Source of the DNA: a phage
Reading direction: 5' to 3' (one strand)
Length of the DNA: 64,000 nt
Assembly: GCA_026066175.1 (NCBI GenBank)
Contig: GCA_026066175.1_4721.1
Shown here: positions 1 through 64,000 of the stretch, piece by piece
How the letters are laid out: every line of letters starts with the position of its first letter
How positions within the stretch are numbered: the first letter of the stretch is position 1
Notes under the pieces: model-generated
What the model was told of the DNA's origin: nothing
What the model saw: only the letters and a program-made list of their open reading frames with translations
Databases searched by the model: none
Position numbers and translations under genes: made by a program

Positions 1-1217
1 GCAGCCGGTGTACCCATATCGTCGGTAACACGTTGTGGGCTATCCGCAACCAGTTTCGCCATCGCGTTATACCCGTAAGCAGAAGTCACCATGTCGATCG
101 TGATATTGCTTTCCTTATTACGCATGATGCGTGTATAATTGCTGGCTTCAAGTGTGCGTGCAAAGAACTCGGGTATATTCGCGTTCTGTTCTAACATCGC
201 ACCGACAATGACATCGTCAGGAAGTTTATACAACTCGTGGATGCGATTATGCTCGAAGGTCAAATGCGTTTTCAAGCCGCTATCACGGACAATAACTTCC
301 AACGTTAAATCGCGAAGTGATTCAGCACCATCAGCACGTTCAACGAAATAGCTGACGTAATCAACAGGAATCCCGTAATCACGATGCGTAAGCATGCGGA
401 TACTATTTTCCTGGTTGGTGTGGTAGTAACGTCCTTTTCCGTTAGGGCCTTTCACGTAAATATCGACATCATCACGATACTGAATCTTAATATCTTTCTC
501 ATCTTTCGGTGGATGAATCAGATACTTCACTTTCTTGTCCAGATCGCTGTTATACGTTTTAAGGTCTTCGACACGGAAACTGTAACGATGGACAACCGTA
601 CCGTCGTAAACGACCTGAATGCTATCACCGATCTTAAAACTTGACGGCGGGATATCTTCAACCGCTTCACCGTTGATGCTACAATGCGTCCAACCGATTC
701 CGGTTTCCTGGATCTTTTTACGCCATGCGTATAGCTGACGTTGCCACTGCAGAACCTGTGTGGAACTCGTCACGATACCGCCCAGGATATGCACTTCACG
801 ACCCGTCGGTTTTGTATACGCTGGATAACCTTCAGCGAAGTCTGCGTTGAGATAGGTACGCCAGTAATAATCACCAACGCCAAGATCGGCGATATTCGGT
901 TGATCCAGTACGCAGATCAACATCGTTTCATTTTCCAGGTTACCGGTCCACGTCAGTGTTAACGGGAATTCTTTACCGTCTTCGGTATAGATGTTGTAAT
1001 AAGACCCTTTCACTTCGCAGAACTTGCTCAGTTCTCGCCACCATAACCGACCCGCCCCGACATTAAAATCCTCCCCCATATGGCGTCCGATAACAAACAC
1101 ATGGAACGTATTCGTATCGTCAGGAAGATTGAAGGTTCGATGCCATGCGGTAAAATTTTTTACAGCGCCGGTTTTTCCGGTGATACGACGCATCTTGATA
1201 CGATGCTGGTTGTCCAT
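1..1217 (-). CDS. hypothetical protein, partial (3' end lies beyond the window start)
   Basis: Manual reverse-strand translation from ATG (revcomp of ~1215-1217) gives >400 sense codons with no stop to the window edge (MDNQHRIKMRRITGKTGAVKNF...). Absent from the ORF track because the stop is outside the window; the plus-strand ORFs listed here are short. Start codon not certain (frame stays open further upstream). Confidence 0.5.
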   Translation of the reverse strand, partial: MDNQHRIKMRRITGKTGAVKNFTAWHRTFNLPDDTNTFHVFVIGRHMGEDFNVGAGRLWWRELSKFCEVKGSYYNIYTEDGKEFPLTLTWTGNLENETMLICVLDQPNIADLGVGDYYWRTYLNADFAEGYPAYTKPTGREVHILGGIVTSSTQVLQWQRQLYAWRKKIQETGIGWTHCSINGEAVEDIPPSSFKIGDSIQVVYDGTVVHRYSFRVEDLKTYNSDLDKKVKYLIHPPKDEKDIKIQYRDDVDIYVKGPNGKGRYYHTNQENSIRMLTHRDYGIPVDYVSYFVERADGAESLRDLTLEVIVRDSGLKTHLTFEHNRIHELYKLPDDVIVGAMLEQNANIPEFFARTLEASNYTRIMRNKESNITIDMVTSAYGYNAMAKLVADSPQRVTDDMGTPA

Positions 1218-1275
1218 TAACGGACGGCAGTTCACGTTCAGCGCAGCATGATTGATCAAGTATTGCGCGGTAGGA

Positions 1276-2223
1276 TTAGAAGCGTTCAACACCACGGCAT
1301 GCCTCCAAGAGGTATTTCATATTGGCTTGGAAATCATTGACGTCACGCGCCATGCGACGCTGATCCGCCATGAGACGAGCCAACACGGTATCACGATAAC
1401 CACGGTCGTGGTCAGCAGAAGAGCATAAAAGGATAAATGTTGGCGGATGCTCTAAAGCGATCCCGGCAACTTCTTTACTGTATCCCCCAACCCAACTGTA
1501 GGCGGTAATCTCAAACAACAGCGCTTGCGTTAACGTGTTCAAACGTGGGCTGATATTGCTTTCTTTTAATGCGGTAACAAAAGCCGCCATGTTAGGGATA
1601 AAGCCCAGGTTCTCGGTAACGATTCCGATGCTCGCAAAGTCGTAACGAAGCGTTGTCTGGATGGTACGTACCATCGTGAGTCTTTCATTATTTGTAAGGC
1701 TATCTTTAAATAAGCAAAGATAGTACCACGCTGTTATGATGGCAACATCACGACGCTGTTGGAGATCCAAACCTAAACGTTGAGTAATTTGTCCGCTGAT
1801 CCAATCGCAGAAGACACGCATCGGGATAGGACCAAGACGTTCAAAAGGGCGTGTGCCCAAGGATTCCCATCCTACCTGAAGATACGCACGTGATTGAAGA
1901 AAGTTATATTCACGTTCGTTAACGACGGTAGTACGCGATCCTGGGCGTGAAGTGTCGGTTGGTGTGCGAGCATAGGCACGCTGGTCGATGACGACGCGTT
2001 GTCCATCCATCACCGTTTTAATCACCAGCGGATGACCGAAGGAAGGAATATCGTCTAACGTGTTTTTGTTACCGATAACTTCTAAGACGGGGGTGTTTAC
2101 ACCATTTTCTTCTCCGGGTGCGCTTAACAACCCACCGACATAAGCAACCTCGATGGCGGTGCGAATACGGTCAATCCCTTTGAGTTTTGTTCCAACAGTT
2201 GTGTCGTAAGGAGAGATGAACAT
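1276..2223 (-). CDS. hypothetical protein
   Basis: ORF track 1276..2268 trimmed to internal ATG (MFISPYD...) preceded by AAGGAA Shine-Dalgarno; no recognisable motif. Confidence 0.6.
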   Translation of the reverse strand: MFISPYDTTVGTKLKGIDRIRTAIEVAYVGGLLSAPGEENGVNTPVLEVIGNKNTLDDIPSFGHPLVIKTVMDGQRVVIDQRAYARTPTDTSRPGSRTTVVNEREYNFLQSRAYLQVGWESLGTRPFERLGPIPMRVFCDWISGQITQRLGLDLQQRRDVAIITAWYYLCLFKDSLTNNERLTMVRTIQTTLRYDFASIGIVTENLGFIPNMAAFVTALKESNISPRLNTLTQALLFEITAYSWVGGYSKEVAGIALEHPPTFILLCSSADHDRGYRDTVLARLMADQRRMARDVNDFQANMKYLLEACRGVERF

Positions 2224-2368
2224 AGATAATTCCTTTATTACGGCATAGTAAGAAAACGGGTTACGCACACAGATTTAAGCATAATGGTAATATTTTACGT
2301 AATGCCTATGACATTGTGTCACGTGTGCAATTATGTCATACAATTTCCTTAATTTAAGGAGAGTTATA

Positions 2369-4447
2369 ATGAGGCTCAAAAACAGTACGCCTCGCGCGAT
2401 TTTCACGGGCTTTAAAGAGGGTCTCACTACGGATCCGGTAACCGCCCCTGAGATCACGCCCATTCACCTCCCGTATGTATACATTCAGGGTGGTCGTGGT
2501 AAAGAGGATACCTTGCTTTTAACAGGGGACGCCCTGTCCACCGTTTACGGTGACGAAATGTTGAATTACCGTAGTAAGTATGCTTCTCCTGCAACACTGA
2601 TTGCACGTCAAGCGGCTTCAACCGGTAGCGCAATTTTCACCAAACGTTTGGTATCACCCGATGCAAAATACGCACGTATTCGTATCGGCGTAGAAGTGGT
2701 TGACGATGTTCTTCCGGTATGGCAACGTAACCCCGACGGCTCCTATAAAAAGGATCAGGACGGTAACCGTATTCAGGATGCAGACAAGACCACAAACAAA
2801 GTTAAAATGCGTTGGGTCGTTAACCACGACAAAGACGCTGACTCACCGCATGAATTCGGTAAAGATGAGGTCACTATCGGATCAATGACCGCAACCGCGG
2901 ACGACGCGCAGAGTAACTACTATCCGATTCTGGATGGCCTGGTAAGCTGGCGTGGTGAGGAAGGCAACAATATCGGTCTGCGTTTAGAAGCGCCTACCGC
3001 ATTGAGCAGCAATCCGACCCGCACCGACATCATCGAACGCATCGGTGCATTCCTGTATCGCATTCAGTTCGTTGAACGTAAATCGGCACGTACTGCGCCA
3101 ACTGTCGTTCGCACCATCAGCGGTATGGAACAAGAAACGTTCGCATTGCAGACAGGTGTTATTCACCCGGACGACGAAACCGATCTGTCCTTTGATAAAG
3201 TCGTTGTTGATGCCTACGAGTACAATGAAACGGGGAATACCCCGATCTTTGCACCGATGGATCAACTTCACATTTATCAGAAGAATATCGACGAGCTGAC
3301 TAAGCGTCTGTATGATGCTGAGAAAGCGGAAGCCGGAAACCATCTGCTGACCGACGTGGAATTCGTTGAAGGTCAGATGAACATCCTTACCGGTGTTGAC
3401 TACAACGGTATTCCGTACTACGCGGTGGAAGTCCTGGATGCGGACGAAGGCGGCGTTATCTTTGATGGTAGCAGCACCTTCTACGCGATCGACGGCAGCG
3501 ATGGCACCGTTGACTGGGATACCTTCGATGCGTTAGCGCAACAGCAGTTCGCGTCGTTCGGTAACATGGGTGAAGACCTGGAAGACATGGCGTATTATCC
3601 GTTCTCTATCGTGTACGACATTGGTTACAAAGTCGATACGAAGAAAGCAATGGCTAACGTCTTGTCCCTGCGTCCAGACGTCATGATTATTGCGTCAACC
3701 CATACCTGGAAAGGTGTGGAACTGAACGTCGACGAAGAAAGCTCCATGGGTGCAATGCTGCGTAACTATTATCGCCTGCATCCAGAAAGCGTGCTTTATA
3801 ACACCCCAGCGTGTCGTGCTGCTGTGTTCATGCAGTACGGTGAAAGCATCGAAGCGCCGAGCTTAGGTAAAGTTCCATTAACCATGGAAGTGGCTAACAA
3901 GCTGGCAACCTACATGGGTGCTTCCGATGGTGTTATTCGTGGAACCCGCATCGATAACAACCCTGGTAACGTTGTCACAACGATGCGTAAAATCAACAAG
4001 ACGTATCGTAACGCAACGGTTCGTGATCGTGATTGGGAAAACGGTTTGAACTATGTTCAGACTTATAACCGTAATTCCAACTTCTTCCCGGCGTGGGGCA
4101 CGATCTACAACAACGACCGTTCGGTATGGCGTTCGTTGATCAACGTGATCATCGGTTGCGATCTGACTCGCGTATGCTATCGTCTCTGGGCAGAAACCAC
4201 CGGTACAACAGGAATGGATGAAACCCTGTTCCTGAAACTGATGGGCGAACGCTTCCTGGAATACACCACGGGTCGTTATAACGACCACGTGACCGTTAAG
4301 GGACGTTTCTACCTGGATAAAGAAGACGGTTATAACGGCTTCAGCTATCATGGTGATATTAGCCTGATCGGTGATCCGGGTATGACCGTGGGTACGTTTA
4401 CCATCACCGGGCTGCGTCGTAACACCGAAGCAGCTGAAGCGGCGTAA
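2369..4447 (+). CDS. putative tail sheath protein (by size and context only)
   Basis: ORF track 2333..4447 trimmed to ATG at 2369 with AAGGAG SD. ~692 aa, immediately followed by a ~296 aa gene and a strong hairpin terminator; size pair resembles the sheath/tube pair of phiKZ-like myophages. No motif-level confirmation. Confidence 0.4.
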   Translation: MRLKNSTPRAIFTGFKEGLTTDPVTAPEITPIHLPYVYIQGGRGKEDTLLLTGDALSTVYGDEMLNYRSKYASPATLIARQAASTGSAIFTKRLVSPDAKYARIRIGVEVVDDVLPVWQRNPDGSYKKDQDGNRIQDADKTTNKVKMRWVVNHDKDADSPHEFGKDEVTIGSMTATADDAQSNYYPILDGLVSWRGEEGNNIGLRLEAPTALSSNPTRTDIIERIGAFLYRIQFVERKSARTAPTVVRTISGMEQETFALQTGVIHPDDETDLSFDKVVVDAYEYNETGNTPIFAPMDQLHIYQKNIDELTKRLYDAEKAEAGNHLLTDVEFVEGQMNILTGVDYNGIPYYAVEVLDADEGGVIFDGSSTFYAIDGSDGTVDWDTFDALAQQQFASFGNMGEDLEDMAYYPFSIVYDIGYKVDTKKAMANVLSLRPDVMIIASTHTWKGVELNVDEESSMGAMLRNYYRLHPESVLYNTPACRAAVFMQYGESIEAPSLGKVPLTMEVANKLATYMGASDGVIRGTRIDNNPGNVVTTMRKINKTYRNATVRDRDWENGLNYVQTYNRNSNFFPAWGTIYNNDRSVWRSLINVIIGCDLTRVCYRLWAETTGTTGMDETLFLKLMGERFLEYTTGRYNDHVTVKGRFYLDKEDGYNGFSYHGDISLIGDPGMTVGTFTITGLRRNTEAAEAA

Positions 4448-4462
4448 TGAGAGGAGTCCATA

Positions 4463-5353
4463 ATGCGTCCTGATAATACCCTACTCGGTGAACAGGGTGT
4501 TGGTGCTCTTAGCAACGCGGCTATGGTCGATATTCGTGCAGGTGCCCAAAACGGGTACATCAGCAATATCGGTACGTACGTTGCTAACGCCAACTACATT
4601 CCGAACCAAATGTTCTGCCTCCTGCTGGAGGCACCACGTGGTTTCAACTACCTGCCTAACCCGGATGTCCAGATCGGCTATCTGAAAGCGCTGGTAGAAG
4701 AAGTTGCGCATTCGATTACCGGTCTGCAACGTGGACTGGAAGTTGAATTCGTTAGCGTCCCGGTTTCTGGTTCCGGTGAAATCCAGGAAGAAGTCTCTGA
4801 CGTTAAACGTCCTCGCTCTAACCCGACCTTCGGGATCTATGAGAAAGAAGGCCGTTCTGTCAGCTACTTCCTGGAGCAATGGATCACGTATCTGTTGATG
4901 GATCCGGATGCCAAGTATCCGATGCTGTCGTCTATCGTATCCACTGGTGGTCCAACCGACCTGCTGGCGGATTATCGTAGCGCAACAATGCTGTTCGTTG
5001 AGCCAGACCGTCAACACAAGAAAGTGGTTAACGCCTGGCTGTGCACGAACATGATGCCTCACGGTACCGGTGACTGGACATCACGTCGTAACAAGAACGA
5101 TGCGCCAAACGTGGTAGAATTGAGCATTCAGTTCACCGCGTTAACACAGACCAACTACGGCGTGCGTGCTTTTGCACAACGTCTGCTGGATAAGATGAAC
5201 CTGCTTAAAGTGAACCCGGATTTCCGTCCGGCATACTTAAGCGACATCGATCCGGCTGTTGCTGCACAGAAGGTGGGTTACACCTTCGACTTTGATAACA
5301 ACGATACCTTCGAGGTACCGAGCGCTTATCAAAACGTAACACCTCGCGTGTAA
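4463..5353 (+). CDS. putative tail tube protein (by size and context only)
   Basis: 296 aa ORF with GAGGAG SD, 15 nt after the upstream gene, followed by an A-run and a 12-bp-stem hairpin; context-based call. Confidence 0.4.
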   Translation: MRPDNTLLGEQGVGALSNAAMVDIRAGAQNGYISNIGTYVANANYIPNQMFCLLLEAPRGFNYLPNPDVQIGYLKALVEEVAHSITGLQRGLEVEFVSVPVSGSGEIQEEVSDVKRPRSNPTFGIYEKEGRSVSYFLEQWITYLLMDPDAKYPMLSSIVSTGGPTDLLADYRSATMLFVEPDRQHKKVVNAWLCTNMMPHGTGDWTSRRNKNDAPNVVELSIQFTALTQTNYGVRAFAQRLLDKMNLLKVNPDFRPAYLSDIDPAVAAQKVGYTFDFDNNDTFEVPSAYQNVTPRV

Positions 5354-5374
5354 CGTAAAAAAAAAACATATTAC

Positions 5375-5412
5375 ATCCTCCTTCCCCGGCCTGATGGCTA
5401 GGGAAGGAGGAT
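5375..5412. terminator. GC-rich hairpin, likely bidirectional intrinsic terminator (ATCCTCCTTCCC-loop-GGGAAGGAGGAT)
   Basis: Perfect 12-bp inverted repeat with 14-nt loop between convergent genes, flanked by A10 and T-rich tracts; same arms recur at 52920-52957 with the loop reverse-complemented. Confidence 0.6.
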
Positions 5413-5422
5413 TATGGTTTAT

Positions 5423-5962
5423 TTACTGTTGGTTCTTAGCTTCACGAATGAAAATGACATCAGGGTATTCTTGGGATTCAATGAATTCAGGATTACGATA
5501 ACGACGAATATGACGCATTGTCGTACAAGCAAGTTTGTAAAGATGTTCCTCCTCACGTTGTGTTAATAACATCAGTTGCGCGTCTGGAATCACGAATGGG
5601 AGTCTTTCATTCACGTATTCCCGAAGGTCATCGAGATCATCGTGATGAATGCCCTCTGAGAGCTTATATAACGCTTCCAGCAATTCTAATCCACCGAACT
5701 GGTAACTTCCTATTGTCGTCTTAAACAATGCGCCAGAACGCGTGGTGGATGCTCTATCGGCGACATCGTATTGTTCTAACATATATCCGTAGACCATGCT
5801 ACGTCGATCCAGTGTATCCGTAACGAGATTACGCCACCGTTCCAGTCTTTCGAGCGCTTTGTCGATAGAGTAAACGATCATGCCATGTTCATCCAACTCT
5901 TCCGCAATACCCAATAGTTCATTGTTGTTAGGTTTTGCTGCACCGATAAGAAAAACACTCAT
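5423..5962 (-). CDS. hypothetical protein
   Basis: 179 aa ORF; start ATG overlaps the stop of the upstream gene (TAATG), suggesting translational coupling. Confidence 0.65.
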   Translation of the reverse strand: MSVFLIGAAKPNNNELLGIAEELDEHGMIVYSIDKALERLERWRNLVTDTLDRRSMVYGYMLEQYDVADRASTTRSGALFKTTIGSYQFGGLELLEALYKLSEGIHHDDLDDLREYVNERLPFVIPDAQLMLLTQREEEHLYKLACTTMRHIRRYRNPEFIESQEYPDVIFIREAKNQQ

Positions 5963-6375
5963 TACTCAAACTCCTTATTCCAAAACTCGATTAATGAATC
6001 GAGCTGTTCCTTACTGGTTATCTCACCTCCCCTAACAAAATGAAATCGTTCCTGAATGGCGATCTTTTCAAGGATATCGGTAAGCAAATGACGGTGACAG
6101 AAATTTCCTGCAGGACAATAACACCCTAACACCACAACAGGATGGGAGAATAAAACCAACCATTCCGGTGTATGATCAACAAAGCTTTTGCGCATAAGCG
6201 CGTAGTAGCCTGTGGTATATTCATCCTCGGTTAACGTTTTTGATTTGATTCCTGTAACAAGTTCCCATGAAGGTGCGAAGAGTGGGTTACCTGTTTTCAC
6301 CGTCGTGTCCAGTAGGAACGCTCGTGTGTCTGAAAGCCAACGATGTTTGGCTAATTGAAGGGTGTATAAAAACAC
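5962..6375 (-). CDS. DUF488/DUF4326-like protein (conserved C-x-C...CHRH motif)
   Basis: 137 aa ORF containing VVVLGCYCPAGNFCHRHLL, resembling the LLC-x-C...CHR signature I recall for DUF488-type proteins; not database-verified. Confidence 0.45.
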   Translation of the reverse strand: MFLYTLQLAKHRWLSDTRAFLLDTTVKTGNPLFAPSWELVTGIKSKTLTEDEYTTGYYALMRKSFVDHTPEWLVLFSHPVVVLGCYCPAGNFCHRHLLTDILEKIAIQERFHFVRGGEITSKEQLDSLIEFWNKEFE

Positions 6376-6414
6376 AGCGCTAACCCCAAAGGATAAAAAT
6401 AAAACCTTGACATA

Positions 6415-6450
6415 ACCACCACCGCAACCCCATACAGGGCTACGGTGGGG
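6415..6450. terminator. imperfect GC-rich hairpin downstream of minus-strand gene 6481..6960
   Basis: ACCACCG...CGGTGGGG inverted repeat followed by T-rich tract on the transcribed strand. Confidence 0.4.
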
Positions 6451-6480
6451 TTTATACAGAGAGACGAGTTAAATTACAAA

Positions 6481-6960
6481 TTAGCCTTTCAGCAGCTCAG
6501 CTGCATATGCACTGATGTTATCGCGAATATGCTTAACCTGAGTTGTTGGGAAGGATTTCTTATACGCGGTAGTCAGACGTCCGTAAACCTGTTTCTTCTC
6601 GTTAGAGCCGAAACCAACTTCAGCGCTACGTTGAACGGTTGCTGATACAACGTCTTTACCCAGCGGCAGCGTAACAGAAACAACGTCAACCTGCTTGTTG
6701 TCTGCCATGAACTGCGCACCAACGCGACCCACTGCCAGGCCATGAGCCAGACCGATGTCTGTTGTCAGTTTCTGTGCTTTTTCCAGGATTTCTTTTTCTT
6801 CTGGTGTTACCAGCGTACCAATGAAATCACTGCCCAGCTTCTGGCTACCTGATTCGTCCAGTTTGAGACCAGCAGCGATTTTATCAGAAAGAGCCTGAAC
6901 TTCCGGACGTACGTTAGAAGTGGTTTCAGTCGCTACGGTGGTTTCTACTGCTTCAGACAT
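6481..6960 (-). CDS. hypothetical protein
   Basis: ORF track 6481..6993 trimmed to ATG (MSEAVETT...) with GGAG SD; lies ~120 nt downstream of a TATATTAC-type motif on its strand. Confidence 0.65.
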   Translation of the reverse strand: MSEAVETTVATETTSNVRPEVQALSDKIAAGLKLDESGSQKLGSDFIGTLVTPEEKEILEKAQKLTTDIGLAHGLAVGRVGAQFMADNKQVDVVSVTLPLGKDVVSATVQRSAEVGFGSNEKKQVYGRLTTAYKKSFPTTQVKHIRDNISAYAAELLKG

Positions 6961-7080
6961 GTTAGTACTCCAATTAGTTTTTCGATCGATCAAAAGGATA
7001 AAATCAGAAGATTCTTTTCTTCATAGGGAAAACACAAGTCGGTTAAGGTTTACTTCTCAAACTCCTTGCGTTCTATCAGT

Positions 7081-7095
7081 TAGGTAATATAGACC
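7081..7095 (-). promoter_or_regulatory. candidate phage early promoter motif (GGTCTATATTACCTA on the transcribed strand)
   Basis: Plus-strand TAGGTAATATAGACC; one of five copies of GTAATATAG(C/T)C, all placed so that TATATTAC reads toward a downstream minus-strand gene start. Confidence 0.45.
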
Positions 7096-7893
7096 TCAAC
7101 TTTTTTCCAATAATGCCGCAACGGAACGGGCGAATCGGATAACCTTGTAGTTGCGTGTCTGTGTGACATCTTCCCCATCGCTGTCCTCTTCGGACGGATC
7201 TTCCCACGTGAACTCTTGTTCCTCCGCTTTCTGGAGGTAACGATACAACTGCACCATACTGCGGGCTGTCGGAGAGATCGCTTGAAGTTCAGTTAAGTCA
7301 TCTTCCGTCAACAACACGTGCGGTGAACGCAGCGGTTCCATCGTGGTATTGCATAACAGACGAATCAGAAGATCCACGCATGGAATAATCGAACCTGGTG
7401 ACGCGATTTCAGGATGCAGCGTATACTGCCAATATACAGTGTTGTAATACGTCAATACCGCAGGTAACGACGGGTGTTCCATTACACGTGCGATTTGCTG
7501 TCTTACGATTGATGCGCGATCATTCAGAACATCAAGCGTGATCTGTTGTGGTTCCATCACCGCCATTGAAATGCCGTATGCGTCAGCCACGCCCAGGATT
7601 TCATGAAGGGACTGATGTTCTTCTTCAACAGATGTTGTTCCAACGGCTTTACGTCCAGCCAGCTCAATAAGCATGGGTGTAACGGTCTCTTTAACCGCGT
7701 TAAAAGAAGCCTGGTAAGCATGCTTGTGGAGATACAACGTCCAGGCTAATGCACGTTCTGCCGTATGCAGAAGATCAACATAAGACAGATCTTGATAACA
7801 AGGTCCGTATACGCTTACGGCAAGCTTGGTGGCTTTCTCGGATGCAGCCATAATAGCATCCGGTGATTTAGGCATATCGCGTTCTTCTTGCAT
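7096..7893 (-). CDS. hypothetical protein
   Basis: 265 aa ORF from track; no motif recognised. Confidence 0.65.
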   Translation of the reverse strand: MQEERDMPKSPDAIMAASEKATKLAVSVYGPCYQDLSYVDLLHTAERALAWTLYLHKHAYQASFNAVKETVTPMLIELAGRKAVGTTSVEEEHQSLHEILGVADAYGISMAVMEPQQITLDVLNDRASIVRQQIARVMEHPSLPAVLTYYNTVYWQYTLHPEIASPGSIIPCVDLLIRLLCNTTMEPLRSPHVLLTEDDLTELQAISPTARSMVQLYRYLQKAEEQEFTWEDPSEEDSDGEDVTQTRNYKVIRFARSVAALLEKS

Positions 7894-7904
7894 CTTTTTA
7901 ATTC

Positions 7905-7994
7905 CTACTCAACAAAAGGTTCGTGTTCGACATCACGTGTCATGTATCCGTAGAATAATGAGTCCTGGTAAGCTTTTACATCAAAAGACGGCAT
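7905..7994 (-). CDS. possible small ORF (29 aa, MPSFDVKAYQDSLFYGYMTRDVEHEPFVE)
   Basis: Found by manual translation; ATG preceded by GAGGAGG SD at ~10 nt spacing; too short for the ORF track. Confidence 0.2.
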   Translation of the reverse strand: MPSFDVKAYQDSLFYGYMTRDVEHEPFVE

Positions 7995-8177
7995 AAAAAG
8001 TACCTCCTCACCCACAAGGGGCAAGGAGGTTCGTCCATCACGACGGAAGGACGTTATGTGACGCGGTGTCCATAACGGCCCTGGTAGCAGGCATTAAAGA
8101 TAACAAAAAGGATGTAAGTTGAGCTAAACCACCTAAATACGGTAACGATGACTTCCGTACACAATATACTGCAACAC

Positions 8178-8987
8178 TTACCACTGGTTAAAGCTACCCG
8201 CTTTAACGACATCGCAACGCAGATGGTTACGTAACTGATCCAGGAAGACAACCGGGCTATCGCCGGATAGCATGGTCAGGGCATGTTGTCCACCGGAACG
8301 AACAACCAGCTCATCAACCATCGGTGCGGTAATCGGAAGATCGTACGCATCCATGATGGCTTTAGCTTCCTGTTCGAGGTCTTTCTGGAAGCCTTCCATC
8401 GTTGGAGAGTCGTATTTGGTTGCAAACTCGATCCCCGGTAAGTTGACATAATCGTACGTCATAACGCGGGTCATTACACGACGTCGCTCATGTTGCCAAA
8501 TCTGAGGATCGGTTAACGCGCGTACTGAAAAACACACGTTCACCAACGGCGTTTCAAAGTCTTTACGTAACGCATCACCATACGGACCACAAGGAATAAC
8601 ATCCCCCATCACCATCACGACAGGACGACCACGACGGTCGCGTCCTGATTCCTCTAACCAAATCTTAGAAAAGCAATGGCTTACCTTGGTTTCTTCGATT
8701 CGTAATGCACGCTGTAAAAAACTGGTTGCATCCTGACCAACTTCTGGTTTCGGATGACCGTACTCACCTTTCAATGAACGGTTACGTGCATTCGTTTGCA
8801 ATAAGCTGTTTTCTAAGAACAGCGGTTTCGAACGTTCAAGTTCGTAATATTCTTCGGTATTGTTAAAGCAGTTAAATCCGCCTATGACACAGGTGTAGGC
8901 ACCGTCGGCGTTAGGACGGATAATGCCTTTCTTATTTACACCAAGATAACTGGTGCAAACAAGATTACTAATTGGTGGTTGCATCAT
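8178..8987 (-). CDS. hypothetical protein
   Basis: 269 aa ORF with AAGGGG SD. Confidence 0.65.
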   Translation of the reverse strand: MMQPPISNLVCTSYLGVNKKGIIRPNADGAYTCVIGGFNCFNNTEEYYELERSKPLFLENSLLQTNARNRSLKGEYGHPKPEVGQDATSFLQRALRIEETKVSHCFSKIWLEESGRDRRGRPVVMVMGDVIPCGPYGDALRKDFETPLVNVCFSVRALTDPQIWQHERRRVMTRVMTYDYVNLPGIEFATKYDSPTMEGFQKDLEQEAKAIMDAYDLPITAPMVDELVVRSGGQHALTMLSGDSPVVFLDQLRNHLRCDVVKAGSFNQW

Positions 8988-9020
8988 AACCCCTTAATAA
9001 GCAACTAAATGAAAACACGA

Positions 9021-9752
9021 TTACCACGCATACGATCCAGCGCTTTGATGTCCTAAAAGGACCAACGCATCATCTTTAGCAGCCAGGTATTTATCCATTG
9101 TAATTTTCGTTACCGACACATTGGAAAAATCCATAACCCCCAACCGATGATCGTAATGGTTAATTTGCATTCGGTAATACCCTTTCTTTACAACCAGGAA
9201 CTCACCTTGACGCAACCATAACGGAACATCATCGACTTCCGCATGAATGTAGAACACAGGACACTCTGTCGATACGGAGCTGTCTTTTCCGTCTTTGTCC
9301 TTGATCTTACCCTTGGGTATAGCCGCAATAAAACATTCACCGATACGTTTGGTGTGGTAACCTTCCGGGTATCGTGGGTCGTGAAATAACCAATGTTCGT
9401 CACTGATATCAACATCGGATAACAGCGTACGATGAGGACGTAATGCAAGATCGAACGGAACCCGATAGATGACATACCCACCTAACCAGTGCGCGAGATT
9501 ACCCCCAGAGTAGTACTGCTTAATGGCGGTGCTGTAGCCGTATATGCAACCCATCAGACTGCTGGATACACAAATCCGTGGAAACGAACCATCCTCCATC
9601 CTCAAGGTACGCTGAGGAATACGAGGTGTCATCGTTGTCAATTCGGTATCGGTGCTGATGTGTAATAAGCCGAACGGTAACGTTCTGCTGGGTACCCACG
9701 CACAGCGTTCCATAATCGCTCTTGGGACAATTGTCTCGATAGTCGATAACAT
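9021..9752 (-). CDS. hypothetical protein
   Basis: 243 aa ORF with GAGGGGG SD. Confidence 0.65.
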   Translation of the reverse strand: MLSTIETIVPRAIMERCAWVPSRTLPFGLLHISTDTELTTMTPRIPQRTLRMEDGSFPRICVSSSLMGCIYGYSTAIKQYYSGGNLAHWLGGYVIYRVPFDLALRPHRTLLSDVDISDEHWLFHDPRYPEGYHTKRIGECFIAAIPKGKIKDKDGKDSSVSTECPVFYIHAEVDDVPLWLRQGEFLVVKKGYYRMQINHYDHRLGVMDFSNVSVTKITMDKYLAAKDDALVLLGHQSAGSYAW

Positions 9753-9753
9753 A

Positions 9754-10464
9754 TTACCCCCTCAGAATCGCTTCTGTTTCGCTGATCGTATCCGCAGGAT
9801 AAACCAAACTACTGTCGATGGCGTTATTGACATAACCACCCATTAAGTTGGTGATGGTGTTTGTACCGCTATCGATGATGTTTCGTAATCCGATATCGAT
9901 GGCTTTTAACGTGCTGCGTTCCTCATCCGAAAGCAAACGCCATGCCCGACGACGGTCGTTGGGATCACGCGTGGTGATAGACGCCAGAACAGAATAAATG
10001 CTGCTGTCTGCGTTCAGCTTAACTCCGGCTAATTTTGCAGAGGTATACAACAACTGGTATTTCTCTTTCTCGGTATACCACCATGGTACCTTACCGAGTG
10101 TGTAGATCTCGTTATACATCAACCAAGGAAAAGAGTTGCGCATAACAACATCGGTCGATACCAACACGGTATCACCTGGAAGAAAGACAAATTCATAAAA
10201 CGGTTGACCATCCATGGTAATCTCACGGATGTCGGACGGGTCGATATGGAGCTGGGTCAATGCGTGGCTGACACCATACTGACCATCAGGAAGAAGAATC
10301 GGGCAGCATGCACATACCCGGTTCTCGCTCCCGATGATAGATAAACCCAATCCTTCGTAACGGACGGGTGTCAGAATTGAACACCCGCCTCGTGTCACAA
10401 CGGATTTATCTTCTTGTATGTCCCAGTCCGCCAGTACCGCAGCACCGTTGCGGACAAGCGCCAT
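9754..10464 (-). CDS. hypothetical protein
   Basis: 236 aa ORF; ATG immediately after the TAA of the upstream gene with GAGGTG SD. Confidence 0.65.
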   Translation of the reverse strand: MALVRNGAAVLADWDIQEDKSVVTRGGCSILTPVRYEGLGLSIIGSENRVCACCPILLPDGQYGVSHALTQLHIDPSDIREITMDGQPFYEFVFLPGDTVLVSTDVVMRNSFPWLMYNEIYTLGKVPWWYTEKEKYQLLYTSAKLAGVKLNADSSIYSVLASITTRDPNDRRRAWRLLSDEERSTLKAIDIGLRNIIDSGTNTITNLMGGYVNNAIDSSLVYPADTISETEAILRG

Positions 10465-11985
10465 TTACACCTCGCTAATCTGAATAACGTAAAGCTGCTG
10501 GGCCACGTAATCGGTGGTCAGATGCATCGTTGCGATCGTTGCCGCTTCGAAAACGGTAAGCTCGGGACGTTCGCGCATGATCAAATCGATTTCATCGATC
10601 AAACGGTTAACGCCCTGGGCGTCTTCATGATGCATGACTTTGACGTATAGCGTACGGAAGTATTGCTGGAAATTAGCCACGTCGGTATCGGTCAGATTAG
10701 CCACTTCACCGCGTACGATTTCCAACACTTTCTTACGGGTGTCTTCATCGAGGTCTACCGTAATCAAATCAGCAAATACACCCTGCAGCGCCAACGCGTA
10801 TGCGCGTAAGCGGTTTGCAGCTTGCTGGCTGGCTTTCATGTTAATGTAGTTACGATAGTGCTGCATGAAGCCTGCACCGTTCGCTAACAGTTCATCTTTG
10901 CTTATGAGTTCACGTTCCAACAGAACCGCTGCGGTTAATGCTTCTGGTGAACCACCTTCTTGCAGATAACTCATGTAGACATCGGCGTTAACGAAGATCG
11001 TCATCGTTGATGCATCTTCGGCACGTTGAATCTGAGATGCGGATGGCGCAGAAAGAATCAGTTCACCACGCTCCATACGCAGGATACGATCACGACCAAT
11101 ACGTGCCATCCCGTTGATCGCTGCACTACGGGCCTGTTGCATCTTCGCACGATAGTTCTCGAGCATCATGTCGTTACCGTCCTGGATATCTTCCAGTAGG
11201 TTAACCGCCCACATATAGCAGAGGAAAGCCGGGGTTGCAGCGGCACGTGAACCCTGGAAGGCGACGTTGTCGCTATCCGGATACGCGATCAGGAAAACGT
11301 TGTTGGTAGCGGATGCCGAACCACGGAAGAAATGGTTGTAAATATCTTCCAGTGCTTGATCGCTCATTCCTTCGGTTGCTTGCTGGACGAAACGGTCCAG
11401 GTTTTCATTACCGGTATACAACAAAGTGCGGAGTTTGTCGCCGGTGATATAGGCCAGCTTCTCGGTTGGGGTAAACTCATTGTTAACATCGATCAGGCCG
11501 TTAAGGTTATACTCACCCACCAACGCCTGATATTCTTCAGAGTTATAAAACTCAGGATAGTAACTCAAACTTACTGTCGGGATCAGTTTAGGTGCCAGGA
11601 TGATCGCGTCGATGCGTTTTTCCAGTTCCGGGTACAAGGCACGGCATTTCGGCAGGATGGTATTACGCGCCAGCTCTTTGGCATACACCACCTTTTCCAC
11701 CACGTCTTGAACTGCGGTCTGTAAAACTTCATCATGAATATAAACCTCGCGTTCGCCAGCAGGTCGTACGACACCGTCCTCGGTTTCATCAAGGGTTTCA
11801 GCGACCACCACACGCTCAGCACTCAGCTGTACTAATGCATCAGCATCTTCTGGCGGTTGGTTCCAATGCATAGTTTCACAAACCGCAGCAAGCGGGGTAC
11901 CTGGAATTGCTGCAACGATCTGGTTGCGTTTAATAAACCCTTCAACGATCGGCTCAACGGCATAAACGGTTTTATTGGTAATCAT
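10465..11985 (-). CDS. hypothetical protein (506 aa)
   Basis: Long ORF in the same operon as 9021..12218; no convincing motif. Confidence 0.65.
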   Translation of the reverse strand: MITNKTVYAVEPIVEGFIKRNQIVAAIPGTPLAAVCETMHWNQPPEDADALVQLSAERVVVAETLDETEDGVVRPAGEREVYIHDEVLQTAVQDVVEKVVYAKELARNTILPKCRALYPELEKRIDAIILAPKLIPTVSLSYYPEFYNSEEYQALVGEYNLNGLIDVNNEFTPTEKLAYITGDKLRTLLYTGNENLDRFVQQATEGMSDQALEDIYNHFFRGSASATNNVFLIAYPDSDNVAFQGSRAAATPAFLCYMWAVNLLEDIQDGNDMMLENYRAKMQQARSAAINGMARIGRDRILRMERGELILSAPSASQIQRAEDASTMTIFVNADVYMSYLQEGGSPEALTAAVLLERELISKDELLANGAGFMQHYRNYINMKASQQAANRLRAYALALQGVFADLITVDLDEDTRKKVLEIVRGEVANLTDTDVANFQQYFRTLYVKVMHHEDAQGVNRLIDEIDLIMRERPELTVFEAATIATMHLTTDYVAQQLYVIQISEV

Positions 11986-12218
11986 TACTGCGCTCCCTCC
12001 AACGCGTTGTTACGTACCGGCTCTTTGGTTTCCAGACGGCTGTTCAAGCGCGCAGCAACCGCATCTTCCAATCCCAACGGCATAACCTTTTTATTCACAT
12101 CAGGATCCGCTGCATCGTTACCGACGGTCTGACGGACGACCTCAGCAACCAACGTTACCGCGTTCGTCAGCGCAACAAAGCTCGCTGCCCGAGCCGTATT
12201 AAGTTGTTCTTGGTTCAT
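11985..12218 (-). CDS. hypothetical protein (77 aa)
   Basis: Short ORF from track, first gene after the terminator hairpin at 12253-12278; 1-nt overlap with the downstream gene. Confidence 0.45.
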   Translation of the reverse strand: MNQEQLNTARAASFVALTNAVTLVAEVVRQTVGNDAADPDVNKKVMPLGLEDAVAARLNSRLETKEPVRNNALEGAQ

Positions 12219-12252
12219 TCACTTTTCCTTTACCACGTTCAGCGAAATAAAT

Positions 12253-12278
12253 GAGCAGGGGCATAACGCCCCTTGCTC
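12253..12278. terminator. hairpin terminator after the RNAP beta-like fragment
   Basis: GAGCAGGGGC-ATAAC-GCCCCTTGCTC stem-loop, followed by a U-rich tract on the minus-strand transcript, directly after the stop at 12279. Confidence 0.55.
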
Positions 12279-13409
12279 TTATTTGGCTTCATTAAAATAA
12301 ATATCAACGGCACGTTCCGTTGCGTAGAGAAGACCCAGATTCACGGTCCCTACCACTTCCGGTGAACCGATGATACGGTTAGCGATACTGGTGCCACTGA
12401 AGATAGCATCAAGGGTGTGCCCGTCTTCGGTTTTGTTCACACCATGACCCACGGAAGAGACAACGGATTTCGCCTGTGCGGCGAAGGTACCTTTATCCCC
12501 CATTCCCGCACCAAGGTCGTAACGCATGAAAATACGGATCGCGATCTGGTTCTCACCTAACGGATTACCGTCTATTCTCACGTTACTGTTATTGATGCGT
12601 CCCGTTGTTGCTTCGTTGAGTTTCAGTTCCTTAACACGTTTAGCTCGCGCCTTATCAGCGTCACCCACAAGTGCTGCCATGGTTTCGCTCATGTCTTCAA
12701 TCTGAGCGCGGTACAACACATCGATCTGTACGACTTCACCATGCACGTCAGCGCGTGGGTTATACTGACTCATACGGCGTAACGCTTCAACCGCTTCCTG
12801 ACTTTCATCGCTCAGATCGGTTGCAATAGGTTCTTCCAGTGTTGCCAGGATCGTCCGAGGTTCAACATGATCGCCGATTTTCACCAAACCACGAATGTTG
12901 AGATGAGCGTCAACAATGAGCGTACGGCTCTTAATCGATGGGGTTACGAGACGATCGGCAAGATTGTCGAAGATATACGAACTGTCCTCGTGCGTTTCTG
13001 GAATATCCAGAATACCAACCAGAGACAACACGCCTGCGCGCCAAACAACCTGACCTGGGTTCCACCAATCCCGTTTAAAATAAAGACGATGGAAAACCAC
13101 TACATCCTGGTCCTTAACGCGATCCCCGACTTTATAATCGGTAATGAGATCGTGAGGATAATACTTACCTGGTCCTTTCCCGATTATCGTACCGAGTTGG
13201 AAAACCTCTTCCCCTAATTCTGGATCGTCGTATTGTATCGTAAGCGCTGTTTTGGTGACCTTCTTCACAACACCATCGCCTTGAGCAGCTGCTGCGAAGA
13301 GTTTACCAACACGATGCGCGATAACAGTCTCGCCACCAGTGCGCCATGGTTGTACGTCGTAACCTTCAGCGGCTATCATGCGGTTGTGTTGGATGCCTAT
13401 AAACACCAA
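12279..13409 (-). CDS. multisubunit RNA polymerase beta-like subunit, central fragment (possible downstream exon)
   Basis: By-eye alignment to bacterial RpoB: FIGIQHNRMIAA resembles the conserved ANRALMG segment; IRIFMRYDLGAGMGDKGTFAAQAKSVV resembles [26 protein letters not shown]. Track start is TTG with no SD and the frame is open for 8 codons upstream, consistent with an exon. Not database-verified. Confidence 0.5.
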   Translation of the reverse strand: MVFIGIQHNRMIAAEGYDVQPWRTGGETVIAHRVGKLFAAAAQGDGVVKKVTKTALTIQYDDPELGEEVFQLGTIIGKGPGKYYPHDLITDYKVGDRVKDQDVVVFHRLYFKRDWWNPGQVVWRAGVLSLVGILDIPETHEDSSYIFDNLADRLVTPSIKSRTLIVDAHLNIRGLVKIGDHVEPRTILATLEEPIATDLSDESQEAVEALRRMSQYNPRADVHGEVVQIDVLYRAQIEDMSETMAALVGDADKARAKRVKELKLNEATTGRINNSNVRIDGNPLGENQIAIRIFMRYDLGAGMGDKGTFAAQAKSVVSSVGHGVNKTEDGHTLDAIFSGTSIANRIIGSPEVVGTVNLGLLYATERAVDIYFNEAK

Positions 13410-13733
13410 TCTCTTGGGCGAATTTAGTTCTTATTCAGTATTAACATACCGTTACCGAAATAAGACTGAGATTAGATTGTTCAGATAAGGTCGTTAATCT
13501 TATCCCGGAGGTGATGATAGGCACATCACCTCCCGCTTACGTTCTCACGCAAGAGCAGACTATATCACATCTCGTTTCAAACGGTGCTTCTTCAGCACCT
13601 CAACGAGAGTTCACTTCTTCCCAGCGCATCCAGCGCCATTCTCTTATCCAAGGAGAATGCCTCACTCGAGGGGTACAGGGGGATGAATCCCTTAGTCGTT
13701 GAACCGTCACCCTAGAACGTTTCACAACGATCC

Positions 13734-14945
13734 TTAGGCGATTGGCTGCGGATTACCCTTGGCCTGCGGACCACGAACTTTTGTCGCGGTCAACTCTTCA
13801 TTTTTAAAGCCTGCTTCACGAGCAATACGTCTCGCTTCTCGCACGTCTAACGTTTCCGTTTCCGCTTTGGCTGAAGGCAGCATTGGGCGTCCCCGCAATT
13901 CAATGAATCTCGTCCATACGTCACCGTATAAACGGACCCGCTCTTTGTAAACAGAATAGTAGATATAACGTTTTCCGTCAGGAAATTTAGTCATTCCATC
14001 CGACTTTAAACGGTAATTGAGTAACGTAGTAGATATACCCATTTCTTCAGCGCAATCGACGGCCGAAAGGTACAACAGAGGTACATCATTTTCAGGAATG
14101 ACGACAATAGCACGTTTGTTGGTTGTCTTCTCCAACTCCAGGATACTATCTTCGACTTCTCGCCATGGCGTCTCATCAGTAACCCACTTAACTTGATAAC
14201 AACCATTAACGACAGGTTGGTTCTTGTCGTTAACGTACATCGACGCAGTGGATAACTTAACACCAATGTGATTCGCGAATTCAGTCAATGATTCGAAAAG
14301 ATGAATCTCTTTTGTTATCGTTGACCTTGCAATCACACCCTTACTTCCCGTATCCGTCAACGTTGCTAACTCGTATTTGGTGGGAATACGCCATGGTTCA
14401 TCGCCGTAATCTTTGCGGTACTGCTTACGTTCAGGAAACGCTCGCTGTTTGCCTCTATAGACACGATGATGAATGAAGTCGATATTCACACCAAGATCGC
14501 GTGCCGCTTCCGTCATGGATGGATATCTGGTTACAACACCGGTATCAACATCACGAACCTGAATAGGTTTACCGTAGGCAGCAATTGAACGTTTACGCAT
14601 GTTCATAATGCGAGCATGCTGATTGTTCTCTTTCTGCGTAACCCATTCAAGATTGTCATTCTCGGCGTTACCGTCGGGATCAAGGTAGTTATTAAGTCTG
14701 TTGCCGTCCTTGTGGTTCACATGGAGCAAATGCGCATCATCGATGTTACGGAACGTTAACATTAGAAGCCTGTGCATGGAACGGTAAACCAATGTTCCAT
14801 CGTGACCTCGAAACGAATAACGATAATACCCAGCAATGATGGTGGGCAAATATTCAAACTTCGATTCCTTGTTACGCAATGTTCCATCTATGGATATCTC
14901 CAGGAACGGGAATTCCGGTACGGTCTTAAATACCTTCTCACTCAT
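13734..14945 (-). CDS. HNH homing endonuclease with NUMOD-like DNA-binding repeats
   Basis: HVNHKDGNRLNN...NLEWVTQKENNQHA HNH motif near the N-terminus; three helix-turn-helix-like repeats (TEAARDLGV, TEFANHIGV, VDCAEEMGI). AAGAGGAA SD before the ATG and a TATATTAC-type motif ~45 nt upstream. Confidence 0.8.
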   Translation of the reverse strand: MSEKVFKTVPEFPFLEISIDGTLRNKESKFEYLPTIIAGYYRYSFRGHDGTLVYRSMHRLLMLTFRNIDDAHLLHVNHKDGNRLNNYLDPDGNAENDNLEWVTQKENNQHARIMNMRKRSIAAYGKPIQVRDVDTGVVTRYPSMTEAARDLGVNIDFIHHRVYRGKQRAFPERKQYRKDYGDEPWRIPTKYELATLTDTGSKGVIARSTITKEIHLFESLTEFANHIGVKLSTASMYVNDKNQPVVNGCYQVKWVTDETPWREVEDSILELEKTTNKRAIVVIPENDVPLLYLSAVDCAEEMGISTTLLNYRLKSDGMTKFPDGKRYIYYSVYKERVRLYGDVWTRFIELRGRPMLPSAKAETETLDVREARRIAREAGFKNEELTATKVRGPQAKGNPQPIA

Positions 14946-14985
14946 TGACTATATTCCTCTTGTGCAGTGAAACTAACTACACTTT

Positions 14986-14997
14986 CGTAATATAGCC
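14986..14997 (-). promoter_or_regulatory. candidate early promoter motif upstream of the HNH gene (GGCTATATTACG on the transcribed strand)
   Basis: Plus-strand CGTAATATAGCC in the 75-nt gap between the beta-like ORF stop and the HNH start. Confidence 0.4.
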
Positions 14998-15020
14998 TTA
15001 ATTCTGTTTACATTGAAGCC

Positions 15021-18000
15021 TTAATCATCTCTATCAGCAGCAGGTACTGCAAGTGCTGATGTACTCATTATTGACGAGCTACCATCCGTTTTCTCGTCGT
15101 AGGGTTTCGTTTCACCGTATACAGACACAATGTTTGCGTTAGGTGCGAGGTAAGCAGAAATACCTACGTCCCCACTATCCTTCGTACCTTCGGATACAAC
15201 ACCAATGTCCGACTTGTCGTACTCACGATCGCGTGCGCGTCGAAGCGATGTTTTCGAACGACCCCCGATACCGGTCATCGTTGCTTCTTCACCCTGCTTG
15301 ATATCCAGCATCGGGTTGGTTTCATCGATGACGATAGAAGCACTGTCGTCAAGGATTTGGTTCCAAACGCTCACCGGACTGATTGAGATCTTCTGTCGGT
15401 TGCCTTGGCTGCTGTTCTCGTTTTGACGAATAGCACCAACCAGATCCTTATACACCAACTCAGCGAACTTATCGTACGTTTTGAAGCGCTGGTAGTTCAC
15501 GTCGTTCGTGTTAGGTGCCCAATCGTCCAGAAGCAGTTCAACCGCACGTAATAACAACATGGCGAAATCAGTCGGTTCGCCCATGTTCTGTAATAACGTA
15601 CGACTTACCGGGTCGACGAAAAGACGCTCCATGAGTTCAAGTTCGCGAAGATGACGAACCTTAAGACCTGCACCATCGACAACGTTAAAATAGATATCCC
15701 GATTGTCGAAAGCACCTCGAGCGTAACCAATGTAGTTACGGTATTCGTTGAATCCGCCTAACAACAATGTCGTCATTCGATCATCTTTACTGAAGATCAA
15801 ACTTTCATCGTCGAAGCTCACCGCGAATTCATCCGATGCTAATCCCATACGAGAACCACGAGGTACCGTACGGTAGTTCGCTTTAAGATGTTCTAATAAC
15901 GGTGTAAGACCACCTAAGTAACTTAACACAACACCAACCGGAATACGTACGCCCATGAACTCAAGGTCAGCGGCTTCGATGGGCATCTTCGCGGCATTGA
16001 TACCGAAGAAATCAGGGAACGTTCCAACCGGCGTTGGGGTTTGATTCGGTTCGTAAACGTATAACTGATTCTGACCATCCACCGCCAGGAATTCGCCGTT
16101 GGTGTTTTTGGCGAACGTTAAGAATCCACCCGCCAGCTGTTCGGTGAATAAATCTTCACCGATGTGTTCCGGCAACGTTTTGATATCGAGGCGTATGTCC
16201 CAATCCGCAAATTGGATTTGGGTGTAGTTACGTGCAAGCACCGCGAAGTAATACGGAACTTTGACAGACGGATCAAAGACGTTACCACGTTTTAAGGTGG
16301 TTAAGGGCGAGGTTTTATCGTAATACATCGCTGTGAGTTGACGTGTTAACCAACGACCAGCATTATTAACCACGCGTTCTGAACGCTTAACGAACACCTT
16401 ACCGTAGGCGGTACTCAACGCAACTTCGGATGACGATACCTTTCTGATTGGTTTATCGACACGTTGTTTACGCATTCGATATTTAATGCCGTTAACGACA
16501 TAAATGCCGTCCTTACGAACCTTCGGTAACATCACCGGGAACGTGGTCGGAACACCGCCTACCGGAGCCAGCTTGATCGTGATGACCTGGTAATCACCCA
16601 TCACGTCAACAACATCTTCAACTTTATATCCGGTAACAGGATAGCCCGCTTGCTGCACCGCCACAACGGCTGCTGCGATGTCCTTTTGCATGACATGTTC
16701 GACGTAGTGTTTATCCCATACGGCAAGCGTCGATTTGCACAAGCTCTTATCAACGATAACGTCCGCTTCCGGCATCACCTTCTCAGGTGCTAATTTCGCG
16801 GCTTTTGGTTTAACCTCAACGTATTCAGCAAGCGTGAGTCCAGAACCGTCAGGTGCTTCAATTTCATGAATCGCGTCAGCGTTACGCATCGCTGCTTTAT
16901 ATTGAACGCCGCTTAATTGACCAGCATCCGCGAGGTCGCTTGCACGTACCAGCACTGCATCGGATAACGACTGAATATATTCACCGTGCGTTTTCGGTAA
17001 CGTTGCCGCATCGAAGACATCAACTTTTTCTTCCGGCATGTCATCGTTGACAACCTCAAAGAGATCATCGGTGATGTCTTGATCTTCGTCCGGTTGAAAA
17101 TCGGGCTGAACTTCAACGCCAGGGACTTCACGAACATCTTCAAACGCACGTTCAACAACCGCGTTCCATGCTTCAGCGTCGTCATCTTCATCCGATCCTC
17201 CGATCAACTCGCTTTCCAGTTCATCGGGGTCAAGAACGGTATCAAGGTCCTCACCGTTAGGAAGCACGACATCACGTTCATCGTACTCCGCATCGGGACT
17301 GTCTGCGAGAATATCACGCTCTTGACGAAGAACCTGCTCCTCTTCTTGTTTCTGTTCTTCTTCATTGGCGCTCTGCGACCACAGACGGGTTACCGCCATC
17401 ATCCAACGACGCTGGAACGTTTCAAGCGTTGTCTTATCAAGTTCCTCGCCTTCCTTCGCTAAACCCGAACGCCATTCTTCCATTAAACCAAGATTCAGAG
17501 TAAAGAAATAGACGCCGTCCGTAAATACAACGTTAAGCTTATCCAGCGAAGCACGGTCCAATGATACCATCGTGCTGTTCTCACGATCGACACCTAACCA
17601 ACGGAAGAAGTCAAAGAACGACAGCTCCTCGGAGGTGGCAAAATTCATGAGGTTATTACGGGTTGGGGCTTGTTGTGTCGTACGCATCAACGATATCTTC
17701 GGTAACGTCGACGGGATACGGAATAACAAGAACTGCTGACGGTCGCTTTGTTGGGCGATCTCGTTTGCTTGCGTCCAAATCGTTTTACGCACGTTGAACC
17801 ATTCATCATACCAACGGGTCAGTGTCGGACGATAGATGTACATGTGGTTAAGATGCGCATAGTTAGCCACGATCTGGGCGTTGATGTTCTTCTCAACCTT
17901 GCTAAGATCGGTGACCAAACGAAAACGACGATGCGATGCACGGTAATCCAGTTTCGCACGCGGTAGCTGGAATCGCTGATCGCGTCGAGGTGCGCCTTGC

Positions 18001-18230
18001 TTGGTTGCAAGATCATCCGCGAATGATATCCAAAGCTGGGCGCTTTCTTTGCTCAGCATGTATTCGTTTTCAGGAGGACCGATTAACGAAGGATCGGTTG
18101 CTGTATAATGATAAACCGCATAACGCGGCAGCTGCAAAAGCTGCACCAAACGCAATCTAGGTGATAATAACTCTTGATAACGTCGTACACCGAATTGTCT
18201 GTAGTAATCAAGGTATTTAAGTTTTGCCAT
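15021..18230 (-). CDS. multisubunit RNA polymerase beta-like subunit, N-terminal fragment (possible upstream exon; ORF tail may be intron-encoded)
   Basis: 1069 aa ORF starting 4 nt after the beta-prime fragment stop. C-terminal RSKTSLRRARDREYDKSDIGVVSEGTKDSGDVGISAYLAPNANIVSVYGETKPYDEKTDG resembles the RpoB segment ...[44 protein letters not shown]. Contains a strongly acidic insertion around 17030-17380. By-eye comparison only. Confidence 0.5.
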   Translation of the reverse strand: MAKLKYLDYYRQFGVRRYQELLSPRLRLVQLLQLPRYAVYHYTATDPSLIGPPENEYMLSKESAQLWISFADDLATKQGAPRRDQRFQLPRAKLDYRASHRRFRLVTDLSKVEKNINAQIVANYAHLNHMYIYRPTLTRWYDEWFNVRKTIWTQANEIAQQSDRQQFLLFRIPSTLPKISLMRTTQQAPTRNNLMNFATSEELSFFDFFRWLGVDRENSTMVSLDRASLDKLNVVFTDGVYFFTLNLGLMEEWRSGLAKEGEELDKTTLETFQRRWMMAVTRLWSQSANEEEQKQEEEQVLRQERDILADSPDAEYDERDVVLPNGEDLDTVLDPDELESELIGGSDEDDDAEAWNAVVERAFEDVREVPGVEVQPDFQPDEDQDITDDLFEVVNDDMPEEKVDVFDAATLPKTHGEYIQSLSDAVLVRASDLADAGQLSGVQYKAAMRNADAIHEIEAPDGSGLTLAEYVEVKPKAAKLAPEKVMPEADVIVDKSLCKSTLAVWDKHYVEHVMQKDIAAAVVAVQQAGYPVTGYKVEDVVDVMGDYQVITIKLAPVGGVPTTFPVMLPKVRKDGIYVVNGIKYRMRKQRVDKPIRKVSSSEVALSTAYGKVFVKRSERVVNNAGRWLTRQLTAMYYDKTSPLTTLKRGNVFDPSVKVPYYFAVLARNYTQIQFADWDIRLDIKTLPEHIGEDLFTEQLAGGFLTFAKNTNGEFLAVDGQNQLYVYEPNQTPTPVGTFPDFFGINAAKMPIEAADLEFMGVRIPVGVVLSYLGGLTPLLEHLKANYRTVPRGSRMGLASDEFAVSFDDESLIFSKDDRMTTLLLGGFNEYRNYIGYARGAFDNRDIYFNVVDGAGLKVRHLRELELMERLFVDPVSRTLLQNMGEPTDFAMLLLRAVELLLDDWAPNTNDVNYQRFKTYDKFAELVYKDLVGAIRQNENSSQGNRQKISISPVSVWNQILDDSASIVIDETNPMLDIKQGEEATMTGIGGRSKTSLRRARDREYDKSDIGVVSEGTKDSGDVGISAYLAPNANIVSVYGETKPYDEKTDGSSSIMSTSALAVPAADRDD

Positions 18231-18233
18231 GAG

Positions 18234-19913
18234 TTAGGCTCCACGAGGTCCCGTTAAGTTGCGTAATAGGAACGCAACCGTATCGTAACCAATATCAATG
18301 TTGAATTTATTTTTACCGCTTACCCAGAAAGCACGCTTCTTGTGCGAGTTGGTAATTTCGTCGATGGCTTCCATGGAATAAAGAACGTTAACAGAGACCG
18401 TATCACCGTCGAAATCGGCCCCGAGCCCGGCGAGAAACACTTGGCCGACTTGGGTCGTTTCTACGAACGATGCTTTTAATGACCAATCTGGGTATTCCCA
18501 CGCCATATAACGATAGCCTTCCATCGGTTGCCAGCTATCGTCGAGTTCTATTCTCGGTTTTGTATTAACCGTCGTTCTCACATAGCAAGTTAACGGTATA
18601 ACTGACTGCATCCCGGATACCGGATAACGTGTAACCATCGCACCGAGTTTATTCCAAAGATGGTAACCACTCAGATAAATCAACTCGCAATAGGTAATTG
18701 GGTGAACATTCGCACCAGGTTTGTTAAGCATCTCTGGTGGTAATTCACTCATACCACGGAACAGCCGGAATGAGTTGTTGTTCACATAGACCAAACAGAG
18801 ATAGCGACCATTCACCATGATAGGTTCGTTACGTACACCAGGATCGCTTAGGGTGTTTAATAAACGTTCGATGCCGTCCCAGGTTGTAAAGTCATCGATG
18901 GTATCTGGGTCTAGCGTGACACGTTCACGTTCCATCGTTTCGGTATCGATAAGCTCAGCTTCAGTAACATCGCGAACAAAGATTTCTTGTAATATCCCTG
19001 TACGTAACGCATGTTGCGTTATCGGAAGGGCTGCTTTGCTCATCTGGTATAGGCCGAGCTGTACAGACGTACACGATGTTTGGTTTGGAGAGCCAAGAAC
19101 TTCGGTCGTTGGAATAACTGCTGAAATAACGTTACGGGTTGAGTTCCAAACACGACGTGAACCGAACTTACCTTGGAAGATCCCTTTCTTACCCTGGAAC
19201 ATATCCAACAGCAATGCGTAGATATCATTGAAGGTTCTTTGCAGGCTCCAGCGCTGTCCGTCGTAGACAGGATCGTTGTAGTCCTTTAACCCATCGGGAA
19301 CGGTATTGGAGATAGCAAGGAAACGACGATAAAGCTCCGTGATTTCTTGTTCGCTTTCATACCCGCCTTCTTTTACTTCTATTTCACGAAGACCAGCAGG
19401 TAACACCAATAAATGACGGGTCATCGCTTTGAACATGTTTTCTTCGACAACTTTAATACGCAGTTCTCGTTGCGCTGAACCTGTTGAAACGAACATGATC
19501 TCCGCAACGTGTTGTGCGAAGAAACCGTAGCCGGTTTGTCCCGTTAACGCATCAGCGGCAACGAAATCACGTTGTTCTGGATCCCATCGCGCATAAGCTT
19601 TACCGGACATGATATCGCCATAAAGGTGTTTCAATCGAATAAGGCGATCGTAAATGACCGGATGCAAGATTTCCACTTTACACTCGATGACCGCAAAGCG
19701 GCGATCACGATCTTCGCTTCCCGCGCTCCCAAAAATGGTGTACGAATAAAAACCATCGTCATGGAAATTACCCGTGCTCGGGTCGCGGATACTCATGCTG
19801 GTAATCTTAGGAAGGAAACGCAACTGCTGCTTATCAAGATGCAGTATACTGATATTGAACGGCTCTCTGACTTTAGCCATGGATGCACTCCTTAAATAAG
19901 GCGGCGGTATCAT
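18234..19913 (-). CDS. multisubunit RNA polymerase beta-prime-like subunit, N-terminal fragment (virion RNAP-like)
   Basis: Contains GADFDGDTVSV (universal beta-prime catalytic NADFDGD motif), GIFQGKFGSRRVWNSTRNVI (cf. RpoC [20 protein letters not shown]) and LVLPAGLRE (cf. VLPPDLRP). The ORF ends ~50 aa after DFDGD, as expected for the split beta-prime of phiKZ-like phage RNAPs. Confidence 0.8.
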   Translation of the reverse strand: MIPPPYLRSASMAKVREPFNISILHLDKQQLRFLPKITSMSIRDPSTGNFHDDGFYSYTIFGSAGSEDRDRRFAVIECKVEILHPVIYDRLIRLKHLYGDIMSGKAYARWDPEQRDFVAADALTGQTGYGFFAQHVAEIMFVSTGSAQRELRIKVVEENMFKAMTRHLLVLPAGLREIEVKEGGYESEQEITELYRRFLAISNTVPDGLKDYNDPVYDGQRWSLQRTFNDIYALLLDMFQGKKGIFQGKFGSRRVWNSTRNVISAVIPTTEVLGSPNQTSCTSVQLGLYQMSKAALPITQHALRTGILQEIFVRDVTEAELIDTETMERERVTLDPDTIDDFTTWDGIERLLNTLSDPGVRNEPIMVNGRYLCLVYVNNNSFRLFRGMSELPPEMLNKPGANVHPITYCELIYLSGYHLWNKLGAMVTRYPVSGMQSVIPLTCYVRTTVNTKPRIELDDSWQPMEGYRYMAWEYPDWSLKASFVETTQVGQVFLAGLGADFDGDTVSVNVLYSMEAIDEITNSHKKRAFWVSGKNKFNIDIGYDTVAFLLRNLTGPRGA

Positions 19914-20053
19914 CTGAACACATGAGAGACGTAATGGGTGAAGCCATCACCCATCGCTTCCCTGCTTGATGCGAGGAAGGTATTAAATTACGTACCTGTT
20001 CGACAGCATCGAACAGGCGATGTATGAAGCTATGCTTCAATTTGGAGGTATAC

Positions 20054-23000
20054 ATGGTAGATAAAACCCGTGTTGAGGGTGATGATAATTGGGATAACTG
20101 GGATGATGACTTCTCCCTGGATCTCGATTTTAACGAACCCAAAGACGATCGTAAACCGATAACACGCTTTGCGGTAGGCGCGGTTAAAGGTGCTGCTGAG
20201 GATCTTACTTCCTACGAAAGAATGAAGGAGATCGCCAGAAACGCATTACCTAAGGGTTATAGCGACGGTATGGATCTTATCGATTCCGCCGTCGGATCCA
20301 CGAAGGAACTATACAATGAAGCCGTTCGTGACATTCTTCCGAAGGTACAAAGCTCAAAACGGTTAGCCGCACAACTGACGAAAAAATACCGTGCGAGCAT
20401 GCCCGATTTCTCGAAGAAAATCATCGAGCGTTGGGAGCAGGAAGCCAAGGAAGAAGACGAACGTAAGCAGGCGGAAGCCGATCTCAAACAACGCATGGCG
20501 AATGCAGGTGATGAAGAAATCGCTCGCAAGGTCGCTGAAGCGTTAGGCGAAGCGGCTAACCAGAACGCGGATCAGTTTGCGGAACAACAAGCAAAAGAAA
20601 GTATCCGTGACGATATTGCTGATAAACGTTATAATGTCACCAACAAACAGATGAGCGCGATGCAGGAAGGCATCGCCAAGATGGTTGGTTTCAATAACGA
20701 ATTCGCCGCACGCTATATGCGTAAAAGCCTGGAACTGAAATACCGTTCTTTGGCGATACAACGCGCGAGTTTCGATCAGCATAAAAAGTTAGCCGAAGTC
20801 TATATCGGTTTATTACAGAACATCCAAAAGAACACAGCTTTACCGGATGCGGCTAAAGCAAAAATGTCGGAAGAATTTCGTCGTACGGCGTACCAACGTT
20901 TCTTTGGTAACGCATTGAATGCGATGAGTTCTTTCGAGAACCGTTTCTTTGCTGATGTTAAGAAAAACCTTGCAACCAATGCACTGGGTGCGTTAAAAGG
21001 TGTTGCGTCTGGTGCGCACGACGCCCTCTCTGGTTTAAACGAAGCACGTGACTCGATGTCCATGATGGACGGCATGGGGTCAGAAGGCGATATTAAGGAA
21101 ATGCAAGGGAAGATGTTGGGTCAGTTAATCGGCTCAACCGTTGCACCATGGATGGCTAATAAAGGCATGACGGCATTGCGGGATTTAGCAAAACGCCATC
21201 CTAACGCTAAATTCGCCAACGCGTTAAAAGCGGTCGATCAAGGCGGTGAAGCTGCCGCTTATACAACGCGTAACGTCGGGAAACTGCTGCAAGAAGATAT
21301 TCGTAAAAACGAATTCAACCTCAGCGATCCTTTCTACAAACAGTTCCTCCGTGGAGCTGGACGTTGGGCCTTCAATCTGGACGGCGGTCGTAACTTCCGT
21401 GTAATGAACGACACCGCAGAGACATTAGCCGAACAAACGTCTTTCGATGGTTTAACCTATCGTAGCATCAACGAGGTCATTCCTGGATTTCTTGCTCGGA
21501 TACTGAAAAGCACTGAAGGTATCCGTACCGGTGAAAGCGATCCTGATTACGAGGTCTATGATGGCATCAGTGGGCAATTCGTTGCTCAGCGTACCCGCGA
21601 GCAAGGCGTAACCGACACGCTCTTTAACAAACGCTCGTTCGGTTATTACGCCGGTCGTTTTAATGAAGTTATCTCGGTTATCGATCCTGATAAACAGCTG
21701 TCAGAAAAGGCAAGGAAAGCCTTGGCTAAACAGCTGGCACGCGACAGCGATGCGAACATGGCTTTCGATCCTGCTCGATATACCGACGAAAGTAACTTTG
21801 ATCGCAGCATCGATAGAGACGCCATTAAAGAACTTTCTGCGTATTTCAAAGATCGTTACGGTATTCGTGATGATGTTGATGATGAAGGTAACCGTCAGCA
21901 GGTTATTGAAAACCGTGGGCAGTACTACACGGAACGTAACCGCGCTGACCTGCGGTACGGTAATCTGAAATCATTACAGCCGGATATCCAACGCAACCTT
22001 AACCTTCTGAAGCGTACCGGTGATATTCAATACCTGGAACGTATCGGGATCGTAACAAGAAACAGCGATGGCAGTTATTCGGTTAATCACGATCGTTACT
22101 TCTCTGAAATCGATCGATACATCGACCGACCGGAATATGCTGACCGCGGCGATGTTAACACGCGACTCAGTGCCCAACAGACCAGGGCGTTAGCGTTAGG
22201 CTATCGTGATGACGTTGCATCAAACACTGACGTACAAAATCGTGCGTTACCAAACCTTGATCGAACAACGGTCGGGACGGTAAACATCGATGAGAACATC
22301 GGGTACGAGAAATGGTGGAACGACGCGGGTGTTATCACCACATCGCTTGAAGACCAAAATCGCGCATGGCAAGAACTCTATCTTGAAGCGCTTCAGGAAG
22401 CTTCACATCAGCGTGAAACAATGCTGGAACTTCTGAAAGCGATCTCAGAAAAAGAATGGGGTGGTAACGGCATTGGACTCCAGGGCGAACCTGGCGGGGA
22501 AGAAAGTGATGATCGCTCTATGTTAAGTCGGATCTCCGACTTAACACTGGGTAAAGCCGGTAGCTATGCCTGGAAAGGTGCGAAAGGGGCTACCAAGTTC
22601 GGATGGAAATGGGGTCGAAAAGCGGCAACATGGGGCGCGAAACGTACATGGGGAAGCTTCGTAAACTCAGCGCGTCGAATTATCAACTTCAACCGTTTTG
22701 TGTTTGGCGCATTATCTAAGGTCGATCAAGTTCCGTTTGACATTTACGTTAAAGGTGAAGATCGTCCACGTATCTTAGCTGCGAAACTTCGTCAAGGTCT
22801 TTATTTCGATGAAGCCACCGGCAAAGCCGTCAAACGGATGAAGGATATTAAAGGTCCGTTAGTTGATGCTGATGGCAATATCGTCATCAGCGCTGAAGAT
22901 ATCGAGAAGGGCTTGATTACGCGTGCTGGACGCGCCTTCGAAAACTCCGGTTTGAAAGCATGGGCACGTGAAGGTATTAACGGTATCACCACGGTCTTAA

Positions 23001-26000
23001 GTTTACCAAGACTTTTAAAGCGTGGTGCTACGGAGCTGTACAAGCATTTCGATAAAACACCTGATGTATACGTGGCCGGTGAATCCACCCCACGTTTGCT
23101 TTCTCTGGTGATGGCAGCTGGCGGTTATTTCCGTAAGTCCGATGGGAAAGTCATCAAGCATCTGGAAGACATCGACGGTGATGTGGTTGACGCACAAGGA
23201 AACGTCATCCTGACCCACGCTGATATGCAGAAAGGGTTGGTCGATAAATACGGTAAGAAGATACGTCGCCTGAAAGAAAAGCTGATCAACTTCGGTGTGA
23301 AAGCTTTCACCTTACCGTTAACCTTATTGCGTAAGACAAAAGACATCCTGAAGAATCTCCCCACGAAAGCCATGAACGGGTTGCGTCGTATGGGCCTGAA
23401 CTTCCGTTTACCGGAAGAGGTGCTTATCGGTACAACCGCAGGCATGGTGGATCGTCTTGACGCTATTTATCAGCTTCTTGATAAACGCATGCCGGGTGGA
23501 GATAAGGATTATCGTGATTGGAACGGTGACGGTGTCCGTGAAGGATCGCTTGAAGATCTGAAACGTAAACGCGCTGAGAAAGAAGGAGAAAAAGGAGAAG
23601 GTACAGGTAAAGGATCCGGGAAAGGAGAAGAGAAGGAGAAGAAAAAAGGAATTCTTGGGAGCCTTTTCGACATGCTTGGTGACACCGCACTTGGTAAACG
23701 TTTAATGGCGAGTCCGCTTGGAAAGATTCTGGGTGGCCTTGGATCCATTCTCAGTGGTGGTGCATCATTAACGGGGTTACTCGGGAAAGGTTTGCTTAAA
23801 GGCTCAGGCGCACTCCTCAGAGGGGGTTTAAGTGCTGCGGGTTGGTTAGGGCGCGGTGCTCTGATGGCGGGCGGTGCTGCGCTTAATGCGGTAGGAGGAT
23901 TATCCGGGCTTGGTGCTGCGCTTATCTCCCCGGTTGGGTTAGCGATTGCCGGTGGGGCATTAGCGGTATACGTAGGCTGGAAGATCTATCAGCATTATGC
24001 TGAGAAACCTGACCCGATGCAGAAGCTTCGTCTTATTGCATACGGTGCAAAAGGGGATGACAAGGACTTCAACAAGAAGTTATTACAAACTGAAACCTAC
24101 CTTACCGACCATGTGGTCATGACGGGAGATACCATCGGATTCAATCCAAAAGCGGATTCTGAAAAGATTCTTGAAATCTGGGAACTGTCATTGGAAGATA
24201 CCGACCGGATGAATGAATGGAAGCGCTGGTATCTGCATCGCTTTATCCCCGTTTTCGCTCGTGCGTATAAGCTCTGGAAAGAGCATATGCCGGACGAGAA
24301 GAAGTACATGGAGATGGACGACTACCCCAACGGTGAGAACAAGGTCAAATGGTCGGAAGCCTTCATCTGGCCATCGGACAGTCCAGACAGCCCGTACTAT
24401 GTTGAAGCTAACCCGTTAGGTTCGGCTGGCGCAACGTTATACATCGCAGGGCAAGATGTTAAAAAGCTCATGGAGAGCCAACTGGAAGTCATCAGGAAAG
24501 AATATCAAAACCAGATCAAGAAATACACGCACGATGAAGCGATTAAAGACTGGTCGAAGATGTCTGACGCTCAGCGTAAATCTGTTGCACCTAACGCGTT
24601 ACGTGGTCAGAAAGCCTCTTTACGTTTCAACGACAAACGTTATAACAGTGCGGGTGTTAAAGGTCGTCAGAAACTGGACGCTACCGCGGTTGTTGAAAGC
24701 GTGGATCGTCGCGGTAAGAAATGGATGGCCGGTGGGTATATTGATGAACTTACCAGTTTGCGTATCCGTGCGTATGGGTTAGAGGTTCCGCTGTTAAGCC
24801 AAATCAAGGTATTGATGGAACTGGAAGACGCGGTTGAACCTGGCGTTGTTGCTGAAGGTAAAGGCGTCAAATACGGCGGTAATCTCGCGGAGCTGTATAA
24901 GAAGTTCGCGTCTAAGTTCGGTCGGGATGTCAACGGCAAACAAGACCAGAACATCTGGTTCGCCTGGATGAACAACCGTTTCTTGCCGGTCTTCTTAACG
25001 TACTATCAGCAAGTTGGCGAGATGGGCGGACAAGGGCTGTTATCAGATGTTGTACAGAATCTGAAAGACAGCCAGCGTTGGGAAATCGGTGAGGCGTTGG
25101 TTGCTGCGCAATACAAGGATGAGAAGGGTGCGCTACAGCCGGTATGGTCGTGGAACAGTTGTGGTTTCTCTGGCACCAAAGCAAACATGTCCAGCAGTTC
25201 AACCAAGAGCCAACTCGATCTGTTAAAAGAATACGCAGATAAAGAGAAGGTTCGTGAGAAGAACGCTGAAGCATCGCAGGAGGATGAAGATAAATTATCG
25301 AAAATCCAAGAGCAGTTGATGAAGCAAGCGGGATATGAGAAGAAGGACGGTGTTTGGCAGAAGAAATCACGTATCACGGGTGGGATGAGCAACGCGGAGG
25401 CGAACTACAATCCGAACCGTAACGAGGTTGGCAGAAGTAGCTTTACTGCTTCAGCAACCTCCAGCGCAGGTTTGGGTAGTGGTGGACCGGATATCACCGG
25501 GTTACCGAACATGGGACTGAAGAAACCCGCATCAGGTCCTGGTCCAGAAGCGGGTCGTCGTGCGGCAATTAAATCAGCGGTGAAGCACGGTATTACCGAT
25601 CCGATGGAAATGGCGATGTTCTTATCGAACCTCGAACATGAATCCGGTAACTACAGGTATGTCCGCGAACTTAACTACACAAAACCCGAAAGTCTGAAGA
25701 AAGCGTTCAACCGGAAATTCAGGGATGAACAAGACGCTGCGCAGACCATCAGCATGGGTCCAGAGGCTGTATTCGAACGTGTTTATGGCATGCGTAAGGA
25801 CCTGGGAAATACCCAGAAAGGTGACGGAGCGAAATATCTGGGGCGTAGTTATATCCAGGTTACAGGCAAAGCCAACTACGCACGATTGTCGAAGATCCTG
25901 AATAAAGATCTGGTTAGCGATCCATCGTATTTGGAAACCCCAGAAGGTGCAGCCGAAGGGAGTGTTGCATGGTGGCTTAACAGGGGTAACGTATTACGTG

Positions 26001-26725
26001 ATCCTGCAAAGCGTGGCGATGTGCGCCAGGTTCGTTATCTGGTTAACGGAGGATATAATGGGCTACGCGATGTTGAGCAACGTTCAGCGTATTGGATTCA
26101 AGCTGCTAAAAGCGGCACGTTGAAGAAAATGATGGATGAGGTTGCGGGTGCAACCTCGGACGATCAAGCTGAAGGTCCGTCTACCGCCAGCCAAGTGAAG
26201 AACGAGGAGGCGCAAGAAACCAACAGCACGCCAACGTCAAGCAACGATCCGCAAGCACCGACGGCGACCACGACGCCTGAAGTCAAACCATCAGCGGCCT
26301 CCGGCACTGCACCCGCACCCGGAACGGCAACACCGACACCAGGAAGTTTCGATACCGCAAAAGCTGCTGCTGGACAACCAGCATCAACACCAGCACCTAG
26401 CGATTTACCGTCAAACCCTGGTGCAAATCGAGGAATTTCAGTTCCAAATACACCCGCGCAGGTTGCGCAGTCCGCAACACAAACATCGGCAGCAAGTGAA
26501 AACTTCTACGGTAGTGCAGGTGAGATTCTTCGTCAGCAGTTGACCGTGCAACAAAACATCGAGAAGAACACCGGTAAGACCAACGAACTTATCTCAGAAT
26601 TGATCCAGGCTGTTAAAGGGTCAACGATCGGTAAAGGTTCGACAGGATCTTCTCAACAACAGACGATGTCGCTACCTAATCGTCCGCAAGGGATCTCTCC
26701 AACACGGACAAGGTACGCGCAGTAG
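20054..26725 (+). CDS. giant virion-associated protein (~2220 aa) with C-terminal GH19-type muralytic (lysozyme/chitinase-like) domain
   Basis: ORF track 20024..26725 trimmed to ATG with GGAGG SD. Region ~25560-26060 encodes AMFLSNLEHESGNYRY...YLGRSYIQVTGKANY...VAWWLNRGN, matching GH19 endolysin signatures. Also has tandem ~108 aa internal repeats (~22738-23390), a KE-rich tract and a ~110 aa Gly-rich segment (~23650-23990). Architecture is analogous to the phiKZ giant tail protein with a C-terminal lytic domain. Confidence 0.75.
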   Translation: MVDKTRVEGDDNWDNWDDDFSLDLDFNEPKDDRKPITRFAVGAVKGAAEDLTSYERMKEIARNALPKGYSDGMDLIDSAVGSTKELYNEAVRDILPKVQSSKRLAAQLTKKYRASMPDFSKKIIERWEQEAKEEDERKQAEADLKQRMANAGDEEIARKVAEALGEAANQNADQFAEQQAKESIRDDIADKRYNVTNKQMSAMQEGIAKMVGFNNEFAARYMRKSLELKYRSLAIQRASFDQHKKLAEVYIGLLQNIQKNTALPDAAKAKMSEEFRRTAYQRFFGNALNAMSSFENRFFADVKKNLATNALGALKGVASGAHDALSGLNEARDSMSMMDGMGSEGDIKEMQGKMLGQLIGSTVAPWMANKGMTALRDLAKRHPNAKFANALKAVDQGGEAAAYTTRNVGKLLQEDIRKNEFNLSDPFYKQFLRGAGRWAFNLDGGRNFRVMNDTAETLAEQTSFDGLTYRSINEVIPGFLARILKSTEGIRTGESDPDYEVYDGISGQFVAQRTREQGVTDTLFNKRSFGYYAGRFNEVISVIDPDKQLSEKARKALAKQLARDSDANMAFDPARYTDESNFDRSIDRDAIKELSAYFKDRYGIRDDVDDEGNRQQVIENRGQYYTERNRADLRYGNLKSLQPDIQRNLNLLKRTGDIQYLERIGIVTRNSDGSYSVNHDRYFSEIDRYIDRPEYADRGDVNTRLSAQQTRALALGYRDDVASNTDVQNRALPNLDRTTVGTVNIDENIGYEKWWNDAGVITTSLEDQNRAWQELYLEALQEASHQRETMLELLKAISEKEWGGNGIGLQGEPGGEESDDRSMLSRISDLTLGKAGSYAWKGAKGATKFGWKWGRKAATWGAKRTWGSFVNSARRIINFNRFVFGALSKVDQVPFDIYVKGEDRPRILAAKLRQGLYFDEATGKAVKRMKDIKGPLVDADGNIVISAEDIEKGLITRAGRAFENSGLKAWAREGINGITTVLSLPRLLKRGATELYKHFDKTPDVYVAGESTPRLLSLVMAAGGYFRKSDGKVIKHLEDIDGDVVDAQGNVILTHADMQKGLVDKYGKKIRRLKEKLINFGVKAFTLPLTLLRKTKDILKNLPTKAMNGLRRMGLNFRLPEEVLIGTTAGMVDRLDAIYQLLDKRMPGGDKDYRDWNGDGVREGSLEDLKRKRAEKEGEKGEGTGKGSGKGEEKEKKKGILGSLFDMLGDTALGKRLMASPLGKILGGLGSILSGGASLTGLLGKGLLKGSGALLRGGLSAAGWLGRGALMAGGAALNAVGGLSGLGAALISPVGLAIAGGALAVYVGWKIYQHYAEKPDPMQKLRLIAYGAKGDDKDFNKKLLQTETYLTDHVVMTGDTIGFNPKADSEKILEIWELSLEDTDRMNEWKRWYLHRFIPVFARAYKLWKEHMPDEKKYMEMDDYPNGENKVKWSEAFIWPSDSPDSPYYVEANPLGSAGATLYIAGQDVKKLMESQLEVIRKEYQNQIKKYTHDEAIKDWSKMSDAQRKSVAPNALRGQKASLRFNDKRYNSAGVKGRQKLDATAVVESVDRRGKKWMAGGYIDELTSLRIRAYGLEVPLLSQIKVLMELEDAVEPGVVAEGKGVKYGGNLAELYKKFASKFGRDVNGKQDQNIWFAWMNNRFLPVFLTYYQQVGEMGGQGLLSDVVQNLKDSQRWEIGEALVAAQYKDEKGALQPVWSWNSCGFSGTKANMSSSSTKSQLDLLKEYADKEKVREKNAEASQEDEDKLSKIQEQLMKQAGYEKKDGVWQKKSRITGGMSNAEANYNPNRNEVGRSSFTASATSSAGLGSGGPDITGLPNMGLKKPASGPGPEAGRRAAIKSAVKHGITDPMEMAMFLSNLEHESGNYRYVRELNYTKPESLKKAFNRKFRDEQDAAQTISMGPEAVFERVYGMRKDLGNTQKGDGAKYLGRSYIQVTGKANYARLSKILNKDLVSDPSYLETPEGAAEGSVAWWLNRGNVLRDPAKRGDVRQVRYLVNGGYNGLRDVEQRSAYWIQAAKSGTLKKMMDEVAGATSDDQAEGPSTASQVKNEEAQETNSTPTSSNDPQAPTATTTPEVKPSAASGTAPAPGTATPTPGSFDTAKAAAGQPASTPAPSDLPSNPGANRGISVPNTPAQVAQSATQTSAASENFYGSAGEILRQQLTVQQNIEKNTGKTNELISELIQAVKGSTIGKGSTGSSQQQTMSLPNRPQGISPTRTRYAQ

Positions 26726-26735
26726 TCATTAGTTC

Positions 26736-26756
26736 GGGGTGGGGAATCCCCACCCC
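26736..26756. terminator. hairpin terminator GGGGTGGGG-AAT-CCCCACCCC
   Basis: Perfect 9-bp stem, 3-nt loop, 10 nt after the stop of the giant gene. Confidence 0.5.
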
Positions 26757-26775
26757 CCTTCTTGAGGAATGGTAC

Positions 26776-28917
26776 ATGGGTATTCTTGTTCAAAACGCCC
26801 TCATCACAAAACAAGCCTTTTTATTACCCGGTGACAGCAGCACGCTTAGTGCTGACATGATTAAAGCGAGACATACACCCTATTCCTACGATAACGTCGA
26901 TGATACAACACTGGGTGGGAACTGGGTACTTAACCCGCCACCGCAATATACGAAATTTGCTGATATCAAAGAACGACGGCGTGCAGTTATGCCTGGATCA
27001 ACAGGTATGGGACGTGGGTACAGTGAAAGCATCAACAGCTTTAAAGAAGTTGTTACATTACGATTCGGTAAACCACGTTTTACAGGTGCGAGTATCTTCT
27101 TTACTGATTTCTACGACGCCGATGTTGCGGTCACCGTGAAAACCGGTCGTGACCCAGGTATTCTTTATTACGCCGCCAAAGCGTATACCACCGTGCTTTC
27201 TTATCTCACACCGTTACCTTATATCTACATGCTGGGTCGTATCGGCCGATACTTCATGGGCAAACCAACCAGTCAGTACTACTATCAAGTACCGACCATG
27301 CATGTATACTGGTCCTCGTTCCAGACGTTGGTTAACCAAGCAGCAATAAACATGGGTATCGTTGCGGGGATGGGTAAGGACAAAGGGTATGTCGAGGAAG
27401 GCGGTACCGTACTCCACCAATTCTCGATTGGTGGTCAGGATGTTGAAGAATTCATCAACTACGCTTCTAAAACGCTCCCAGGCATTTATAAGAAAGGCGG
27501 TGGGATCGATATCTATCAAATTGCAACACGTCGCCAACGCATACAGAACGCATGGGTTCGACGTATTCAATCCATGATGGAGAACGATTACGCGTCTTAC
27601 GAGGAATTCTGGAACGATCTTGATAAACGACTCGATAGCGGAGCATTTCCATCGGACGTTACCGGCCGTACGCTAACACAGTACCTTGCTGATACACAGA
27701 AGTCTGCCGTTTACAGTGCTGCAGCAGGTGATAACAAACAGACGATGGACGACCTGTTATTCGGCAGGGCTTCCTACAGCAACAAAGATGCTGATGCTAA
27801 CTTCAATATCTCTGCTGCCACCTCCGACGGCGGTACGTCAGCACAAAGTCAGGGTACGACAGCTAACGTCGGTAATTCAACATCGGGGACAACGCAAGCT
27901 TCAACCGCAGCATCAACGGCTGGAGGTGCGAACGTACAGAGCAAAGGCATCGGGCAAACGAATGCGGCTGAAGAAGCGACGTTCCTTGATCTGATGGATG
28001 CCGAACTGGCCGATGGTGCTCAGTTTATCAGTTTTCGGGTCGATTCTGTAACCAGTGTAACCGAAACATTCTCAAACAGCGCTTCGGAAAGTTCAATCGC
28101 ACAAACGATGAACAGCAAAGCGCAGGCGAACATCGAACGACGTTTTACGTTGTCTGGCGGTCAAACCGGCTGGGCTATGCTGGACGCGGCGATAAAGGGT
28201 GTGTCGGATACCATCAACGGTGCTATTTCAGGAATGGGTTTGGATGGTATCTTTGGTGCCTTCATGGGTTCTGGCTTCGCAGACATTCCAAAGTTCTATT
28301 CTGGGTCATCGGTAAGCCTTCCACGTGCAGATCTGACAATGGAATTACGTTCCTGGAGTGGAGATCGTTGGTCGATCTTTACGAACCTCATGGTACCGCT
28401 TTTAGCGATCCTTGCAGGCGGTTTACCGCAGTCTACCGGTAAATCGTCTTACGGGATGCCATTCATGTGCGAGTGTTATATTCCTGGTAAGGTCCAGATT
28501 AAAATGGGTCTTATTGATAATATCACAGTTACACGCCATGTCGGGAACGTGCCGTCAACACGTGAACGCTTACCGTTAGGTATTGATGTCAGTTTCAGTG
28601 TGTATGACCTGTCGTCGATCGTTGCAATGCCGATCACCACCACAGCAGCATCATTAGCAAAATTGGATCCTCGTGGCTTCTTAAGTGATCTTCTTGCTGA
28701 TGATACGCCGCTGAACAACTATCTTGCTGTGTTATCGGCGTTGACGCTTACCGAACAGGTTTACATGATCCCAGATTTAAGTCGTCGTATGCATAAGACC
28801 ATGGCTGATATCGATAGTTTCTGGAGCAAAGGTAATTTTGCTAACTGGTTATCGGACACCATGCCTGGCAGGATAGCATCAGGGCTGTTATGGAAACGTA
28901 CCGAACGACCGTTCTGA
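26776..28917 (+). CDS. hypothetical protein (713 aa), probable virion protein by context
   Basis: Long ORF directly downstream of the giant virion protein gene; Ser/Thr/Ala-rich central region; no motif recognised. Confidence 0.6.
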   Translation: MGILVQNALITKQAFLLPGDSSTLSADMIKARHTPYSYDNVDDTTLGGNWVLNPPPQYTKFADIKERRRAVMPGSTGMGRGYSESINSFKEVVTLRFGKPRFTGASIFFTDFYDADVAVTVKTGRDPGILYYAAKAYTTVLSYLTPLPYIYMLGRIGRYFMGKPTSQYYYQVPTMHVYWSSFQTLVNQAAINMGIVAGMGKDKGYVEEGGTVLHQFSIGGQDVEEFINYASKTLPGIYKKGGGIDIYQIATRRQRIQNAWVRRIQSMMENDYASYEEFWNDLDKRLDSGAFPSDVTGRTLTQYLADTQKSAVYSAAAGDNKQTMDDLLFGRASYSNKDADANFNISAATSDGGTSAQSQGTTANVGNSTSGTTQASTAASTAGGANVQSKGIGQTNAAEEATFLDLMDAELADGAQFISFRVDSVTSVTETFSNSASESSIAQTMNSKAQANIERRFTLSGGQTGWAMLDAAIKGVSDTINGAISGMGLDGIFGAFMGSGFADIPKFYSGSSVSLPRADLTMELRSWSGDRWSIFTNLMVPLLAILAGGLPQSTGKSSYGMPFMCECYIPGKVQIKMGLIDNITVTRHVGNVPSTRERLPLGIDVSFSVYDLSSIVAMPITTTAASLAKLDPRGFLSDLLADDTPLNNYLAVLSALTLTEQVYMIPDLSRRMHKTMADIDSFWSKGNFANWLSDTMPGRIASGLLWKRTERPF

Positions 28918-28931
28918 TATTCGCTGCATAG

Positions 28932-28967
28932 AGCCCTCCTCCTTCCCTTCCGGGTTGGAGGAGGGCT
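28932..28967. terminator. GC-rich hairpin (AGCCCTCCTCC-TTCCCTTCCGGGTT-GGAGGAGGGCT), bidirectional terminator candidate
   Basis: 11-bp inverted repeat between convergent genes 26776..28917 (+) and 28972..30039 (-). Confidence 0.6.
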
Positions 28968-28971
28968 TATG

Positions 28972-30039
28972 TTAACCTAACGTCACCGTCGGTAAATCAG
29001 GATAAAGTTTCTTCAAGCCTGCCATCGTGGTGGTAGTTGTATAATTCTTACCCATCACAGCAAGAGATGCGTATTTCCTACTGCGGGAGAAAAGAGAATA
29101 GAACCCACTGGATGTTTCCATCCACATCGTGAGACGTTCTGCATCCTTACCGTGATAGTTCGTTTTACCCCATCCCGGTTTAAACGCATCAGCAAAATCA
29201 ATTAAACGTGACGCTTCAGCGTCGTATTCTTTAAGGGTGATGTACGACGGTATACGGTAGTTGCGAAATAGCAAAGTGATGAGTTCAGGGACCACACTAC
29301 GTGCGCGTTCAGCCGTAATGAGTTCGGTAATAACGGCAGCTGTACGGAAATCACCGTTCTGACCAACGCTACTTAATGACTCTGCTAAAGTGGTTGCCAT
29401 CGCCACTTTATCTTCCGCTGATCCTGAATCATACAAACTACGCACGTCGATATAGTTGCCCGCTAATGCAGCTTGACGAATCAACGACGTAACAACAGTT
29501 TGGTTCGTCTTGTAGTCGTTATAGCTGAACGACGTACGTTCCTTTCCTTGGTCAGAAAGATACTTATCAACGATCGTAGACAGTTTGTAATACTCATCGC
29601 CAGACATCAGACTGTCGAGAAGTTTTACATTACCCTCTTTATCGATAAGCTTCCCTAGCGCACCATTAGACTGTTGGTTGATGGTGCTGTAAATCTGATC
29701 TTTGACTTGCGATAAGATGTTATCCGTTGATGTGATATTCAAGCCGGTAACATCTTTGATCTTATTCATTAACGCGTTTTCATTCAGCGAGATTTTACCG
29801 CCGCTGATGTCAATAAAGGAGTTAAGATCGCTGATGGAAATCAGGTTTCCTGTTAACGCCGATAATGTACTGTTGATGCTATTCGTAATACTGCTACGAA
29901 AACTGGTTAATGCGTCTGCTGCTGAAACAGCGGTACCGCTAACCGCTTTAAGGAGCGTATCACGCCCGGTTGAAAAATCGCTGGTGATGGTTTTGATCTT
30001 GGACGTATCTATACTCGGCAGTTTGTCGTAAAGACTCAT
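28972..30039 (-). CDS. hypothetical protein (Ser/Thr-rich)
   Basis: ORF track 28972..30090 trimmed to ATG (MSLYDKLP...) with AGGAGG SD. Confidence 0.6.
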   Translation of the reverse strand: MSLYDKLPSIDTSKIKTITSDFSTGRDTLLKAVSGTAVSAADALTSFRSSITNSINSTLSALTGNLISISDLNSFIDISGGKISLNENALMNKIKDVTGLNITSTDNILSQVKDQIYSTINQQSNGALGKLIDKEGNVKLLDSLMSGDEYYKLSTIVDKYLSDQGKERTSFSYNDYKTNQTVVTSLIRQAALAGNYIDVRSLYDSGSAEDKVAMATTLAESLSSVGQNGDFRTAAVITELITAERARSVVPELITLLFRNYRIPSYITLKEYDAEASRLIDFADAFKPGWGKTNYHGKDAERLTMWMETSSGFYSLFSRSRKYASLAVMGKNYTTTTTMAGLKKLYPDLPTVTLG

Positions 30040-30121
30040 CACGTCCTCCTGAAAAAGAAAAAAGAAATACGGCATAAAGCCTACCCACACAATGGTGGGT
30101 AGGCTAAGATCAACATCGATG

Positions 30122-30634
30122 TTAAACTTCTTCGTTTTCTGAACCTAATGATTCAGCATCTGGATCGTCAACAGGAACGGTTGCATCAAAATACCGCTTC
30201 GTATGCGTGGTTGTGTACCCTACGCTATCCGTAATGGAAATCGTAAACGTCACTTCCCTTGCACGTATTAAACGCAACTTGTTCATGAAGTTCCGAAAAG
30301 GCATGGATCCACGATTCAACTCCTTGATGACGTTTCCTCGAATGCTGGAAATGTCTTTATTCGTTTTATCGGGATGCCGTTTCTTCACGTCACGCATATG
30401 TCGGGTGATATACGAATTGAGCTGATTTGCGCCGATCCCTCTCTCCGTATAAATCTGCAACAAGAACTCCGTCAGGAAATCCTGTCTACCCGTAGGCGTC
30501 CAGAAGTTGTTACCGTGGTTATAGTTAGTCGCTCGTCCTCGATTACTTTGAGGATTTTCATCATCGCTTTCGTCACGACGCTTAAGCGGATTAATGCGTG
30601 CGCGAAAAGAGACTTCGTTATATTTATCTATCAT
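30122..30634 (-). CDS. hypothetical basic protein
   Basis: ORF track 30122..30679 trimmed to the ATG that overlaps the upstream stop (ATGA), implying translational coupling. Confidence 0.55.
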   Translation of the reverse strand: MIDKYNEVSFRARINPLKRRDESDDENPQSNRGRATNYNHGNNFWTPTGRQDFLTEFLLQIYTERGIGANQLNSYITRHMRDVKKRHPDKTNKDISSIRGNVIKELNRGSMPFRNFMNKLRLIRAREVTFTISITDSVGYTTTHTKRYFDATVPVDDPDAESLGSENEEV

Positions 30635-31146
30635 AGTACACCAGTGTATTGACTGAGTGCGAAGGTTAGGAGTTCGCAACAGTCTCTCGCTAGTTTCCTT
30701 GTTTTGCGTAATCCATAAGCCGCATCCAAATCGTCACGTTCCGCCAGCGCGTCTAACCACGTCGCAAGTATGCGTCCATACTCGATAACGTCACGCATGA
30801 GAACGTCGAACTGGATAACACGACCATCGGCATCAGCAAGCCAACGATTGAATGTAATTTGTGGTGCTAATATTGCATAGGTTCTCTCCTCTAATGTTAT
30901 TATGTTTATGTTGCCTTCGTTATCGAACGCTTGATGCCAACGGCGTAGGTCAAGCATCAACGACTCAGCATCCATATACCACAACGGTAAATACGTTTTA
31001 CGTGCAACACGTATATCGTAGATGTTGTGAACCCAGGACGTTGTTTTATAGAGCAACAAGAGTTCGTTTAACCGTTGCCTATCATCTTGAAACGTCTTCC
31101 TTTTATAACGTTGGAAAGCACGCCTCAAGAAAAAGCGATGTAACAT
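30631..31146 (-). CDS. hypothetical protein
   Basis: 171 aa ORF; first gene downstream of the TATATTAC-type motif at 31237-31249. Confidence 0.6.
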   Translation of the reverse strand: MLHRFFLRRAFQRYKRKTFQDDRQRLNELLLLYKTTSWVHNIYDIRVARKTYLPLWYMDAESLMLDLRRWHQAFDNEGNINIITLEERTYAILAPQITFNRWLADADGRVIQFDVLMRDVIEYGRILATWLDALAERDDLDAAYGLRKTRKLARDCCELLTFALSQYTGVL

Positions 31147-31236
31147 GGCATCACCTATGTATCATTCTTGCAGGTATCAATGATACCGTCACAAGAAGGT
31201 AACGTTTTACGTCGCCTCCATGACTGTTATCATGAA

Positions 31237-31249
31237 GGTAATATAGTCC
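31237..31249 (-). promoter_or_regulatory. candidate early promoter motif (GGACTATATTACC on the transcribed strand)
   Basis: Plus-strand GGTAATATAGTCC, ~90 nt upstream of the minus-strand start at 31146, in a divergent intergenic region. Confidence 0.4.
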
Positions 31250-31280
31250 TGATATTTTTTTCAATACGGAGAATAGAATA

Positions 31281-31895
31281 ATGAGCGAATACGGTGTTGT
31301 CCCCGTAGATGATGAACCGCAAGAGGCACCCGATAAATTCGAGGTCCGTCTCGATGAAACTCGTAACATCCGTCAACGATTTATTCAGCGTCTTGAAATG
31401 CTGTTAGATAGCGAATTCAAGGAATTTGAGCATAATCCCGGTGCGGATAATAAAGCCATCGTTGACGTAGAAAACGTCGACCGAATCGGGAAACTATTGC
31501 TGAAATCGTTGGGTGATAATGATAAAGTCGACTTAACGCTGAAACGCATTAGTGCTGACCAGGCCATGAACGACAGCGCATTGAAAACGGCGCAGGCCCT
31601 AACCGAAACCATGCTGCGCCGCTTAGGTCAGATGGATCAACATCCTCTCGCAGCAGGGGCTGTTTATGATGGCGAAGTCGTGCAACCGGTTACACCGGAA
31701 GAGCGCGATCGTCGACTTGGTTTTGCGTCGTTGGAAGAATTCGACAGCAAAGAGTTTTCACCGGGTATTCTCATCCAGGGACGTGTTGAAGAAACCAGCG
31801 ATGCTTTTTACGCTAGAATGGCTCAACTGACGGCGTCGGTTCGTGAAGAGGTGTCTCAGCAGATGACTGCTGAGGACGCACGCGAGGGGGAATAA
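31281..31895 (+). CDS. hypothetical protein
   Basis: 204 aa ORF with GGAGAA SD; its 3' end overlaps the convergent ORF 31813..32592 by 83 nt. Confidence 0.55.
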   Translation: MSEYGVVPVDDEPQEAPDKFEVRLDETRNIRQRFIQRLEMLLDSEFKEFEHNPGADNKAIVDVENVDRIGKLLLKSLGDNDKVDLTLKRISADQAMNDSALKTAQALTETMLRRLGQMDQHPLAAGAVYDGEVVQPVTPEERDRRLGFASLEEFDSKEFSPGILIQGRVEETSDAFYARMAQLTASVREEVSQQMTAEDAREGE

Positions 31896-32592
31896 AATAA
31901 CTGAACCATTTTATTCCAAAGAACCGCATGAACATCACGGGTGCGTTAGAAAGTTCAATCGCTTCGTAAAGTTGATCGTAAGCCAGATCGGAGTCAGGAA
32001 TGGTTTCGCTGATCCGTCTGGCTACCACCAATACGTTACAAATCGGATTATCTTCCAACAGCATTTGATTCGGGAGATGCCAACGTTTGAAATCGTAAAA
32101 GAACATCGCGTTATACGTTTTACGGATTTCTGCGGGATGCATCGTCGCCGGATGACGGTAGATAATCTCGACGATATCTTGCGCACCGAGATACTGTTGA
32201 ATACCCTCTTTTAACGCAACAGCTGCATCACCGACAAACTCAAACGGGTATGTGTTGACATGAACCGAAAAATCCGGCGATGCGATACCGGTTAATCGAT
32301 CCTTCATGTAATCCGCAACCACATAACACAACCGCCACATTAACTCCGTAGGAATGCATTTATCGAGAATGGTTTCGTCGATATTTGCTAACGCGTCCTT
32401 AAACTCCTCGTAAGTATAAGTAACGCCCGCCTGTTTCTCAGGTTCCAGGTTATAGGGCCTGTAATGCCATTTCTTTCCCCACTTCCTGATCGCTTCTGGA
32501 TCCAACGTTGTCGCTACTGCCATCTCAATGTCGAGCAGCGCTTCGAGTTCGACATAAACCGTAACATACGCTGCGCTTTCAATCATCATCAC
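31813..32592 (-). CDS. hypothetical protein
   Basis: 259 aa ORF; the 4-nt overlap of its start with the upstream gene (32589) supports it being real; 3' end overlaps the convergent gene. Confidence 0.6.
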   Translation of the reverse strand: MMMIESAAYVTVYVELEALLDIEMAVATTLDPEAIRKWGKKWHYRPYNLEPEKQAGVTYTYEEFKDALANIDETILDKCIPTELMWRLCYVVADYMKDRLTGIASPDFSVHVNTYPFEFVGDAAVALKEGIQQYLGAQDIVEIIYRHPATMHPAEIRKTYNAMFFYDFKRWHLPNQMLLEDNPICNVLVVARRISETIPDSDLAYDQLYEAIELSNAPVMFMRFFGIKWFSYFIPPRVRPQQSSAETPLHEPTPSVEPF

Positions 32593-33290
32593 TCTCCAGT
32601 ATTACCCGTTAGCATCTGCGCGTCAGGCGACGTTGCCATTTTCTTCTCGTACTCTTTGGTTTGTTTGAAGACCAACTCACCGATTTCTTCCAGTTCTTCA
32701 ACGGTGACGGTATGCAAATAGAGTAGCGGAATAATCCAGGTGTTCGCATTAAGCATGTCGCGGATATCATCAACGGATGGGAGTTCGGTAAAGAACTGTT
32801 CATCAACTGCGAATAAATCCCGTGCGATGCCGTCAACGAGTTTGTGATTGCTTTCATGGATCCATGCGAAACTTTCAGCAAGATGTTCCACGAGCATTTT
32901 AATATCATCGTCCGTTGAGAACACCGTACGACGAACATGCGTTGTAAGATCCATCGTGAATCCCATCAGCGAAGGGGTATCCTCAGAACGGAGTTCGCGC
33001 CACAAACGAAGCATGTTTTCAGGGATAAACAAATCATGGATAAAGGTGACACTGAACTTCGTCACCCAATCTCGAATCGTCGCGCCTTTCGAATACTGTT
33101 GCGGCGGGGAATACAAATACACCCAGCGTTTTGTATACGCGATGACTTCCTTTCGCATCATCGCATCTAAAACAAGCACATAACGATCGGAAGCAAGTTC
33201 TTCCAATAAAAGCTCGAACGCCGTATCGCTTTCTGGAGAGAACGATCGTTTGATCTCTGCAATACGTCGTGATAACGAACTACGTAGCAT
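32589..33290 (-). CDS. hypothetical protein
   Basis: 233 aa ORF in a tightly packed minus-strand operon. Confidence 0.6.
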   Translation of the reverse strand: MLRSSLSRRIAEIKRSFSPESDTAFELLLEELASDRYVLVLDAMMRKEVIAYTKRWVYLYSPPQQYSKGATIRDWVTKFSVTFIHDLFIPENMLRLWRELRSEDTPSLMGFTMDLTTHVRRTVFSTDDDIKMLVEHLAESFAWIHESNHKLVDGIARDLFAVDEQFFTELPSVDDIRDMLNANTWIIPLLYLHTVTVEELEEIGELVFKQTKEYEKKMATSPDAQMLTGNTGE

Positions 33291-33292
33291 GA

Positions 33293-33967
33293 TTAACCCT
33301 CGTCGAGATTATTCTGGAGATGCATTGCGGTGAGAATAACGCCAACTGCTGAAACCGATTTTGCTTTACTGTCTTCCGGAAGCTGTTCCAGACTTACCGT
33401 ACCGGTTTCTAACAACATGCGGTTCATCGCGTTGAACTTCTTATCGTCACCACCACGCGCCTGCATCAACTCTCGGTTTACGTTCGGCATCGACCGTCCT
33501 AACGTCGCCTGCATTTCTGGCTGGCTCCACGTTGAGCCTTTACTGTCACCCGTTGGCTGGTTGGTCAACTGGTCTTTGGTGTTGTTGTTCTTCGGGATCG
33601 ATATCTTAGCGCTCAACGTTTCAGCTTGGCGGCGGTTAGGAATCAAATACAATCGGGTTGGACGGTCACGAAGCACCAGCTGGCCGGTCTTCTGATCGGT
33701 AAGATAAATACGTTGGAAAAAAGGAAAACCGTATTTCTTTCCCACTTCCAAGGCACGCTTTATCGTGACCTCATTTTTGTTCATGTTGGGTACCCAGATG
33801 GGGAGGATTTCTTTCTTATCCCGACATAAACGCATATAAGCATCAAACGTCTCATCATCGATTTCAGCGAAACGTTTTTTGTAAATAGCGTATGTCGGGC
33901 TCGATTCTCCCACCAGGTCTTTGATGTACCCAAGAATGAATTTCTCTGCTGCAGCGCGGTTGGACAT
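33293..33967 (-). CDS. hypothetical protein
   Basis: 224 aa ORF. Confidence 0.6.
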   Translation of the reverse strand: MSNRAAAEKFILGYIKDLVGESSPTYAIYKKRFAEIDDETFDAYMRLCRDKKEILPIWVPNMNKNEVTIKRALEVGKKYGFPFFQRIYLTDQKTGQLVLRDRPTRLYLIPNRRQAETLSAKISIPKNNNTKDQLTNQPTGDSKGSTWSQPEMQATLGRSMPNVNRELMQARGGDDKKFNAMNRMLLETGTVSLEQLPEDSKAKSVSAVGVILTAMHLQNNLDEG

Positions 33968-33976
33968 AAACGTCTC

Positions 33977-34318
33977 CTATTGTCGTGTCTGTTGCGGAAA
34001 TACCCGAAACACCTGAACAATGATGTTCTTGTCCTCGCGGTTGGCGATGTCGATCATGTGTTTTGTTCCAGGGCTCTTAAAATCCCAGAACGCGATCAAA
34101 TGCGTAATAACATCGCCCATCCACTCATTGCGTCTGAATCCAGCACCTTTACGATAAGGACCATCCCAATCAGCAGGAAACGTGGTGTATTTAAACCCGT
34201 AATCCTTCGCGTAGCGGCGCACATGCAAATCAGCGCCTGAATGCGCACCGCCAGCAATGAGATGAACTTTGTCGTGAGGAAGGTTGTGTAACATCTGGTT
34301 CATACGCTTTTCGAACAA
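33977..34318 (-). CDS. hypothetical protein (113 aa)
   Basis: ORF from track with motif GGAHSGADLHVRRYA...AGFRRNEWM; no family confidently recognised. Confidence 0.55.
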   Translation of the reverse strand: MFEKRMNQMLHNLPHDKVHLIAGGAHSGADLHVRRYAKDYGFKYTTFPADWDGPYRKGAGFRRNEWMGDVITHLIAFWDFKSPGTKHMIDIANREDKNIIVQVFRVFPQQTRQ

Positions 34319-34371
34319 GGGATAATCATCCCAGTAGCGTGATCCTGATACCCCTACACGATAGGGTTCAC

Positions 34372-34692
34372 TTATCTTCCACCGCGCAATGACTTTACGT
34401 TGCGTGCAATAAACGGTGCAACGTAGTCGCGGAAATTATGGATCCATCCTTTAATGGGTTGGTTGTCGAGCAAACATTCTCGTACTGAGAATGTGCTGAC
34501 TTCTAATACGCCAAACTGCAATCGCCAATAACGGTTAATTTCAGCTTGGGTATGTTCTAATGTCATGTACTCAGGAACACGAGCCAGCAGGTCGTGTTTA
34601 AACTGCTCGGCAATCGCGGGTTGATGCGACGCAATCGTCTGCGTAACAACATCAATCAGTTCATGCGCGTGCTTGATAGCAGGTGCTGTCAT
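34372..34692 (-). CDS. hypothetical protein (106 aa)
   Basis: ORF from track. Confidence 0.55.
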   Translation of the reverse strand: MTAPAIKHAHELIDVVTQTIASHQPAIAEQFKHDLLARVPEYMTLEHTQAEINRYWRLQFGVLEVSTFSVRECLLDNQPIKGWIHNFRDYVAPFIARNVKSLRGGR

Positions 34693-34704
34693 TTATTTAG
34701 CCTT

Positions 34705-36195
34705 TTATTTTTTGCTCGGACGATTCAGCGCAGGCACCGGATTTTTCGGTTGCTTTGTTTTTTCATCCATCCAGTACGGGAAGTATTCACCTGTACGCAT
34801 GCGCAGTAAGTCCATGGTGGAAAGGAACGGAAGCGGATTTGGGTCGTCCAGATACGTCCAATAACCACGTGTGTTTAACAGTACATCCCAGTCGAAACCT
34901 TTTGCTTTAAGATCGTCGTACAGTTCCTGTGGAGTGCAATAAAGCTGTGGGTTCTCGTAAACTTCTTGACGCCAGAGATTATGCATCTGGCACAACTCCG
35001 AGGTAATCTCCAGAGCGCGTTGCAGATATTCATCTTCCTCGCAAAGAGAACGAATGGTTGTACGCTGTAATGCAACATCCGGATAAATATCCAAATACAC
35101 CGTAGAAGCACCCTCAGCAGGTTTACCACCGGATGCATGCATACCCCAACCACGCATCCATTCTTTATCGCGTAGGTAATGGTATTCTGTTAACGACGGT
35201 TTAACGCCTTCGCTCTGACTGACGACAATCGGAAACGGTAAACCTGTCGGTCCGTTTTTAGCACGCATGTTAAAGACTTGAATCAACTGCAGATCAGTAT
35301 CCCCGATAAGGTTGTCACCAGGCCCACGCGGATAAAGGACGCGTTTATCAGCGTTCTGAAGAATCGTCAGTTTATCGATTTTCCAGAGGTTATTCGTATA
35401 AAACGTGAAGCGTTCCGGGACGTTCTTAAACTTCTCATCGCCCTTAAACCCTTTCAGTTTTCGTACCGGTTGCTGTCCCGGCATACCACCAACGTTTACA
35501 CCGTCACCAAGGTGGGCGGTCATGGTAATGTAGATACCCGCCGACGCTGTGAGTACTGGCATCTGTGATAAAATCTGGCTTTTCGCTGCTGCGGAACGCA
35601 TCGCTTCAGCATTCAGTTTTGCACCACCTGCGGTTTCTTTATCGAACAGTGCATCAACGGCATCGATTGGTAATCCAGAGAAACTGTCAATGAGGACAAC
35701 GGTCGGTAACCACCAGGTGTAGTTCTCGCCGTGTTTATTAATAAACGGAACAGCTTTACGTTGTGACTTGTCTTTAACTTTGTCATCACGGAATTTCTTG
35801 ATTGCGTCGAACCAGATGTTGCCGCTCATCTGAACAGCGTCAGTGATAAACACACGTTCTTCTTCGAACAGGTCAACACCAGCGATATTAGACATGTTCA
35901 TCGCGAGCGTGAGGATACGGGTTGTCGTTAACGACATTTCGGTGTCATAAACGCTACTGTTACTGTTAGCGTAACGATCGATAACACGTAACAAGCGAAA
36001 CATTATGAACGTGGTTTTGTTCATGTTGCCGCGAGCGCCTGCGCCCTCAACGAGCATCATGCCGCCATTACAAATGCTTTCGCCGTGCTTACCGATGTAG
36101 TACCGACCACCAGATGTGGGAATATCCATCAAGCAACCAATGTTGAGATTAAAACGCATCTCTTCACCAGGAGAAAGGTACTTATTAAGATTCAT
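34705..36195 (-). CDS. hypothetical protein (496 aa)
   Basis: Long ORF; first gene of the minus operon diverging from 36294..37136. Confidence 0.65.
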   Translation of the reverse strand: MNLNKYLSPGEEMRFNLNIGCLMDIPTSGGRYYIGKHGESICNGGMMLVEGAGARGNMNKTTFIMFRLLRVIDRYANSNSSVYDTEMSLTTTRILTLAMNMSNIAGVDLFEEERVFITDAVQMSGNIWFDAIKKFRDDKVKDKSQRKAVPFINKHGENYTWWLPTVVLIDSFSGLPIDAVDALFDKETAGGAKLNAEAMRSAAAKSQILSQMPVLTASAGIYITMTAHLGDGVNVGGMPGQQPVRKLKGFKGDEKFKNVPERFTFYTNNLWKIDKLTILQNADKRVLYPRGPGDNLIGDTDLQLIQVFNMRAKNGPTGLPFPIVVSQSEGVKPSLTEYHYLRDKEWMRGWGMHASGGKPAEGASTVYLDIYPDVALQRTTIRSLCEEDEYLQRALEITSELCQMHNLWRQEVYENPQLYCTPQELYDDLKAKGFDWDVLLNTRGYWTYLDDPNPLPFLSTMDLLRMRTGEYFPYWMDEKTKQPKNPVPALNRPSKK

Positions 36196-36293
36196 GGGGT
36201 AAAGACTCCTTCGATTCTTCGACTAATTCTTAGTGTTCAGAGAATAACTATTTTTAGTTAAGACTGACAACCGTTATTTCCACGAGGACAATC

Positions 36294-37136
36294 ATGCATA
36301 AATTTACTATTCCTGAAGACCCGATTACGTTACAGACCCTTTGGGATTCGCATCGTGCATTATCGATGGAAGGCTTCGCACAAGACTTCGCATCATTGAC
36401 TGCGGTAACAAACCTTCGTAATATGTTCACCAACGGTAAAAAGTTCGTTACCGACTGGTTGAAGAAACGCGATGTTTCAGTCTACCCTAAAGTGTTCAAC
36501 GATCTTGATGCTATCTTCGATTATAACACGTATAGCGAGCTTATCGGCTATCGTGCTTTTATCCCTAACGGTCTGAACGTACCGATGTCGGATTATGTTC
36601 CGGCGTTAACACAAAGTCTCGATAGCGTTTTAGGTACCATCTTACCTGACCTGGATAAATTGACAACAACGTGCGCTAAAGCCGTCAACGACGTTAACTT
36701 CCGTCGTAGTAGTGGTATGGCTCAAACGTTACCTAAAAACGATCCAGAGAACGTTTTAGAGACGTTACGAACGATGTTCAAACGTGGGACTGTAACACAA
36801 ACGACAGTAGGTCGCGCGTATAAGAACGAAGATGATATTCGTTTAACCGGTAAAGACCTCGATGGATCGCGTACACGCGCATTGAACGTGAATCCTAAAG
36901 ACGTGAAGAAAGCCATCGAGCGTTTCATGGAAGTCGCGGACCGTCTCACCGAGATTCTCGTTCAGGATTATAACGAAGGTGCAGTCAGCAACGCGATGAT
37001 TCGTGATATCAGTGATGCGATTTACCAGACAGCGAAACAAGCCGAGCTGTATGCGTTTCTCGTGAATGCGTTGGCTGAAGCCATCATCGCATATAACGAC
37101 ACCTGGGACGCGGTTAAAAAGAACGCGAAAAAATAA
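36294..37136 (+). CDS. hypothetical protein
   Basis: 280 aa ORF followed by the hairpin terminator at 37145-37180. Confidence 0.65.
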   Translation: MHKFTIPEDPITLQTLWDSHRALSMEGFAQDFASLTAVTNLRNMFTNGKKFVTDWLKKRDVSVYPKVFNDLDAIFDYNTYSELIGYRAFIPNGLNVPMSDYVPALTQSLDSVLGTILPDLDKLTTTCAKAVNDVNFRRSSGMAQTLPKNDPENVLETLRTMFKRGTVTQTTVGRAYKNEDDIRLTGKDLDGSRTRALNVNPKDVKKAIERFMEVADRLTEILVQDYNEGAVSNAMIRDISDAIYQTAKQAELYAFLVNALAEAIIAYNDTWDAVKKNAKK

Positions 37137-37144
37137 CATAATAA

Positions 37145-37180
37145 CCCACCCTACTACCCCATTGAGGGCGGTAGGGTGGG
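37145..37180. terminator. hairpin CCCACCCTAC-loop-GTAGGGTGGG, bidirectional terminator candidate
   Basis: Perfect 10-bp stem between convergent genes, followed by a T-rich tract. Confidence 0.55.
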
Positions 37181-37187
37181 ATAAGGT

Positions 37188-37619
37188 TTATTTGCCGTAT
37201 AGATGTACCACTCGTTGTGTCGTAGGAACGCAGACTCTTACCAGAAGCTTTTTAATCTCCTGACGAATCGTTGCTTTATCATCATAGTAAAGCCATGGCG
37301 GAACGCGCTGCATGATACGCTGCACAGCTTCATCGTAGTTCGTCGTTTCGTTAAGTAACGTCTCACTATCCAGATCTTTCCATGCAGTGATGCCCAGTCG
37401 CGCAGCAAACATCAGCGCTGAAACTGACTCCGCTATCTCCAGTCGCTCATTCATATCCGCAAGACCTTTTAGCATGATGTAATTATCATCGTGCCGATGT
37501 AAGGTACCAAACAAACTTCCAAAGAGGAGGATGCGTTTGGCTTTTGCGGTTAAGAGGAACGACAGGAGAGCGTGTTTCAACGGTTGTTTCTCACGTTCTA
37601 CCTGTTCGACCATCTCCAT
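37188..37619 (-). CDS. hypothetical protein
   Basis: 143 aa ORF. Confidence 0.6.
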   Translation of the reverse strand: MEMVEQVEREKQPLKHALLSFLLTAKAKRILLFGSLFGTLHRHDDNYIMLKGLADMNERLEIAESVSALMFAARLGITAWKDLDSETLLNETTNYDEAVQRIMQRVPPWLYYDDKATIRQEIKKLLVRVCVPTTQRVVHLYGK

Positions 37620-37622
37620 TGA

Positions 37623-39149
37623 TTACTCCAACACATAACGTGGGTTACTGTATATGTTAGCCCATATCCCCACATCGTTACCTGATTCAATAATCACAGC
37701 AAAACGAAACGCGATATCAGACTCACGATAGGTTACTGCATACGCTTTCGTTTCGGGCGATGCTAAATAGCTCAAGTTCAGACGTTGAGGCAGGTCTAAC
37801 CCCAAGGACATGGTACACGACGTAACACCTTGTTTATCAGGGTTCAGTCTGTAGTTCATGTCCACTTTCAGGCTTTTCGTCACCTGCGTAATCGCACTAT
37901 GCACTTTGGTCACCGGTTTCCCTTTCTTGTCCTTTTCTGTTTCGAAAAGCACATCGGTAATATCAGTGACAACCAAACGCGGTGTGGATTCACGGTTATT
38001 GTCCAGCCATTCATCCAGTAACGTCTTCAAGAAGTTCAAGGAATCAATCGCACGCCAAGCAAGGTTCGGTGGATTACATGCTTCCATGAGAATCGCGGTG
38101 TTCGATCCACCCAACGGAAGATGCACGCTCTTACCGAGGCCCGTTGGACGCATGGTAAGATCGCACTCGCCCTCAAGAATATCGCGATGGTATTGACGAT
38201 GATGAAGGTTATCGATGTATGCAATATACACTGATTCCGTTGTCCCATGCTCTAATACCCGAGATGCATGCATACGCATAATCTCGACAGCATCATCTGG
38301 TTTGCTTAGATAGACAACGCTATACGCACTATCGCTGATTCTTTTCCCTAATTCAAGACGTCCTTTATTATCTTTATCGGTGTTACCACCGAAGTAGATA
38401 TAGCGACCATCTTTCGCACGTTCTTGCTGCTGGTTGGTGGTGAAGTAACAGCGCGAGAACGTAAAGAACGGGCTTATTTCCGGCTCGGGGTTCCAATAAC
38501 CTTTCGCTGGAAGCTCTCGGCGTATTTGGGTTCGTACAGCCCAGTCCTGGTTTTGTGACAGATACGTTCCACGCGTCGCCAGCATATCGGCACGCTCGTT
38601 ACCGATATTGCCCTCGTGTCCAGGAACGTATCGCAGCGAAATATCGATAGCGTCGCGCTTTGCATCCCTGATTGCACTATCGAGTTTTCGCCACCGTTCA
38701 GCATTCAACAACGGTTTATTATCGGATTTCACCCAGTTGTTTTCTCGCCAGTTAGCAAGATGGTTGGTGGTACCTACAACAACATATTGGCTATCCGACA
38801 ATAGCTGAATCCGTTTTGCCCCCTTCGCTTTTCCAAGTTCAATCGCACGAATCGCTGCGTCCAACTCCGCCTGATTGTTCGTCACGTTGAAACCTAACGC
38901 TTCTAACTCATCCACGTACTCTTTGGGTTCGACCAGCACAGCGTCTTTAGGAAAGTCGAGTTTAGGATCGACGTAACCGTATTGCGTCGGTTTGGGCTTT
39001 CCACTTTTTGAAGGTTCCAAGGTGCCTTTCACTTCTTTCATCAAATCGTAGGTGTAGCCATGTACGCCATAGCCACCGTACCCACTTGACGTTGGACGGG
39101 ATCCCCCGTCACAATAGAAAACGGCACCAAGCTCGTTATTTCCTGCCAT
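37623..39149 (-). CDS. RNase HI-like domain protein fused to a ~320 aa C-terminal domain of unknown function
   Basis: N-terminal ~190 aa carry RNase H signatures: YCDGGSR (Asp1), NNQAELDAAIRAIE (Glu), LLSDSQYVV (Asp), VPGHEGNIGNERADMLA (His/Asp; cf. E. coli RNase HI VKGHAGHPENERCDELA). Start trimmed to ATG with GAGG SD. Confidence 0.7.
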   Translation of the reverse strand: MAGNNELGAVFYCDGGSRPTSSGYGGYGVHGYTYDLMKEVKGTLEPSKSGKPKPTQYGYVDPKLDFPKDAVLVEPKEYVDELEALGFNVTNNQAELDAAIRAIELGKAKGAKRIQLLSDSQYVVVGTTNHLANWRENNWVKSDNKPLLNAERWRKLDSAIRDAKRDAIDISLRYVPGHEGNIGNERADMLATRGTYLSQNQDWAVRTQIRRELPAKGYWNPEPEISPFFTFSRCYFTTNQQQERAKDGRYIYFGGNTDKDNKGRLELGKRISDSAYSVVYLSKPDDAVEIMRMHASRVLEHGTTESVYIAYIDNLHHRQYHRDILEGECDLTMRPTGLGKSVHLPLGGSNTAILMEACNPPNLAWRAIDSLNFLKTLLDEWLDNNRESTPRLVVTDITDVLFETEKDKKGKPVTKVHSAITQVTKSLKVDMNYRLNPDKQGVTSCTMSLGLDLPQRLNLSYLASPETKAYAVTYRESDIAFRFAVIIESGNDVGIWANIYSNPRYVLE

Positions 39150-39199
39150 TGTAAACCTCATTAATCATTGTCCGTATGATAGCCCAAAGTTGTACGGTA

Positions 39200-39751
39200 T
39201 TACCGATTCTGTTCTGTTGATGTCGATTGATTGCGATTAACCTTCATTGACTGTAGTTTTCCTCCATTAATCACGCACTGATTGCGTTGTTCAACAGTAG
39301 TGAGGCTATTGCAGACATAGTAAGTATCAATGAAACGATCCACGCGTTCTTGAAACTTCCTTTCATCAGCTTGTTCTCGTTCGTAAGTTCGTAACGCACG
39401 ATCAACTTCACCCTGCAGGATCCGGTTCTGTTCAACCATACTGTCGATTAAACGGCCTCTTACTTCGTTCGATGTGTAGAGTTGACGAATCAGTTCTCGG
39501 TTGGTATCACGCGCATAACGCAATGTTGCATTCTCCTGACGTAAGCTATTAACATCAGCCATCAAGGTAATGATTTTTTCGCCAGCAAATAACGTCACGA
39601 TACCCAATACGATGAAAAAACCCGTAATCAAGAATATCGAGGACTGCCGAGCTCCATCTCGACGAGAACGTGCAGGCGGTCGCTTACTTCGCCGAAACAG
39701 CTCGCGAAGAAAAGGGAAAAGCCAGGGCAACGCCTTGAGTGTAGTAAACAT
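39200..39751 (-). CDS. predicted membrane protein with one TM helix and a coiled-coil-like C-terminal region
   Basis: ORF track 39200..39895 trimmed to ATG (MFTTLKALPW...) with AAGGA SD; IFLITGFFIVLGIVTLFAG hydrophobic helix, then a heptad-like charged region. Confidence 0.5.
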   Translation of the reverse strand: MFTTLKALPWLFPFLRELFRRSKRPPARSRRDGARQSSIFLITGFFIVLGIVTLFAGEKIITLMADVNSLRQENATLRYARDTNRELIRQLYTSNEVRGRLIDSMVEQNRILQGEVDRALRTYEREQADERKFQERVDRFIDTYYVCNSLTTVEQRNQCVINGGKLQSMKVNRNQSTSTEQNR

Positions 39752-39805
39752 GCGTGTGTCCTTGATAGTATGAAATTTCCAATACAACTTAACCGAGGAC
39801 GTCGA

Positions 39806-41146
39806 ATGATTAATATTTTTGGTTTTTATACGTACAAAGGGTACGCTAATAACCACCCAAAAACCACGGCGAAATTCGGTGAGTTCAGTCAGCACAGTGC
39901 TACGTTCAGTCGCGAGATCGGCATCTATACCAACACGGCGTACGCACGTACGACCTTATTAGTGTTGAATGCAGAAAACGAAGCTGGTGAGGCACAAACG
40001 CTGGATGACGACACCGCAGGCCGCATTCTTCAGGTTGGTCAATGGTTGCTGGAAAAAGCCTCATCGGGCGAAATCCAGGAAGACAGAGACCAAGTTATCA
40101 GCTACCTAAAAGACGACTTCACAACGTATCTGGATTCTATCGACATCCCAACACCCACCACCGATGGGAAAGTCTATCTACCGGCGTGGATCAGTTTCAA
40201 GATAACAGCCACCGGCGATGTTGTCAAGATTTGGTTGTCTGATAGCGTATTCCAAAGTCAATATCCAAAATACGAATATGAAGTCGTTCCTCCTGTTCCT
40301 AAGGATCAGTTAGATACCTTCTTCGAAGATCTGGCAACATTGAAGAAACTGGTTGACAGTCGAAGCAGCGAGAAACTGACCGAAGAAATCAACGAGGTGC
40401 GCGACCAATTCCCAGACACACAATTGTGGACGAAAACCTATAAAGCGTACGATTACACCGACGATTCGAAATACATTAATACCGATTGGACGGTGATCAT
40501 CTACGGTGCGGCAGGTAACAACATTGATAATATCAAGGAGTTCCTGCAAAACTGGATTCTTAGCAACAGCACGCACGGACGTCCAGACTGGGAAATCGTT
40601 CTGCCGGATCTTTTTATTCCGACGGAACACATCTTCATCCCAATCTGGAACCGCCACAGCGCCCCGGAAATGACCAATCAGGCACGTATCTATAGTCCTA
40701 TCTTCGATGATTCGTTGATGGATACCTACCTGAAAAACTTTGCTGATGGTTACGGTGAAACCACCGAAGTCCGTAAATCGCTTCAAGCTGTGCCGACGTT
40801 GTGGCGCTCGATCGGTTTCTTAAGCGTTGGTAACTCACGTAACCGTGACGGTAAGCTTAAGTTCTACGATCGCTGGCCGCAATACGCACTTATCAGCACA
40901 ACCAGTATCGACATTAACCGTATCGACGATGCGACACGTGAATTCATCACCTTCACTTACGAAATGCTGAAACTGGCAGAATCGCTCACCGAAGACGATC
41001 CAGTACCGTTGGGCTATAGTCGTGTTACGCGTGGCAGCAATAGCTTCTTAGCGAAAAGCCACAACGATGTTCAGTATCTCTTCTTAACAAAAGAAGCGTT
41101 CCTGAAGAAAATGCCGGATGAAGCCGACACACCTGTTGGAGGTTGA
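39806..41146 (+). CDS. hypothetical protein
   Basis: ORF track 39770..41146 trimmed to ATG with GAGGA SD. Confidence 0.6.
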   Translation: MINIFGFYTYKGYANNHPKTTAKFGEFSQHSATFSREIGIYTNTAYARTTLLVLNAENEAGEAQTLDDDTAGRILQVGQWLLEKASSGEIQEDRDQVISYLKDDFTTYLDSIDIPTPTTDGKVYLPAWISFKITATGDVVKIWLSDSVFQSQYPKYEYEVVPPVPKDQLDTFFEDLATLKKLVDSRSSEKLTEEINEVRDQFPDTQLWTKTYKAYDYTDDSKYINTDWTVIIYGAAGNNIDNIKEFLQNWILSNSTHGRPDWEIVLPDLFIPTEHIFIPIWNRHSAPEMTNQARIYSPIFDDSLMDTYLKNFADGYGETTEVRKSLQAVPTLWRSIGFLSVGNSRNRDGKLKFYDRWPQYALISTTSIDINRIDDATREFITFTYEMLKLAESLTEDDPVPLGYSRVTRGSNSFLAKSHNDVQYLFLTKEAFLKKMPDEADTPVGG

Positions 41147-41148
41147 TT

Positions 41149-41775
41149 ATGGCTGTAACACGCATGACGCCAAGTCCCGGCGCGGTCGGGGTATTCACAG
41201 TATCAGCGCCGTTCTCCGTTGGTGCATCAACGTTATATACCGTTACAGCGTTGCGAAGATTCAGCGAAGTCATCGGTAGTGGAATCGATCTATTTACGGA
41301 ACTATACGAACCGTTATCGATAGACAAATCCACTTTCGAAGCGCATCTTGAAGCAAATGCTTATCTCGTCACGTTACAGCCGGATTATGGTGCGCCAGTA
41401 CTGGTACCAGATACGTATATCACGTCGTACCCAAAGAACGATTCCTTACGGTATCGTCGCATTATTCTGGGTATTGATTTCGGGCCTCTTCCTCCCGGTC
41501 TTGACCTTTCGTATTTAACAACGATATTGAAAGGTAAAGCCAGTGATATTCTTGGTGTCGAACCTGAAGTTAAAACGATGGAAATCACTCTCGATGATAC
41601 CGTTACGCAGGAACAACATCAGATAAACGAAGCCCGTCGTCAGGCCGCGATAAAAGAGCGAGATACCATATACGCACGCTGTGAAACGCAAGAGAAGCAG
41701 ATAACGGCTTTGCTTGCAACCCAAAAGCAACTTATCAAATTGCTTCAAGACGCCGGTATCAATCCGACACCTTAA
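41149..41775 (+). CDS. hypothetical protein with C-terminal coiled-coil-like region
   Basis: Start ATG with GGAGG SD immediately after the upstream stop; followed by the hairpin at 41782-41813 and an A16 run. Confidence 0.6.
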   Translation: MAVTRMTPSPGAVGVFTVSAPFSVGASTLYTVTALRRFSEVIGSGIDLFTELYEPLSIDKSTFEAHLEANAYLVTLQPDYGAPVLVPDTYITSYPKNDSLRYRRIILGIDFGPLPPGLDLSYLTTILKGKASDILGVEPEVKTMEITLDDTVTQEQHQINEARRQAAIKERDTIYARCETQEKQITALLATQKQLIKLLQDAGINPTP

Positions 41776-41781
41776 CATATT

Positions 41782-41813
41782 CCCTCCTCCTTCCCTTACG
41801 GGTTGGAGGAGGG
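41782..41813. terminator. GC-rich hairpin (CCCTCCTCC-TTCCCTTACGGGTT-GGAGGAGGG) followed by A16
   Basis: Perfect 9-bp arms; the inner loop can itself form CCC/GGG around a UUAC (GUAA on the opposite strand) tetraloop; between convergent genes. Confidence 0.6.
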
Positions 41814-41888
41814 CTATGCCGTAAAGCAAAAAAAAAAAAAAAATGATAGTCACGAGCCCTCCAATGAAGGAGAGCCGTGACCGTCAGT

Positions 41889-42590
41889 TTAGGATGCGGA
41901 TAATCTAGCGTACTTTTGTCGAATATGGTTCTTACGGCGAACTTCGTCATCCTCGTCGCGCCATTCGAGGTAAGCTACGAATCGCCGTAACTGCGCTGCA
42001 GTCATTGTTGCTGACAGATCTTCTATTTCTAAAACAACATAGTGAACTTCGCCGACACCATCGCAGTCAGTATAACGGAATACCAAAAGATCCTTATCAT
42101 ATTCCGTGATAATAACCTTGAATCGTTTCTCGAACAAATAAAACAGTTCCGATTCGATAATCATCGGGATAACACAATTATCGTCACGTTCAATGATTTT
42201 CATCATCACACGTAACGCACGAAGCGTGTGATGGGCGAACGAACCATTAAATCGTTGATTCATTGCTTGTCCCACATCAACGATCTTTGTTCCTGGCCAG
42301 GGACGGATTACTGATTTCGGTGGTGTAAGACGGCAGCGGTACGCTTGTATAAACAACAGAATATCGGCGACATTAGGAAATTCTTCCTGGTCTTTGTACA
42401 GCTTACGGATAATATCCGGGATCGTAGTCAACAAATATTTCCTATCGCCTCCCACTTTCTCGAGATTAGCGATATGCCCTTCTACCACCGGCTGGTAAAC
42501 GAAATTATACCAGTGGTGGTATTTTGCAACGTGTTGGTATTTCGGGATGAAATTAAGAACAGCGTTCACTGCGCGTTTTAATGGGTTCAT
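41889..42590 (-). CDS. hypothetical protein
   Basis: 233 aa ORF. Confidence 0.6.
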   Translation of the reverse strand: MNPLKRAVNAVLNFIPKYQHVAKYHHWYNFVYQPVVEGHIANLEKVGGDRKYLLTTIPDIIRKLYKDQEEFPNVADILLFIQAYRCRLTPPKSVIRPWPGTKIVDVGQAMNQRFNGSFAHHTLRALRVMMKIIERDDNCVIPMIIESELFYLFEKRFKVIITEYDKDLLVFRYTDCDGVGEVHYVVLEIEDLSATMTAAQLRRFVAYLEWRDEDDEVRRKNHIRQKYARLSAS

Positions 42591-42604
42591 CAGAAGAATC
42601 CTTC

Positions 42605-43039
42605 TTATGTTTTAATATGCACATCGTCAATCCCCTCGGTAATCCAGCCGATGGGAAGGACAATCGTTGTTATCGTGTTATGTGTGTAAGGATTAAGAAA
42701 ATGGAAATAGTAATTTGTGTTAGATTGTTCGATGCGTAGGTCGAGCTGTGCGTCTTCAGGTAACCGTAACCAGGCACCGTACAGTTCATTAAACTTACGC
42801 TGAATTTTACCTGGGTTCATTGGAACCCCACGACCACGTTGATGTAGCTGACGTAATGATTCAATCAAACACTCAGAGATACCCGTTGTCGTTCCGTTAT
42901 CGCTTGTATCGACAACGATGAACTCTCGTGACCCACGACCAAGATAAAAACCAGCAACAAAAGCTGCAGCAACAAAAAATATCGTACCGATACCAATATA
43001 CCAATAGTAAGTATCCATAACGGCCTCACTTATACCCAA
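42605..43039 (-). CDS. small membrane protein (one N-terminal TM helix)
   Basis: 144 aa ORF; hydrophobic stretch IGIGTIFFVAAAFVAGFYL. Confidence 0.55.
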   Translation of the reverse strand: MGISEAVMDTYYWYIGIGTIFFVAAAFVAGFYLGRGSREFIVVDTSDNGTTTGISECLIESLRQLHQRGRGVPMNPGKIQRKFNELYGAWLRLPEDAQLDLRIEQSNTNYYFHFLNPYTHNTITTIVLPIGWITEGIDDVHIKT

Positions 43040-43557
43040 TAGTCGGCAAGCGGTTTCACCTTATTAACGGGTAATTGTACTTTACCGATATTCTCTACAT
43101 CTGCATCCGCGTAGAGAACAATTTTATCATTGTCTCTTTCCCAACGAATAATAAATCGACCAGGAAGAAGATTACCCTGTTCAAGAGACGCAGTAACCTG
43201 CTGCGTTAACACCGACAACCAAGCAGGCATCAGTGTTGCAATATCTAAGTCATTTGACCATTCAGCACGTTGCTCCACAGGGCGTAACATCCGTTGGATG
43301 GTGCGTTGAACCGTCGCAGTGATATAGCCTTTATCTTCATCACTGATCGGATCCGGACGAGACACAAAACGTTCAGTAGGCTTGTGGGTAATATGTTCAT
43401 GCAATTCGATGAGTGGTGTTGTCATAGTACTCGCTCCGTCAGAATGTAATTGGGTAACCCGCAGGGTTGTCTGCATGGTATTCAGAAGCGCAAAAGCGCC
43501 ATAAACAACAACGACACTAAGTACAACCAAAACAGAAATCATTAACGTATATTGCAT
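43030..43557 (-). CDS. small membrane protein (one N-terminal TM helix)
   Basis: ORF track 43030..43605 trimmed to ATG (MQYTLMISVLVVLSVVVVYGAFALL) with GAGGAGA SD. Confidence 0.55.
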   Translation of the reverse strand: MQYTLMISVLVVLSVVVVYGAFALLNTMQTTLRVTQLHSDGASTMTTPLIELHEHITHKPTERFVSRPDPISDEDKGYITATVQRTIQRMLRPVEQRAEWSNDLDIATLMPAWLSVLTQQVTASLEQGNLLPGRFIIRWERDNDKIVLYADADVENIGKVQLPVNKVKPLADYWV

Positions 43558-43625
43558 TGATATCTCCTCTTCATACGCATCTTGAAGATTAGTTAAAATC
43601 AACAAAAGAAAAAACGATATAAAGC

Positions 43626-43651
43626 AAGGTCCTCTGATATCAGAGGACCTT
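43626..43651. promoter_or_regulatory. perfect 26-bp palindrome AAGGTCCTCTGATATCAGAGGACCTT
   Basis: Read directly; lies between two membrane-protein genes of the same operon; could be an RNA hairpin (processing site or attenuator) or a dimeric protein-binding site. Confidence 0.4.
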
Positions 43652-43658
43652 GGATCAA

Positions 43659-44315
43659 TTAGCTTGCAGCTTCTTCATTTGTTTCAGGTTTGCTTCCCCC
43701 TAACAAACCGTCAAACAGACCCGTATGTTTCAGGTAGAAGAGAGCGATAGCGCCCATTGCTGCTGCGCTCGTCGCCGTTAATGCAACCCCTGCACGATAC
43801 TGCCATTTACGGTCAGGCTTTTGATCAAGCGCCATACGACGCATGTATTCAGCCTCTGCTTCATTCCGATGAATTTCGGATTCGGCCAAGCGGGCTAAGG
43901 TATCGCGGTCAAGGTTATCATAACGTGCGTTCATGGTGGTTTCCTCTTGTTTGGAAGTTGATTGCTTGGTAGATTCTTGGTCAACAGTCGTTTCGGTTGG
44001 TTCAAACGGCTGGTTGTTCATTTTCTGATCTTTATTGGACATGATAGGCTCCTTCGATTTTTGAGACGAAATTGATTTAAACCATCGTGGATGGCGGTAT
44101 TCGGTTTTACATGTACAGTTAAGTTTCTCATGCAGGAAGGCGTAAAAACGTTTCGCACCTACACGTAAGGCTTTCAGCATTACCCATCCACGAGCACTCA
44201 AACGGTGTAGCTGTTGCGGTATGTCGAGTTTCCTAGCCAAGCGAAAGTATCTCTCAATCACTTCGATAGGAAACCATTGTTGTTCCACATCGGTGAGACT
44301 GAAAGTCTTATCCAT
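43659..44315 (-). CDS. membrane-anchored protein (C-terminal TM helix)
   Basis: 218 aa ORF; C-terminal GVALTATSAAAMGAIALFYL hydrophobic helix; first gene after the motif at 44346-44357. Confidence 0.55.
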   Translation of the reverse strand: MDKTFSLTDVEQQWFPIEVIERYFRLARKLDIPQQLHRLSARGWVMLKALRVGAKRFYAFLHEKLNCTCKTEYRHPRWFKSISSQKSKEPIMSNKDQKMNNQPFEPTETTVDQESTKQSTSKQEETTMNARYDNLDRDTLARLAESEIHRNEAEAEYMRRMALDQKPDRKWQYRAGVALTATSAAAMGAIALFYLKHTGLFDGLLGGSKPETNEEAAS

Positions 44316-44345
44316 GAATGAAATCTCGCTGGCTTACTTCACTTA

Positions 44346-44357
44346 AGTAATATAGCC
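44346..44357 (-). promoter_or_regulatory. candidate early promoter motif (GGCTATATTACT on the transcribed strand)
   Basis: Plus-strand TAAGTAATATAGCCGTGAAA, ~30 nt upstream of the start at 44315; the same 20-mer recurs at 59607-59626. Confidence 0.45.
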
Positions 44358-44465
44358 GTGAAAAATGATGGAATAAGTTAAATACGACAACCGCAACTAA
44401 TTTTATAGGCTTTTAGCCTAAACCAATCATCTTCGGAATCATCATCTTTGAAACAGGAATCTATC

Positions 44466-45287
44466 ATGGAAAAAGTATTTGTTTGTAAGTTGTTTACCAA
44501 CGGCAATAGCCAACCAATGTATCTGACCGATCCTGTTCTAGGTAATCGGAACAGTACCGTATTCAAAGAAGCTTTCGAATACGCTAAAAATAAAGCCGTG
44601 AGAACACTGACGTCCGATGACTGTATCAACGGTATCACGTGGGCAGAGTTATTCGGTGATGCTGTTAGACACTTCGTTCAGGACGCAAGAAAACAGGAAA
44701 TCAGTCTCACGACTATCGTTGTGCGCGAAAACGCAGAAATTTTATCAAACGTTTTAGTTGATTTTAATGACGTTTGCGTGTTTAATCCAGAGAACACGTT
44801 TGAACAATATCTTACTACCCTGAACAACCAGCTCGGTAAAGATATTCATCCCGAATTCGCCAAGTTAACGTATCAAGTGCTTTTTAACGACGTCGATCCA
44901 AACACAAAGATCAACACCAGCTTATCGTCCCTGGTAAAGAAATACGGATCGGTTCTTGCTACGGCAACACCCACCACCGATGGCGGTTATGATATCGAAT
45001 TGGATGGTCCATTAAAAGAACAAGAACCTACTGGGATTCGGGCGGTACATCACAACCTCGTCGTTAAATCTGATGGATGCGATGAACATTACGCTATGAT
45101 AAACGATGAAAACAATTACCGTTTAAGTCAAGCGATTGGTGTTCTACGCTATACCGAACCCACTGTTGTAGACGATTATACATCGACAACAACACACACC
45201 ACGTGTTTCATTTTCATCTATCCCAATGAAAGTGTATACATTACCGACTGCTATGGCAATACCGTAGATAGCTTACGTCGTTATTAA
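44466..45287 (+). CDS. hypothetical protein
   Basis: ORF track 44448..45287 (TTG start) trimmed to ATG with AGGAA SD. Confidence 0.6.
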   Translation: MEKVFVCKLFTNGNSQPMYLTDPVLGNRNSTVFKEAFEYAKNKAVRTLTSDDCINGITWAELFGDAVRHFVQDARKQEISLTTIVVRENAEILSNVLVDFNDVCVFNPENTFEQYLTTLNNQLGKDIHPEFAKLTYQVLFNDVDPNTKINTSLSSLVKKYGSVLATATPTTDGGYDIELDGPLKEQEPTGIRAVHHNLVVKSDGCDEHYAMINDENNYRLSQAIGVLRYTEPTVVDDYTSTTTHTTCFIFIYPNESVYITDCYGNTVDSLRRY

Positions 45288-45292
45288 TCATC

Positions 45293-45320
45293 AAGCCTGT
45301 CCTTCGGGGCAGGCTTTTAT
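45293..45320 (+). terminator. intrinsic terminator (AAGCCTGTCC-TTCG-GGGCAGGCTT + TTTT)
   Basis: Classic stem-loop plus T-tract 5 nt after the stop of 44466..45287. Confidence 0.65.
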
Positions 45321-45395
45321 GCCGTTAAATAACTGGAATAAGAATTAACAAAATAGGAAAATGGTGTGAATATAACACAAAGGAGGGAGATGATT

Positions 45396-45512
45396 ATGTT
45401 ACTCATTCTAATGGAGAGAGCATTGCTGGCGGGTATCTGCGCATTCTCTGTTAAACACGCTGTTGCTATCATGGCTGAAGAAAGGCGTAATACGCATAAT
45501 GTATTACGCTGA
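45396..45512 (+). CDS. possible small hydrophobic protein (38 aa, MLLILMERALLAGICAFSVKHAVAIMAEERRNTHNVLR)
   Basis: Found by manual translation; AAAGGAGGG SD 7-9 nt upstream of the ATG; below the ORF-track size cutoff. Confidence 0.3.
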   Translation: MLLILMERALLAGICAFSVKHAVAIMAEERRNTHNVLR

Positions 45513-45621
45513 AAACACTGTGTGCATTAGTGTATGACGAGAAATCGTCGAGGCCCCCGTCTTCACGAGGGCCAACACCTATGCATGATTATCCACCGTC
45601 TGTTAAACAAAGGTTATAAAC

Positions 45622-45930
45622 ATGAGCAATTTGAACGTTGAGTTTACTTCAACAACGCCTGTCATGAATGGTGTTGGCACTGAAACCAAAATCGTATTAG
45701 AACCCATTCCAGGGTTACGCGATCTCGGTGATTTTTATCCACTGATGCCGCGTATACGGAAGGCCTTAAACAGTATCGATCTTGATTCCAATAAAGATTT
45801 CCAACACGATACAGAAAATACCGATCATGTATTGCTGCCATCAGGGATCGCAAAATTCACCTACACGCAAACATTGAAAGCCTCTGATGGTGAAATCCGT
45901 CGTTTTATCGTTGAAGTAGAAAGCGCATAA
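45622..45930 (+). CDS. hypothetical protein (102 aa)
   Basis: ORF with AAAGG SD, followed by the hairpin at 45935-45966. Confidence 0.55.
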   Translation: MSNLNVEFTSTTPVMNGVGTETKIVLEPIPGLRDLGDFYPLMPRIRKALNSIDLDSNKDFQHDTENTDHVLLPSGIAKFTYTQTLKASDGEIRRFIVEVESA

Positions 45931-45934
45931 AAAC

Positions 45935-45966
45935 CATCCTCCCAACCCGTAAGGGAAGGGAGGATG
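45935..45966. terminator. GC-rich hairpin (CATCCTCCC-AACCCGTAAGGGAA-GGGAGGATG)
   Basis: 9-bp arms; the loop is the reverse complement of the loop at 41791-41804; between convergent genes. Confidence 0.55.
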
Positions 45967-45983
45967 AAATATGCCGTTAAACG

Positions 45984-46613
45984 TTATTCAACAAACCCTG
46001 CGTTCAACAGATTGTCGTAAACACGATTAGCGACATCAACAGGAGAATGTGTGTTACTGGTATCTATACGCAGCGTTTTCGCGTCGCCGAGATAGTCCAT
46101 AAAATCCATGTAACGATAACGTCGTTTATTGAATGTCGCTTCATCGATGTTATCAAACATCTGATGTTTAGCGTGACGAACACGGAACCGTCTTAAATAC
46201 GTAGGATAGTCAATATCCAGATAAACATAGTAAGATGGCATGATAATCGACGGTAGGTTCGGCAACAATGCGTCAAACAACTTAACGTTAGCGTCATTAA
46301 CCTGATAAACATACGTCGAAGCAATCGAACGATCGCTAAGCACGGTCTTCCCTTCGTTAAGGGCTGGATGAATCACCTTGTTGAAGAGATGATTACGTTG
46401 CGACATCATCGCCAACAGTTCAGTTTCTGGATCGAATCTGTTCGTTGGTGTCTGATCTTCCAGGATAAGTTTACGAATGGCTTCTCCGTAGAGCGTACCA
46501 CCGGGTTCACGTACAACACAGACGTTGTTTAAACGACTGTGTAAAGACGAGATAACCGAACTCTTTCCTGAATAATCCAAGCCTTCAATAACGATATATT
46601 TATTACGAGACAT
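45984..46613 (-). CDS. tmk: thymidylate kinase (dTMP kinase)
   Basis: P-loop IVIEGLDYSGKSS (cf. Tmk IVIEGLEGAGKTT), REPGGT lid-like motif and LSDRSIASTYVYQ (DRY/DRH-type motif); start trimmed to ATG (MSRNKY...). Confidence 0.75.
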   Translation of the reverse strand: MSRNKYIVIEGLDYSGKSSVISSLHSRLNNVCVVREPGGTLYGEAIRKLILEDQTPTNRFDPETELLAMMSQRNHLFNKVIHPALNEGKTVLSDRSIASTYVYQVNDANVKLFDALLPNLPSIIMPSYYVYLDIDYPTYLRRFRVRHAKHQMFDNIDEATFNKRRYRYMDFMDYLGDAKTLRIDTSNTHSPVDVANRVYDNLLNAGFVE

Positions 46614-46629
46614 TCCCCGCTCCAATTAA

Positions 46630-47805
46630 CTACTTCGTTTTCGCCGTTATCGGCTGCGATACTGTAATCTCGACCCGATCGACATCGGTACGTTTAACGA
46701 TGATAAGGCTGCGTCCATCACCAAATGGTTCTGAAACCTTACAAGCCTCTTTAAGATTTTCGAGAATCTTGCCATATGGTTCAAACACCGCAAAACCGGA
46801 ACTAGCGTCGATTCTTATTAGACTTACACGCGTACCGTTTACGGTAATGGTGTCATCCGTCTTGAATTCACAACAGGAGGGTAGACGGAACTGGCCGGGA
46901 ATACCGGCTACGTATGCCTCACCACCGAACATTTCTATTAATGTCACCGGTTTGAATGCTTTCTCTGGGAAAGCACTATTAAGGGTATCGTTTCCATTCA
47001 CAAACCAGATCGTTACTTTATCTTCGGAATACGCTAGACGGTACGGTTGGGTTGCGGACGCTTGCGCTTTATGCTGGTTGAATAACTTTGATTTTGTCGC
47101 AATTACAGCACGACCTTGGGCATCAAAGTACAGAACTTCATACCCAACACATCCGATAAACACGCGACGGTTATTAAGTTCCGGAATTCTGACTACTAAT
47201 GCATTACCATCTTCCGTCGGTGTAATACCACGTAGAATAATCGATTCGTTATTCAATACTGAGTTGTCCACGACGATGCTTCGCATTACCGCTGGGGTTA
47301 CTGTTTTATCTGCGGTAGGTTCAGGTTGCTCAGCAATGCGGTCAAAAGGTTCGATGGATACCATGGGAACGAAGTATTCAACTATATGCTTGTTTGCAGC
47401 ACCGACGTCCATGACGGTGATCTGCAAACGCGTAGCATCCGAATTCAATGCTTGTTTCACACGTTCTGCATTAGGAGTATCACGGTCAATATGAATCAAG
47501 GCTTTTACCACACCGTCGTCTTCCAACCATCCCGTTAAAACGCGACCGACGATATCGTTCACGTCACGAATCGGGAAGCACAGTTCAGCGCCATCGAGCA
47601 CCGCTTCGATTTTACTGCTAATGACGGGCACCTTACCGTCGTTAAGATGCGCCAGCAGACCGGTTACTGCACCTTCACTAACCGGATGTTTTGTCGTCGT
47701 ACTGACCAACGGTACGATAAAACGATCTTCGCTGTATTTCTCTGCACCACAGATAACCGGGACTTGAGGACAATAATCAACCAGGCCCCATTCAACAGTA
47801 TTCAT
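46630..47805 (-). CDS. hypothetical protein
   Basis: ORF track 46630..47883 trimmed to ATG (MNTVEWG...) with AAGGAA SD, which removes the overlap with the upstream gene. Confidence 0.55.
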   Translation of the reverse strand: MNTVEWGLVDYCPQVPVICGAEKYSEDRFIVPLVSTTTKHPVSEGAVTGLLAHLNDGKVPVISSKIEAVLDGAELCFPIRDVNDIVGRVLTGWLEDDGVVKALIHIDRDTPNAERVKQALNSDATRLQITVMDVGAANKHIVEYFVPMVSIEPFDRIAEQPEPTADKTVTPAVMRSIVVDNSVLNNESIILRGITPTEDGNALVVRIPELNNRRVFIGCVGYEVLYFDAQGRAVIATKSKLFNQHKAQASATQPYRLAYSEDKVTIWFVNGNDTLNSAFPEKAFKPVTLIEMFGGEAYVAGIPGQFRLPSCCEFKTDDTITVNGTRVSLIRIDASSGFAVFEPYGKILENLKEACKVSEPFGDGRSLIIVKRTDVDRVEITVSQPITAKTK

Positions 47806-47839
47806 AACGTTTTTTCCTTCTTGGGTTTTGTACGAGTTG

Positions 47840-48454
47840 CTAACGGCGTTTTGTACCGACCTTCCCGTTTCGATGGTCATCAAGAATACGCCATTCTTCG
47901 AACAGGAGTTCAGCTGCGAAATAACCGACGGCGATGCTGTCTATTGCATGCTCATCAAGATTCGCTAACACAACACCGTTCCTAGGTGTGATGTTCATGA
48001 GGTTCAACACTTTCTGGCGAACATCATCCTTACCGACACGGGACGTCATAATCCCAACAGCGCGTTTTGCGCTTCGGTTATCAACCCCTAAGAAAGACAC
48101 CGTAGGGTCAAAATCGATAACCGTCGTCTGAATCGCTGAAAACAGCTCACTGAGCGCCATACCGCTTTGCTTGAAACGACCGATGAATGGCGTCTCACAA
48201 GCGACCGCTTGCGGCCGGTACTCTTGCAATAACGTTGTCAGCGAACGACGGTGTTCTTGGATACGTGCGGCACGATTACCGTATCCAAGCGCAATATCAC
48301 CATCGGGATCATATCGACGTGAAGCGTGCCATGTCCCCGCATACAGCAGTTCAATATCTTCGACACGCACGTCCAAACGTAGTAACGACGCACCGAGCGT
48401 ATCGGTGCCAGGGTCGATTGCCAGAATATCGTAAGCGTATTCTGGTGGGATCAT
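47840..48454 (-). CDS. RuvC-like Holliday junction resolvase
   Basis: YDILAIDPGTDTLGASLL (RuvC motif I, cf. ILGIDPGSRVTGYGV), AVACETPF (Glu) and LDEHAIDSIAVG (cf. DAADALAIA); start ATG overlaps the upstream stop (ATGA). Confidence 0.7.
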   Translation of the reverse strand: MIPPEYAYDILAIDPGTDTLGASLLRLDVRVEDIELLYAGTWHASRRYDPDGDIALGYGNRAARIQEHRRSLTTLLQEYRPQAVACETPFIGRFKQSGMALSELFSAIQTTVIDFDPTVSFLGVDNRSAKRAVGIMTSRVGKDDVRQKVLNLMNITPRNGVVLANLDEHAIDSIAVGYFAAELLFEEWRILDDHRNGKVGTKRR

Positions 48455-49266
48455 GGTGTTACAACAGCCTCTACTGACCATGGGAAGGTTTTCGCAATAA
48501 CACCTTCCAGGAAGCGTTCAACTTCCGATTGCTCATACACCGAAAGCTTTTCAAACGGCGTTTGGTCTTCGGTTAAACCCACCGCGTGAATAGGACCCAG
48601 GTCTTTAACCAGAGTAACTTCGCCTTTAACGCCTTCGCGTTTAACGATGATCGCATGATCATTAACCTTAGGATCATACAGCACACGCATCATGGTTACC
48701 GCGTCATCCGGTTCATGACCGAAATCGATGGCAACACGAGCATTCGTCCCTTCTTCGTCCAGAAGCTTGCTTAGCGCTTTACAACGGTCTTCAATCCAAT
48801 CCAACGCGACCACGGTTTCTTGGCGTAGCTGAACCTCAACCTCTTTTCCTTGTTCGTCGATACGTTTCACGGTAACAAAATCATGCAATAAACGGTCAGG
48901 GAGGAGAGAAGCAATAAGTTCAACGTTGGGTTCAGGTTTTTCGTTTTCCAGAATGATGGTCGCTTGTGCGTCCAGATGTTCTTTAAAACGGATGTAACGT
49001 GTTAATCGCAGAACTTCATCTTGGGATTTTGCGTCTTCGGGAATAATCTCCGTCATGACGTTATAAATCTTTTCAGCGAACGTCGGAATTACGGTGATTG
49101 TAATTCGTGCTGGTGTACCACGCTCCTGGTACTCATCGGCTAACTTCTTCGCCATCCCGTTAAAATAAGTCTGGAGAAACGGTTGCTGCGTTAAAAACAT
49201 TTTCTCCAGATCGGAATAGCGATGCTTGCGTGCATGGCCTAGCTTCTTCATGGGTTTTTTCATCAA
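48451..49266 (-). CDS. hypothetical protein, translationally coupled to the RuvC-like gene
   Basis: 271 aa ORF between the SbcC-like and RuvC-like genes; no Mre11/SbcD phosphoesterase motifs seen. Confidence 0.6.
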   Translation of the reverse strand: MMKKPMKKLGHARKHRYSDLEKMFLTQQPFLQTYFNGMAKKLADEYQERGTPARITITVIPTFAEKIYNVMTEIIPEDAKSQDEVLRLTRYIRFKEHLDAQATIILENEKPEPNVELIASLLPDRLLHDFVTVKRIDEQGKEVEVQLRQETVVALDWIEDRCKALSKLLDEEGTNARVAIDFGHEPDDAVTMMRVLYDPKVNDHAIIVKREGVKGEVTLVKDLGPIHAVGLTEDQTPFEKLSVYEQSEVERFLEGVIAKTFPWSVEAVVTP

Positions 49267-49284
49267 CAGAAATCCTTATTTGTC

Positions 49285-51741
49285 TTAAATAATCGTGACG
49301 TGTTCGTTATATGTTTCAGGGAGAATGATGTTCGTTTTATCAAGAACCATACACTCGGCTTTACGGAATGATGCATGGTTGATCACATAGTGACTGATGA
49401 ACCACACCTGGCTTACGCGGTGACCATCAACCAGACGACGAACAAAATCCATGGCATTAGATTGGTGCTGCGGATCAAATGTTGATGCGAATTCATCTAA
49501 CATCAACGGATAATCCGTAAACCCCTTGTAATGCATCATCGCGATGATGAACGCGATATTGATAATTTCCTTTTGTCCCTTACTCCCATAAACAATATCT
49601 TTTCGCGGTGTCGGATACTTCTCAGTTAAAAGCGGAAAACGATAGTTCAATCCTTGCGCGTCGATAGCACACGGGAGTATCTGCAGTTGGTATTCCCAAA
49701 TACTCGCAATGATGCCGTTCATGTACTCAACGAACGCGTTGATGGGACCCGCAATTGTTTCGGCAATCAGTCCGTTGGATGGACTCAACTCATCCAGAAC
49801 AAGTTGTGCGTAACTGAGCTGTTCTTCCACCTCTTTTTGTGTCGTTTCCAACTGAGCCAGAAGCTGCTGGTCGGTTTTAGCTTCCTGTAGTTGCTGTTCG
49901 ACATGACTTATTCGGCGAACTGTATCAGACATCGCAGCACGTAACGATTTCGTGTAGAGGTGTTGCAGATACTCTAACCACAGTTGCGTTAACGCTTTAT
50001 CGCTGTTATCAGAACGTACCTGATCTTCCATAATCGCCGTAATGGTTTCCAATCTACCTTCCGTAGCTGTGATGGCTTGTGTTAACCGCTCAACGGTTGT
50101 TAACAACTCTGTCCTGTTCTTATAAAGCAATTCTCGACGTTGCTGTAACGGTTCAACATCAACCGCTTGTACCCGTTCGAGCATGCCTTGAAGATGTTTA
50201 CGTTCTTGTTCGGCTTGTGTATAACGTGCGAGTTTCTCGAATGCAAGCAACCAATCATTAATGATTCCAATGCTGCGGAATCCTAATCCGTTTTTACGTC
50301 CTTCTTCCAGCAGATTGTCCCACATGGGTTTAATGGCGTAATAATCCTTCGTCCAACGTGTTAACTGACGATGTTGTTCCATCCAGAGCGTATAACGCTG
50401 AACCTTCTCGCTAAGCTCAGCTAACGATTTCTCTTGTTCTTCAACCCAAGCACGGCCTTTCTGAATGCGTTGTTCAATACTCGCTTTGCTGGTCTTTTCC
50501 GTTTCACCAACATGAAAGCGATAATTGCATTTTGGACAGCTGGTCTGGGGTTGATGATTCAGATGGTCGAGATGCGCTTCCAAATCGGCTAACGCATGTT
50601 TCGCGTTACGCAAACGCATTCTTGCTGCCTCTTCCTCCTTGATGTAAGCTTCAGCATCGTAAACATGATAGGTGTTGTCGGTATCAATCCATTCTTGCAA
50701 TAGTTCTGTTAACGGAGCCTGAACTTGCGTGAGCTGTTGTAAACAAACCGCGGCGTCCAGATTCATCGTCAAAAGCTCACCCGGATGATCTTGCTGAAGT
50801 TGTTCGTCCAAACGTGCGAGGCGGGCTTTAATCTGATCGATATCGCCTTCGCCAGACTGTTTCAACTGGTCAAGGATATTATCGATACCCAACAGCTCGT
50901 CGACCTGACTTTCAAGTTTCGCATTCGCATTCGCGAGTTGTTCTCTTAGTTCAGCCAGATTCTGCTGTTCTTGTTGCGATGTTCCTCCTTGGTAACGAAC
51001 AACCGCGCGAAGAAGTTCGCGATTAAAATGATGGGCACGTTGTGCGGATTCCAGAAGCTGTCGTTGATCAACATCACTATCGAATAACGGCAATCCCATC
51101 ATCGCTTCGAGCGCTGAGCGTTGCTGTTTTAACTCTGCTTCCAATCCCTGGTGGTCGGTTCCGGTGTATTTCGCTTCAATTCGCTGTGATGTTTCAACCA
51201 ACTTATTCAATGTATGCTCATTCACCGCTTTCAGTGAACGTACTTGTTGCTTAACCACCTGAAACAACTCAAGCGCATAATCGACGTTAACCGGACATAT
51301 TTGTGTTAATCGTTCGCGTCGTTTCATCGGTCCCATTTCGGTGAACTGGTAAGCTGTTTCGTAACCTAACAACAAACGAATGGTGTCGTCATTAAGTTCG
51401 AAATGTTCTTCGATCAGTTTCCACTGGGCTGGTTGTGTACCACCACCGTTCAGGTTCTCACTGTCGTTAACGTAGAACTCATGCTTAAACCCTTTTTCTA
51501 AACGACTGATAAGACGGTATTGCTTATTACGGTGTTCGCAGCGGTACTCGTAATACCCATCTTTATCAAAATCGGCGCGCTCGGGAACGGTTGGATACAG
51601 CAAAGGCAGTAGACTACTCTTACCCGAACCGTTGCTGCCTAAAATGAGTTGTACGGGATTATCTGGCCGGATGACCAGCTCCCGAATCATCCCGGTATCA
51701 AAACGATTGAATCCACGTAAGTGGAGATACGTACATCGCAT
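49285..51741 (-). CDS. SbcC/Rad50-like ATPase with zinc hook
   Basis: N-terminal Walker A LILGSNGSGKSSLL, long heptad-rich middle region containing CPKCNYRF (CxxC hook), C-terminal LMLDEFASTFD (Walker B/D-loop). Confidence 0.7.
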   Translation of the reverse strand: MRCTYLHLRGFNRFDTGMIRELVIRPDNPVQLILGSNGSGKSSLLPLLYPTVPERADFDKDGYYEYRCEHRNKQYRLISRLEKGFKHEFYVNDSENLNGGGTQPAQWKLIEEHFELNDDTIRLLLGYETAYQFTEMGPMKRRERLTQICPVNVDYALELFQVVKQQVRSLKAVNEHTLNKLVETSQRIEAKYTGTDHQGLEAELKQQRSALEAMMGLPLFDSDVDQRQLLESAQRAHHFNRELLRAVVRYQGGTSQQEQQNLAELREQLANANAKLESQVDELLGIDNILDQLKQSGEGDIDQIKARLARLDEQLQQDHPGELLTMNLDAAVCLQQLTQVQAPLTELLQEWIDTDNTYHVYDAEAYIKEEEAARMRLRNAKHALADLEAHLDHLNHQPQTSCPKCNYRFHVGETEKTSKASIEQRIQKGRAWVEEQEKSLAELSEKVQRYTLWMEQHRQLTRWTKDYYAIKPMWDNLLEEGRKNGLGFRSIGIINDWLLAFEKLARYTQAEQERKHLQGMLERVQAVDVEPLQQRRELLYKNRTELLTTVERLTQAITATEGRLETITAIMEDQVRSDNSDKALTQLWLEYLQHLYTKSLRAAMSDTVRRISHVEQQLQEAKTDQQLLAQLETTQKEVEEQLSYAQLVLDELSPSNGLIAETIAGPINAFVEYMNGIIASIWEYQLQILPCAIDAQGLNYRFPLLTEKYPTPRKDIVYGSKGQKEIINIAFIIAMMHYKGFTDYPLMLDEFASTFDPQHQSNAMDFVRRLVDGHRVSQVWFISHYVINHASFRKAECMVLDKTNIILPETYNEHVTII

Positions 51742-51806
51742 GCTATGATAATCCTTATTCGGTACTATTTTCTATATCGTTATTCAAATCAGTAGGAGAT
51801 TACAGC

Positions 51807-52895
51807 ATGGGTGATCAGGCAACGGATAACCGTACAAAAGGGAGCCAACTCGCTCCGGATAACAACGTCAGCGTTTTTCGTATTTTTGCCTTGGGTACTG
51901 TAGCAGCTGACTTTTCCAACAAAAGCCTGGAAGAAGACCCTAATCAAACGCTGGAAGTCTTTCTCGATGAAATGATGTCAGGCGCTGACGGGAAAGTTGA
52001 AGCAGCTGGAAGCGTTAAGGAAGTGAGTGCGACAGACGCACAAGGAAACAGCTATACAGCAAAGGCTGCAACAACAACCAGCGTACAATGTTACTGGTTA
52101 CCATTCGGAAGCAACCGCATGACCGCACCTAACTTAAGGAAAGGTCAACGTGTGGTGGTTTGGCGTACCGCGGATGAAGAACAGCTTTATTGGCAGCCTA
52201 AAGGGGGCGATAGTGAGCTGATGACCATGGAATCGGTGATTCTTACCGTGAGCGCACGTCCGAGCGCGAAGAAAGATCGTAAGTCGATTTCCACCGAAGA
52301 CTGTTACTACCTCATGGTCGACACGTTCCTCAAGAAAGCCGTTATCGGCACCAGCGCCCAGCTTGGTGAAGTCACGCAGGTATACATGGAACTGAACTTG
52401 GATGAAGGCTATCTACAGGTGGCGGATAGCGTTCATCAAAACCTGTTGTTGCTGCATTTCGTTGAACACATGCTGCGTTATCAAAACCAAGATGACAGCA
52501 TCATTGATGTAACGAAGAAAAACATCACGTTCCAATGCGAAGACACACTCAAAGTTATCGCTAAGAACGATATCCGGATGAAAGCGAAAAACATCTATAC
52601 GGAATGCGAGAATTTCGAACGGACAAGCAAGACAGAGAAAGTAACCAGTCAGAACGTTTCATTGAAGTGTGAACGCTATACCGCACAGGTCTCTGGACAA
52701 ACCACGTTCAAATGTCCGAAAACGGTATTCACTGGTGCGGTAAGCTTCACCGGTGAAGACGGCAACACCATGACGTTGAATGGAAACTTCGTGCATGTAG
52801 CGGGGTCTTGGCGTTCACCATCAGGAACCAACGTCTACACGCACGATCATGGTGGCGTAGAACGTGGTGGTGGTAAAACAGATCCGTTCCATTAA
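51807..52895 (+). CDS. putative tail spike / cell-puncturing protein (beta-helix-like repeats, C-terminal HDH motif)
   Basis: C-terminal third has repetitive short beta-strand-like segments (KNITFQCEDTLKVIAKNDIRMKAKNIYTECENFERTSKTEKVTSQNVSLKCERYTAQVSGQTTFKCPKTVFTGAVSFTG) ending in YTHDHGG, reminiscent of gp5/gpV-type spikes with metal-binding His; pattern-based only. Confidence 0.35.
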   Translation: MGDQATDNRTKGSQLAPDNNVSVFRIFALGTVAADFSNKSLEEDPNQTLEVFLDEMMSGADGKVEAAGSVKEVSATDAQGNSYTAKAATTTSVQCYWLPFGSNRMTAPNLRKGQRVVVWRTADEEQLYWQPKGGDSELMTMESVILTVSARPSAKKDRKSISTEDCYYLMVDTFLKKAVIGTSAQLGEVTQVYMELNLDEGYLQVADSVHQNLLLLHFVEHMLRYQNQDDSIIDVTKKNITFQCEDTLKVIAKNDIRMKAKNIYTECENFERTSKTEKVTSQNVSLKCERYTAQVSGQTTFKCPKTVFTGAVSFTGEDGNTMTLNGNFVHVAGSWRSPSGTNVYTHDHGGVERGGGKTDPFH

Positions 52896-52919
52896 TCAAA
52901 AAAAAAAAACAATGTTGTT

Positions 52920-52957
52920 ATCCTCCTTCCCTAGCCATCAGGCCGGGGAAGGAGGAT
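52920..52957. terminator. GC-rich hairpin, same arms as 5375-5412 with reverse-complemented loop
   Basis: ATCCTCCTTCCC-TAGCCATCAGGCCG-GGGAAGGAGGAT preceded by A12 and followed by TTATGGTTTATTTA, the same flank as the 5375 copy. Confidence 0.6.
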
Positions 52958-52970
52958 TATGGTTTATTTA

Positions 52971-53360
52971 TTAACGGATTGCGTTTTGGATGATTTCTTT
53001 TCCGATCGTAATCAAAGCAGGTATCTGTACTGCGGTTGCACCTTGATGACGAAACGCGGTCGCTAACGCGGTATCGATGCTCACAGCACGTCCGTGAAGA
53101 CGATCGAAATAGACTTGAGTGATAGCAGCGGCATACTCTTTTCGCTGTTTCTTGGTTTGGTTTACCATCGTCGCACTACTACCGACGATGAAATAAGCGA
53201 TTAAGAAGAATGCGGCTGACCGTGAGCCGGGTAGAAAGCCTTGGCGTTTAGGAAGCATTTCACAATCACGAACAGTAATACTGTTCGTGAGCTTTTCCAT
53301 GTCGACATGGCATAATTTTGCATAGGTGTGAAGATGATGGGTAAAAGTAGAATTTAACAT
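52971..53360 (-). CDS. hypothetical protein with one hydrophobic helix
   Basis: 129 aa ORF with GAGGAAAGAA SD; last gene of the minus-strand operon that starts at 59523. Confidence 0.55.
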   Translation of the reverse strand: MLNSTFTHHLHTYAKLCHVDMEKLTNSITVRDCEMLPKRQGFLPGSRSAAFFLIAYFIVGSSATMVNQTKKQRKEYAAAITQVYFDRLHGRAVSIDTALATAFRHQGATAVQIPALITIGKEIIQNAIR

Positions 53361-53464
53361 TTCTTTCCTCGGTTACAATGAGTTCAATGTATGGCGTAAA
53401 CGTCACAGAACGACGTATAACAGTTTGTTTTGATTTCTAAGGTGTTTCCCTATCTAAGAGTGAA

Positions 53465-53827
53465 TTAAAGCGTTCTGAAGAGTTCTGTGGCGTTCTCAGC
53501 ATGTAAACATGCTTCGTTCAACAACTCCGCTAACAACTTCGATCTAACTTCAACGAATGTCCTGGTACGATGCTCCCAGTCTAAACGGATGGTGTAAGTA
53601 TCATCCATGTTTCTGTGGTCAACAACAGATGTTGAACAACGTGTTTCTTGTTTATTCACAGCACTCCAGACATCACGGATAATCTTCATGCCTTTCTTGG
53701 TGCACGTAAACGTCAAGATACAACGATTATTCGCTGCTTCTTCACAAACGTGAATAAATTCGCTTCGTAGCGATGAGGTCTTGGTCAATCGATCGATAGC
53801 AAGCGATAACCCAATACGTTGTTGCAT
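53465..53827 (-). CDS. small paralog family A protein (120 aa), unknown function
   Basis: Shares LTFTCTKKGMKIIRDVW with FTFVCTALGKTLLEAAFW (53829..54242) and LGFVFSQTGKDVLENIFW (54258..54701). Confidence 0.55.
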   Translation of the reverse strand: MQQRIGLSLAIDRLTKTSSLRSEFIHVCEEAANNRCILTFTCTKKGMKIIRDVWSAVNKQETRCSTSVVDHRNMDDTYTIRLDWEHRTRTFVEVRSKLLAELLNEACLHAENATELFRTL

Positions 53828-53828
53828 A

Positions 53829-54242
53829 TCAAATTCCTTCTTTCAAAATCTCATTAAGGCCGTCTGCAACCGCGTCCAAATGGGCATCCATATCCGTTAC
53901 GGTGCCAGCGGTAACTGTCCAGACGTGCCGTATTAATGTCTCACCATTCGTACATTTTACCATTTCCATCGCCAACTTTGTTTGTCCTGACGATGGTGAG
54001 ATCTCATTGCTCCGCCAAAACGCAGCCTCGAGTAATGTTTTACCTAACGCTGTACACACAAAAGTAAATTCTACTTGACCAATACCTACCACCGAAGCGG
54101 ATAACGGTTGGATATGTTCGCGCAGCTTATCATCTTCACGTAGGAGCAGCAGTGTACGATGTAAGTGTGTACGGTGGGTAACAATAGCGTCGTAATGACC
54201 GATGCGTACATCGGCTACTGATTCAGGCCAGTTAATTTTCAT
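53829..54242 (-). CDS. small paralog family A protein (137 aa), unknown function
   Basis: See shared motif F-x-F-x-x-T-x-x-GK-x-[LI]-[LI]-x-x-x-[FV]-W; starts 2 nt after the upstream gene. Confidence 0.55.
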   Translation of the reverse strand: MKINWPESVADVRIGHYDAIVTHRTHLHRTLLLLREDDKLREHIQPLSASVVGIGQVEFTFVCTALGKTLLEAAFWRSNEISPSSGQTKLAMEMVKCTNGETLIRHVWTVTAGTVTDMDAHLDAVADGLNEILKEGI

Positions 54243-54257
54243 GTTCGATTCCTCGTA

Positions 54258-54701
54258 TTAACACTGTGTTCCATTCGATAAGCGGGTGGTATCAAAACGA
54301 TCCAGTTGGTGTACAATGCTATTAGCAACACGATGCAAATAGTGTATTTTGTCCATTCGTGAAATCGCAGAAATCGTCCAGCAAGCCTCTGACGTCCAAT
54401 AGGTGCCGTCTTCACTAAGGCTAACGTTATAAACTAACTTCGTCATCACATTTCTCGCCTTATGCTCAGCAGACCAGAATATGTTTTCTAACACATCCTT
54501 CCCCGTTTGTGAAAACACGAACCCAAGCTTCACGTCGAAGTCGGATGCTTCAAGATTAACAAAGTGAAGATGATTCTCCAAAGGCGCAAAAGAGGCTAAA
54601 CGTTCCAGCGCGTTTTGCAGCGTGGGATGATCGAGCTTTTCGAGATCATCCACAGGTTGTTCAGGTACAATCGCGATCGATTTACAGAATTTAATTTCCA
54701 T
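54258..54701 (-). CDS. small paralog family A protein (147 aa), unknown function
   Basis: Shared motif as above. Confidence 0.55.
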   Translation of the reverse strand: MEIKFCKSIAIVPEQPVDDLEKLDHPTLQNALERLASFAPLENHLHFVNLEASDFDVKLGFVFSQTGKDVLENIFWSAEHKARNVMTKLVYNVSLSEDGTYWTSEACWTISAISRMDKIHYLHRVANSIVHQLDRFDTTRLSNGTQC

Positions 54702-54731
54702 GGTAGGTTCCTCTTGATAGATGGTAGTAAC

Positions 54732-54751
54732 GGGGATACCGCGGTATCCCC
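54732..54751. promoter_or_regulatory. perfect 20-bp palindrome GGGGATACCGCGGTATCCCC within the operon
   Basis: Read directly; in the 57-nt gap between 54759..55229 and 54258..54701. Confidence 0.4.
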
Positions 54752-54758
54752 TAAGTCT

Positions 54759-55229
54759 TTATAACACGCCCCAAGCCATATTGGGTACAGGCTCGTTACG
54801 TTCGATGTAATACATCAAGCGTTCTTTAAGTTTGGTTAACGCCTCAGCAACGATGTTCTCCATGGCAATCACCTTTCCAATGTAATCCATGGTATCCTGC
54901 CACGTAAACCATTCGACGGTATTGACGATGTAAAGGGTTTCATCGTCGTCGGTCATGACCTTGGCATTTTCACGATGATCGCGGGTCGCGTATAACGGTG
55001 TTTTTAGATTCGCTCTGATACGTACCCAGAGCTTCTCCAGGAAATCGCTCGGTTGACTATCTGTCGTGATGATAAGTTCACTCCGTACTGAACGCTCTCC
55101 ACGCTTTTCAATAACAAGTAAACCATCGTAAGTGATGTTCATCAAGTTACGAAGGTCATCATTGCTATTCCAGTCTTTTACAACAGCAGGAAGTTGGCTA
55201 TTGTACTCTTCAGGTAATCTCTTAAGCAT
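54759..55229 (-). CDS. hypothetical protein
   Basis: 156 aa ORF; 8-nt overlap with the upstream gene. Confidence 0.55.
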   Translation of the reverse strand: MLKRLPEEYNSQLPAVVKDWNSNDDLRNLMNITYDGLLVIEKRGERSVRSELIITTDSQPSDFLEKLWVRIRANLKTPLYATRDHRENAKVMTDDDETLYIVNTVEWFTWQDTMDYIGKVIAMENIVAEALTKLKERLMYYIERNEPVPNMAWGVL

Positions 55230-55674
55230 CGGTTTCTGCTCCTATATCACGTTTGAGTTCGGCGACCAGTTTGTCGTAATGGTCTTTTATCACATTCGCC
55301 ATAACGAATTGCGCTTTTCTCACTAGCTGCTCATTGGCATCACTGAATGTAAAATACTCTCGCACTTCAACCGGATGTGATACGCCACCGATATCGTAGG
55401 CTTTATTCGATGTGCGTTGAGCGATCACTGGGAGCGGTTTCGCGGCGTTCAGCGCAGTACAGATTTCCGTAACGAGTTCTTGAATTTGGCTTTTCCCTTC
55501 GATGATAACGCTGCAACGATAAACATCCACCTCGTTAAGTTGTTCAACAACATCCGCCTTGATTTTGAATTGACCTACAAGCGCGCTTACTAAAGTGCGG
55601 TGCCAATTGTTCACCACTCCAACCAGCAATGGATGATTCTCAAGATCTCTTCTGTTCATTTCTGAGCTCCTCAA
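55222..55674 (-). CDS. hypothetical protein
   Basis: 150 aa ORF. Confidence 0.55.
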   Translation of the reverse strand: MRSSEMNRRDLENHPLLVGVVNNWHRTLVSALVGQFKIKADVVEQLNEVDVYRCSVIIEGKSQIQELVTEICTALNAAKPLPVIAQRTSNKAYDIGGVSHPVEVREYFTFSDANEQLVRKAQFVMANVIKDHYDKLVAELKRDIGAETDA

Positions 55675-55697
55675 TCGCTCTATAACAAACTTTTAGA

Positions 55698-55720
55698 GGA
55701 AGGGAATATGTTTCCCTTCC
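55698..55720. promoter_or_regulatory. hairpin GGAAGGGAA-TATGT-TTCCCTTCC within the operon
   Basis: Perfect 9-bp inverted repeat in the gap between 55739..56014 and 55222..55674. Confidence 0.4.
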
Positions 55721-55738
55721 TTGAGTTAGTTTATTGCG

Positions 55739-56014
55739 TTATACAACTTTTCTGTGCGCGTAGAACACCTTCGTTCCGTTGTTGATCGCCTCAACCACAT
55801 CCAGGGTTAACACAACGGCGTTATCGCTTCGCGACGACGGTGCGTAATACCCTTCACCGTTCTCGGTAATCAGGCGATAACGGACTAAGCCTATACATGG
55901 TTCAACGCGTACCACTCTTTCGAGTTTGTACTTGATGATCTTCGTCAGGCCGATAGTCTCTGATGCGTAGATGGCTTTATAAACTTTGTTCTTTGCTGTC
56001 GTTTTCATCAACAT
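55739..56014 (-). CDS. hypothetical small protein (start uncertain)
   Basis: ORF track 55739..56083 overlaps the 3' end of 55977..56873; trimmed to an internal ATG (MLMKTTAKN...), leaving ~38 nt of overlap; weak SD. Confidence 0.4.
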   Translation of the reverse strand: MLMKTTAKNKVYKAIYASETIGLTKIIKYKLERVVRVEPCIGLVRYRLITENGEGYYAPSSRSDNAVVLTLDVVEAINNGTKVFYAHRKVV

Positions 56015-56873
56015 GGTTTCTGTTTTCCTTGGTTTGTTGTGGTCCCAGGTCAGAGATATCCCAACGGATATAACCAACATCACGGATTCGCTCGGCTATT
56101 TCTTCGAATTGTGAATCACGACTGATAACCGGTAACCATTCCCCTTCTCGGGTTATCTTAACTTCGGCGATCTGTAAGCTCATGTTCCAACGAACGTCAT
56201 AAACCAGCGCGTAACCAAGAGGATGAACAAGCCCATCCTGGTTATACATCTTCAAAAGACCTCTTACGTCTTCGCTGCGCGGTAATTCCGCCATAGCAGG
56301 ACGTACACGTTGAAGTCTCTTTGTGGTATCGTATCCTAGCTCAATATCTTTCCAGCCCGTCATGACGTAAGGAACAACGTTGCGGCGACGGAGTTGATGG
56401 TTGTGAGTGGTTTCTTCGGCGGTAAGGTGTACCCAACCGAGATCGCTGTACGCCACGAACCGCGCTCCTTCTCCATCGAGCACTGTGTGCTCATCTAACG
56501 CTGCTGCAACACCATGGCCTGCGTAATACGGCGGAAGAACGTTCAGCATTTTAATACGGCTTTCTTGACCGGTATGGTCAGGGTCGATATGCGCGTAGTA
56601 ATAATTACGGCTTACCGGACGACCTTCCGCCATACGTCCACGGAAGACAGGGTCCTGCATTCCAAGCGGATGGTAATACGCGAGCTGTTGTTCGTCACCT
56701 TCCCCGATGACCAACAAACGATCTTCACGACTTGGTGTGCTAGGATCTTTCACCGTGATGTAGGTAACAATCACTTTCAGATTGTCTAAAATGTCCTGTG
56801 GAAGTTTCTCTAAATCCCGTGCGTCGTAAATACGATTAACAACAACGTTTGCAATGTGTTTTGGTAAGCTCAT
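55977..56873 (-). CDS. paralog family B protein (298 aa), unknown function
   Basis: Shares blocks with three upstream paralogs: AYYHPLGMQDPVF, GWVHL, VVPYVMTGWKD, KRLQRVRP, GLVHPLGYALVYDVRWN, WLPVIS, GYIRWDISDL. Confidence 0.6.
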   Translation of the reverse strand: MSLPKHIANVVVNRIYDARDLEKLPQDILDNLKVIVTYITVKDPSTPSREDRLLVIGEGDEQQLAYYHPLGMQDPVFRGRMAEGRPVSRNYYYAHIDPDHTGQESRIKMLNVLPPYYAGHGVAAALDEHTVLDGEGARFVAYSDLGWVHLTAEETTHNHQLRRRNVVPYVMTGWKDIELGYDTTKRLQRVRPAMAELPRSEDVRGLLKMYNQDGLVHPLGYALVYDVRWNMSLQIAEVKITREGEWLPVISRDSQFEEIAERIRDVGYIRWDISDLGPQQTKENRNHVDENDSKEQSL

Positions 56874-56953
56874 TTTAGATCTCTCTTTGTTATTGGTAAA
56901 ATAAATAACGGCATAAAGGGGACATAACTGCCCCCGTGTTAAATATCAACTGT

Positions 56954-57796
56954 TCACGCTTTCAGATCTGAAATATCCCAACGTACGTAACCGGTACGCT
57001 CAATGTCGTCAACCAGTTGCTTGGTTTGATTTTCAACACCAACGACAGGCACCCAATTTAAACGCCAGCGCCCACCGACATTAACCTCAACACGCTGCAG
57101 ATCTTCATTCCAACAAACCCCATTCGGTCTCAAAAAGCCCATCGGGTGGACGAAGTCCTCATCGTAATCTTTCAATAGCGCGAGAATATCGCTTCGGCTA
57201 TAAGTCTTCACGCTTGCTAGATGTACGCTTTGTAGCTTATCGCGCAGACCCCAACCATACTCACAATCACGCCATTCAGGCATGACAACCGGCAGTACAT
57301 TCCGATGACGGATGTATTTTGCCGCTTCAGCAATATCAGCTGGAAGATGTATCCAACCTAAATCGCTGTTAGCAATAAAATCAGGACTGTCCATTTCATG
57401 GATGTAATGATCGTAAAGCGTAGCAGCGAGTCCTTCAGCAAGCACGTTTGTTGGAAGGAGGCAGTTGGCGCTTATCTTGAAATCGAATACATCGGCATCA
57501 GGATCCACATACGCGTAAAACCCGCGTGCGAAAGCGCCGCCATGTTCTTTGAAGCAGTACTGGAATACATTGTTTTGCATTCCGATGGGGTGGTAGTAAG
57601 CCAACACACGTTGTTCGCCGTCCGTGATTTCAATGAGCTGATCTTTCGGCTTCGGCCAGGTGATCTTCTCAACACCGCAAACGCTGACGATCTTTCGTAG
57701 ATTCACCTTGATATGTTCCGGGAGATGCCCGATTTCATTTTCATGATAAACACGGGTGATAACGGTATTGATAACCGGCTGTGGTTTAGCTATCAT
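56954..57796 (-). CDS. paralog family B protein (280 aa), unknown function
   Basis: AYYHPIGMQNNVF, GWIHL, VLPVVMPEWRD, DKLQSVH, FVHPMGF, WVPVVG, GYVRWDISDL; GAGGAA SD. Confidence 0.6.
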   Translation of the reverse strand: MIAKPQPVINTVITRVYHENEIGHLPEHIKVNLRKIVSVCGVEKITWPKPKDQLIEITDGEQRVLAYYHPIGMQNNVFQYCFKEHGGAFARGFYAYVDPDADVFDFKISANCLLPTNVLAEGLAATLYDHYIHEMDSPDFIANSDLGWIHLPADIAEAAKYIRHRNVLPVVMPEWRDCEYGWGLRDKLQSVHLASVKTYSRSDILALLKDYDEDFVHPMGFLRPNGVCWNEDLQRVEVNVGGRWRLNWVPVVGVENQTKQLVDDIERTGYVRWDISDLKA

Positions 57797-57836
57797 TTAT
57801 CGTTTCCTCTTCGTTTTGTGGTTATTGATATTCGTA

Positions 57837-58703
57837 TTACGGTTTAAGATCTGCGATGTCCCAGCGGACATAGCCAACACGTTCGATTTCGCGAGCAAGG
57901 TCTTCGTTGTGAACGTCTACCCCAACAACAGGTAACCAGTTCCCATCTTTGCTGATCTTCACATGAACGATGTTTTGCGAAGTGATGAACTGATTAACAT
58001 CGTGCACCAACGCATAGCCTAACGGATGGATAAAGCCTTCAGCGCAGCATGAATCACGAAGAACGCTCAACATGTCGACGGCTGAAGGGCTAACGCAACG
58101 GACAGGGCGTACGCTTTGCAATTTGTCGGATGCCGCTTGGGCAACGCGTGCATCACGCCATCCCGTCAAGTATACCGGTTTTATATCCCGTTTTAGTAGA
58201 TGTTCGATCTGGATCGCTGTGTCATTATGAACATACACGCAGCCCTGTTCGGTTTCGGTGTCGTAGTCACCTTCATTAAACGCGTTTATTCGGGCAGGAT
58301 AAACCTTCTGGTCTATCGTCACGGCAACCCCTTCAGCGAATGTGGTCAACGGAAGAAGACGTTCTAAACACGCGATTGGATAATCCGCTGATGCTCCAGG
58401 ACGAATATGCGCCAGCATTCCCCAACCATCAGGGAATCCATGTCGGTACATGTATTGCTGGAATACCTCATCCTGCATTCCTAACGGGTACCAGCGTGCA
58501 AGCCGCTGCTGCTCACCGTCCTGAATAACAAAAAGCATTTCTTTGCGTTTAGGCCAGCGGTGATGTTCTACGGCCAAGCCCTCAACGATCGGTTTCAAAT
58601 TGGCTTTGATATGCTCAGGAAGTTGATCCACCTCTTCACGACGATAAATACGATCGATGAGGGTAACGTCGATCTTCTGGCCCATCATCTGCATTAAACT
58701 CAT
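57837..58703 (-). CDS. paralog family B protein (~288 aa), unknown function
   Basis: ORF track 57837..58844 trimmed to ATG (MSLMQMM...) with AGGAG SD; ARWYPLGMQDEVF, PVYLTGWRD, DKLQSVRP, FIHPLGYALVHDV, WLPVVG, GYVRWDIADL. Confidence 0.6.
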   Translation of the reverse strand: MSLMQMMGQKIDVTLIDRIYRREEVDQLPEHIKANLKPIVEGLAVEHHRWPKRKEMLFVIQDGEQQRLARWYPLGMQDEVFQQYMYRHGFPDGWGMLAHIRPGASADYPIACLERLLPLTTFAEGVAVTIDQKVYPARINAFNEGDYDTETEQGCVYVHNDTAIQIEHLLKRDIKPVYLTGWRDARVAQAASDKLQSVRPVRCVSPSAVDMLSVLRDSCCAEGFIHPLGYALVHDVNQFITSQNIVHVKISKDGNWLPVVGVDVHNEDLAREIERVGYVRWDIADLKP

Positions 58704-58770
58704 TTTTATTTCTCCTGCTGTTTTACGATGCATCGTTTTGCTCCTGTGGTTCTTTGTTTTCGGTATCGTG

Positions 58771-59523
58771 TTATGCCTGGCGTAGCATGGTAACGTCCCA
58801 TCGTACCAGCTTGCTTCGCTCAAGCATCCCCTGCGCATGCGCAACGCTTAAGTCCGACGGCACCACCACCGGCAACCAACGTTCGTTAAGCACCTTCGCT
58901 TCCAGCCGCTGCTTGCGTTTGTTGTAACGCACCTCGCTAACCCATGCATAACCGAAAGGATGGATAACCCGTAGGTAGTAACGTTTCAGCATGGCAAGAC
59001 GTTGCTGATAAAGCATATCGGAACCTGCGCTGACGAACAAGGCCACCCGTTCCAACCGCCTGGTGTAATACGTTCCAACGGTATGGTTGATCCAACCCGG
59101 AAGCACCAGTTCATCAGGCGTATCCGCCCATGAGGTATCGTGCACCTCACCGCTATACACCGTCCCAGTCACCTGGCCCGATGCGTCCAACAACGACCGT
59201 GGTAAATCATCCGCGGTAGGATACAACCATGCATCATCAAGTCGCTCCCCCGATGCAAGCACGCGTAACCCGCTTGCGCTTACCCGCGATGGATGCTGGC
59301 TCTTATGCGCACGCAATGACACCACAGACAGATCCGTTGGATGAGCAAGACAACACCCCCGCTGACGGAATAACCCAACCGTACCATCCACCCCTTCGAT
59401 CATGCTTCCTTCCAAACCGTCCCACCAGTAGTTTACCTGCACGCATTCTGCTTTCACTGCCTCAGGCAACAGTAAATAGTCACGTTCAATGAACACGGTA
59501 TCAAAAATGATTTTATCGCTCAT
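58771..59523 (-). CDS. paralog family B protein (250 aa), most diverged member
   Basis: VIHPFGYAWVSEVRYN, WLPVVV, LVRWDVTML align with the other three; AAGGAA SD; first gene downstream of the motif at 59608-59622. Confidence 0.55.
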   Translation of the reverse strand: MSDKIIFDTVFIERDYLLLPEAVKAECVQVNYWWDGLEGSMIEGVDGTVGLFRQRGCCLAHPTDLSVVSLRAHKSQHPSRVSASGLRVLASGERLDDAWLYPTADDLPRSLLDASGQVTGTVYSGEVHDTSWADTPDELVLPGWINHTVGTYYTRRLERVALFVSAGSDMLYQQRLAMLKRYYLRVIHPFGYAWVSEVRYNKRKQRLEAKVLNERWLPVVVPSDLSVAHAQGMLERSKLVRWDVTMLRQA

Positions 59524-59607
59524 GGATAAAGTTCCTTGTTTTCACGTTGTTTGATTAACGTACTGATTTCTATTTGACAGAAGACGAACATTGTACGCAT
59601 CTATCAC

Positions 59608-59622
59608 GTAAGTAATATAGCC
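59608..59622 (-). promoter_or_regulatory. candidate early promoter motif (GGCTATATTACTTAC on the transcribed strand)
   Basis: Plus-strand GTAAGTAATATAGCC, ~90 nt upstream of the start at 59523; 20-mer TAAGTAATATAGCCGTGAAA is identical to 44343-44362. Confidence 0.45.
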
Positions 59623-59734
59623 GTGAAAGGATTTGTATTACAGAAAGGATATTTGTTTTCTAAGAAGGGATGGTTACCAGGAAGGAGGTTATCGATAGGT
59701 GTATTTCAAGGAAGGTTTAAGAGGATAGGTATTG

Positions 59735-59905
59735 TTGTTTTGTTTATCTTAGTTTGTCTATGTATTCGTTTAATGTGTTATCTTAGTTTTAATGATCTTT
59801 TCAAAAGTGTTATCATGTTTATCTTAGGTTATATTTTAATTGCTTTAAGTTATTTGTTTTATCTATCTTGTTATCTTGTTTAAGTTGTTAATTGCTTATC
59901 TTCAA
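59735..59905. repeat. cluster of at least 8 direct repeats of TTATCTT(A/G) in an AT-rich noncoding region
   Basis: Copies read at ~59745, 59779, 59805, 59819, 59860, 59865, 59872, 59894; embedded in a ~800 nt region with no credible ORF. Confidence 0.5.
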
Positions 59906-60335
59906 AACAATGGATAACATGTGTTTACTACAACTTCAGTAACACATGTCATCTGTGCATTACACTACGTTACATGCTTATAATCAGATAACTCTAAAAA
60001 ACCATTTGTGATACTCTTCTTCACGTTGTTCATCAGAGTATCTCGTCTACACTTGCTTCGCGCGTATACGACATCACCGTTAACGCTAACGCTACGCTTA
60101 TAGCTTATAACTCTAAGGATAAAAACATAAACTCGCTTCGCTCGTTTAGTTTTTCTTTTTCTTAGAGTTATCCTGTTGCTCGTCTCTAAAGGACTTCGCT
60201 CCTCCCCCGTCCCCCGAAGGGGCCGAGGTCGTGGAAATTTTACTTTCCAAATACATTTACAACGTCTGTAAACTTTTACCGACACATACCTAATCTTATA
60301 TTTAAATATTAGAAAAAGAGAAAATACGAACATAA

Positions 60336-60367
60336 CCCTCCTCCTTCCCTGATGGGTTGGAGGAGGG
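60336..60367. terminator. GC-rich hairpin (CCCTCCTCC-TTCCCTGATGGGTT-GGAGGAGGG)
   Basis: Perfect 9-bp arms, immediately downstream of the stop of minus-strand gene 60385..61278. Confidence 0.55.
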
Positions 60368-60384
60368 GATAACAGTCTATTTAA

Positions 60385-61278
60385 TTAATCGGAAGTGTTA
60401 TAACCGAATACTGCTTTACCGTAGGTGTGAGTACCATCACTTAGTGACAATACCAATACGTGGTTATACGCATCGTTAACACCCTTGTCGGTAGAATCGG
60501 TGGTAACACCGTTGTAGACAAAGGTAGCTGATTGCAGATTGGTTTTCAGTTCATTGATGATATCATCACTTACACCAGTCTGCTCTTTAATCAGAGTAGT
60601 CAGGTTACCTGCTAAGCTTGCGTCGAGATTTACTTCGTTGCCAGTAATAGCTTGTAAACCTGAAGCGTAAGTACTGAAGTCTAACGGATAGGTTAACAGA
60701 CGTGCTGACGTTTTGGTACCATTGCCTTCATCAACGTAGGTTAAGTTACCCAGGTTGGTAACCTTGATGATGTTAGACAGATCCAGCGTTGTGTTATAAA
60801 CTTTAACTTGAACAGAACCATACCAAGCCAACGAATCTTCTTTGGCTTCCAGGGTAACGGTTTGGATACCTGACTGATCAAAGGTAACGGGATTAGATAA
60901 CGTTTCAGCTTTGATGTCTTTTGTTTTATCCAGGAACTTCTCGCCGGAAGGCGTAACCATACCGTAGCGTTGAGCTACGAGGTCGACCACGTCACCGATG
61001 GTGGTGTTTGCTTCAACACTAACGCGCACCGCGATCTTCTGGAACCATTTAGCCAGATCCAGACGATGATAGGTGACATCGCGGGTATTGAAGTACGGTG
61101 TACCATCACCCGGACTGAGTGTTAATGTTGCTGCACTATCAGAATCGCTTTTGGATTTAAGAACGTATTTGAGATCAGTGTATTTGAAACTGGCTCCCGT
61201 ATCGGCGTTAAGCTGGTTGATCTCATCAACGATAAGTTGCCACGGTGTTTTCAAAGTAAGTGATACTCGACTTGTCAT
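60385..61278 (-). CDS. hypothetical protein; distant paralog of 61420..61962
   Basis: 297 aa ORF with GAGGTAAAAA SD; segment GIQTVTLEAKEDSLAWYGSVQVKV resembles VGQVTLNAIENGLVYTGTLQVAL in the divergent neighbour. Confidence 0.6.
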   Translation of the reverse strand: MTSRVSLTLKTPWQLIVDEINQLNADTGASFKYTDLKYVLKSKSDSDSAATLTLSPGDGTPYFNTRDVTYHRLDLAKWFQKIAVRVSVEANTTIGDVVDLVAQRYGMVTPSGEKFLDKTKDIKAETLSNPVTFDQSGIQTVTLEAKEDSLAWYGSVQVKVYNTTLDLSNIIKVTNLGNLTYVDEGNGTKTSARLLTYPLDFSTYASGLQAITGNEVNLDASLAGNLTTLIKEQTGVSDDIINELKTNLQSATFVYNGVTTDSTDKGVNDAYNHVLVLSLSDGTHTYGKAVFGYNTSD

Positions 61279-61419
61279 TTTTTACCTCGATGGTTGTTAC
61301 ATCACTCTCAAAAGATGTAAATGTTTACAGAAAATAATATATTTTATATTTAATGTAAATGATATGGAGAACGACTCCGAATCTCCTTTTCGACCATCAA
61401 AATCAGAGGACACACAGTC

Positions 61420-61962
61420 ATGGCCTTAGACTTTAACAAAGCAGCGAAATCCCTTCTGCTCGATCTTATCAACACCAAAGCAACTCGCACACTGACCGAA
61501 GAAGAACTGCAGTTCGGTACTCCGGGGGCATCTTCCGAACATTCTAAGAACACCGTTATTCAGCTGGATGCTGCGGATGAAGCAGAAAACCTGCAGGGTA
61601 CTCAGCAGTTCTACTACGATCGTCTGGCTCTATCTGACGTTTTCGCTGATGTAACCGGCGATGTTACTTTCGAACTGCCGCACGGTACTGACAGCATTCA
61701 GGCTTCTGAGCTGGTAAGCAAGCTGGTCACCAAATTCGGCCTGGCTTCCCTGACCGGTGAAATCAAAGAAGAAACCTTCCAGCTGTCTGCAGGTACTGTT
61801 GGTCAGGTAACTCTGAATGCGATCGAGAACGGCCTGGTATATACCGGTACTCTGCAGGTTGCCCTGACCTATGCAGCAGCACCGAAAGACGAACTGGCAA
61901 CCGTTCTGGCGAATAACGTAGCTGAAGGTTTCGTGAAACCTGAAGTAGCTGTCGTTGGCTAA
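61420..61962 (+). CDS. hypothetical protein with strongly biased host-optimal-like codon usage (likely very highly expressed)
   Basis: 180 aa ORF with GAGGA SD; almost exclusive use of CTG, GGT, ACC, CCG, GAA, AAA, CGT codons, unlike neighbouring genes. Confidence 0.65.
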   Translation: MALDFNKAAKSLLLDLINTKATRTLTEEELQFGTPGASSEHSKNTVIQLDAADEAENLQGTQQFYYDRLALSDVFADVTGDVTFELPHGTDSIQASELVSKLVTKFGLASLTGEIKEETFQLSAGTVGQVTLNAIENGLVYTGTLQVALTYAAAPKDELATVLANNVAEGFVKPEVAVVG

Positions 61963-62161
61963 TAAGCACGTAGAGCAATAGTATGGGTTTTGTACAGCTC
62001 GGCTATTGCTCTTCTACAATTTGGTTGTAACAATCTGCGTGGTTGCACGCTTATCTTTCTCATTGAACGCTTCGTATGATGCGTGGTGTTGAAAGGGTTG
62101 TGGATCTCCTCAAGCGGCCAGGGACCCAGACCAACCTGAATAAACACAAACACATGTTAAG

Positions 62162-62195
62162 CCCCTCCTCATCCGTTATTGGGTGGGGAGGGGTC
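62162..62195. terminator. GC-rich hairpin (CCCCTCC...GGAGGGG)
   Basis: Inverted repeat ~200 nt downstream of 61420..61962 and ~60 nt from the stop of the convergent endolysin gene. Confidence 0.4.
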
Positions 62196-62256
62196 TTATA
62201 CGTCTTTATGCGTTCCGTTCGTTCTGGAGCGTTTTAGAACGGTTTACGACAGGGTT

Positions 62257-62892
62257 TTATTCAGCACTGAAACCGTTCAAACGGATAGCTTCGTAACGTT
62301 TACGTTCACGACGTTTACGCGCCTGCCAACCGTAAATGAACTTCTCGTCTTTCTCACGACGTTCAGCTAATTCGATGTAATACATGCTCTGCATATCCAG
62401 CATCGCGTCGATAAGGTAATCTTTACCTTGCTCGCCACGTTTTGCGATATAAGCGTCCAACGCACCTAAGGTTTTAGGTCCCATCCCACCATCAGCGTCA
62501 ATATCTTTCCAGTAAGTTTGACGGTTGTTCATGACGTTGAGGTAACGCTGGAGGTTCTTAACGGCAACGGATTTGCCTGCATTGATACCTAAGTCAAAGA
62601 GACGGTCAGCTAAGAACACGGAACGCTTCATGACGTCATCAAGCTTCATCTTATCCCAGAAGTGGGTTTTGTAGATGAAGAACGCCATGTCGTAGGTCAG
62701 ATTGCGCATATTACCATTCCAACCGAATTTCGTTTTCAGCGTGGTTTTGTATTGATCGGCGAGCGCTTTCGTAATTCCCATCATGGTTTCATTACCGCTG
62801 TCATCCGGGTCGTTGACATAACCTGCTTCGATATTTGTTTTATCACGAATGATGAATTCGCAGGTAAAATCTTTTTCAGTAATCTTGGTCAT
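62257..62892 (-). CDS. endolysin, GH108-type N-terminal domain with PG_binding_3-like C-terminal domain
   Basis: EAGYVNDPDDSGNETMMGITKA matches the GH108 signature EGGYVNDPxDxGGxTxxGIT; C-terminal GMGPKTLGALDAY resembles the PG_binding_3 motif; GAGGAG SD. Confidence 0.75.
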   Translation of the reverse strand: MTKITEKDFTCEFIIRDKTNIEAGYVNDPDDSGNETMMGITKALADQYKTTLKTKFGWNGNMRNLTYDMAFFIYKTHFWDKMKLDDVMKRSVFLADRLFDLGINAGKSVAVKNLQRYLNVMNNRQTYWKDIDADGGMGPKTLGALDAYIAKRGEQGKDYLIDAMLDMQSMYYIELAERREKDEKFIYGWQARKRRERKRYEAIRLNGFSAE

Positions 62893-63031
62893 TAGAACTC
62901 CTCGTTTAAAATCGTTATTTTAAAGGGATAGGAAGCCCTAGAACATAACGAACGGCTTAAGGTGAGGGTTTGCCTACCTTAAAACTTTTTTGCGTTAAAT
63001 CGTGTTCCAGAGCTTTTTAAATGATGGGACA

Positions 63032-63988
63032 TCAGGCAACCAGTTTACCGGTGCGTGCCCATTGCAACGCTTCCTCGATGGTAGCGTAACCACAACCTAA
63101 CATGAACGCGTAACTTGTTAATACGTCGTTAGGCATCCTACCATGTGAGCTAGGGTCGTACACAAGCAAATCGGATCGTTCAAAATACCGTCTTACAGCC
63201 GACGCCGTACGCTGTGGATCAAGTCTGTTGAACGTACCAACGCCTAATTGCCTCAAGAACGATTCGATTTCACTGAATCGACTATCGCTTGCGTTATTAG
63301 GACCGTAGAACGACACACGGCTACGGGTGAAGTTATACAACCGGTTGCGTCCTGTTTGTACGTTGGTTAACCAGTTCCCACTGATCATCTGCGATGCCCA
63401 ACCAGGAACAGCATTCCCTTTCGCATTCATGACGTCGGTTGCCCAGCCAGGGAAGCCTCGCTCTTGACGATAAAGCGATAGTCCGATCACCGAACAGAAC
63501 CCGTAAGAACGTGCACTGTTAAGATCGCCGCAACAACCGAATGGGAGAAGACGATCGATGTATTGTTCGACCGGTATGGGTTGTTTAAGATCCAAATTGC
63601 GGATGTAGTTAGGCACGCCATCTTTAGGTTGGTCGGAGAAGTTAATCGAGGAAATTGCGACGTTTCTTCCGATCTGGCTCCAGGGTTTGTTCCTGGGGTC
63701 GATGGAACCGGGATCCATCATGATCGGTGTTAACCACCAATAATGACGACCACTATGTTTCTGTTTGCGGCTCCAGCAGTCAAGAAGGATAGCATCGATA
63801 GTACAACCACGATACTGCTGAAGTTTGGCACGTAAGTCAACACAGAAGATTTGAATCCCGTCGTTATAATACTCACCGCCCGGTTCATTCCCATAGCCCG
63901 TGGTTAGACCCGTCCATCGTGTCTGGTTGGTGTTCGCTACCGAACTATGTTTAACCCGATCGAATTTAACCCACACCCTAGCCATCAT
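63032..63988 (-). CDS. hypothetical protein (318 aa)
   Basis: ORF with AAGGAGGG SD at the window edge; no motif recognised. Confidence 0.6.
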   Translation of the reverse strand: MMARVWVKFDRVKHSSVANTNQTRWTGLTTGYGNEPGGEYYNDGIQIFCVDLRAKLQQYRGCTIDAILLDCWSRKQKHSGRHYWWLTPIMMDPGSIDPRNKPWSQIGRNVAISSINFSDQPKDGVPNYIRNLDLKQPIPVEQYIDRLLPFGCCGDLNSARSYGFCSVIGLSLYRQERGFPGWATDVMNAKGNAVPGWASQMISGNWLTNVQTGRNRLYNFTRSRVSFYGPNNASDSRFSEIESFLRQLGVGTFNRLDPQRTASAVRRYFERSDLLVYDPSSHGRMPNDVLTSYAFMLGCGYATIEEALQWARTGKLVA

Positions 63989-64000
63989 AGCCCTCCTTGC

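Follow-up and report, generated by a model that had tools for sequence, protein, structure and literature searches.

A tandem family of early genes at a recombining cassette site in Goslar-like jumbo phages: candidate host-interaction effectors

Four neighbouring minus-strand genes, here called B1 to B4, are true paralogs in the 64,000-nucleotide stretch of phage DNA that we analysed (the window). The best explanation of the locus as a whole, to which we assign a probability of about 0.5, is that they form a clade-restricted, early, non-packaged and cassette-swapped family of host-interaction effectors. The genes of the array and the rest of their transcription unit are:

58771 to 59523, minus strand: B4, the head gene, 250 aa; ortholog of Goslar gp021 (HOV27_gp021)
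57837 to 58703, minus strand: B3, the 'B3-type' allele of the middle slot, 288 aa
56954 to 57796, minus strand: B2, the 'B2-type' allele of the middle slot, 280 aa
55977 to 56873, minus strand: B1, 298 aa, with an acidic/polar C-terminal tail of about 20 aa
52971 to 56014, minus strand: downstream rest of the transcription unit, seven small orphan genes with short gaps or overlaps and no internal early-type promoter

Four diverged paralogs of a clade-specific family

A preliminary description, made from the sequence by eye, had proposed a tandem array of four minus-strand paralogs, and the open reading frames and significant pairwise BLASTP matches bear this out. B1, B2 and B3 are mutually alignable over their full length (B1/B2 7e-61, 36% over 278 aa; B1/B3 8e-51; B2/B3 2e-57), and B4 matches these three in its C-terminal ~110 aa only (3e-10, 3e-8 and 4e-6; 28-31% identity). 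The C-terminal motif blocks that had been listed are common to all four proteins (G-W-[RKI]-[DN], [KR]L[QE]xV, HP[LMF]G[YF], W[LV]PV and RWD..L), as is an N-terminal LPE motif, but the supposedly shared YHPLGMQ and W[VI]HL occur in only two or three of B1 to B3. The upper size of 335 aa given earlier came from an over-extended TTG reading frame that overlaps B4. The likely start of B3 is the ATG at 58703 (288 aa), with AGGAG 9 nt upstream; the other possible start, an ATG at 58733 (298 aa), has an AGGAG too. An SD-like purine run precedes each ATG, in keeping with the claim that every gene has its own SD.

The family is confined to Goslar-like nucleus-forming jumbo phages. Homologue searches returned 24 + 15 matches, every one on Goslar-like contigs of ~240-250 kb; a profile search of 1.84e9 representatives returned 7 proteins only, all below 1e-30; Goslar was the sole tblastn match among ~50,000 phage records; and none was found in the complete E. 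coli genomes searched. The family had been called unrecognised, and it stays so, with no significant match from libraries, PDB profile or fold searches. Pfam (searched with single proteins and with all 39 members), PHROGs, NCBIfam, PADLOC and the PDB sequence profile gave noise only, and fold searches of the PDB and of the predicted viral structures in BFVD, solved anti-defence proteins included, gave nothing significant. Four candidate identities were rejected: GNAT-phage-like (E = 0.22), GTP cyclohydrolase I (E = 0.11), the PADLOC defence profile DruH (E = 0.012, 11.6 bits, which is noise) and the NCBIfam FabG (E = 0.023, 14 bits against a cut-off of 333 bits). No similarity to known host-takeover or anti-defence proteins was found.

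The B proteins are soluble, mildly acidic and without a membrane segment (~28-33 kDa, pI 5.5-6.7, maximum KD19 hydropathy 1.26). Each combines a conserved N-terminal ~35 aa, carrying an LPExIK motif, with a likewise conserved C-terminal alpha/beta domain of ~110 aa, whose invariant residues are W, HPxG, WxPV and (R)WD..L. Between these parts lies a variable middle module of at least two types that cannot be aligned with each other. Two AF2 models place the secondary-structure elements in the same order within the conserved parts; the B2 model has a pLDDT of 79.8 and a pTM of 0.77, and the middle region of B4 is unmodelled (pLDDT ~30). An internal duplication, suggested by YHPLGMQ and VHPLGYA, was rejected: hhalign, run between the N- and C-terminal halves, recovers only four residues (HPxG), at a probability of 0.3.

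An early operon behind a single promoter

Upstream of B4, the 861-bp region 59524-60384 carries repeats and no conserved open reading frame, as had been described. It and its far border contain:

59524 to 59600, minus strand: conserved 5' leader of the operon, with a small hairpin (UACGUU-N6-AACGUG) ahead of the SD
59601 to 59622, minus strand: early-type (virion RNA polymerase) promoter, GGCTATATTAC-N5-TGATAG, the sole such site for the array
59743 to 59902, minus strand: variable AT-rich stretch upstream of the promoter, with 5 copies of AAGATAA
59990 to 60290, minus strand: ultra-conserved noncoding element of ~300 nt
60336 to 60367, minus strand: G+C-rich hairpin just past the stop of the upstream late DUF7941 gene
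60385 to 61278 and 61420 to 61962: DUF7941 genes, the immediate neighbours

The B genes stand first in an operon that is read from a single virion-RNA-polymerase early promoter. The preliminary description had placed the array at the head of an early operon behind a TATATTAC motif, and the motif is indeed there: it spans 59612-59619, inside GGCTATATTAC at 59612-59622, and precedes the B4 ATG by 89-96 nt. The window holds five exact TATATTAC sites, all on the minus strand, all intergenic and all with a common extended consensus; for GNCTATATTAC with at most one mismatch there are 9 matches against 3.06 expected (0 of 100 shuffles reach 9), none of them inside the array. In relatives the promoter is kept at an equal distance from the head gene. 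A class of AT-rich ~10-nt chimallivirus early promoter motifs is described in a review (PMC7598289); a literature search for the motif sequence itself gave nothing useful. Together with published RNA-seq of Goslar gp021 and gp014-gp020, the conserved and enriched promoter supports the position at the head of an early operon.

B4 has its syntenic ortholog in Goslar gp021 (YP_009820706.1 / QBO63814.1, annotated 'hypothetical protein'), at 42% identity over 99% of the protein (tblastn, 5e-48). Goslar gp021 has the same promoter and leader and lies between the DUF7941 virion genes and the small genes gp20/gp19; gp21 of Goslar is not named in the papers checked. When ChmA is knocked down, arresting infection at the pre-nucleus EPI vesicle stage, gp014-gp021 are transcribed at full level (log2FC +0.8 to +1.4), with gp021 at 798/828/976 reads versus 889/995/927 in the control (log2FC about +1.2). 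Late genes on either side lose expression, with log2 changes of -3 to -7.5 (-3.5 to -6.8 for gp022-gp036); for the flanking virion genes the drop is ~30-fold. Among the B genes these data cover the Goslar ortholog of B4 alone, B1 to B3 having no Goslar counterpart. By orthology with gp021, the B genes are very probably transcribed within minutes of injection, from the EPI vesicle and before the phage nucleus exists. The seven genes downstream (91, 145/150, 156, 147, 137, 120 and 129 aa) are the counterparts of Goslar gp19-gp14 plus one extra gene; they gave no significant match in Pfam or PHROG, and no BLASTP match to each other or to the B family at E <= 0.05.

Over the ~200 bp that precede the head gene, the window, relative L002 and Goslar are 81% identical, versus 42% for the proteins. 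The leader hairpin is invariant and therefore offers no covariation support. AAGATAA occurs in 3-6 copies in relatives; GATAA has a background frequency of ~2.1 per kb on each strand of the window. The G+C-rich hairpin is an inverted repeat (I6) with 14-nt arms and a 4-nt loop, followed by a T-rich stretch, and is probably a terminator that would shield the early operon from late read-through.

The ultra-conserved element is context for the B family and not demonstrably a part of it. Its column identity is 93-99%, from 7 aligned phages in one alignment and 8 usable rows in another, and it is 94% identical to a Goslar stretch that carries no annotation. A 122-aa open reading frame within it in the window is broken by 1-nt frame-breaking indels in other phages, and its fold z-scores are -4.25 on the minus strand and -4.09 on the plus strand. 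The intergenic region has no Rfam match, and a literature search for chimallivirus ncRNAs gave nothing useful.

A site of cassette recombination

Goslar-like relatives carry 1, 3 or 4 copies of the B family. The B4 head slot is occupied in all relatives examined, and each has one of two allelic types, which share ~40% identity: B4 of the window is 76-96% identical to its counterparts in L002, L005, L006, L007 and L009, and 40% identical to that in L004. B1 is the best-conserved member (82-96% identity in L002, L004, L005, L006 and L007) and is missing from Goslar and L009. The middle slot alternates. B2 is 94-95% identical to the genes of L004 and L007 and only 37-46% identical to the middle-slot genes of L002, L005 and L006, and B3 is 58-76% identical to the lone middle-slot gene of L002, L005, L006 and L008 and 37% identical to B2. 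The window thus carries both alternative alleles in tandem, an arrangement of four copies that was found again in an independent sample. Its B3 stands where most relatives have a gp20-like gene of 96-99 aa, which is missing from the window and from L007; that this small gene is a remnant B copy was rejected, as no similarity between the two was found.

The locus is a recombination cassette site, at which divergent alleles are swapped between conserved DNA anchors. Between the window and L004 the flanks are 99-100% identical and the head gene 40%. One anchor comprises the promoter, the leader and the first ~90 nt of the head gene; the other, its last ~200 nt and the downstream genes. Recombination at these anchors accounts for a copy number that is 1, 3 or 4 depending on the phage. 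Purifying selection acts on each allele, and the genes are real and constrained: dN/dS is 0.18-0.31 gene-wide and 0.11-0.52 by region, in each orthologous group. Positive selection was rejected, all gene-wide and region-wise values being below 0.55; because no gene or region exceeds 1, there is no signal of a point-mutation arms race.

Function and comparison with known systems

The protein nucleus of nucleus-forming jumbo phages, when complete, protects them from immunity that targets DNA. In the minutes before its completion the genome is housed in the EPI vesicle, and translation of the earliest mRNAs takes place in the cytoplasm of the host; to our knowledge, almost nothing is known of the accessory early proteins made at this stage. 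We hypothesize that the B proteins would act in the host cytoplasm during this vulnerable period as host-interaction effectors, in takeover or in counter-defence. The conserved scaffold would give a shared activity or partner and the variable module target specificity, and added copies would let the phage cope with a wider set of hosts or host factors. Patterns of conservation suggest this division of labour, and the variable copy number and allele swapping would be compatible with a host-takeover or anti-defence role. A fuller version, which is tentative and rather doubtful, is that the B proteins are modular effectors of a new fold, with a conserved His/Asp scaffold and interchangeable middle modules directed against host defence or housekeeping targets, and that tandem alleles broaden host range, making the array a cassette counter-defence locus of the chimallivirus pre-nucleus stage.

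Other readings start from the neighbourhood and history of the array. Tandem packaged paralog families are known from this phage family (bioRxiv 10.64898/2026.04.21.720040) and the array adjoins virion DUF7941 genes, so that the B proteins might be packaged, either in the inner body or for injection, much as the tandem PF12699 paralogs of phiKZ-like phages are. The preliminary description had allowed for this alternative, which is argued against because gp021 is not among the proteins listed in Goslar virion mass spectrometry; the list extends down to ~0.1 copies per virion and also picks up trace contaminants encoded in the gp021 operon, and the test concerns gp021 of Goslar alone. Moreover, gp021 is expressed early and independently of the nucleus, which sets it apart from all the structural genes around it; none of the 39 members gave a Pfam match to PF12699 at E up to 5, and no B protein exceeds the gathering score of DUF7941 (PF25613), whereas the neighbouring genes do match. 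We conclude that the B proteins are very probably not packaged in virions and regard the packaged reading as highly improbable. We give scarcely any credence to decaying duplicates or passengers that lack a current function. The genes are orphans of varying presence, and one copy suffices for Goslar; against this, the reading frames are intact with SD sites in all copies, dN/dS is low throughout all regions of all orthologous groups, and the four-copy arrangement recurs in the independent sample.

It is more of a concern, if still unlikely, that the B proteins are internal to the early programme of the phage, serving the transition from EPI vesicle to nucleus, the regulation of transcription or translation, or the chaperoning of early proteins. 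The B genes are co-expressed with nucleus-building genes and the head slot is never empty in the Goslar-like phages examined. However, copy number spans 1 to 4, and 40%-identical alleles are interchangeable on near-identical backbones, which is unusual for a part fitting conserved phage partners; because the family is undetectable beyond Goslar-like phages, it cannot belong to the shared chimallivirus machinery. We consider it somewhat less probable again that the proteins are enzymes, modifying small molecules or nucleic acids, perhaps as distant VOC/glyoxalase-like or LPD16 relatives. H217 and D274 (B2 numbering) are the sole invariant polar residues in 39 sequences, a pattern that, as read from the alignment, would neither support nor exclude catalysis. 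In the Foldseek search of the PDB, VOC-superfamily proteins (glyoxalase, FosA/FosX, MCEE, HPPD) make up about 10 of the 50 best matches, and beta-alpha-beta-beta-beta runs are seen in the DSSP string of the B2 model, at residues 8-68 and 191-252; no significant superposition on paired modules of this kind, with metal-binding residues, was found. PF18830 (LPD16, large polyvalent protein-associated domain 16) gives matches in four B2-type orthologs, at residues 106-159 and with E = 0.0014-0.14 (best 18.7 bits, below the gathering score of 27 bits, over about 33-53 of 82 profile positions). This lead was set aside as sub-threshold and limited to 4 of 39 members, with none of the window's four proteins and none of the B1, B3 or B4 types among them, and nothing relevant to LPD16 came up in a search of the literature.

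Among accessory early proteins, the B locus offers a tractable candidate set, since the family lies nearest the promoter in an operon shown by experiment to be early. Natural variants with 1, 3 or 4 copies and two sets of divergent alleles on near-identical genomes suit a comparison of host range and defence sensitivity. Even an ordinary B family would document early-operon diversification by cassette recombination at conserved anchors.

Goslar itself differs from the window in having a single copy, whose middle module cannot be aligned with that of B1 to B3. The PF12699 inner-body family (Goslar gp53/gp58 and relatives) resembles the B family in being multi-copy, diverged and specific to chimalliviruses, but its members are late and packaged at hundreds to thousands of copies, whereas the B family is early. 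The DUF7941 virion fibre family likewise forms adjacent paralogs expanded in Goslar-like phages; its members are abundant late virion proteins of a recognised Pfam family, and the B proteins belong to the opposite temporal class. In fold the B family matches none of the solved anti-defence proteins in the PDB, and it has no detected positive selection. Large lytic phages hold early accessory takeover and anti-defence genes in hyperplastic regions, such as the plasticity regions of T4-type phages and the early operons of phiKZ. The B array is like these regions in being promoter-proximal and orphan, in varying by presence, absence and allele on near-identical backbones, and in recombining at conserved flanks.

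Array and protein family

The array consists of four open reading frames (ORFs) at the positions that the preliminary description gave, each with an SD-like run ahead of its start codon, as had also been noted:

B4, 58771-59523, minus strand, ORF of 250 aa
B3, 57837-58703, minus strand, ORF of 288 aa
B2, 56954-57796, minus strand, ORF of 280 aa
B1, 55977-56873, minus strand, ORF of 298 aa

The array of paralogs is a real feature and its limits are correctly drawn. The length of 335 aa once ascribed to B3 does not hold, as it came from a TTG ORF extended too far, overlapping B4. Two ATG codons, at 58703 and 58733, are candidate starts for B3, with AGGAG before each, and alignment with relatives favours 58703. 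B1, B2 and B3 are paralogs along their full length (BLASTP 8e-51 to 7e-61, 35-37% identity). For B4 the claim of paralogy stands for the last ~110 residues (BLASTP 4e-6 to 3e-10), but there is no match to B1-B3 elsewhere in the protein. Similarly, the C-terminal motif blocks proposed for the family are present in all four proteins, whereas several of the N-terminal and middle ones occur in just two or three of B1-B3.

Conservation within the family is modular. Alignments A2 and A4 delimit a conserved N-terminal segment of ~35 residues (a strand, then an LPExIK motif), a variable middle region, unalignable between the head type (B4 and its Goslar ortholog gp021) and the B1/B2/B3 type, and a conserved C-terminal domain of ~110 residues. 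Besides the start methionine, 14 residues are invariant in 39 sequences (B2 numbering):

N-terminal segment: L25, P26
C-terminal domain: W175, L188, V191, L208, H217, P218, G220, W248, V251, W273, D274, L278

The B4 model is the weaker one (pLDDT 64, middle region unmodelled), and the order of secondary-structure elements in its N- and C-terminal parts is that of the B2 model. All four lack hydrophobic segments and are soluble, mildly acidic proteins. An internal duplication, hinted at by paired HPxG motifs, is unsupported.

That the family was unrecognised is borne out by the searches. The four window proteins have no significant match in Pfam, PHROGs, NCBIfam or PADLOC, the 39 aligned members have none in Pfam, and a profile search of PDB sequences returned noise only. 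Word-seeded searches of 5.8 billion proteins yielded 24 and 15 relatives, all annotated as unnamed or "hypothetical" and without Pfam domains; the long contigs that bear them are Goslar-like, ~238-250 kb, and stem from samples of E. coli or Salmonella. When 1.84 billion cluster representatives were searched exhaustively with an HMMER profile, just seven proteins came up, every one at E <1e-30, and no distant relatives were detected. B2 alone gave zero tblastn matches in the phage collection, the fold is unmatched in the structure libraries searched, and we found no mention of Goslar gp21 by name in the searchable literature. The B family is a clade-restricted orphan protein family without an earlier name.

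Phage identity and early expression

Among ~50,000 deposited phages, only Goslar, a nucleus-forming jumbo phage of E. coli, matches the array at nucleotide level, over 77 bp. B4 aligns over its full length with Goslar gp021 (42% identity, 5e-48) and synteny is exact: on one side of the array the window and Goslar share a long noncoding gap, two DUF7941 virion genes and a peptidoglycan hydrolase gene, and on the other the small genes gp20 to gp14. The ortholog, the synteny and a phiKZ gp29PR-type protein encoded in the window together identify the phage as a diverged Goslar-like chimallivirus. Goslar-like contigs of complete length (238-248 kb) also lie in draft assemblies of E. coli (O157 included) and Salmonella Kentucky isolates (L002, GCA_025812035.1; L004, GCA_027262755.1; L006, GCA_008102125.1), and none was found in complete E. 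coli RefSeq genomes. Their presence in bacterial drafts points to a carrier state, to pseudolysogeny or to contamination in co-culture.

The B4 start codon has a lone GGCTATATTAC motif 89-99 nt ahead of it, and the motif at the candidate promoter of the Goslar locus (region 14,100-15,900) is CTACATTAC. Five exact TATATTAC sites occur in the window:

7084-7094, minus strand, intergenic
14987-14997, minus strand, intergenic
31238-31248, minus strand, intergenic
44347-44357, minus strand, intergenic
59612-59622, minus strand, intergenic

Their extended consensus is G-N-C-TATATTAC-N5-TG(A/T)(T/A)(A/G), also written GGC-TATATTAC-N5-TGAxAG. With one mismatch allowed, the window holds nine occurrences against 3.06 expected, a number reached in 0/100 shuffles, and no occurrence with at most one mismatch falls inside the array. 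The motif and the whole ~200-bp promoter/leader are 81% identical among the window, Goslar and L002, a conservation far beyond that of the proteins driven. Such conserved AT-rich motifs serve as virion-RNA-polymerase early promoters in jumbo phages with their own RNA polymerases (PMC7598289), and the five sites are probably such promoters in the window phage. The one at 14987 drives a NUMOD1/I-TevI-type homing-endonuclease-like gene (13734-14945).

Expression of the orthologous operon has been measured in Goslar. Under ChmA knock-down, which blocks the phage nucleus and arrests infection at the stage of the EPI vesicle (the compartment that precedes it), read counts of gp014-gp021 are maintained (Armbruster et al., bioRxiv 10.1101/2023.09.20.558163, Supplementary Table 2). 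For gp021, whose locus tag we checked for this table, reads were 889/995/927 without and 798/828/976 with the knock-down (log2FC about +1.2), and the flanking gp005-gp013 and gp022-gp036 drop by log2 -3 to -7.5 (bioRxiv 10.1101/2023.09.20.558163). The promoter motif and, by orthology, these data support the early operon that had been proposed.

The seven genes downstream in the same operon (52971-56014; 91 to 156 aa) are all orphans by Pfam and PHROGs, and no paralogy among them is detectable; three, s156, s147 and s137, are mosaic like the B genes, with 39-100% identity between relatives. Within the operon, a strong 11-bp hairpin (GAGGAAGGGAA...TTCCCTTCCTT, 55696-55722) separates the gp19-like gene from the small gene next to it and may act as a partial terminator or stabilise the RNA.

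Locus architecture and recombination

The region upstream of the array had been described as noncoding and repeat-rich. AAGATAA repeats are indeed present in an AT-rich part, but the region also holds a hairpin, a conserved element and the promoter:

Part 1: hairpin 3' of the late DUF7941 gene
Part 2: about 60290 to 59990, minus strand, ultra-conserved element of ~300 nt with 93-99% identity in the alignment of phages, which includes Goslar
Part 3: 59743-59902, variable AT-rich stretch (35% GC) with 5 AAGATAA copies (3-6 in relatives)
Part 4: early promoter

The spacing of the AAGATAA copies differs in relatives, and they look like putative iterons or regulator-binding sites. The element of part 2 is single-copy within the window and more conserved than every neighbouring protein gene. 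An overlapping 122-aa ORF (59965-60333) was rejected as coding: other phages carry 1-nt indels that break its frame, and the conserved stretch is hence noncoding. Conservation begins at GGTATGTG, containing TATG, a phiKZ late-promoter/start-site motif described in the PMC7598289 review, and at its other end stands a hairpin with a run of six T behind it. The element includes mini-hairpins of GCGAAGC type and a hairpin whose loop varies; either strand folds with a z of about -4, sequence variation is too low for a covariation test, and Rfam gave no match. In Goslar it is unannotated (MK327938.1, 15424-15736, 94% over 313 nt). Candidate identities are a structured ncRNA and a DNA-level element, for example an origin or packaging site.

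Relatives obtained by exact-protein look-up and a DNA scan vary in the number of B genes in the manner of a cassette. The head gene is the B4-type gene next to the promoter, and the middle gene is of B2 or B3 type.

Architectures of the B locus
One copy: promoter, head gene, gp20, gp19; Goslar, L009
Three copies: promoter, head gene, gp20, middle gene, B1, gp19; L002, L004, L005, L006, L008
Four copies, gp20 lost: promoter, head gene, B3-type, B2-type, B1, gp19; window, L007 (an independent 27-kb contig)

The gp20-like gene (96-99 aa) is 82-99% conserved in the seven one- and three-copy phages; in the window and L007 it is absent and a full-length B3 occupies the slot (window ~58704-58770 vs L004 7669-7968). 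The head slot holds either of two alleles (~40% identical), the middle slot either of two (37-46% identical), and B1 is 82-96% conserved. Between the window and L004 the flanking proteins are 99-100% identical, whereas the head gene is just 40% identical; the DNA is 97.7% homologous across 52922-57825, loses homology over 57826-59434 (B3 and most of B4) and regains it at 59435. The promoter, the leader, and the first ~90 nt and last ~200 nt of the head gene form the conserved anchors, and the last ~200 nt contain the 77-bp Goslar match. Two members of the family, found in relatives and not in the window, are chimeras: in P0008 a B2-type protein ends with the acidic tail of B1, and P0032 joins a Goslar-type N-terminal and middle part to a B4-type C-terminus. 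In sequence comparison these point to recombination between paralogs and between alleles.

Two neighbouring genes also vary. A 318-aa orphan gene (63032-63988, minus strand) adjoining the peptidoglycan-hydrolase gene recurs among Goslar-like loci only in L005 (62%). It has distant counterparts (30-33%) in Salmonella phage SPLA10 and Serratia phage PCH45, and a different region of Goslar matches it in part; the slot seems to be variable as well. The short DUF7941 virion gene (61420-61962, plus strand) is 88-99% identical in most relatives and 52% in L007, where the genes beside it are 90-100% identical, a pattern suggesting that one allele of a host-recognition fibre gene was replaced by another.

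Possible roles of the B proteins

We hypothesize that the B proteins would act in the host cytoplasm at the pre-nucleus stage, as host-interaction effectors, and that the paralogs may differ in specificity. For the whole statement, descriptive and functional, we put the probability at about 0.5; its descriptive part is much more secure than its functional part. A role internal to the phage early in infection is unlikely but deserves some weight. The operon comprises 11 genes, all of them orphan, and therefore the genes beside the array give no functional hint to any reading. An enzymatic activity appears improbable. VOC/glyoxalase proteins recur among noise-level Foldseek matches, and four B2-type orthologs score 12-19 bits against PF18830 (LPD16), under its 27-bit cut-off, with the window's own proteins unmatched; only H217 and D274 are polar among the invariant residues.

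The preliminary description had also raised packaged inner-body paralogs, and this we regard as very improbable. The Goslar virion proteome reaches down to ~0.1 copies per virion, and gp021 is not among the proteins in the rows covered, although traces of gp016 and gp018 are (bioRxiv 10.64898/2026.04.21.720040, Table S4). That the copies are non-functional duplicates is equally hard to credit: dN/dS within orthologous groups is 0.18-0.31 gene-wide and 0.11-0.52 by region (0.01-0.11 in structural neighbours), and the B genes are real, constrained proteins, whose diversity is a shuffling of old alleles and not fast point change.

The B genes belong to an accessory operon that experiment has shown to be early, in a phage group that has been studied well, and their natural copy-number series is informative. 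The B family is one among many orphan early families of jumbo phages, and the array is of the same kind as the early accessory paralog cassettes known from large lytic phages.

Follow-up and report, generated by a model that had tools for sequence, protein, structure and literature searches.

Layout of the intergenic region

The window, i.e., the whole 64,000-nucleotide stretch of phage DNA analysed here, derives from a relative of Escherichia phage Goslar, a nucleus-forming jumbo phage of the Chimalliviridae. Its largest gene-free interval is an 861-nt gap (59524-60384) that is flanked by two minus-strand ORFs, 58771..59523 and 60385..61278, and has a conserved late module on one side and a hypervariable early one on the other. 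The Goslar counterpart is an "empty" gap of 850 nt (NC_048170, 14,972-15,825). Judged from its sequence, the gap is a composite control region rather than a single repeat region, and it reads from right to left on the minus strand in the following order:

60336-60367, minus strand: terminator hairpin of the gp022-like (DUF7941) virion gene (inverted repeat I6)
60282-60299, minus strand: promoter-like block ATAAGATTA(R)GTA(Y)(S)TG, directly 5′ of Module 1
59996-60286, minus strand: Module 1, a hairpin-rich element of ~290 nt with nine hairpins
59894-59985, minus strand: Module 2 hairpin (inverted repeat I5; arms 59953-59941 and 59925-59913)
59730-59905, minus strand: A-rich zone (T-rich on the plus strand) with dispersed AAGATAA (= TTATCTT) copies
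59625-59730, minus strand: polypyrimidine zone just upstream of the early promoter, with direct repeats D8 and D11
59598-59628, minus strand: chimallivirus early (virion RNA polymerase) promoter, core TATATTAC at 59619->59612
59524-59597, minus strand: 5′ leader of the first early gene (gp021-like, 58771..59523), conserved in relatives

The initial annotation had read the region from left to right, as a noncoding stretch bracketed by an early promoter and a hairpin terminator. Both signals were found (59612-59619 and 60336-60367), but they and the element between them act on the minus strand. The view that no credible ORF lies here was borne out. Two ORFs are present in the gap, of 86 aa on the plus strand and 122 aa on the minus strand, and neither is conserved; the Goslar ORFs in the same gap reach at most 36-69 aa, and the 122-aa frame is disrupted by 1-nt indels among relatives. 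A protein-coding role of these two ORFs was ruled out on account of their absence in Goslar and these indels.

As in an intrinsic terminator, a GC-rich hairpin and a U-tract lie just 3′ of the gp022-like gene. The hairpin begins 17 nt past the stop codon and reads CCCTCCTCCAACCC-ATCA-GGGAAGGAGGAGGG on the minus strand, with 14-nt arms that are 86% complementary, followed by the U-rich tail UUAUGUUCGUAUUUUC (60335->60318). It is kept in all relatives, and near-identical hairpins stand at two other gene ends (41774-41813 and 28934-28965); it went unflagged in a consensus scan because its stem has an internal 2x2 mismatch. Between this terminator and Module 1, the promoter-like block is the sole conserved block, present in both of the haplotypes described below. 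Compared with the early promoter TATATTAC-N4-NTG, it has 5 of the 8 core bases in common and the same spacing to NTG. It occurs once in the window and is regarded here as a putative promoter.

At the opposite end of the gap, the early promoter (59628->59598) reads TTTCACGG-C-TATATTAC-TTAC-GTG and is located 89 nt before the start codon at 59523. It fits the consensus published for the phiKZ and 201phi2-1 early promoters, TTTRARR-B-TATATTAC-DWHD-GTG (PMC7058600, Table 2), in its upstream TTTRARR, its core and its downstream DWHD-GTG. The core TATATTAC is found five times in the window, each time on the minus strand and within a common extended context. The promoter match explains no more than the left edge of the region. 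The leader that follows carries the AAGGAA ribosome-binding site of the gp021-like gene (59537->59532) and an 11-mer, AACAACGTGAA (repeat D10), also found in the loop of Module 1 helix P8. The gp021-like protein is only 42% identical to that of Goslar, and its AlphaFold model (pLDDT 55.8) was too low in confidence for a fold search; no Pfam or PHROG domain was found in the four downstream early proteins. Sigma-70 promoters were discarded as candidates, their number being no higher than expected by chance and their TATAAT and TTGACA elements unconserved; the TATAAT box that had been placed at 59974 is located at 59979-59984 and is not conserved in Goslar. A plus-strand transcript, e.g., a CsrA-type sponge from the AGGA-rich zone, was also rejected, given that no conserved plus-strand promoter was found and that 5/5 early promoters are on the minus strand.

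Conservation and predicted fold of Modules 1 and 2

Module 1 was present and almost invariant in 19 of the 19 Goslar-like genomes found, which come from isolates, metagenomes and bacterial assemblies, with no presence/absence polymorphism. In 12 of these genomes (66 pairs), its mean identity was 96.9% and its minimum 94.3%, compared with 80.5% overall and 66.6% at third codon positions for the gp022-like gene and 88.1% and 73.9%, respectively, for the endolysin gene. Its unpaired bases are as constrained as its paired ones, and its conservation has sharp limits, which lie past the promoter-like block at the 5′ end and at a U-run at the 3′ end. In the tips of P7 and of Module 2, as many as 7 of 11 nt have changed; thus, there was time for change, and the invariance elsewhere is attributable to selection. 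We conclude that Module 1 is, as these comparisons indicate, under purifying selection beyond the neutral rate. Being about ten times more constrained than adjacent synonymous sites, it must do something important. The window carries a mosaic of two haplotypes of Module 1.

The element has a narrow distribution. A blastn search with "distant" settings against 50,697 phage records returned Goslar only, repeated IMG/VR scans returned the same 3 contigs each time, and a JGI scan added 7 further close relatives and 2 chance matches. Searched with an nhmmer profile, the corresponding locus of a relative whose gp022 is 50% identical contained no copy, and the window held only the one already described; a junction 21-mer had no match in GTDB genomes. 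A host-derived sequence or mimic was ruled out since blastn of the element against 5,426 E. coli genomes and 72,556 plasmids gave no match. A known RNA family was ruled out as well: cmscan of 59450-60450 against Rfam 15 gave zero matches, either at the gathering threshold or at E<=10, and ARAGORN found no tRNA or tmRNA. The sole cmscan match in the whole window at the Rfam gathering threshold was a group I intron at 13536-13959.

The helices of Module 1, all on the minus strand, are as follows:

60286-60283 with 60175-60172: H0, closing helix
60273-60255: P1
60249-60232: P2
60228-60205: P3, with a cUUCGg loop
60204-60189: P4
60171-60107: P5, 24 bp, tip AAAC-GA-GC-GAA-GC-GA-GUUU
60101-60073: P6
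60072-60045: P7, with a hypervariable tip
60042-60010: P8, with a 17-nt invariant loop

Three CTTCGC sites (at about 60055, 60135 and 60194), a TAACGCTAACGCTACGCT tract (60081-60098) and a GC hairpin (60189-60230) had been reported previously at this locus. All of them are present, and all are parts of a single folded unit, Module 1, in which the CTTCGC repeats form the tips of three hairpins with the same build (stem, tandem G.A, 2 bp, GNA triloop). On the minus strand, these tips comprise two exact GCGAAGC and one GCGAAGU, each at the top of a longer stem; Goslar has AUGCAAU in place of one of these three, and GCGAAGC is not enriched window-wide (9 copies vs 7.3 expected). Mini-hairpins of this sequence are known from the G4 primase site, RSF1010 ssiA and the N4 hairpin promoters (PMC13037366). 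The virion RNA polymerase of chimalliviruses, by contrast, works from TATATTAC promoters that are double-stranded and not hairpins. Across bacteria and archaea, the same 19-nt hairpin cap is widespread in genomes. Module 1 is richer in G than in C, contains GGGGGACGGGGGAGGAG, occurs as a single copy in the window and has neither terminal repeats nor a transposase. Its 3′ end consists of ACAAAUGG and a run of U5-9 (60001-59996) that starts 8 nt past P8; considering that the U-tract of an intrinsic terminator lies 0-2 nt from the stem, this is not a canonical one.

Based on 16 distinct sequences, RNAalifold predicted 85 pairs in 12 helices, with 99.5% of the cells paired. Three pairs show double changes, and none of 500 shuffles reached the covariation score; as 68 of the 85 pairs are invariant, the covariation support rests on these three pairs. 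Five single changes in the consensus structure yield G.U, and five changes break pairing (alignment column 16, columns 15/127, 207, 227 and 237/251). The minimum free energy (MFE) of Module 1 is -91.7 kcal/mol (z = -4.25). The only fast-changing segment is the P7 tip, where a 2-bp stem and a triloop are retained through AU<->GC and CG<->UA double changes; in one relative, L013, this hairpin is remodelled. Inspection of the aligned tips by eye revealed no loop-loop complementarity between the hypervariable tips of P7 and Module 2. At this divergence, the total lack of compensatory change in P5 (24 bp), P2, P4 and P8 is unusual for a simple RNA and would be compatible with sequence-specific recognition of DNA as well; GATA(A)CTCT is present in P5 and P8 as inverted copies.

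With respect to the strand, the z-scores of the MFE are the same on both. Among one-sided stem transitions, seven give G.U on the minus strand and two give A.C (one-sided binomial, about 0.09), an asymmetry that is no more than suggestive of the minus strand. The structure contains 90 G.U cells vs 2 A.C cells, its alifold energy is -79.0 on the minus strand vs -62.3 on the plus strand, and the cUUCGg tetraloop and the C(GAA)G triloops are correct on the minus strand only. The flanking transcription signals are all on that strand.

Module 2 has a variable loop, the tail CAUUGUUUUGAAGAUAAGC and a fold energy of -25.8 kcal/mol (z = -2.79). A G.U pair in its stem and an A->G change in the relative L007 are compatible with the minus strand only. 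Module 2 is kept in most relatives and cleanly deleted in another, L006; it thus appears to be a conserved yet dispensable, or optional, hairpin.

The dispersed TTATCTT copies and the polypyrimidine zone

The A-rich zone (176 nt, 22% GC, 57% T on the plus strand) contains five exact TTATCTT copies in one orientation, at 59744, 59778, 59819, 59871 and 59896, compared with 0.27 expected; none of 5000 local dinucleotide shuffles reached five. Four of the five fit TTATCTTR, and with one mismatch allowed the copies number 7 (TTATCTTR) or 10 (TTATCTT). The initial annotation, which had counted at least eight TTATCTT(A/G), was right that the repeats are non-random, but the figure of eight or more is attained only if mismatches are included. 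The copies are dispersed at irregular spacings of 25-52 nt, and the longest repeat unit that they have in common is 12 nt (3 copies, spacings 34 and 41 nt). Because the repeats are not tandem, a type III antitoxin-like or other tandem array was ruled out. This zone is the least conserved part of the gap, with about 55% identity to Goslar and indels; the AAGATAA copies vary from 2 to 5 among relatives and shift in position, so that composition and motif are retained while the sequence is not. The local skew flips sharply at about 59,895. Another motif, GATAAC/GTTATC, occurs 8 times in the gap vs 0.64 in local shuffles (12-fold), and 1.2 times per kb elsewhere in the window. On the minus strand, the neighbouring polypyrimidine zone carries CCTTCC, CCTCCTTCC and two copies of ATCCTTTC, and it is AGGA-rich on the plus strand, with a GC skew of +0.6 there. 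It matches Goslar at about 85% identity and has an indel of 16-29 nt.

The repeats had been taken in the first place as a sign of a replication origin, a packaging or partition site, or clustered regulator sites, a reading that leans on the TTATCTT array and hence on the least conserved part of the gap. With iteron origins, partition sites and regulator arrays, the gap has in common the same-orientation short repeats in AT-rich noncoding DNA beside a promoter. In iteron origins, at least three near-identical direct repeats of ~17-22 bp have a regular, helically phased spacing and adjoin an AT-rich unwinding region. The AT-rich region is present here (59730-59905), but the units are 7-12 nt long, irregularly spaced and unconserved in number and position among close relatives, and no adjacent initiator or ParB-like gene was recognised. 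A packaging site or genome end was rejected: short-read contigs do break about 40 nt past gp022, but inside the repeated palindromic terminator, and full-length contigs put the locus at arbitrary positions.

A candidate noncoding RNA and competing explanations

A structured noncoding RNA, the secondary idea of the initial annotation, is better supported than its repeat-based lead because the constrained part of the gap is one folded unit and the TTATCTT array is poorly conserved. We tentatively propose, at a little short of an even chance, that Module 1, with or without Module 2, may be the gene for a stable structured noncoding RNA undescribed so far. A phage RNA polymerase would transcribe Module 1 leftward from the conserved ATAAGATTARGTA block, and the predicted transcript would end at the U-run past P8 or past the Module 2 hairpin; its transcription, its ends and its promoter are all putative. 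The RNA might act in trans by binding a protein, a step of low certainty, and the contact surfaces would be the three tandem-G.A/GNA-triloop hairpins, the invariant 17-nt P8 loop and the junctions. Such contacts would explain why unpaired bases are constrained like paired ones. The AAGATAA array and the pyrimidine zone would lie outside the RNA, as protein-binding or curved DNA that forms the architecture upstream of the early promoter. The canonical early promoter TATATTAC itself drives the downstream early operon.

Stable structured noncoding RNAs encoded by phages include phi29 pRNA, the T4 species 1/2 RNAs and GOLLD/ROOL. These, together with those of phiKZ and PA5oct, are likewise intergenic, untranslated, hairpin-rich and a few hundred nt long, and Module 1 resembles them in being conserved in one lineage, with promoter-like and U-run signals of its own, on the strand of its neighbours. 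It differs in lying outside the Rfam families, in being far more invariant and found only in Goslar-like phages, and in being known from sequence alone. PMC13282480 and PMC7318152 refer to the noncoding RNAs of phiKZ and PA5oct. In the literature searched, we found no Goslar transcriptome paper and no description of a noncoding RNA, replication origin or cis-regulatory element for Goslar, which serves as the model of nucleus-forming jumbo phages in E. coli and whose biology has been described almost wholly via proteins. If Module 1 is an RNA, it would be a new family; in practical terms, the "empty" NC_048170 gap gains an annotation.

Transcript-primed origins, such as ColE1 RNA II, T4 oriF/oriG, the T7 primary origin and mitochondrial LSP/CSBII, offer another model. 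We consider it unlikely that Module 1 and the adjacent AT-rich repeat zone are a replication origin or priming element of the phage, in which a transcript from the promoter-like block would cross the G-rich Module 1 and form a persistent RNA-DNA hybrid (R-loop), very stable GCGAAGC-type mini-hairpins would hold the displaced strand open, and an RNase H-processed 3′ end would prime DNA synthesis at the AT-rich zone. Processing of the pre-primer would fall to Rhc, the RNase H-clamp subunit of the phage DNA polymerase; the AT-rich zone would be the unwinding element and AAGATAA/GATAAC would be initiator sites. The locus resembles the known cases in its putative promoter, structured or G-rich transcript and AT-rich zone and in the need of the phage for RNase H activity, and differs from them in that there is no antisense regulator and the G-run of Module 1 is sequestered in the predicted hairpin P3. 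The order of the elements suits this scheme (a promoter-like block, a 290-400-nt structured G>C segment, then the 22%-GC zone with same-orientation repeats), as do the local skew flip, the single copy of the element and the way in which the AT-rich zone keeps composition and motif but not sequence, as unwinding elements do; the invariance of both helix arms also suits a function at the level of DNA or of a hybrid. GCGAAGC mini-hairpins are known from single-strand initiation sites (PMC13037366), and Goslar replication is reported to require Rhc (PMC13648698). However, at the scale of the window the GC-skew check that had been suggested initially reveals no inflection of the replication type here, the repeats are short, irregular and variable in number, the adjacent genes have no recognisable initiator, primase or DNA-binding domain, and the cUUCGg loop is a signature of RNA, not of DNA. 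No origin has been mapped for any chimallivirus in the literature searched; if this one were true, it would be the first handle on how replication starts inside the phage nucleus.

That the region is instead a double-stranded DNA regulatory array seems quite improbable. GATAAC/AAGATAA motifs and palindromes (TTTACA-N5-TGTAAA, GATAACTCTAAG...CTTAGAGTTATC and GATACTCT...AGAGTATC) would bind phage proteins controlling the early promoter and/or the late genes, and the apparent hairpins would be inverted binding sites. This would accord with the excess of GATAAC/GTTATC, with helix arms that are invariant without compensatory change, with AAGATAA copies that persist while their spacers drift, and with the placement of 3 of the 4 exact TGTAAATG copies in the window within P1 and the divergent promoter region of gp022/gp023, where they form a conserved TGTAAA-TG-TTTACA palindrome. 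Nevertheless, the 17-43 nt between the inverted repeats exceed what ordinary operators allow, near-invariance over 290 nt, loops and junctions included, far exceeds the needs of short sites, and no DNA-binding protein was identified nearby. Moreover, the hypervariable P7 tip and the Module 2 stem keep their complementarity through compensatory and G.U-type changes, of which a double-stranded DNA site has no need. There is only a slight probability that Modules 1 and 2 and the downstream zones form a cis-acting RNA, namely a long leader or 3′ extension produced when transcription from gp022 or from the Module 1 promoter reads through. Late in infection, this RNA would block translation of the early operon or set its timing, either by anti-Shine-Dalgarno-like CCUCC/CCUUCC or by alternative pairings of three copies of GAUAACUCU/AGAGUUAUC. 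All the parts are on one strand upstream of the early operon, one GAUAACUCUAAG copy can pair with either a neighbouring copy or a distal one past the U-run (the MFE of the window sequence picks the distal), CCUCCUUCC matches the 16S rRNA anti-Shine-Dalgarno and could pair with the AAGGAA ribosome-binding site, and the 11-mer AACAACGUGAA is common to the P8 loop and the early 5′ leader. On the other hand, the early operon is served by a canonical promoter of its own that lies downstream of every one of these parts, a strong terminator lies before Module 1, the CCUCCUUCC segment is absent in Goslar-type relatives and several relatives have a degenerate distal AGAGUUAUC copy. Hardly probable at all is the absence of a dedicated function, with Module 1 either a recombination scar or mobile-element remnant that spread recently or conserved on account of a 36-aa ORF (60256->60146). 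The gap does lie at the conserved-late/hypervariable-early boundary, a typical recombination junction, the Module 1 of the window is a two-haplotype mosaic, and the relative whose gp022 is 50% identical lacks the element at this position; but the lack of presence/absence polymorphism in 19/19 genomes, the selection implied by the divergent P7 and Module 2 tips, and the lack of terminal repeats, transposase or second copy all oppose a remnant. As for the 36-aa ORF, it is found in both the window and Goslar, has no Shine-Dalgarno sequence and is retained only as a by-product of the invariant sequence; it is unlikely to be protein-coding: it spans only 111 of the ~290 nt, 2 of its 4 variable sites are nonsynonymous, and it is called as a gene on only one public contig.

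The gp021-gp022 intergenic gap and its relatives

Among 50,697 phage records, the sole match to the region was Escherichia phage vB_EcoM_Goslar, a Goslarvirus and nucleus-forming chimallivirus. Within the 64 kb, no intergenic gap is larger than that at 59524-60384, which is read here on the minus strand and shows 78.8% overall identity to its Goslar counterpart, an unannotated gap of ~850 nt between gp021 and gp022 (NC_048170 14,972-15,825). The ORFs within it are not conserved in Goslar, in agreement with the initial annotation of the region as noncoding. Of the flanking products, the gp021-like protein shares only 42% identity with its Goslar counterpart, and gp22 ranks among the Goslar virion proteins of highest abundance (bioRxiv 10.64898/2026.04.21.720040). 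Public data contained 70 homologues of the gp022-like protein (50-97% identity); we collected the locus in 19 distinct Goslar-like genomes, taken from IMG/VR, ENA and JGI metagenomes, from Logan assemblies and from assemblies of Salmonella, E. coli and Shigella, and aligned the gaps.

Features of the gap, its flanks and the early promoter copies
60385..61278, minus: gp022-like DUF7941 virion protein ORF, right flank of the gap
60367->60336, minus: gp022 terminator hairpin, first part of the gap
60299->60282, minus: block ATAAGATTA(R)GTA(Y)(S)TG, the only conserved block of a short AT-rich spacer, which it ends
60286->59996, minus: Module 1, hairpin-rich element of ~290 nt, nearly invariant in the alignment
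3' of Module 1, minus: U5-9 run, then a variable stretch with inserted hairpins in some relatives
59985->59894, minus: Module 2 hairpin, conserved, cleanly deleted in one relative (L006)
59905->59730, minus: A-rich AAGATAA zone, ~55% identity to Goslar, many indels
59730->59625, minus: pyrimidine-rich zone between the AAGATAA zone and the early promoter
59628->59598, minus: early promoter TTTCACGG-C-TATATTAC-TTAC-GTG, last part of the gap
58771..59523, minus: gp021-like early protein ORF, left flank of the gap
7084, 14987, 31238, 44347 and 59612, minus: early promoter copies matching TATATTAC

The window holds five copies of the motif TATATTAC, none of them on the plus strand, and they have an extended context in common, G(G/A)C-TATATTAC-N4-NTG. 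The motif equals the published early promoter consensus of phiKZ/201phi2-1 (PMC7058600). Each copy marks an early transcription unit on the minus strand, and 59628->59598 is a canonical early promoter. The gp022 terminator belongs to a family of near-identical CCCTCCTCC...GGAGGAGGG hairpins (60336-60367, 41774-41813 and 28934-28965). The promoter and terminator previously described as bracketing the region are thus both real, but they belong to the two flanking minus-strand transcription units.

The Goslar GenBank record begins with the terminator hairpin, and several short-read (Logan) contigs stop within it, 39-47 nt past the gp022-like gene (L014, L015, L021 and L023). These stops look like contigs broken in assembly where a palindrome is repeated, rather than like a genome end.

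The only more distant relative found, L009 (Logan SRR33371455_8208, a 101-kb contig; gp022 identity 50%), carries no Module 1 at the corresponding position, based on a search at the locus; the 374 nt after its gp022-like gene hold just the terminator and an early promoter (TACATTAC), the two abutting. Compared with Goslar, its thymidylate kinase-RuvC-SbcC block has the opposite orientation. In other relatives, L006 has a 43-nt insertion (~5700-5745) duplicating part of the early promoter, a hairpin (CAACGTTTTG-TGAAGA-CAAAACGTTG) is inserted just after the Module 1 U-run of L011 and L022, and Module 2 of L012 and L022 contains an 11-nt duplication, TAACGAAGTGA.

Downstream of the gap, the early operon is hypervariable (window 53865-59433 vs Goslar 12131-14881), with several genes lacking a blastn match in the Goslar comparison and with flanking regions 86-94% identical; Pfam or PHROG domains were found in 0/4 early proteins. 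Elsewhere, a group I intron (Rfam RF00028, 51.4 bits; window 13536-13959, minus strand) sits between ORFs 12279..13379 and 13734..14945, so a gene there is probably split by a self-splicing intron.

Conservation and predicted fold of Module 1

In 66 pairwise comparisons among 12 genomes, Module 1 identity averages 96.9%, with a minimum of 94.3%; the corresponding values are 80.5% for the gp022-like CDS (third positions, 66.6%) and 88.1% for a nearby endolysin gene (third positions, 73.9%). The Module 1 differences fall mostly in one hairpin tip, P7. Since up to 7/11 nt differ in the P7 tip and in the Module 2 loop, there has been enough time and mutation for change, and the invariance elsewhere in Module 1 reflects selection, not recent ancestry.

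Based on 16 distinct sequences, RNAalifold predicted 85 pairs in Module 1, arranged as a 5' domain (a closing helix and P1-P4) followed by the 24-bp hairpin P5 and then by P6, P7 and P8, with 99.5% of cells paired. Three pairs show double compensatory changes, one in the closing helix and two in the P7 tip, where AU<->GC passes through a GU intermediate and the other change is CG<->UA; five pairs show G.U-type single changes, and there are five pair-breaking changes. The observed covariation score was reached in 0/500 shuffles. As 68 of the pairs show no variation at all, statistical support is thin.

Several lines of evidence favour the minus strand, given that one-sided stem transitions lead to G.U seven times and to A.C twice, that minus-strand cells comprise 90 G.U vs 2 A.C, that the alifold energy is -79.0 kcal/mol vs -62.3 kcal/mol for the plus strand, and that a cUUCGg tetraloop and C(GAA)G triloops read properly on the minus strand only. 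The MFE z-scores (-4.25 and -4.09) do not separate the strands.

Function of the region

The comparison shows Module 1 to be noncoding, under extreme constraint and hairpin-rich, with pairing kept where the sequence varies. It is best read as a minus-strand gene for a structured noncoding RNA, just upstream of an early promoter, and we infer that it is transcribed, with defined ends. Module 1 matches no Rfam family and contains no tRNA, tmRNA or conserved ORF; nothing similar was found in E. coli genomes and plasmids, no blastn homologue in other phage genera, and no second copy within the window. The literature searched describes neither a Goslar noncoding RNA nor a chimallivirus origin. As a family, Module 1 would be new, though the kind of element is already known. 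Tentatively, its RNA may act in trans and bind a protein, because loops and junctions vary no more than stems do and three hairpins have a common design (stem / tandem G.A / 2 bp / GNA triloop).

Chief among the alternatives is a candidate transcript- or hairpin-primed replication origin, in which a promoter is followed by a G-rich structured segment and then by an AT-rich repeat zone. It is consistent with the GCGAAGC mini-hairpins in Module 1, known from primase sites and N4 promoter sites (PMC13037366), and with the requirement of Goslar for an RNase H-clamp polymerase subunit (PMC13648698). The repeats, however, do not qualify as iterons, and no initiator is recognisable in the adjoining genes. 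TTATCTT, which is AAGATAA on the minus strand, has five exact copies, four of them as TTATCTTR, dispersed rather than tandem and in a single orientation within 176 nt at 22% GC; local dinucleotide shuffles gave 0.27 copies, and 0/5000 reached five. The array of at least eight copies reported initially is thus present, but that number is reached only with one mismatch (7-10 copies). Relatives have 2-5 AAGATAA copies, at shifting positions.

A purely DNA-operator-level function is supported by the enrichment of GATAAC and by the TGTAAA half-sites common to Module 1 and the gp022/gp023 promoter region, yet it leaves the compensatory change in the hairpin tips unexplained. The structured noncoding RNA, a secondary idea of the initial annotation, is better supported than the origin or binding-site array that it had placed first. 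Its observation as a whole holds: P4, P5 and P7 each carry one of the three CTTCGC sites at the tip, P6 corresponds to the TAACGC tract, and P3 plus P4 make up the GC hairpin, while the TATAAT box exists (59979-59984) but is not conserved.

Shared motifs and hairpin caps

The gap has eight copies of GATAAC/GTTATC, where local shuffles give 0.64; they fall in Modules 1 and 2, in the repeat zone and next to the terminator. The whole window has 86 copies, ~2.7x the random expectation. The P5 and P8 hairpins are inverted copies of GATA(A)CTCT. Only four exact copies of TGTAAATG exist in the window: two lie in the gp022/gp023 divergent promoter region (plus strand, 61316-61336 and 61354-61361), where a conserved palindrome, TGTAAA-TG-TTTACA, adjoins a TATGG late-promoter-like motif, and one in hairpin P1, as TTTACA-N5-TGTAAA (60254-60273, minus strand). 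The 11-mer AACAACGTGAA is common to the invariant 17-nt P8 loop (60020-60030) and the 5' leader of the first early gene (59541-59551), both on the minus strand, the leader copy being just upstream of the ribosome-binding site; in Goslar, loop and leader have only AACGTGAA in common. Because the two copies have the same sense, they would serve as a common binding site and would not pair with each other.

The 19-nt P5 tip AAACGAGCGAAGCGAGTTT (60130-60148, minus strand) has >120 exact matches in GTDB genomes vs an estimated ~4 expected, in Neisseriaceae, Clostridia, myxobacteria, Treponema, Saccharibacteria and several archaea (loci L033-L152); Rfam has no family that includes it. In Neisseria, Kingella and Eikenella it adjoins DUS-like sequences, often in 24-nt tandem arrays, and in the other groups it caps longer genome-specific hairpins, some directly after tRNA genes. 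Since the matches span many genomes and usually cap longer hairpins, this cap is a generic, very stable module, not a phage-specific one. The Neisseria arrays contain exact counterparts of the phage P7 tip variants CGAGCGCAGTGAG and CGAACGCAGTGAG.

Follow-up and report, generated by a model that had tools for sequence, protein, structure and literature searches.

The closest described system is the chimallivirus Goslar, whose gp22 and gp23 were called paralogs in a preprint of April 2026. Mass spectrometry in that preprint gave ~2140 copies of gp23 and ~580 of gp22 per virion, head-to-tail oligomers are predicted with AlphaFold, and filaments are reported by negative-stain EM for gp22 only (10.64898/2026.04.21.720040). 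Copy numbers and gp22 filaments are taken here from this literature on the Goslar orthologs. The family to which both proteins belong, DUF7941, is reported there as restricted to chimalliviruses, with paralogs that carry carbohydrate-binding, glycosidase and LRR domains. The location of gp22 and gp23 in a 'fibre cloud' is a proposal of its authors; the Goslar maps are without DUF7941 density, and the preparation also contained nucleus fragments and PhuZ filaments (10.64898/2026.04.21.720040). Codon usage, promoters and allelic variation of gp23 are not discussed in the available part of the text.

The second point of reference is phiKZ, where gp127 (and gp126) was modelled in the outer peripheral baseplate (PDB 9XQD). 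In each star lobe the gp139 band is capped by gp127, of which one copy was modelled per lobe; with six equivalent lobes a virion would carry ~6 copies. The late-promoter motif of the phiKZ nvRNAP is T-3ATG+1 with the G as +1 (PMC4666361, PMC7598289), and these promoters also need the region downstream of +1. The phiKZ middle-promoter motif is 5'-AAanTTACc-3' with its centre at about -24. The conserved phiKZ terminator is a polypyrimidine/polypurine GC-rich hairpin followed by TTAT (PMC10914365). Middle and late promoters of chimalliviruses have been deemed not predictable bioinformatically in the literature.

Two back-to-back DUF7941 genes

The window, i.e., the whole stretch of 64,000 nt analysed here, is from a nucleus-forming jumbo phage of E. 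coli, a Goslar-like chimallivirus, in which 50 orthologous ORFs are collinear with Goslar, including those for tail sheath, tail tube, virion RNA polymerase subunits and protease. Both ORFs of the initial annotation were recovered with exactly the same ends, at 60385..61278 on the minus strand (297 aa) and at 61420..61962 on the plus strand (180 aa). The first is the direct ortholog of Goslar gp22 (88.8% nt identity to the gp022 locus, ~85% at the amino acid level; Pfam PF25613, E=2.3e-51) and the second that of gp23 (~92%, in the alignment 92.2% aa identity to gp023; PF25613, E=7.7e-21). Gene order, divergent orientation, the flanking endolysin, the spacer (95% nt identity) and the Pfam family are all shared with Goslar, but the window represents another strain, and its gp22 protein is 15% diverged.

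We read the locus as two back-to-back single-gene transcription units that are independent of each other and encode the high-copy gp22 and gp23 orthologs, the most abundant DUF7941 proteins of the phage, and we give this full explanation a probability of roughly 0.8. The core finding alone adds little, because a paralog pair with one very highly expressed member was published for Goslar in April 2026. The locus is therefore mostly explained already, and modest new regulatory leads are what it adds. Three results go beyond the literature that was found: an invariant TATG in the spacer with a further ~36 nt that, by its sequence, resembles a phiKZ-type late promoter plus 5'UTR; the membership of the annotated palindrome in a GTAA-N4-TTAC motif that is over-represented between the genes of Goslar; and the hypervariability of the centre of gp23.

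That the two genes are distant, divergently transcribed paralogs was supported by BLASTP, Pfam and hhalign. BLASTP between the gp22 and gp23 orthologs gave E=2e-4, and aligning a gp23-family profile with gp22 in hhalign gave a probability of 95.2% with E=2.6e-8, a value that confirms the paralogy by rigorous alignment. Single-sequence phmmer detected no match between the two proteins, nor between them and other ORFs of the window, so that profile methods were needed. Against PF25613 (DUF7941) the 297-aa and 180-aa proteins reach 175.3 and 75.2 bits, respectively, above the curated gathering threshold of 27 bits, and the PHROG families of relatives are labelled virion structural proteins.

The two peptides described as a shared C-terminal motif are indeed present, but in the 297-aa protein the motif lies mid-protein (residues ~138-160), at the end of a common N-terminal domain of ~170 residues. 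The description thus understates the homology, as this whole domain is common to both proteins. The gp22 ortholog is a full-length DUF7941 protein with N-terminal domain, linker and C-terminal domain, whereas the gp23 ortholog has the N-terminal domain and a C-terminal tail without the C-terminal domain of gp22.

An AF2 model of the gp23 ortholog (pLDDT 89.6) was compared with the PDB using Foldseek and matched phiKZ gp127 (E=1.4e-7, probability 1.00, TM 0.62/0.73), with nothing else in the PDB at E<=0.001. The fold of the N-terminal domain is common to phiKZ gp127 and the gp23 ortholog. For the gp22 ortholog phmmer matched the PDB entry 9xqd_0 'PHIKZ127' at E=8.4e-9, with the sequence similarity extending across linker and C-terminal domain. 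However, gp23 and gp127 are only 16% identical, gp23 lacks the C-terminal domain, and a protein modelled once per lobe is compared here with one of ~2000 copies.

Putative transcription signals in and around the spacer

Each gene would be closed by its own hairpin terminator. Behind the gp23 ortholog a stem-loop terminator was found at 61970..62013 on the plus strand (-22.2 kcal/mol, z=-3.84). The one behind the gp22 ortholog, at 60336..60368 on the minus strand (-24.4 kcal/mol, z=-3.79), consists of CCCCUCCUCC...GGAGGAGGG followed by UUAUGU and matches the conserved intrinsic terminator type of phiKZ. Related k-mers dominate the list of those enriched in Goslar intergenic DNA; as an approach to promoter discovery this enrichment was abandoned, since it recovered mainly terminator hairpins and poly-A/T.

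The genes are separated by a divergent AT-rich spacer of 141 nt (61279..61419, 31.9% GC). Putative ribosome-binding sites can be read as AGAGGA at 61405..61410 (plus strand, 9 nt before the ATG of gp23) and as GAGG at 61285..61288 (minus strand, 6 nt before the gp22 ATG at 61278-61276). A footprint of the spacer was made from six genomes, the window and five relatives (Goslar, an IMG/VR relative, L016, L017 and L019).

In all six genomes a TATG is invariant at 61363..61366 on the plus strand, 54 nt before the gp23 ATG. By its likeness to the phiKZ late promoter and by the conserved block downstream, it is a candidate late-promoter core with a predicted start at G61366. The block, G[AG]GAA[CT]GACTCCGA.TCTCCT.TTCGA.CATC at 61366..61398, i.e., ~33 nt, is ~90% conserved even in relatives with an encoded protein of ~50% identity. 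Transcription of gp23 would thus most likely start at the G of TATG and yield a conserved leader of ~54 nt that opens with a small stem-loop, GGAG-AACGA-CUCC (61366-61378, plus strand). An A-to-G change in this stem in L016/L017 preserves the pair as G-U. Of 75 upstream TATGs in Goslar, 9 are followed by a stem of 4 bp or more that begins exactly at +1, compared to 4.8% of control positions (p=0.009), and the genes concerned include those for gp23, capsid protein, sheath, gp214, gp88 and gp7. Strong late genes of the Goslar clade show this additional stem-loop at +1, and no description of it for phiKZ was found in the literature.

Several other signals were considered for the spacer and its surroundings. 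Leader RNA hairpins do not stand out as exceptional structures, and the +1 hairpin alone is no more stable than shuffled sequences. The whole spacer folds with z=-3.5, largely by pairing of the two opposed ribosome-binding regions; this value was discounted because divergent transcription would not produce such an RNA. TATG is not generally enriched upstream of Goslar genes (82 observed, 80 expected, with a weak bump at 30-60 nt only), and none precedes gp22. The early promoters of chimalliviruses, used by the virion RNA polymerase, are defined by an AT-rich TATATTAC-type motif ~10 nt before the start; the Goslar-clade form TTTCACGGCTATATTACTTAnGTGA occurs at 5 sites of the window, none of them in the spacer. 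Matches to sigma-70 promoters are at chance level (5 versus 3.5), a scan without relevance if the host polymerase plays no part here. We infer that both genes are transcribed by the phage's own RNA polymerase. A literature search found no mapped transcription start for any Goslar-like phage.

On the gp22 side, the sequence TGTAAATGTTTACA at 61316..61329 had been described as a perfect palindrome. This does not hold, as it is a 6+2+6 inverted repeat, TGTAAA-TG-TTTACA, with a non-palindromic TG centre. Perfect 6+6 arms are confined to the window and L019, and those of Goslar match at 5/6, but the core GTAA-N4-TTAC (61317-61328) is invariant in 6/6 genomes, as is GATGTAA...TTTACA in the footprint. 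On the minus strand the core reads CTGTAAACATTTAC and points towards gp22. Goslar has 16 GTAA-N4-TTAC sites, and 9 of them fall into the 8.3% of the genome that is non-coding (p=1.2e-6), the strongest enrichment of any palindrome built in this way (4-nt arms around an N4 gap, 256 in all). A second exact copy of CTGTAAAC-W-TTTAC, invariant in four genomes, is located just past the gp22 terminator (60266..60279, plus strand) in inverted orientation relative to the spacer copy.

The element recalls the phiKZ middle-promoter motif in that it contains AAA-NN-TTTAC with a TTAC core and is intergenic, and 6 of the 9 intergenic Goslar sites point at a gene that begins 45-75 nt downstream. gp22 itself lies 45 nt downstream of the conserved CTGTAAAC-N-TTTAC element, which is palindromic and recurs in intergenic DNA. 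The likeness is loose, however: the Goslar-clade motif is palindromic and differently spaced (AAACATTTAC), and three sites face no gene.

The palindromes had also been called operator-like, and a dimeric phage-encoded protein could bind GTAA-N4-TTAC, with or without TTACA/TGTAA half-sites, and co-regulate the divergent and other late/middle genes. As in a bacterial-type operator, the element has dyad symmetry and recurs along the genome, the intergenic Goslar sites including those upstream of capsid, sheath, gp29/gp30 and chimallin/gp245. Its core stays invariant while the surrounding AT-rich DNA drifts, and every relative has additional TTAC/GTAA half-sites nearby in a changing arrangement. 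A fixed position relative to promoter or start was not found. Among orthologous spacers, palindrome centre and TATG are 42.5, 43.5 or 51.5 nt apart. The 42.5 nt seen at three Goslar promoters, which had suggested a fixed spacing, is not kept at the hairpin-bearing TATG of the sheath gene either (17.5 nt); a variable distance is more in keeping with the site of a factor than with a core element of the promoter. On the other hand, the flanks lack symmetry (CWGTAAA occurs on one side only), 6 of 9 sites so oriented face gene starts in the promoter-like manner described above, and three sites lie between convergent gene ends. We consider true operators somewhat unlikely, though better placed than the other alternatives discussed here.

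The remaining repeats of the spacer fare less well. The inverted repeat TTACATC-N10-GATGTAA (61297..61320, arms at 61297-61303 and 61314-61320) may form a hairpin in the gp22 5'UTR if it is transcribed. It is kept in the window, in Goslar and in the IMG/VR relative, and almost intact in L019, but L016/L017 carry a different arrangement there (GTAACGTTAC, TTACA-N5-TGTAA). The second direct copy of ATGTAAATG, at 61353..61361 on the plus strand in the variable AT-rich middle, is missing from the IMG/VR relative and from L016/L017. Of the operator-like sites, only the GTAA-N4-TTAC core is kept beyond close relatives. All these repeats might be incidental to AT-rich DNA and without regulatory role, so that only ordinary promoters not visible in the sequence would matter. 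The loss of both repeats in L016/L017 agrees with this, as does the best 7-nt arm, which arises in 23% of dinucleotide shuffles of the spacer, so that TTACATC/GATGTAA is not statistically exceptional (arms of at least 6 nt: 5 seen, 1.3 expected, p=0.04). RNA hairpin z-scores are near 0 (-0.46 for TTACATC/GATGTAA), and matches to CTGTAAACWTTTAC with up to 2 mismatches are not above chance in the window. However, core and TATG block are invariant where gp23 is only ~50% identical, and the genome-wide intergenic enrichment exceeds that of all comparable palindromes, which makes a purely incidental origin improbable.

Within the reading as two single-gene units, TATG with its conserved leader and the genome-wide GTAA-N4-TTAC motif are candidates for the poorly defined late/middle promoter or operator determinants of chimalliviruses. 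Together, GTAA-N4-TTAC and 'TATG plus +1 stem-loop' may be the first sequence-definable signature of a non-early promoter or regulator in a chimallivirus.

Synthesis, variability and proposed location of gp23

Codon adaptation was calculated for 65 ORFs of the window with 17 ribosomal-protein genes of E. coli K-12 as reference set. The gp23 ortholog ranks first with a CAI of 0.719 (mean 0.394, sd 0.097). When the same protein was re-encoded with window-average codons, a CAI of 0.400 +/- 0.029 was obtained (z=11.0), and the bias is real. The codon preferences listed in the initial annotation agree with the counts: CTG 18/23, GGT+GGC 12/13, ACC+ACT 18/19, GAA 13/15 and CAG 9/9. The gp22 ortholog is biased as well (CAI 0.502, z=4.5), and high values are not unique to gp23, as ORF 6481-6960 reaches 0.670, the tail tube 0.60 and the sheath 0.57.

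In Goslar the five highest values belong to the capsid protein (0.823), gp58 (0.814), gp214 (0.734), gp23 (0.733) and chimallin (0.729), and the sixth is 0.613. The suggestion of extreme expression is supported by this company, because the top-CAI Goslar genes are very-high-copy, and by the copy numbers of the preprint. Within the framework of Sharp & Li, where translational selection raises the CAI most for proteins required in the largest numbers, this is nothing unusual. The correlation with abundance is imperfect, as Goslar gp158, gp208 and gp7 are abundant in virions with ordinary CAI. The demand for the 180-aa subunit would be close to that for the capsid protein, and since ~2000 copies are needed per virion, long-term translational selection probably drove the gene to the E. 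coli codon optimum. The same selection would act on the genes for capsid protein, gp58, gp214 and chimallin. Codon usage hence provides evidence, independent of mass spectrometry, for a capsid-protein-like synthesis of gp23. The demand is old, because a high CAI is kept across divergent alleles (0.709 in a relative with a 51% identical gp23). Synonymous divergence between window and Goslar was tried as a test of selection and gave values at four-fold sites from 0.03 to 0.63 depending on the region (rho=0.11 with CAI); it is uninformative because the genomes are mosaic.

In divergent relatives gp23 is 47-56% identical, compared to 94-96% for the flanking endolysin, and the divergence is concentrated in a hypervariable central segment (residues ~81-140, 61660..61839 on the plus strand), which emerged from the comparison with the L016 allele and from the family alignment. 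Against L016 this segment is 20-35% identical and the termini are 65-75%, and blastn shows a gap in similarity at 61652-61831. Invariant or nearly invariant columns of the family alignment number 5 of 60 in the centre and 17-18 of 40 at each end, the most conserved parts being the N-terminal helix and the C-terminal tail LATVLANNVAxGFxKP. Conserved ends around a variable centre would fit head-to-tail contacts. The centre may be an exchangeable surface for host recognition or defence evasion on a conserved polymerisation scaffold, and its local hypervariability bears on the proposed role of DUF7941 filaments in host recognition.

For the filaments of gp22 and gp23 an attachment to the peripheral baseplate, from which they would hang, has been proposed. 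Alternatively, the 180-aa protein could be made in huge amounts but serve as an intracellular filament, scaffold or decoy that co-purifies with virions. The missing DUF7941 density and the nucleus fragments and PhuZ filaments conceded in the preprint are in line with this, and codon bias speaks to the amount of synthesis only, as chimallin, which is not a virion protein, has the same CAI. Against it, the fold of gp23 equals that of phiKZ gp127 as modelled in the outer peripheral baseplate, paralogs are reported in the same source with carbohydrate-binding, glycosidase and LRR domains, relatives carry the PHROG label of virion structural proteins, and a hypervariable surface suits an exposed virion component. 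We regard the non-virion role as unlikely.

Recent horizontal acquisition of a host-adapted gene, which had been offered as the other cause of the codon bias and for which the moron-like organization of gp23 (monocistronic, with own promoter and terminator) and its sharply different centre in close relatives could be cited, is barely credible, as the divergent gp22-gp23-endolysin order is kept in all relatives examined, pair, orientation and neighbours being conserved even where gp23 is 47-56% identical, both divergent alleles have a high CAI (0.719 and 0.709), DUF7941 is reported as chimallivirus-only in the preprint, the sole structural relative is phiKZ gp127, the GC content of gp23 (0.50) is not atypical for the phage, and other high-copy phage genes have the codon bias too.

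An adjacent near-invariant non-coding block of ~400 nt may belong to the same module, either as structured RNA or as a DNA element acting in cis. For a transcript of 59890-60290 the minus strand would be expected from a C(UUCG)G hairpin. Scans of the locus with Rfam and for tRNAs gave no matches. Taken jointly, the promoter/regulator signature, the exchangeable gp23 surface and a role of this block form a tentative set of readings that we hold to be doubtful, if slightly less so than the operators. The GC-skew beside the block was considered as an origin signal and rejected, as it simply follows gene orientation.

Identity and paralogy of the divergent gene pair

The only match to the 2-kb region is Escherichia phage vB_EcoM_Goslar, with 88.8% nucleotide identity over the full length. 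Goslar is a nucleus-forming jumbo phage of the Chimalliviridae. Collinear Goslar orthologs were found for 50 window ORFs; the counterparts of 60385-61278 (minus strand) and 61420-61962 (plus strand), hereafter gp22 and gp23, are gp022 and gp023, both annotated as 'virion structural protein'. ORF mapping also showed three ORFs in 12279-18230 (366, 403 and 1069 aa) without a Goslar ORF spanning at least 80% of their length. In the matching Goslar region there are a large RNA-polymerase beta-like gene, an endonuclease-like gene and a group I intron, and therefore the two strains probably differ here in intron or homing-endonuclease content.

The ORFs, motifs and repeats described in the initial annotation were all recovered in place, and the paralogy it proposed for gp22 and gp23 is robust. 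BLASTP aligns the two proteins over 101 residues (E=2e-4), both exceed the gathering score of 27 for Pfam DUF7941 (175.3 bits for gp22, 75.2 bits for gp23), both belong to PHROGs 1037 and 2935, and a gp23-family profile of 19 sequences matches gp22 with 95.2% probability (E=2.6e-8). The motif, thought to be C-terminal in both, is indeed shared, but lies mid-protein in gp22, where as in gp23 it forms the final strands of a common N-terminal domain of ~170 residues. The AF2 model of gp23 (pLDDT 89.6) has one significant PDB match, the DUF7941 protein gp127 of phiKZ (E=1.4e-7, TM 0.62/0.73), which is part of the outer peripheral baseplate model of that phage (PDB 9XQD). The gp22 sequence matches the same chain (E=8.4e-9).

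Both the paralogy and the extreme expression discussed below are already published for the Goslar orthologs, so that the main finding is known. The Goslar virion was analysed by cryo-EM, with a structure, and by quantitative mass spectrometry in a bioRxiv preprint dated 22 April 2026 (10.64898/2026.04.21.720040). There gp22 and gp23 are explicitly called DUF7941 paralogs, the C-terminal domain of gp22 being missing from gp23, and are listed among the most abundant virion proteins (~580 and ~2140 copies, respectively). AlphaFold predicted head-to-tail oligomers, purified gp22 formed filaments, and a 'DUF7941 fibre cloud' with the peripheral baseplate as its anchor is proposed in the preprint.

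A modest new lead is the hypervariability of gp23. When the window is compared with three relatives, identity is 94-96% for the endolysin and 81-94% for gp22, but only 47-56% for gp23. The divergence is centred on residues ~81-140 (20-35% identity), whereas the N-terminal helix and the C-terminal tail are conserved. Such a variable centre between conserved ends suggests constant polymerisation interfaces and a variable exposed surface, a pattern compatible with, though no proof of, a role of the filament in host interaction. Two small genes (53829-54242 and 54759-55229) share ~42-48% identity with their Goslar counterparts while their neighbours exceed 95%, and mark additional places of local hypervariability in this mosaic genome.

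Codon bias of gp23

For the codon adaptation index (CAI), 17 ribosomal-protein genes of E. coli K-12 with 2275 codons in total supplied the weights. The codon usage of gp23 is indeed an outlier, and the extreme expression proposed from it is the correct reading. Its CAI of 0.719 is the highest in a set of 65 window ORFs with a mean of 0.394 (sd 0.097). Next come 6481-6960 (0.670) and the genes for tail tube (0.601), endolysin (0.581) and sheath (0.566), and gp22 reaches 0.502. Re-encoding the gp23 protein with average phage codons gave 0.400 ± 0.029, placing the actual gene at z=11. Among the 241 Goslar ORFs five genes are set apart, namely the capsid protein gp41 (0.823), gp58 (0.814), gp214 (0.734), gp23 (0.733) and chimallin (0.729), the sixth value being 0.613; gp22 ranks 9th. 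As gp58 (~2150 copies) and gp214 are, like gp23, high-copy proteins according to the preprint (10.64898/2026.04.21.720040), the genes of this elite are those whose products are needed most.

Recent acquisition, the other explanation offered for the bias, is rejected. Metagenomic relatives keep the arrangement of a minus-strand DUF7941 gene (297-299 aa), a plus-strand DUF7941 gene (176-177 aa) and a GH108 endolysin. One of them, L016, has a gp23 homolog with just 51% identity that still reaches a CAI of 0.709; its gp22 and the upstream gene score 0.480 and 0.336. The bias is thus long-standing and has been retained, which points to translational selection rather than to recent transfer.

Conserved islands in the spacer

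The spacer (141 nt, 31.9% GC) is 95% identical to that of Goslar, above the surrounding coding DNA. In an alignment of six genomes two islands are invariant, and the AT-rich sequence between them drifts and contains indels. Both islands provide modest new leads as promoter or operator candidates.

Island 1 (61363-61398) reads TATGG[AG]GAA[CT]GACTCCGA.TCTCCT.TTCGA.CATC. It opens with the tetramer that forms the phiKZ late-promoter core, TATG with G as +1; in vitro that core needs each of its four bases, and downstream sequence matters too (PMC4666361, PMC7598289). A stem-loop, GGAG-AACGA-CUCC, lies at the start of the block, and the only change in its stem, an A replaced by G in L016/L017, leaves a G-U pair. 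Of 75 upstream TATGs in Goslar, 9 are followed by a stem of 4 bp or more that starts exactly at +1, an arrangement found at 4.8% of control positions (p=0.009). Among these nine, seven precede gp23, the capsid protein, the sheath, gp214, gp88, gp7 and gp161, a concentration at genes of the highest-copy virion proteins. From these patterns we infer a putative late promoter with a 5'-terminal hairpin leader; stabilisation of the mRNA by the hairpin is conceivable from general knowledge of E. coli mRNA decay, but speculative. The TATGs with such a directly adjoining stem-loop (4-5 bp) lie 33-86 nt before the ATG of Goslar gp7, gp214, gp23, gp41, gp88, gp161, sheath and gp156.

The early-promoter-like motif of the Goslar clade, TTTCACGGCTATATTACTTAnGTGA, is absent from the spacer, consistent with non-early expression. 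This ~24-nt motif occurs in the window at 7084, 14987, 31238, 44347 and 59612, always on the minus strand, and at 7 non-coding Goslar sites including upstream of chimallin and gp214. It is probably the early promoter of the virion RNA polymerase, because it contains the phiKZ early-promoter core TATATTAC.

Island 2 (61314-61329, GATGTAA-NNN-TTTACA) is the palindrome among the two repeats regarded as operator-like. Its core, GTAA-N4-TTAC, has 16 copies in Goslar, 9 of them within the 8.3% non-coding DNA (p=1.2e-6), the strongest intergenic enrichment among all 256 palindromes of this design. The intergenic copies precede the genes for capsid, sheath and gp144, or occur within the divergent regions gp29/gp30 and chimallin/gp245 and elsewhere; window 7968, upstream of gp213, is a further site. 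The flanks are asymmetric (CWGTAAA...), and so oriented 6 of the 9 sites point to the start of a gene at a distance of 45-75 nt, the spacer copy being directed towards gp22. The oriented motif loosely resembles the phiKZ middle-promoter motif AAanTTACc. A second exact copy lies past the gp22 terminator (60266-60279) in opposite orientation. The operator proposal is partly supported, in that one of the two repeats belongs to this conserved, genome-wide intergenic motif. The TTACATC/GATGTAA repeat, like the second ATGTAAATG copy in the spacer, is not conserved in L016/L017 and statistically unremarkable.

Neighbouring non-coding DNA and terminators

Within the gene-free stretch 59524-60384, a non-coding block of ~400 nt (59890-60290) shows ~98-100% identity across the window, Goslar, L016 and L017, whereas neighbouring genes show 14-35% divergence at four-fold sites and the gp23 protein is only ~50% identical. 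It folds into several long hairpins, with variation restricted to loops and one 2-bp compensatory swap, and its minus strand has a C(UUCG)G tetraloop hairpin (~60209-60224). The block, for which a search of Rfam gave no match, may be either a structured RNA or a cis-acting DNA element. Adjoining it, 59735-59905 is T-rich and strand-asymmetric with repeated TTATCTT(A/G) units (12-nt copies at 59744, 59778 and 59819), is the same in L016 and different in Goslar, and gave no origin signal from GC skew.

Both gp22 and gp23 have their own strong terminator hairpin, and the one after gp22 belongs to the type conserved in phiKZ. Inside the gp22 hairpin (60336-60368) the sequence is TTCCC-TGAT-GGGTT. 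Among its equivalents in Goslar, L016 and L017, those of Goslar and L016 carry the reverse complement, AACCC-NNNN-GGGAA, on an unchanged outer stem, as if the tip of the hairpin had been inverted. Enriched intergenic k-mers in Goslar are mostly polypyrimidine/polypurine hairpins (CCTCCTCC...GGAGGAGG, AGGGAAGG), exemplified in the window by 60336-60368 and 62160-62195, and these form a conserved terminator family like that of phiKZ.
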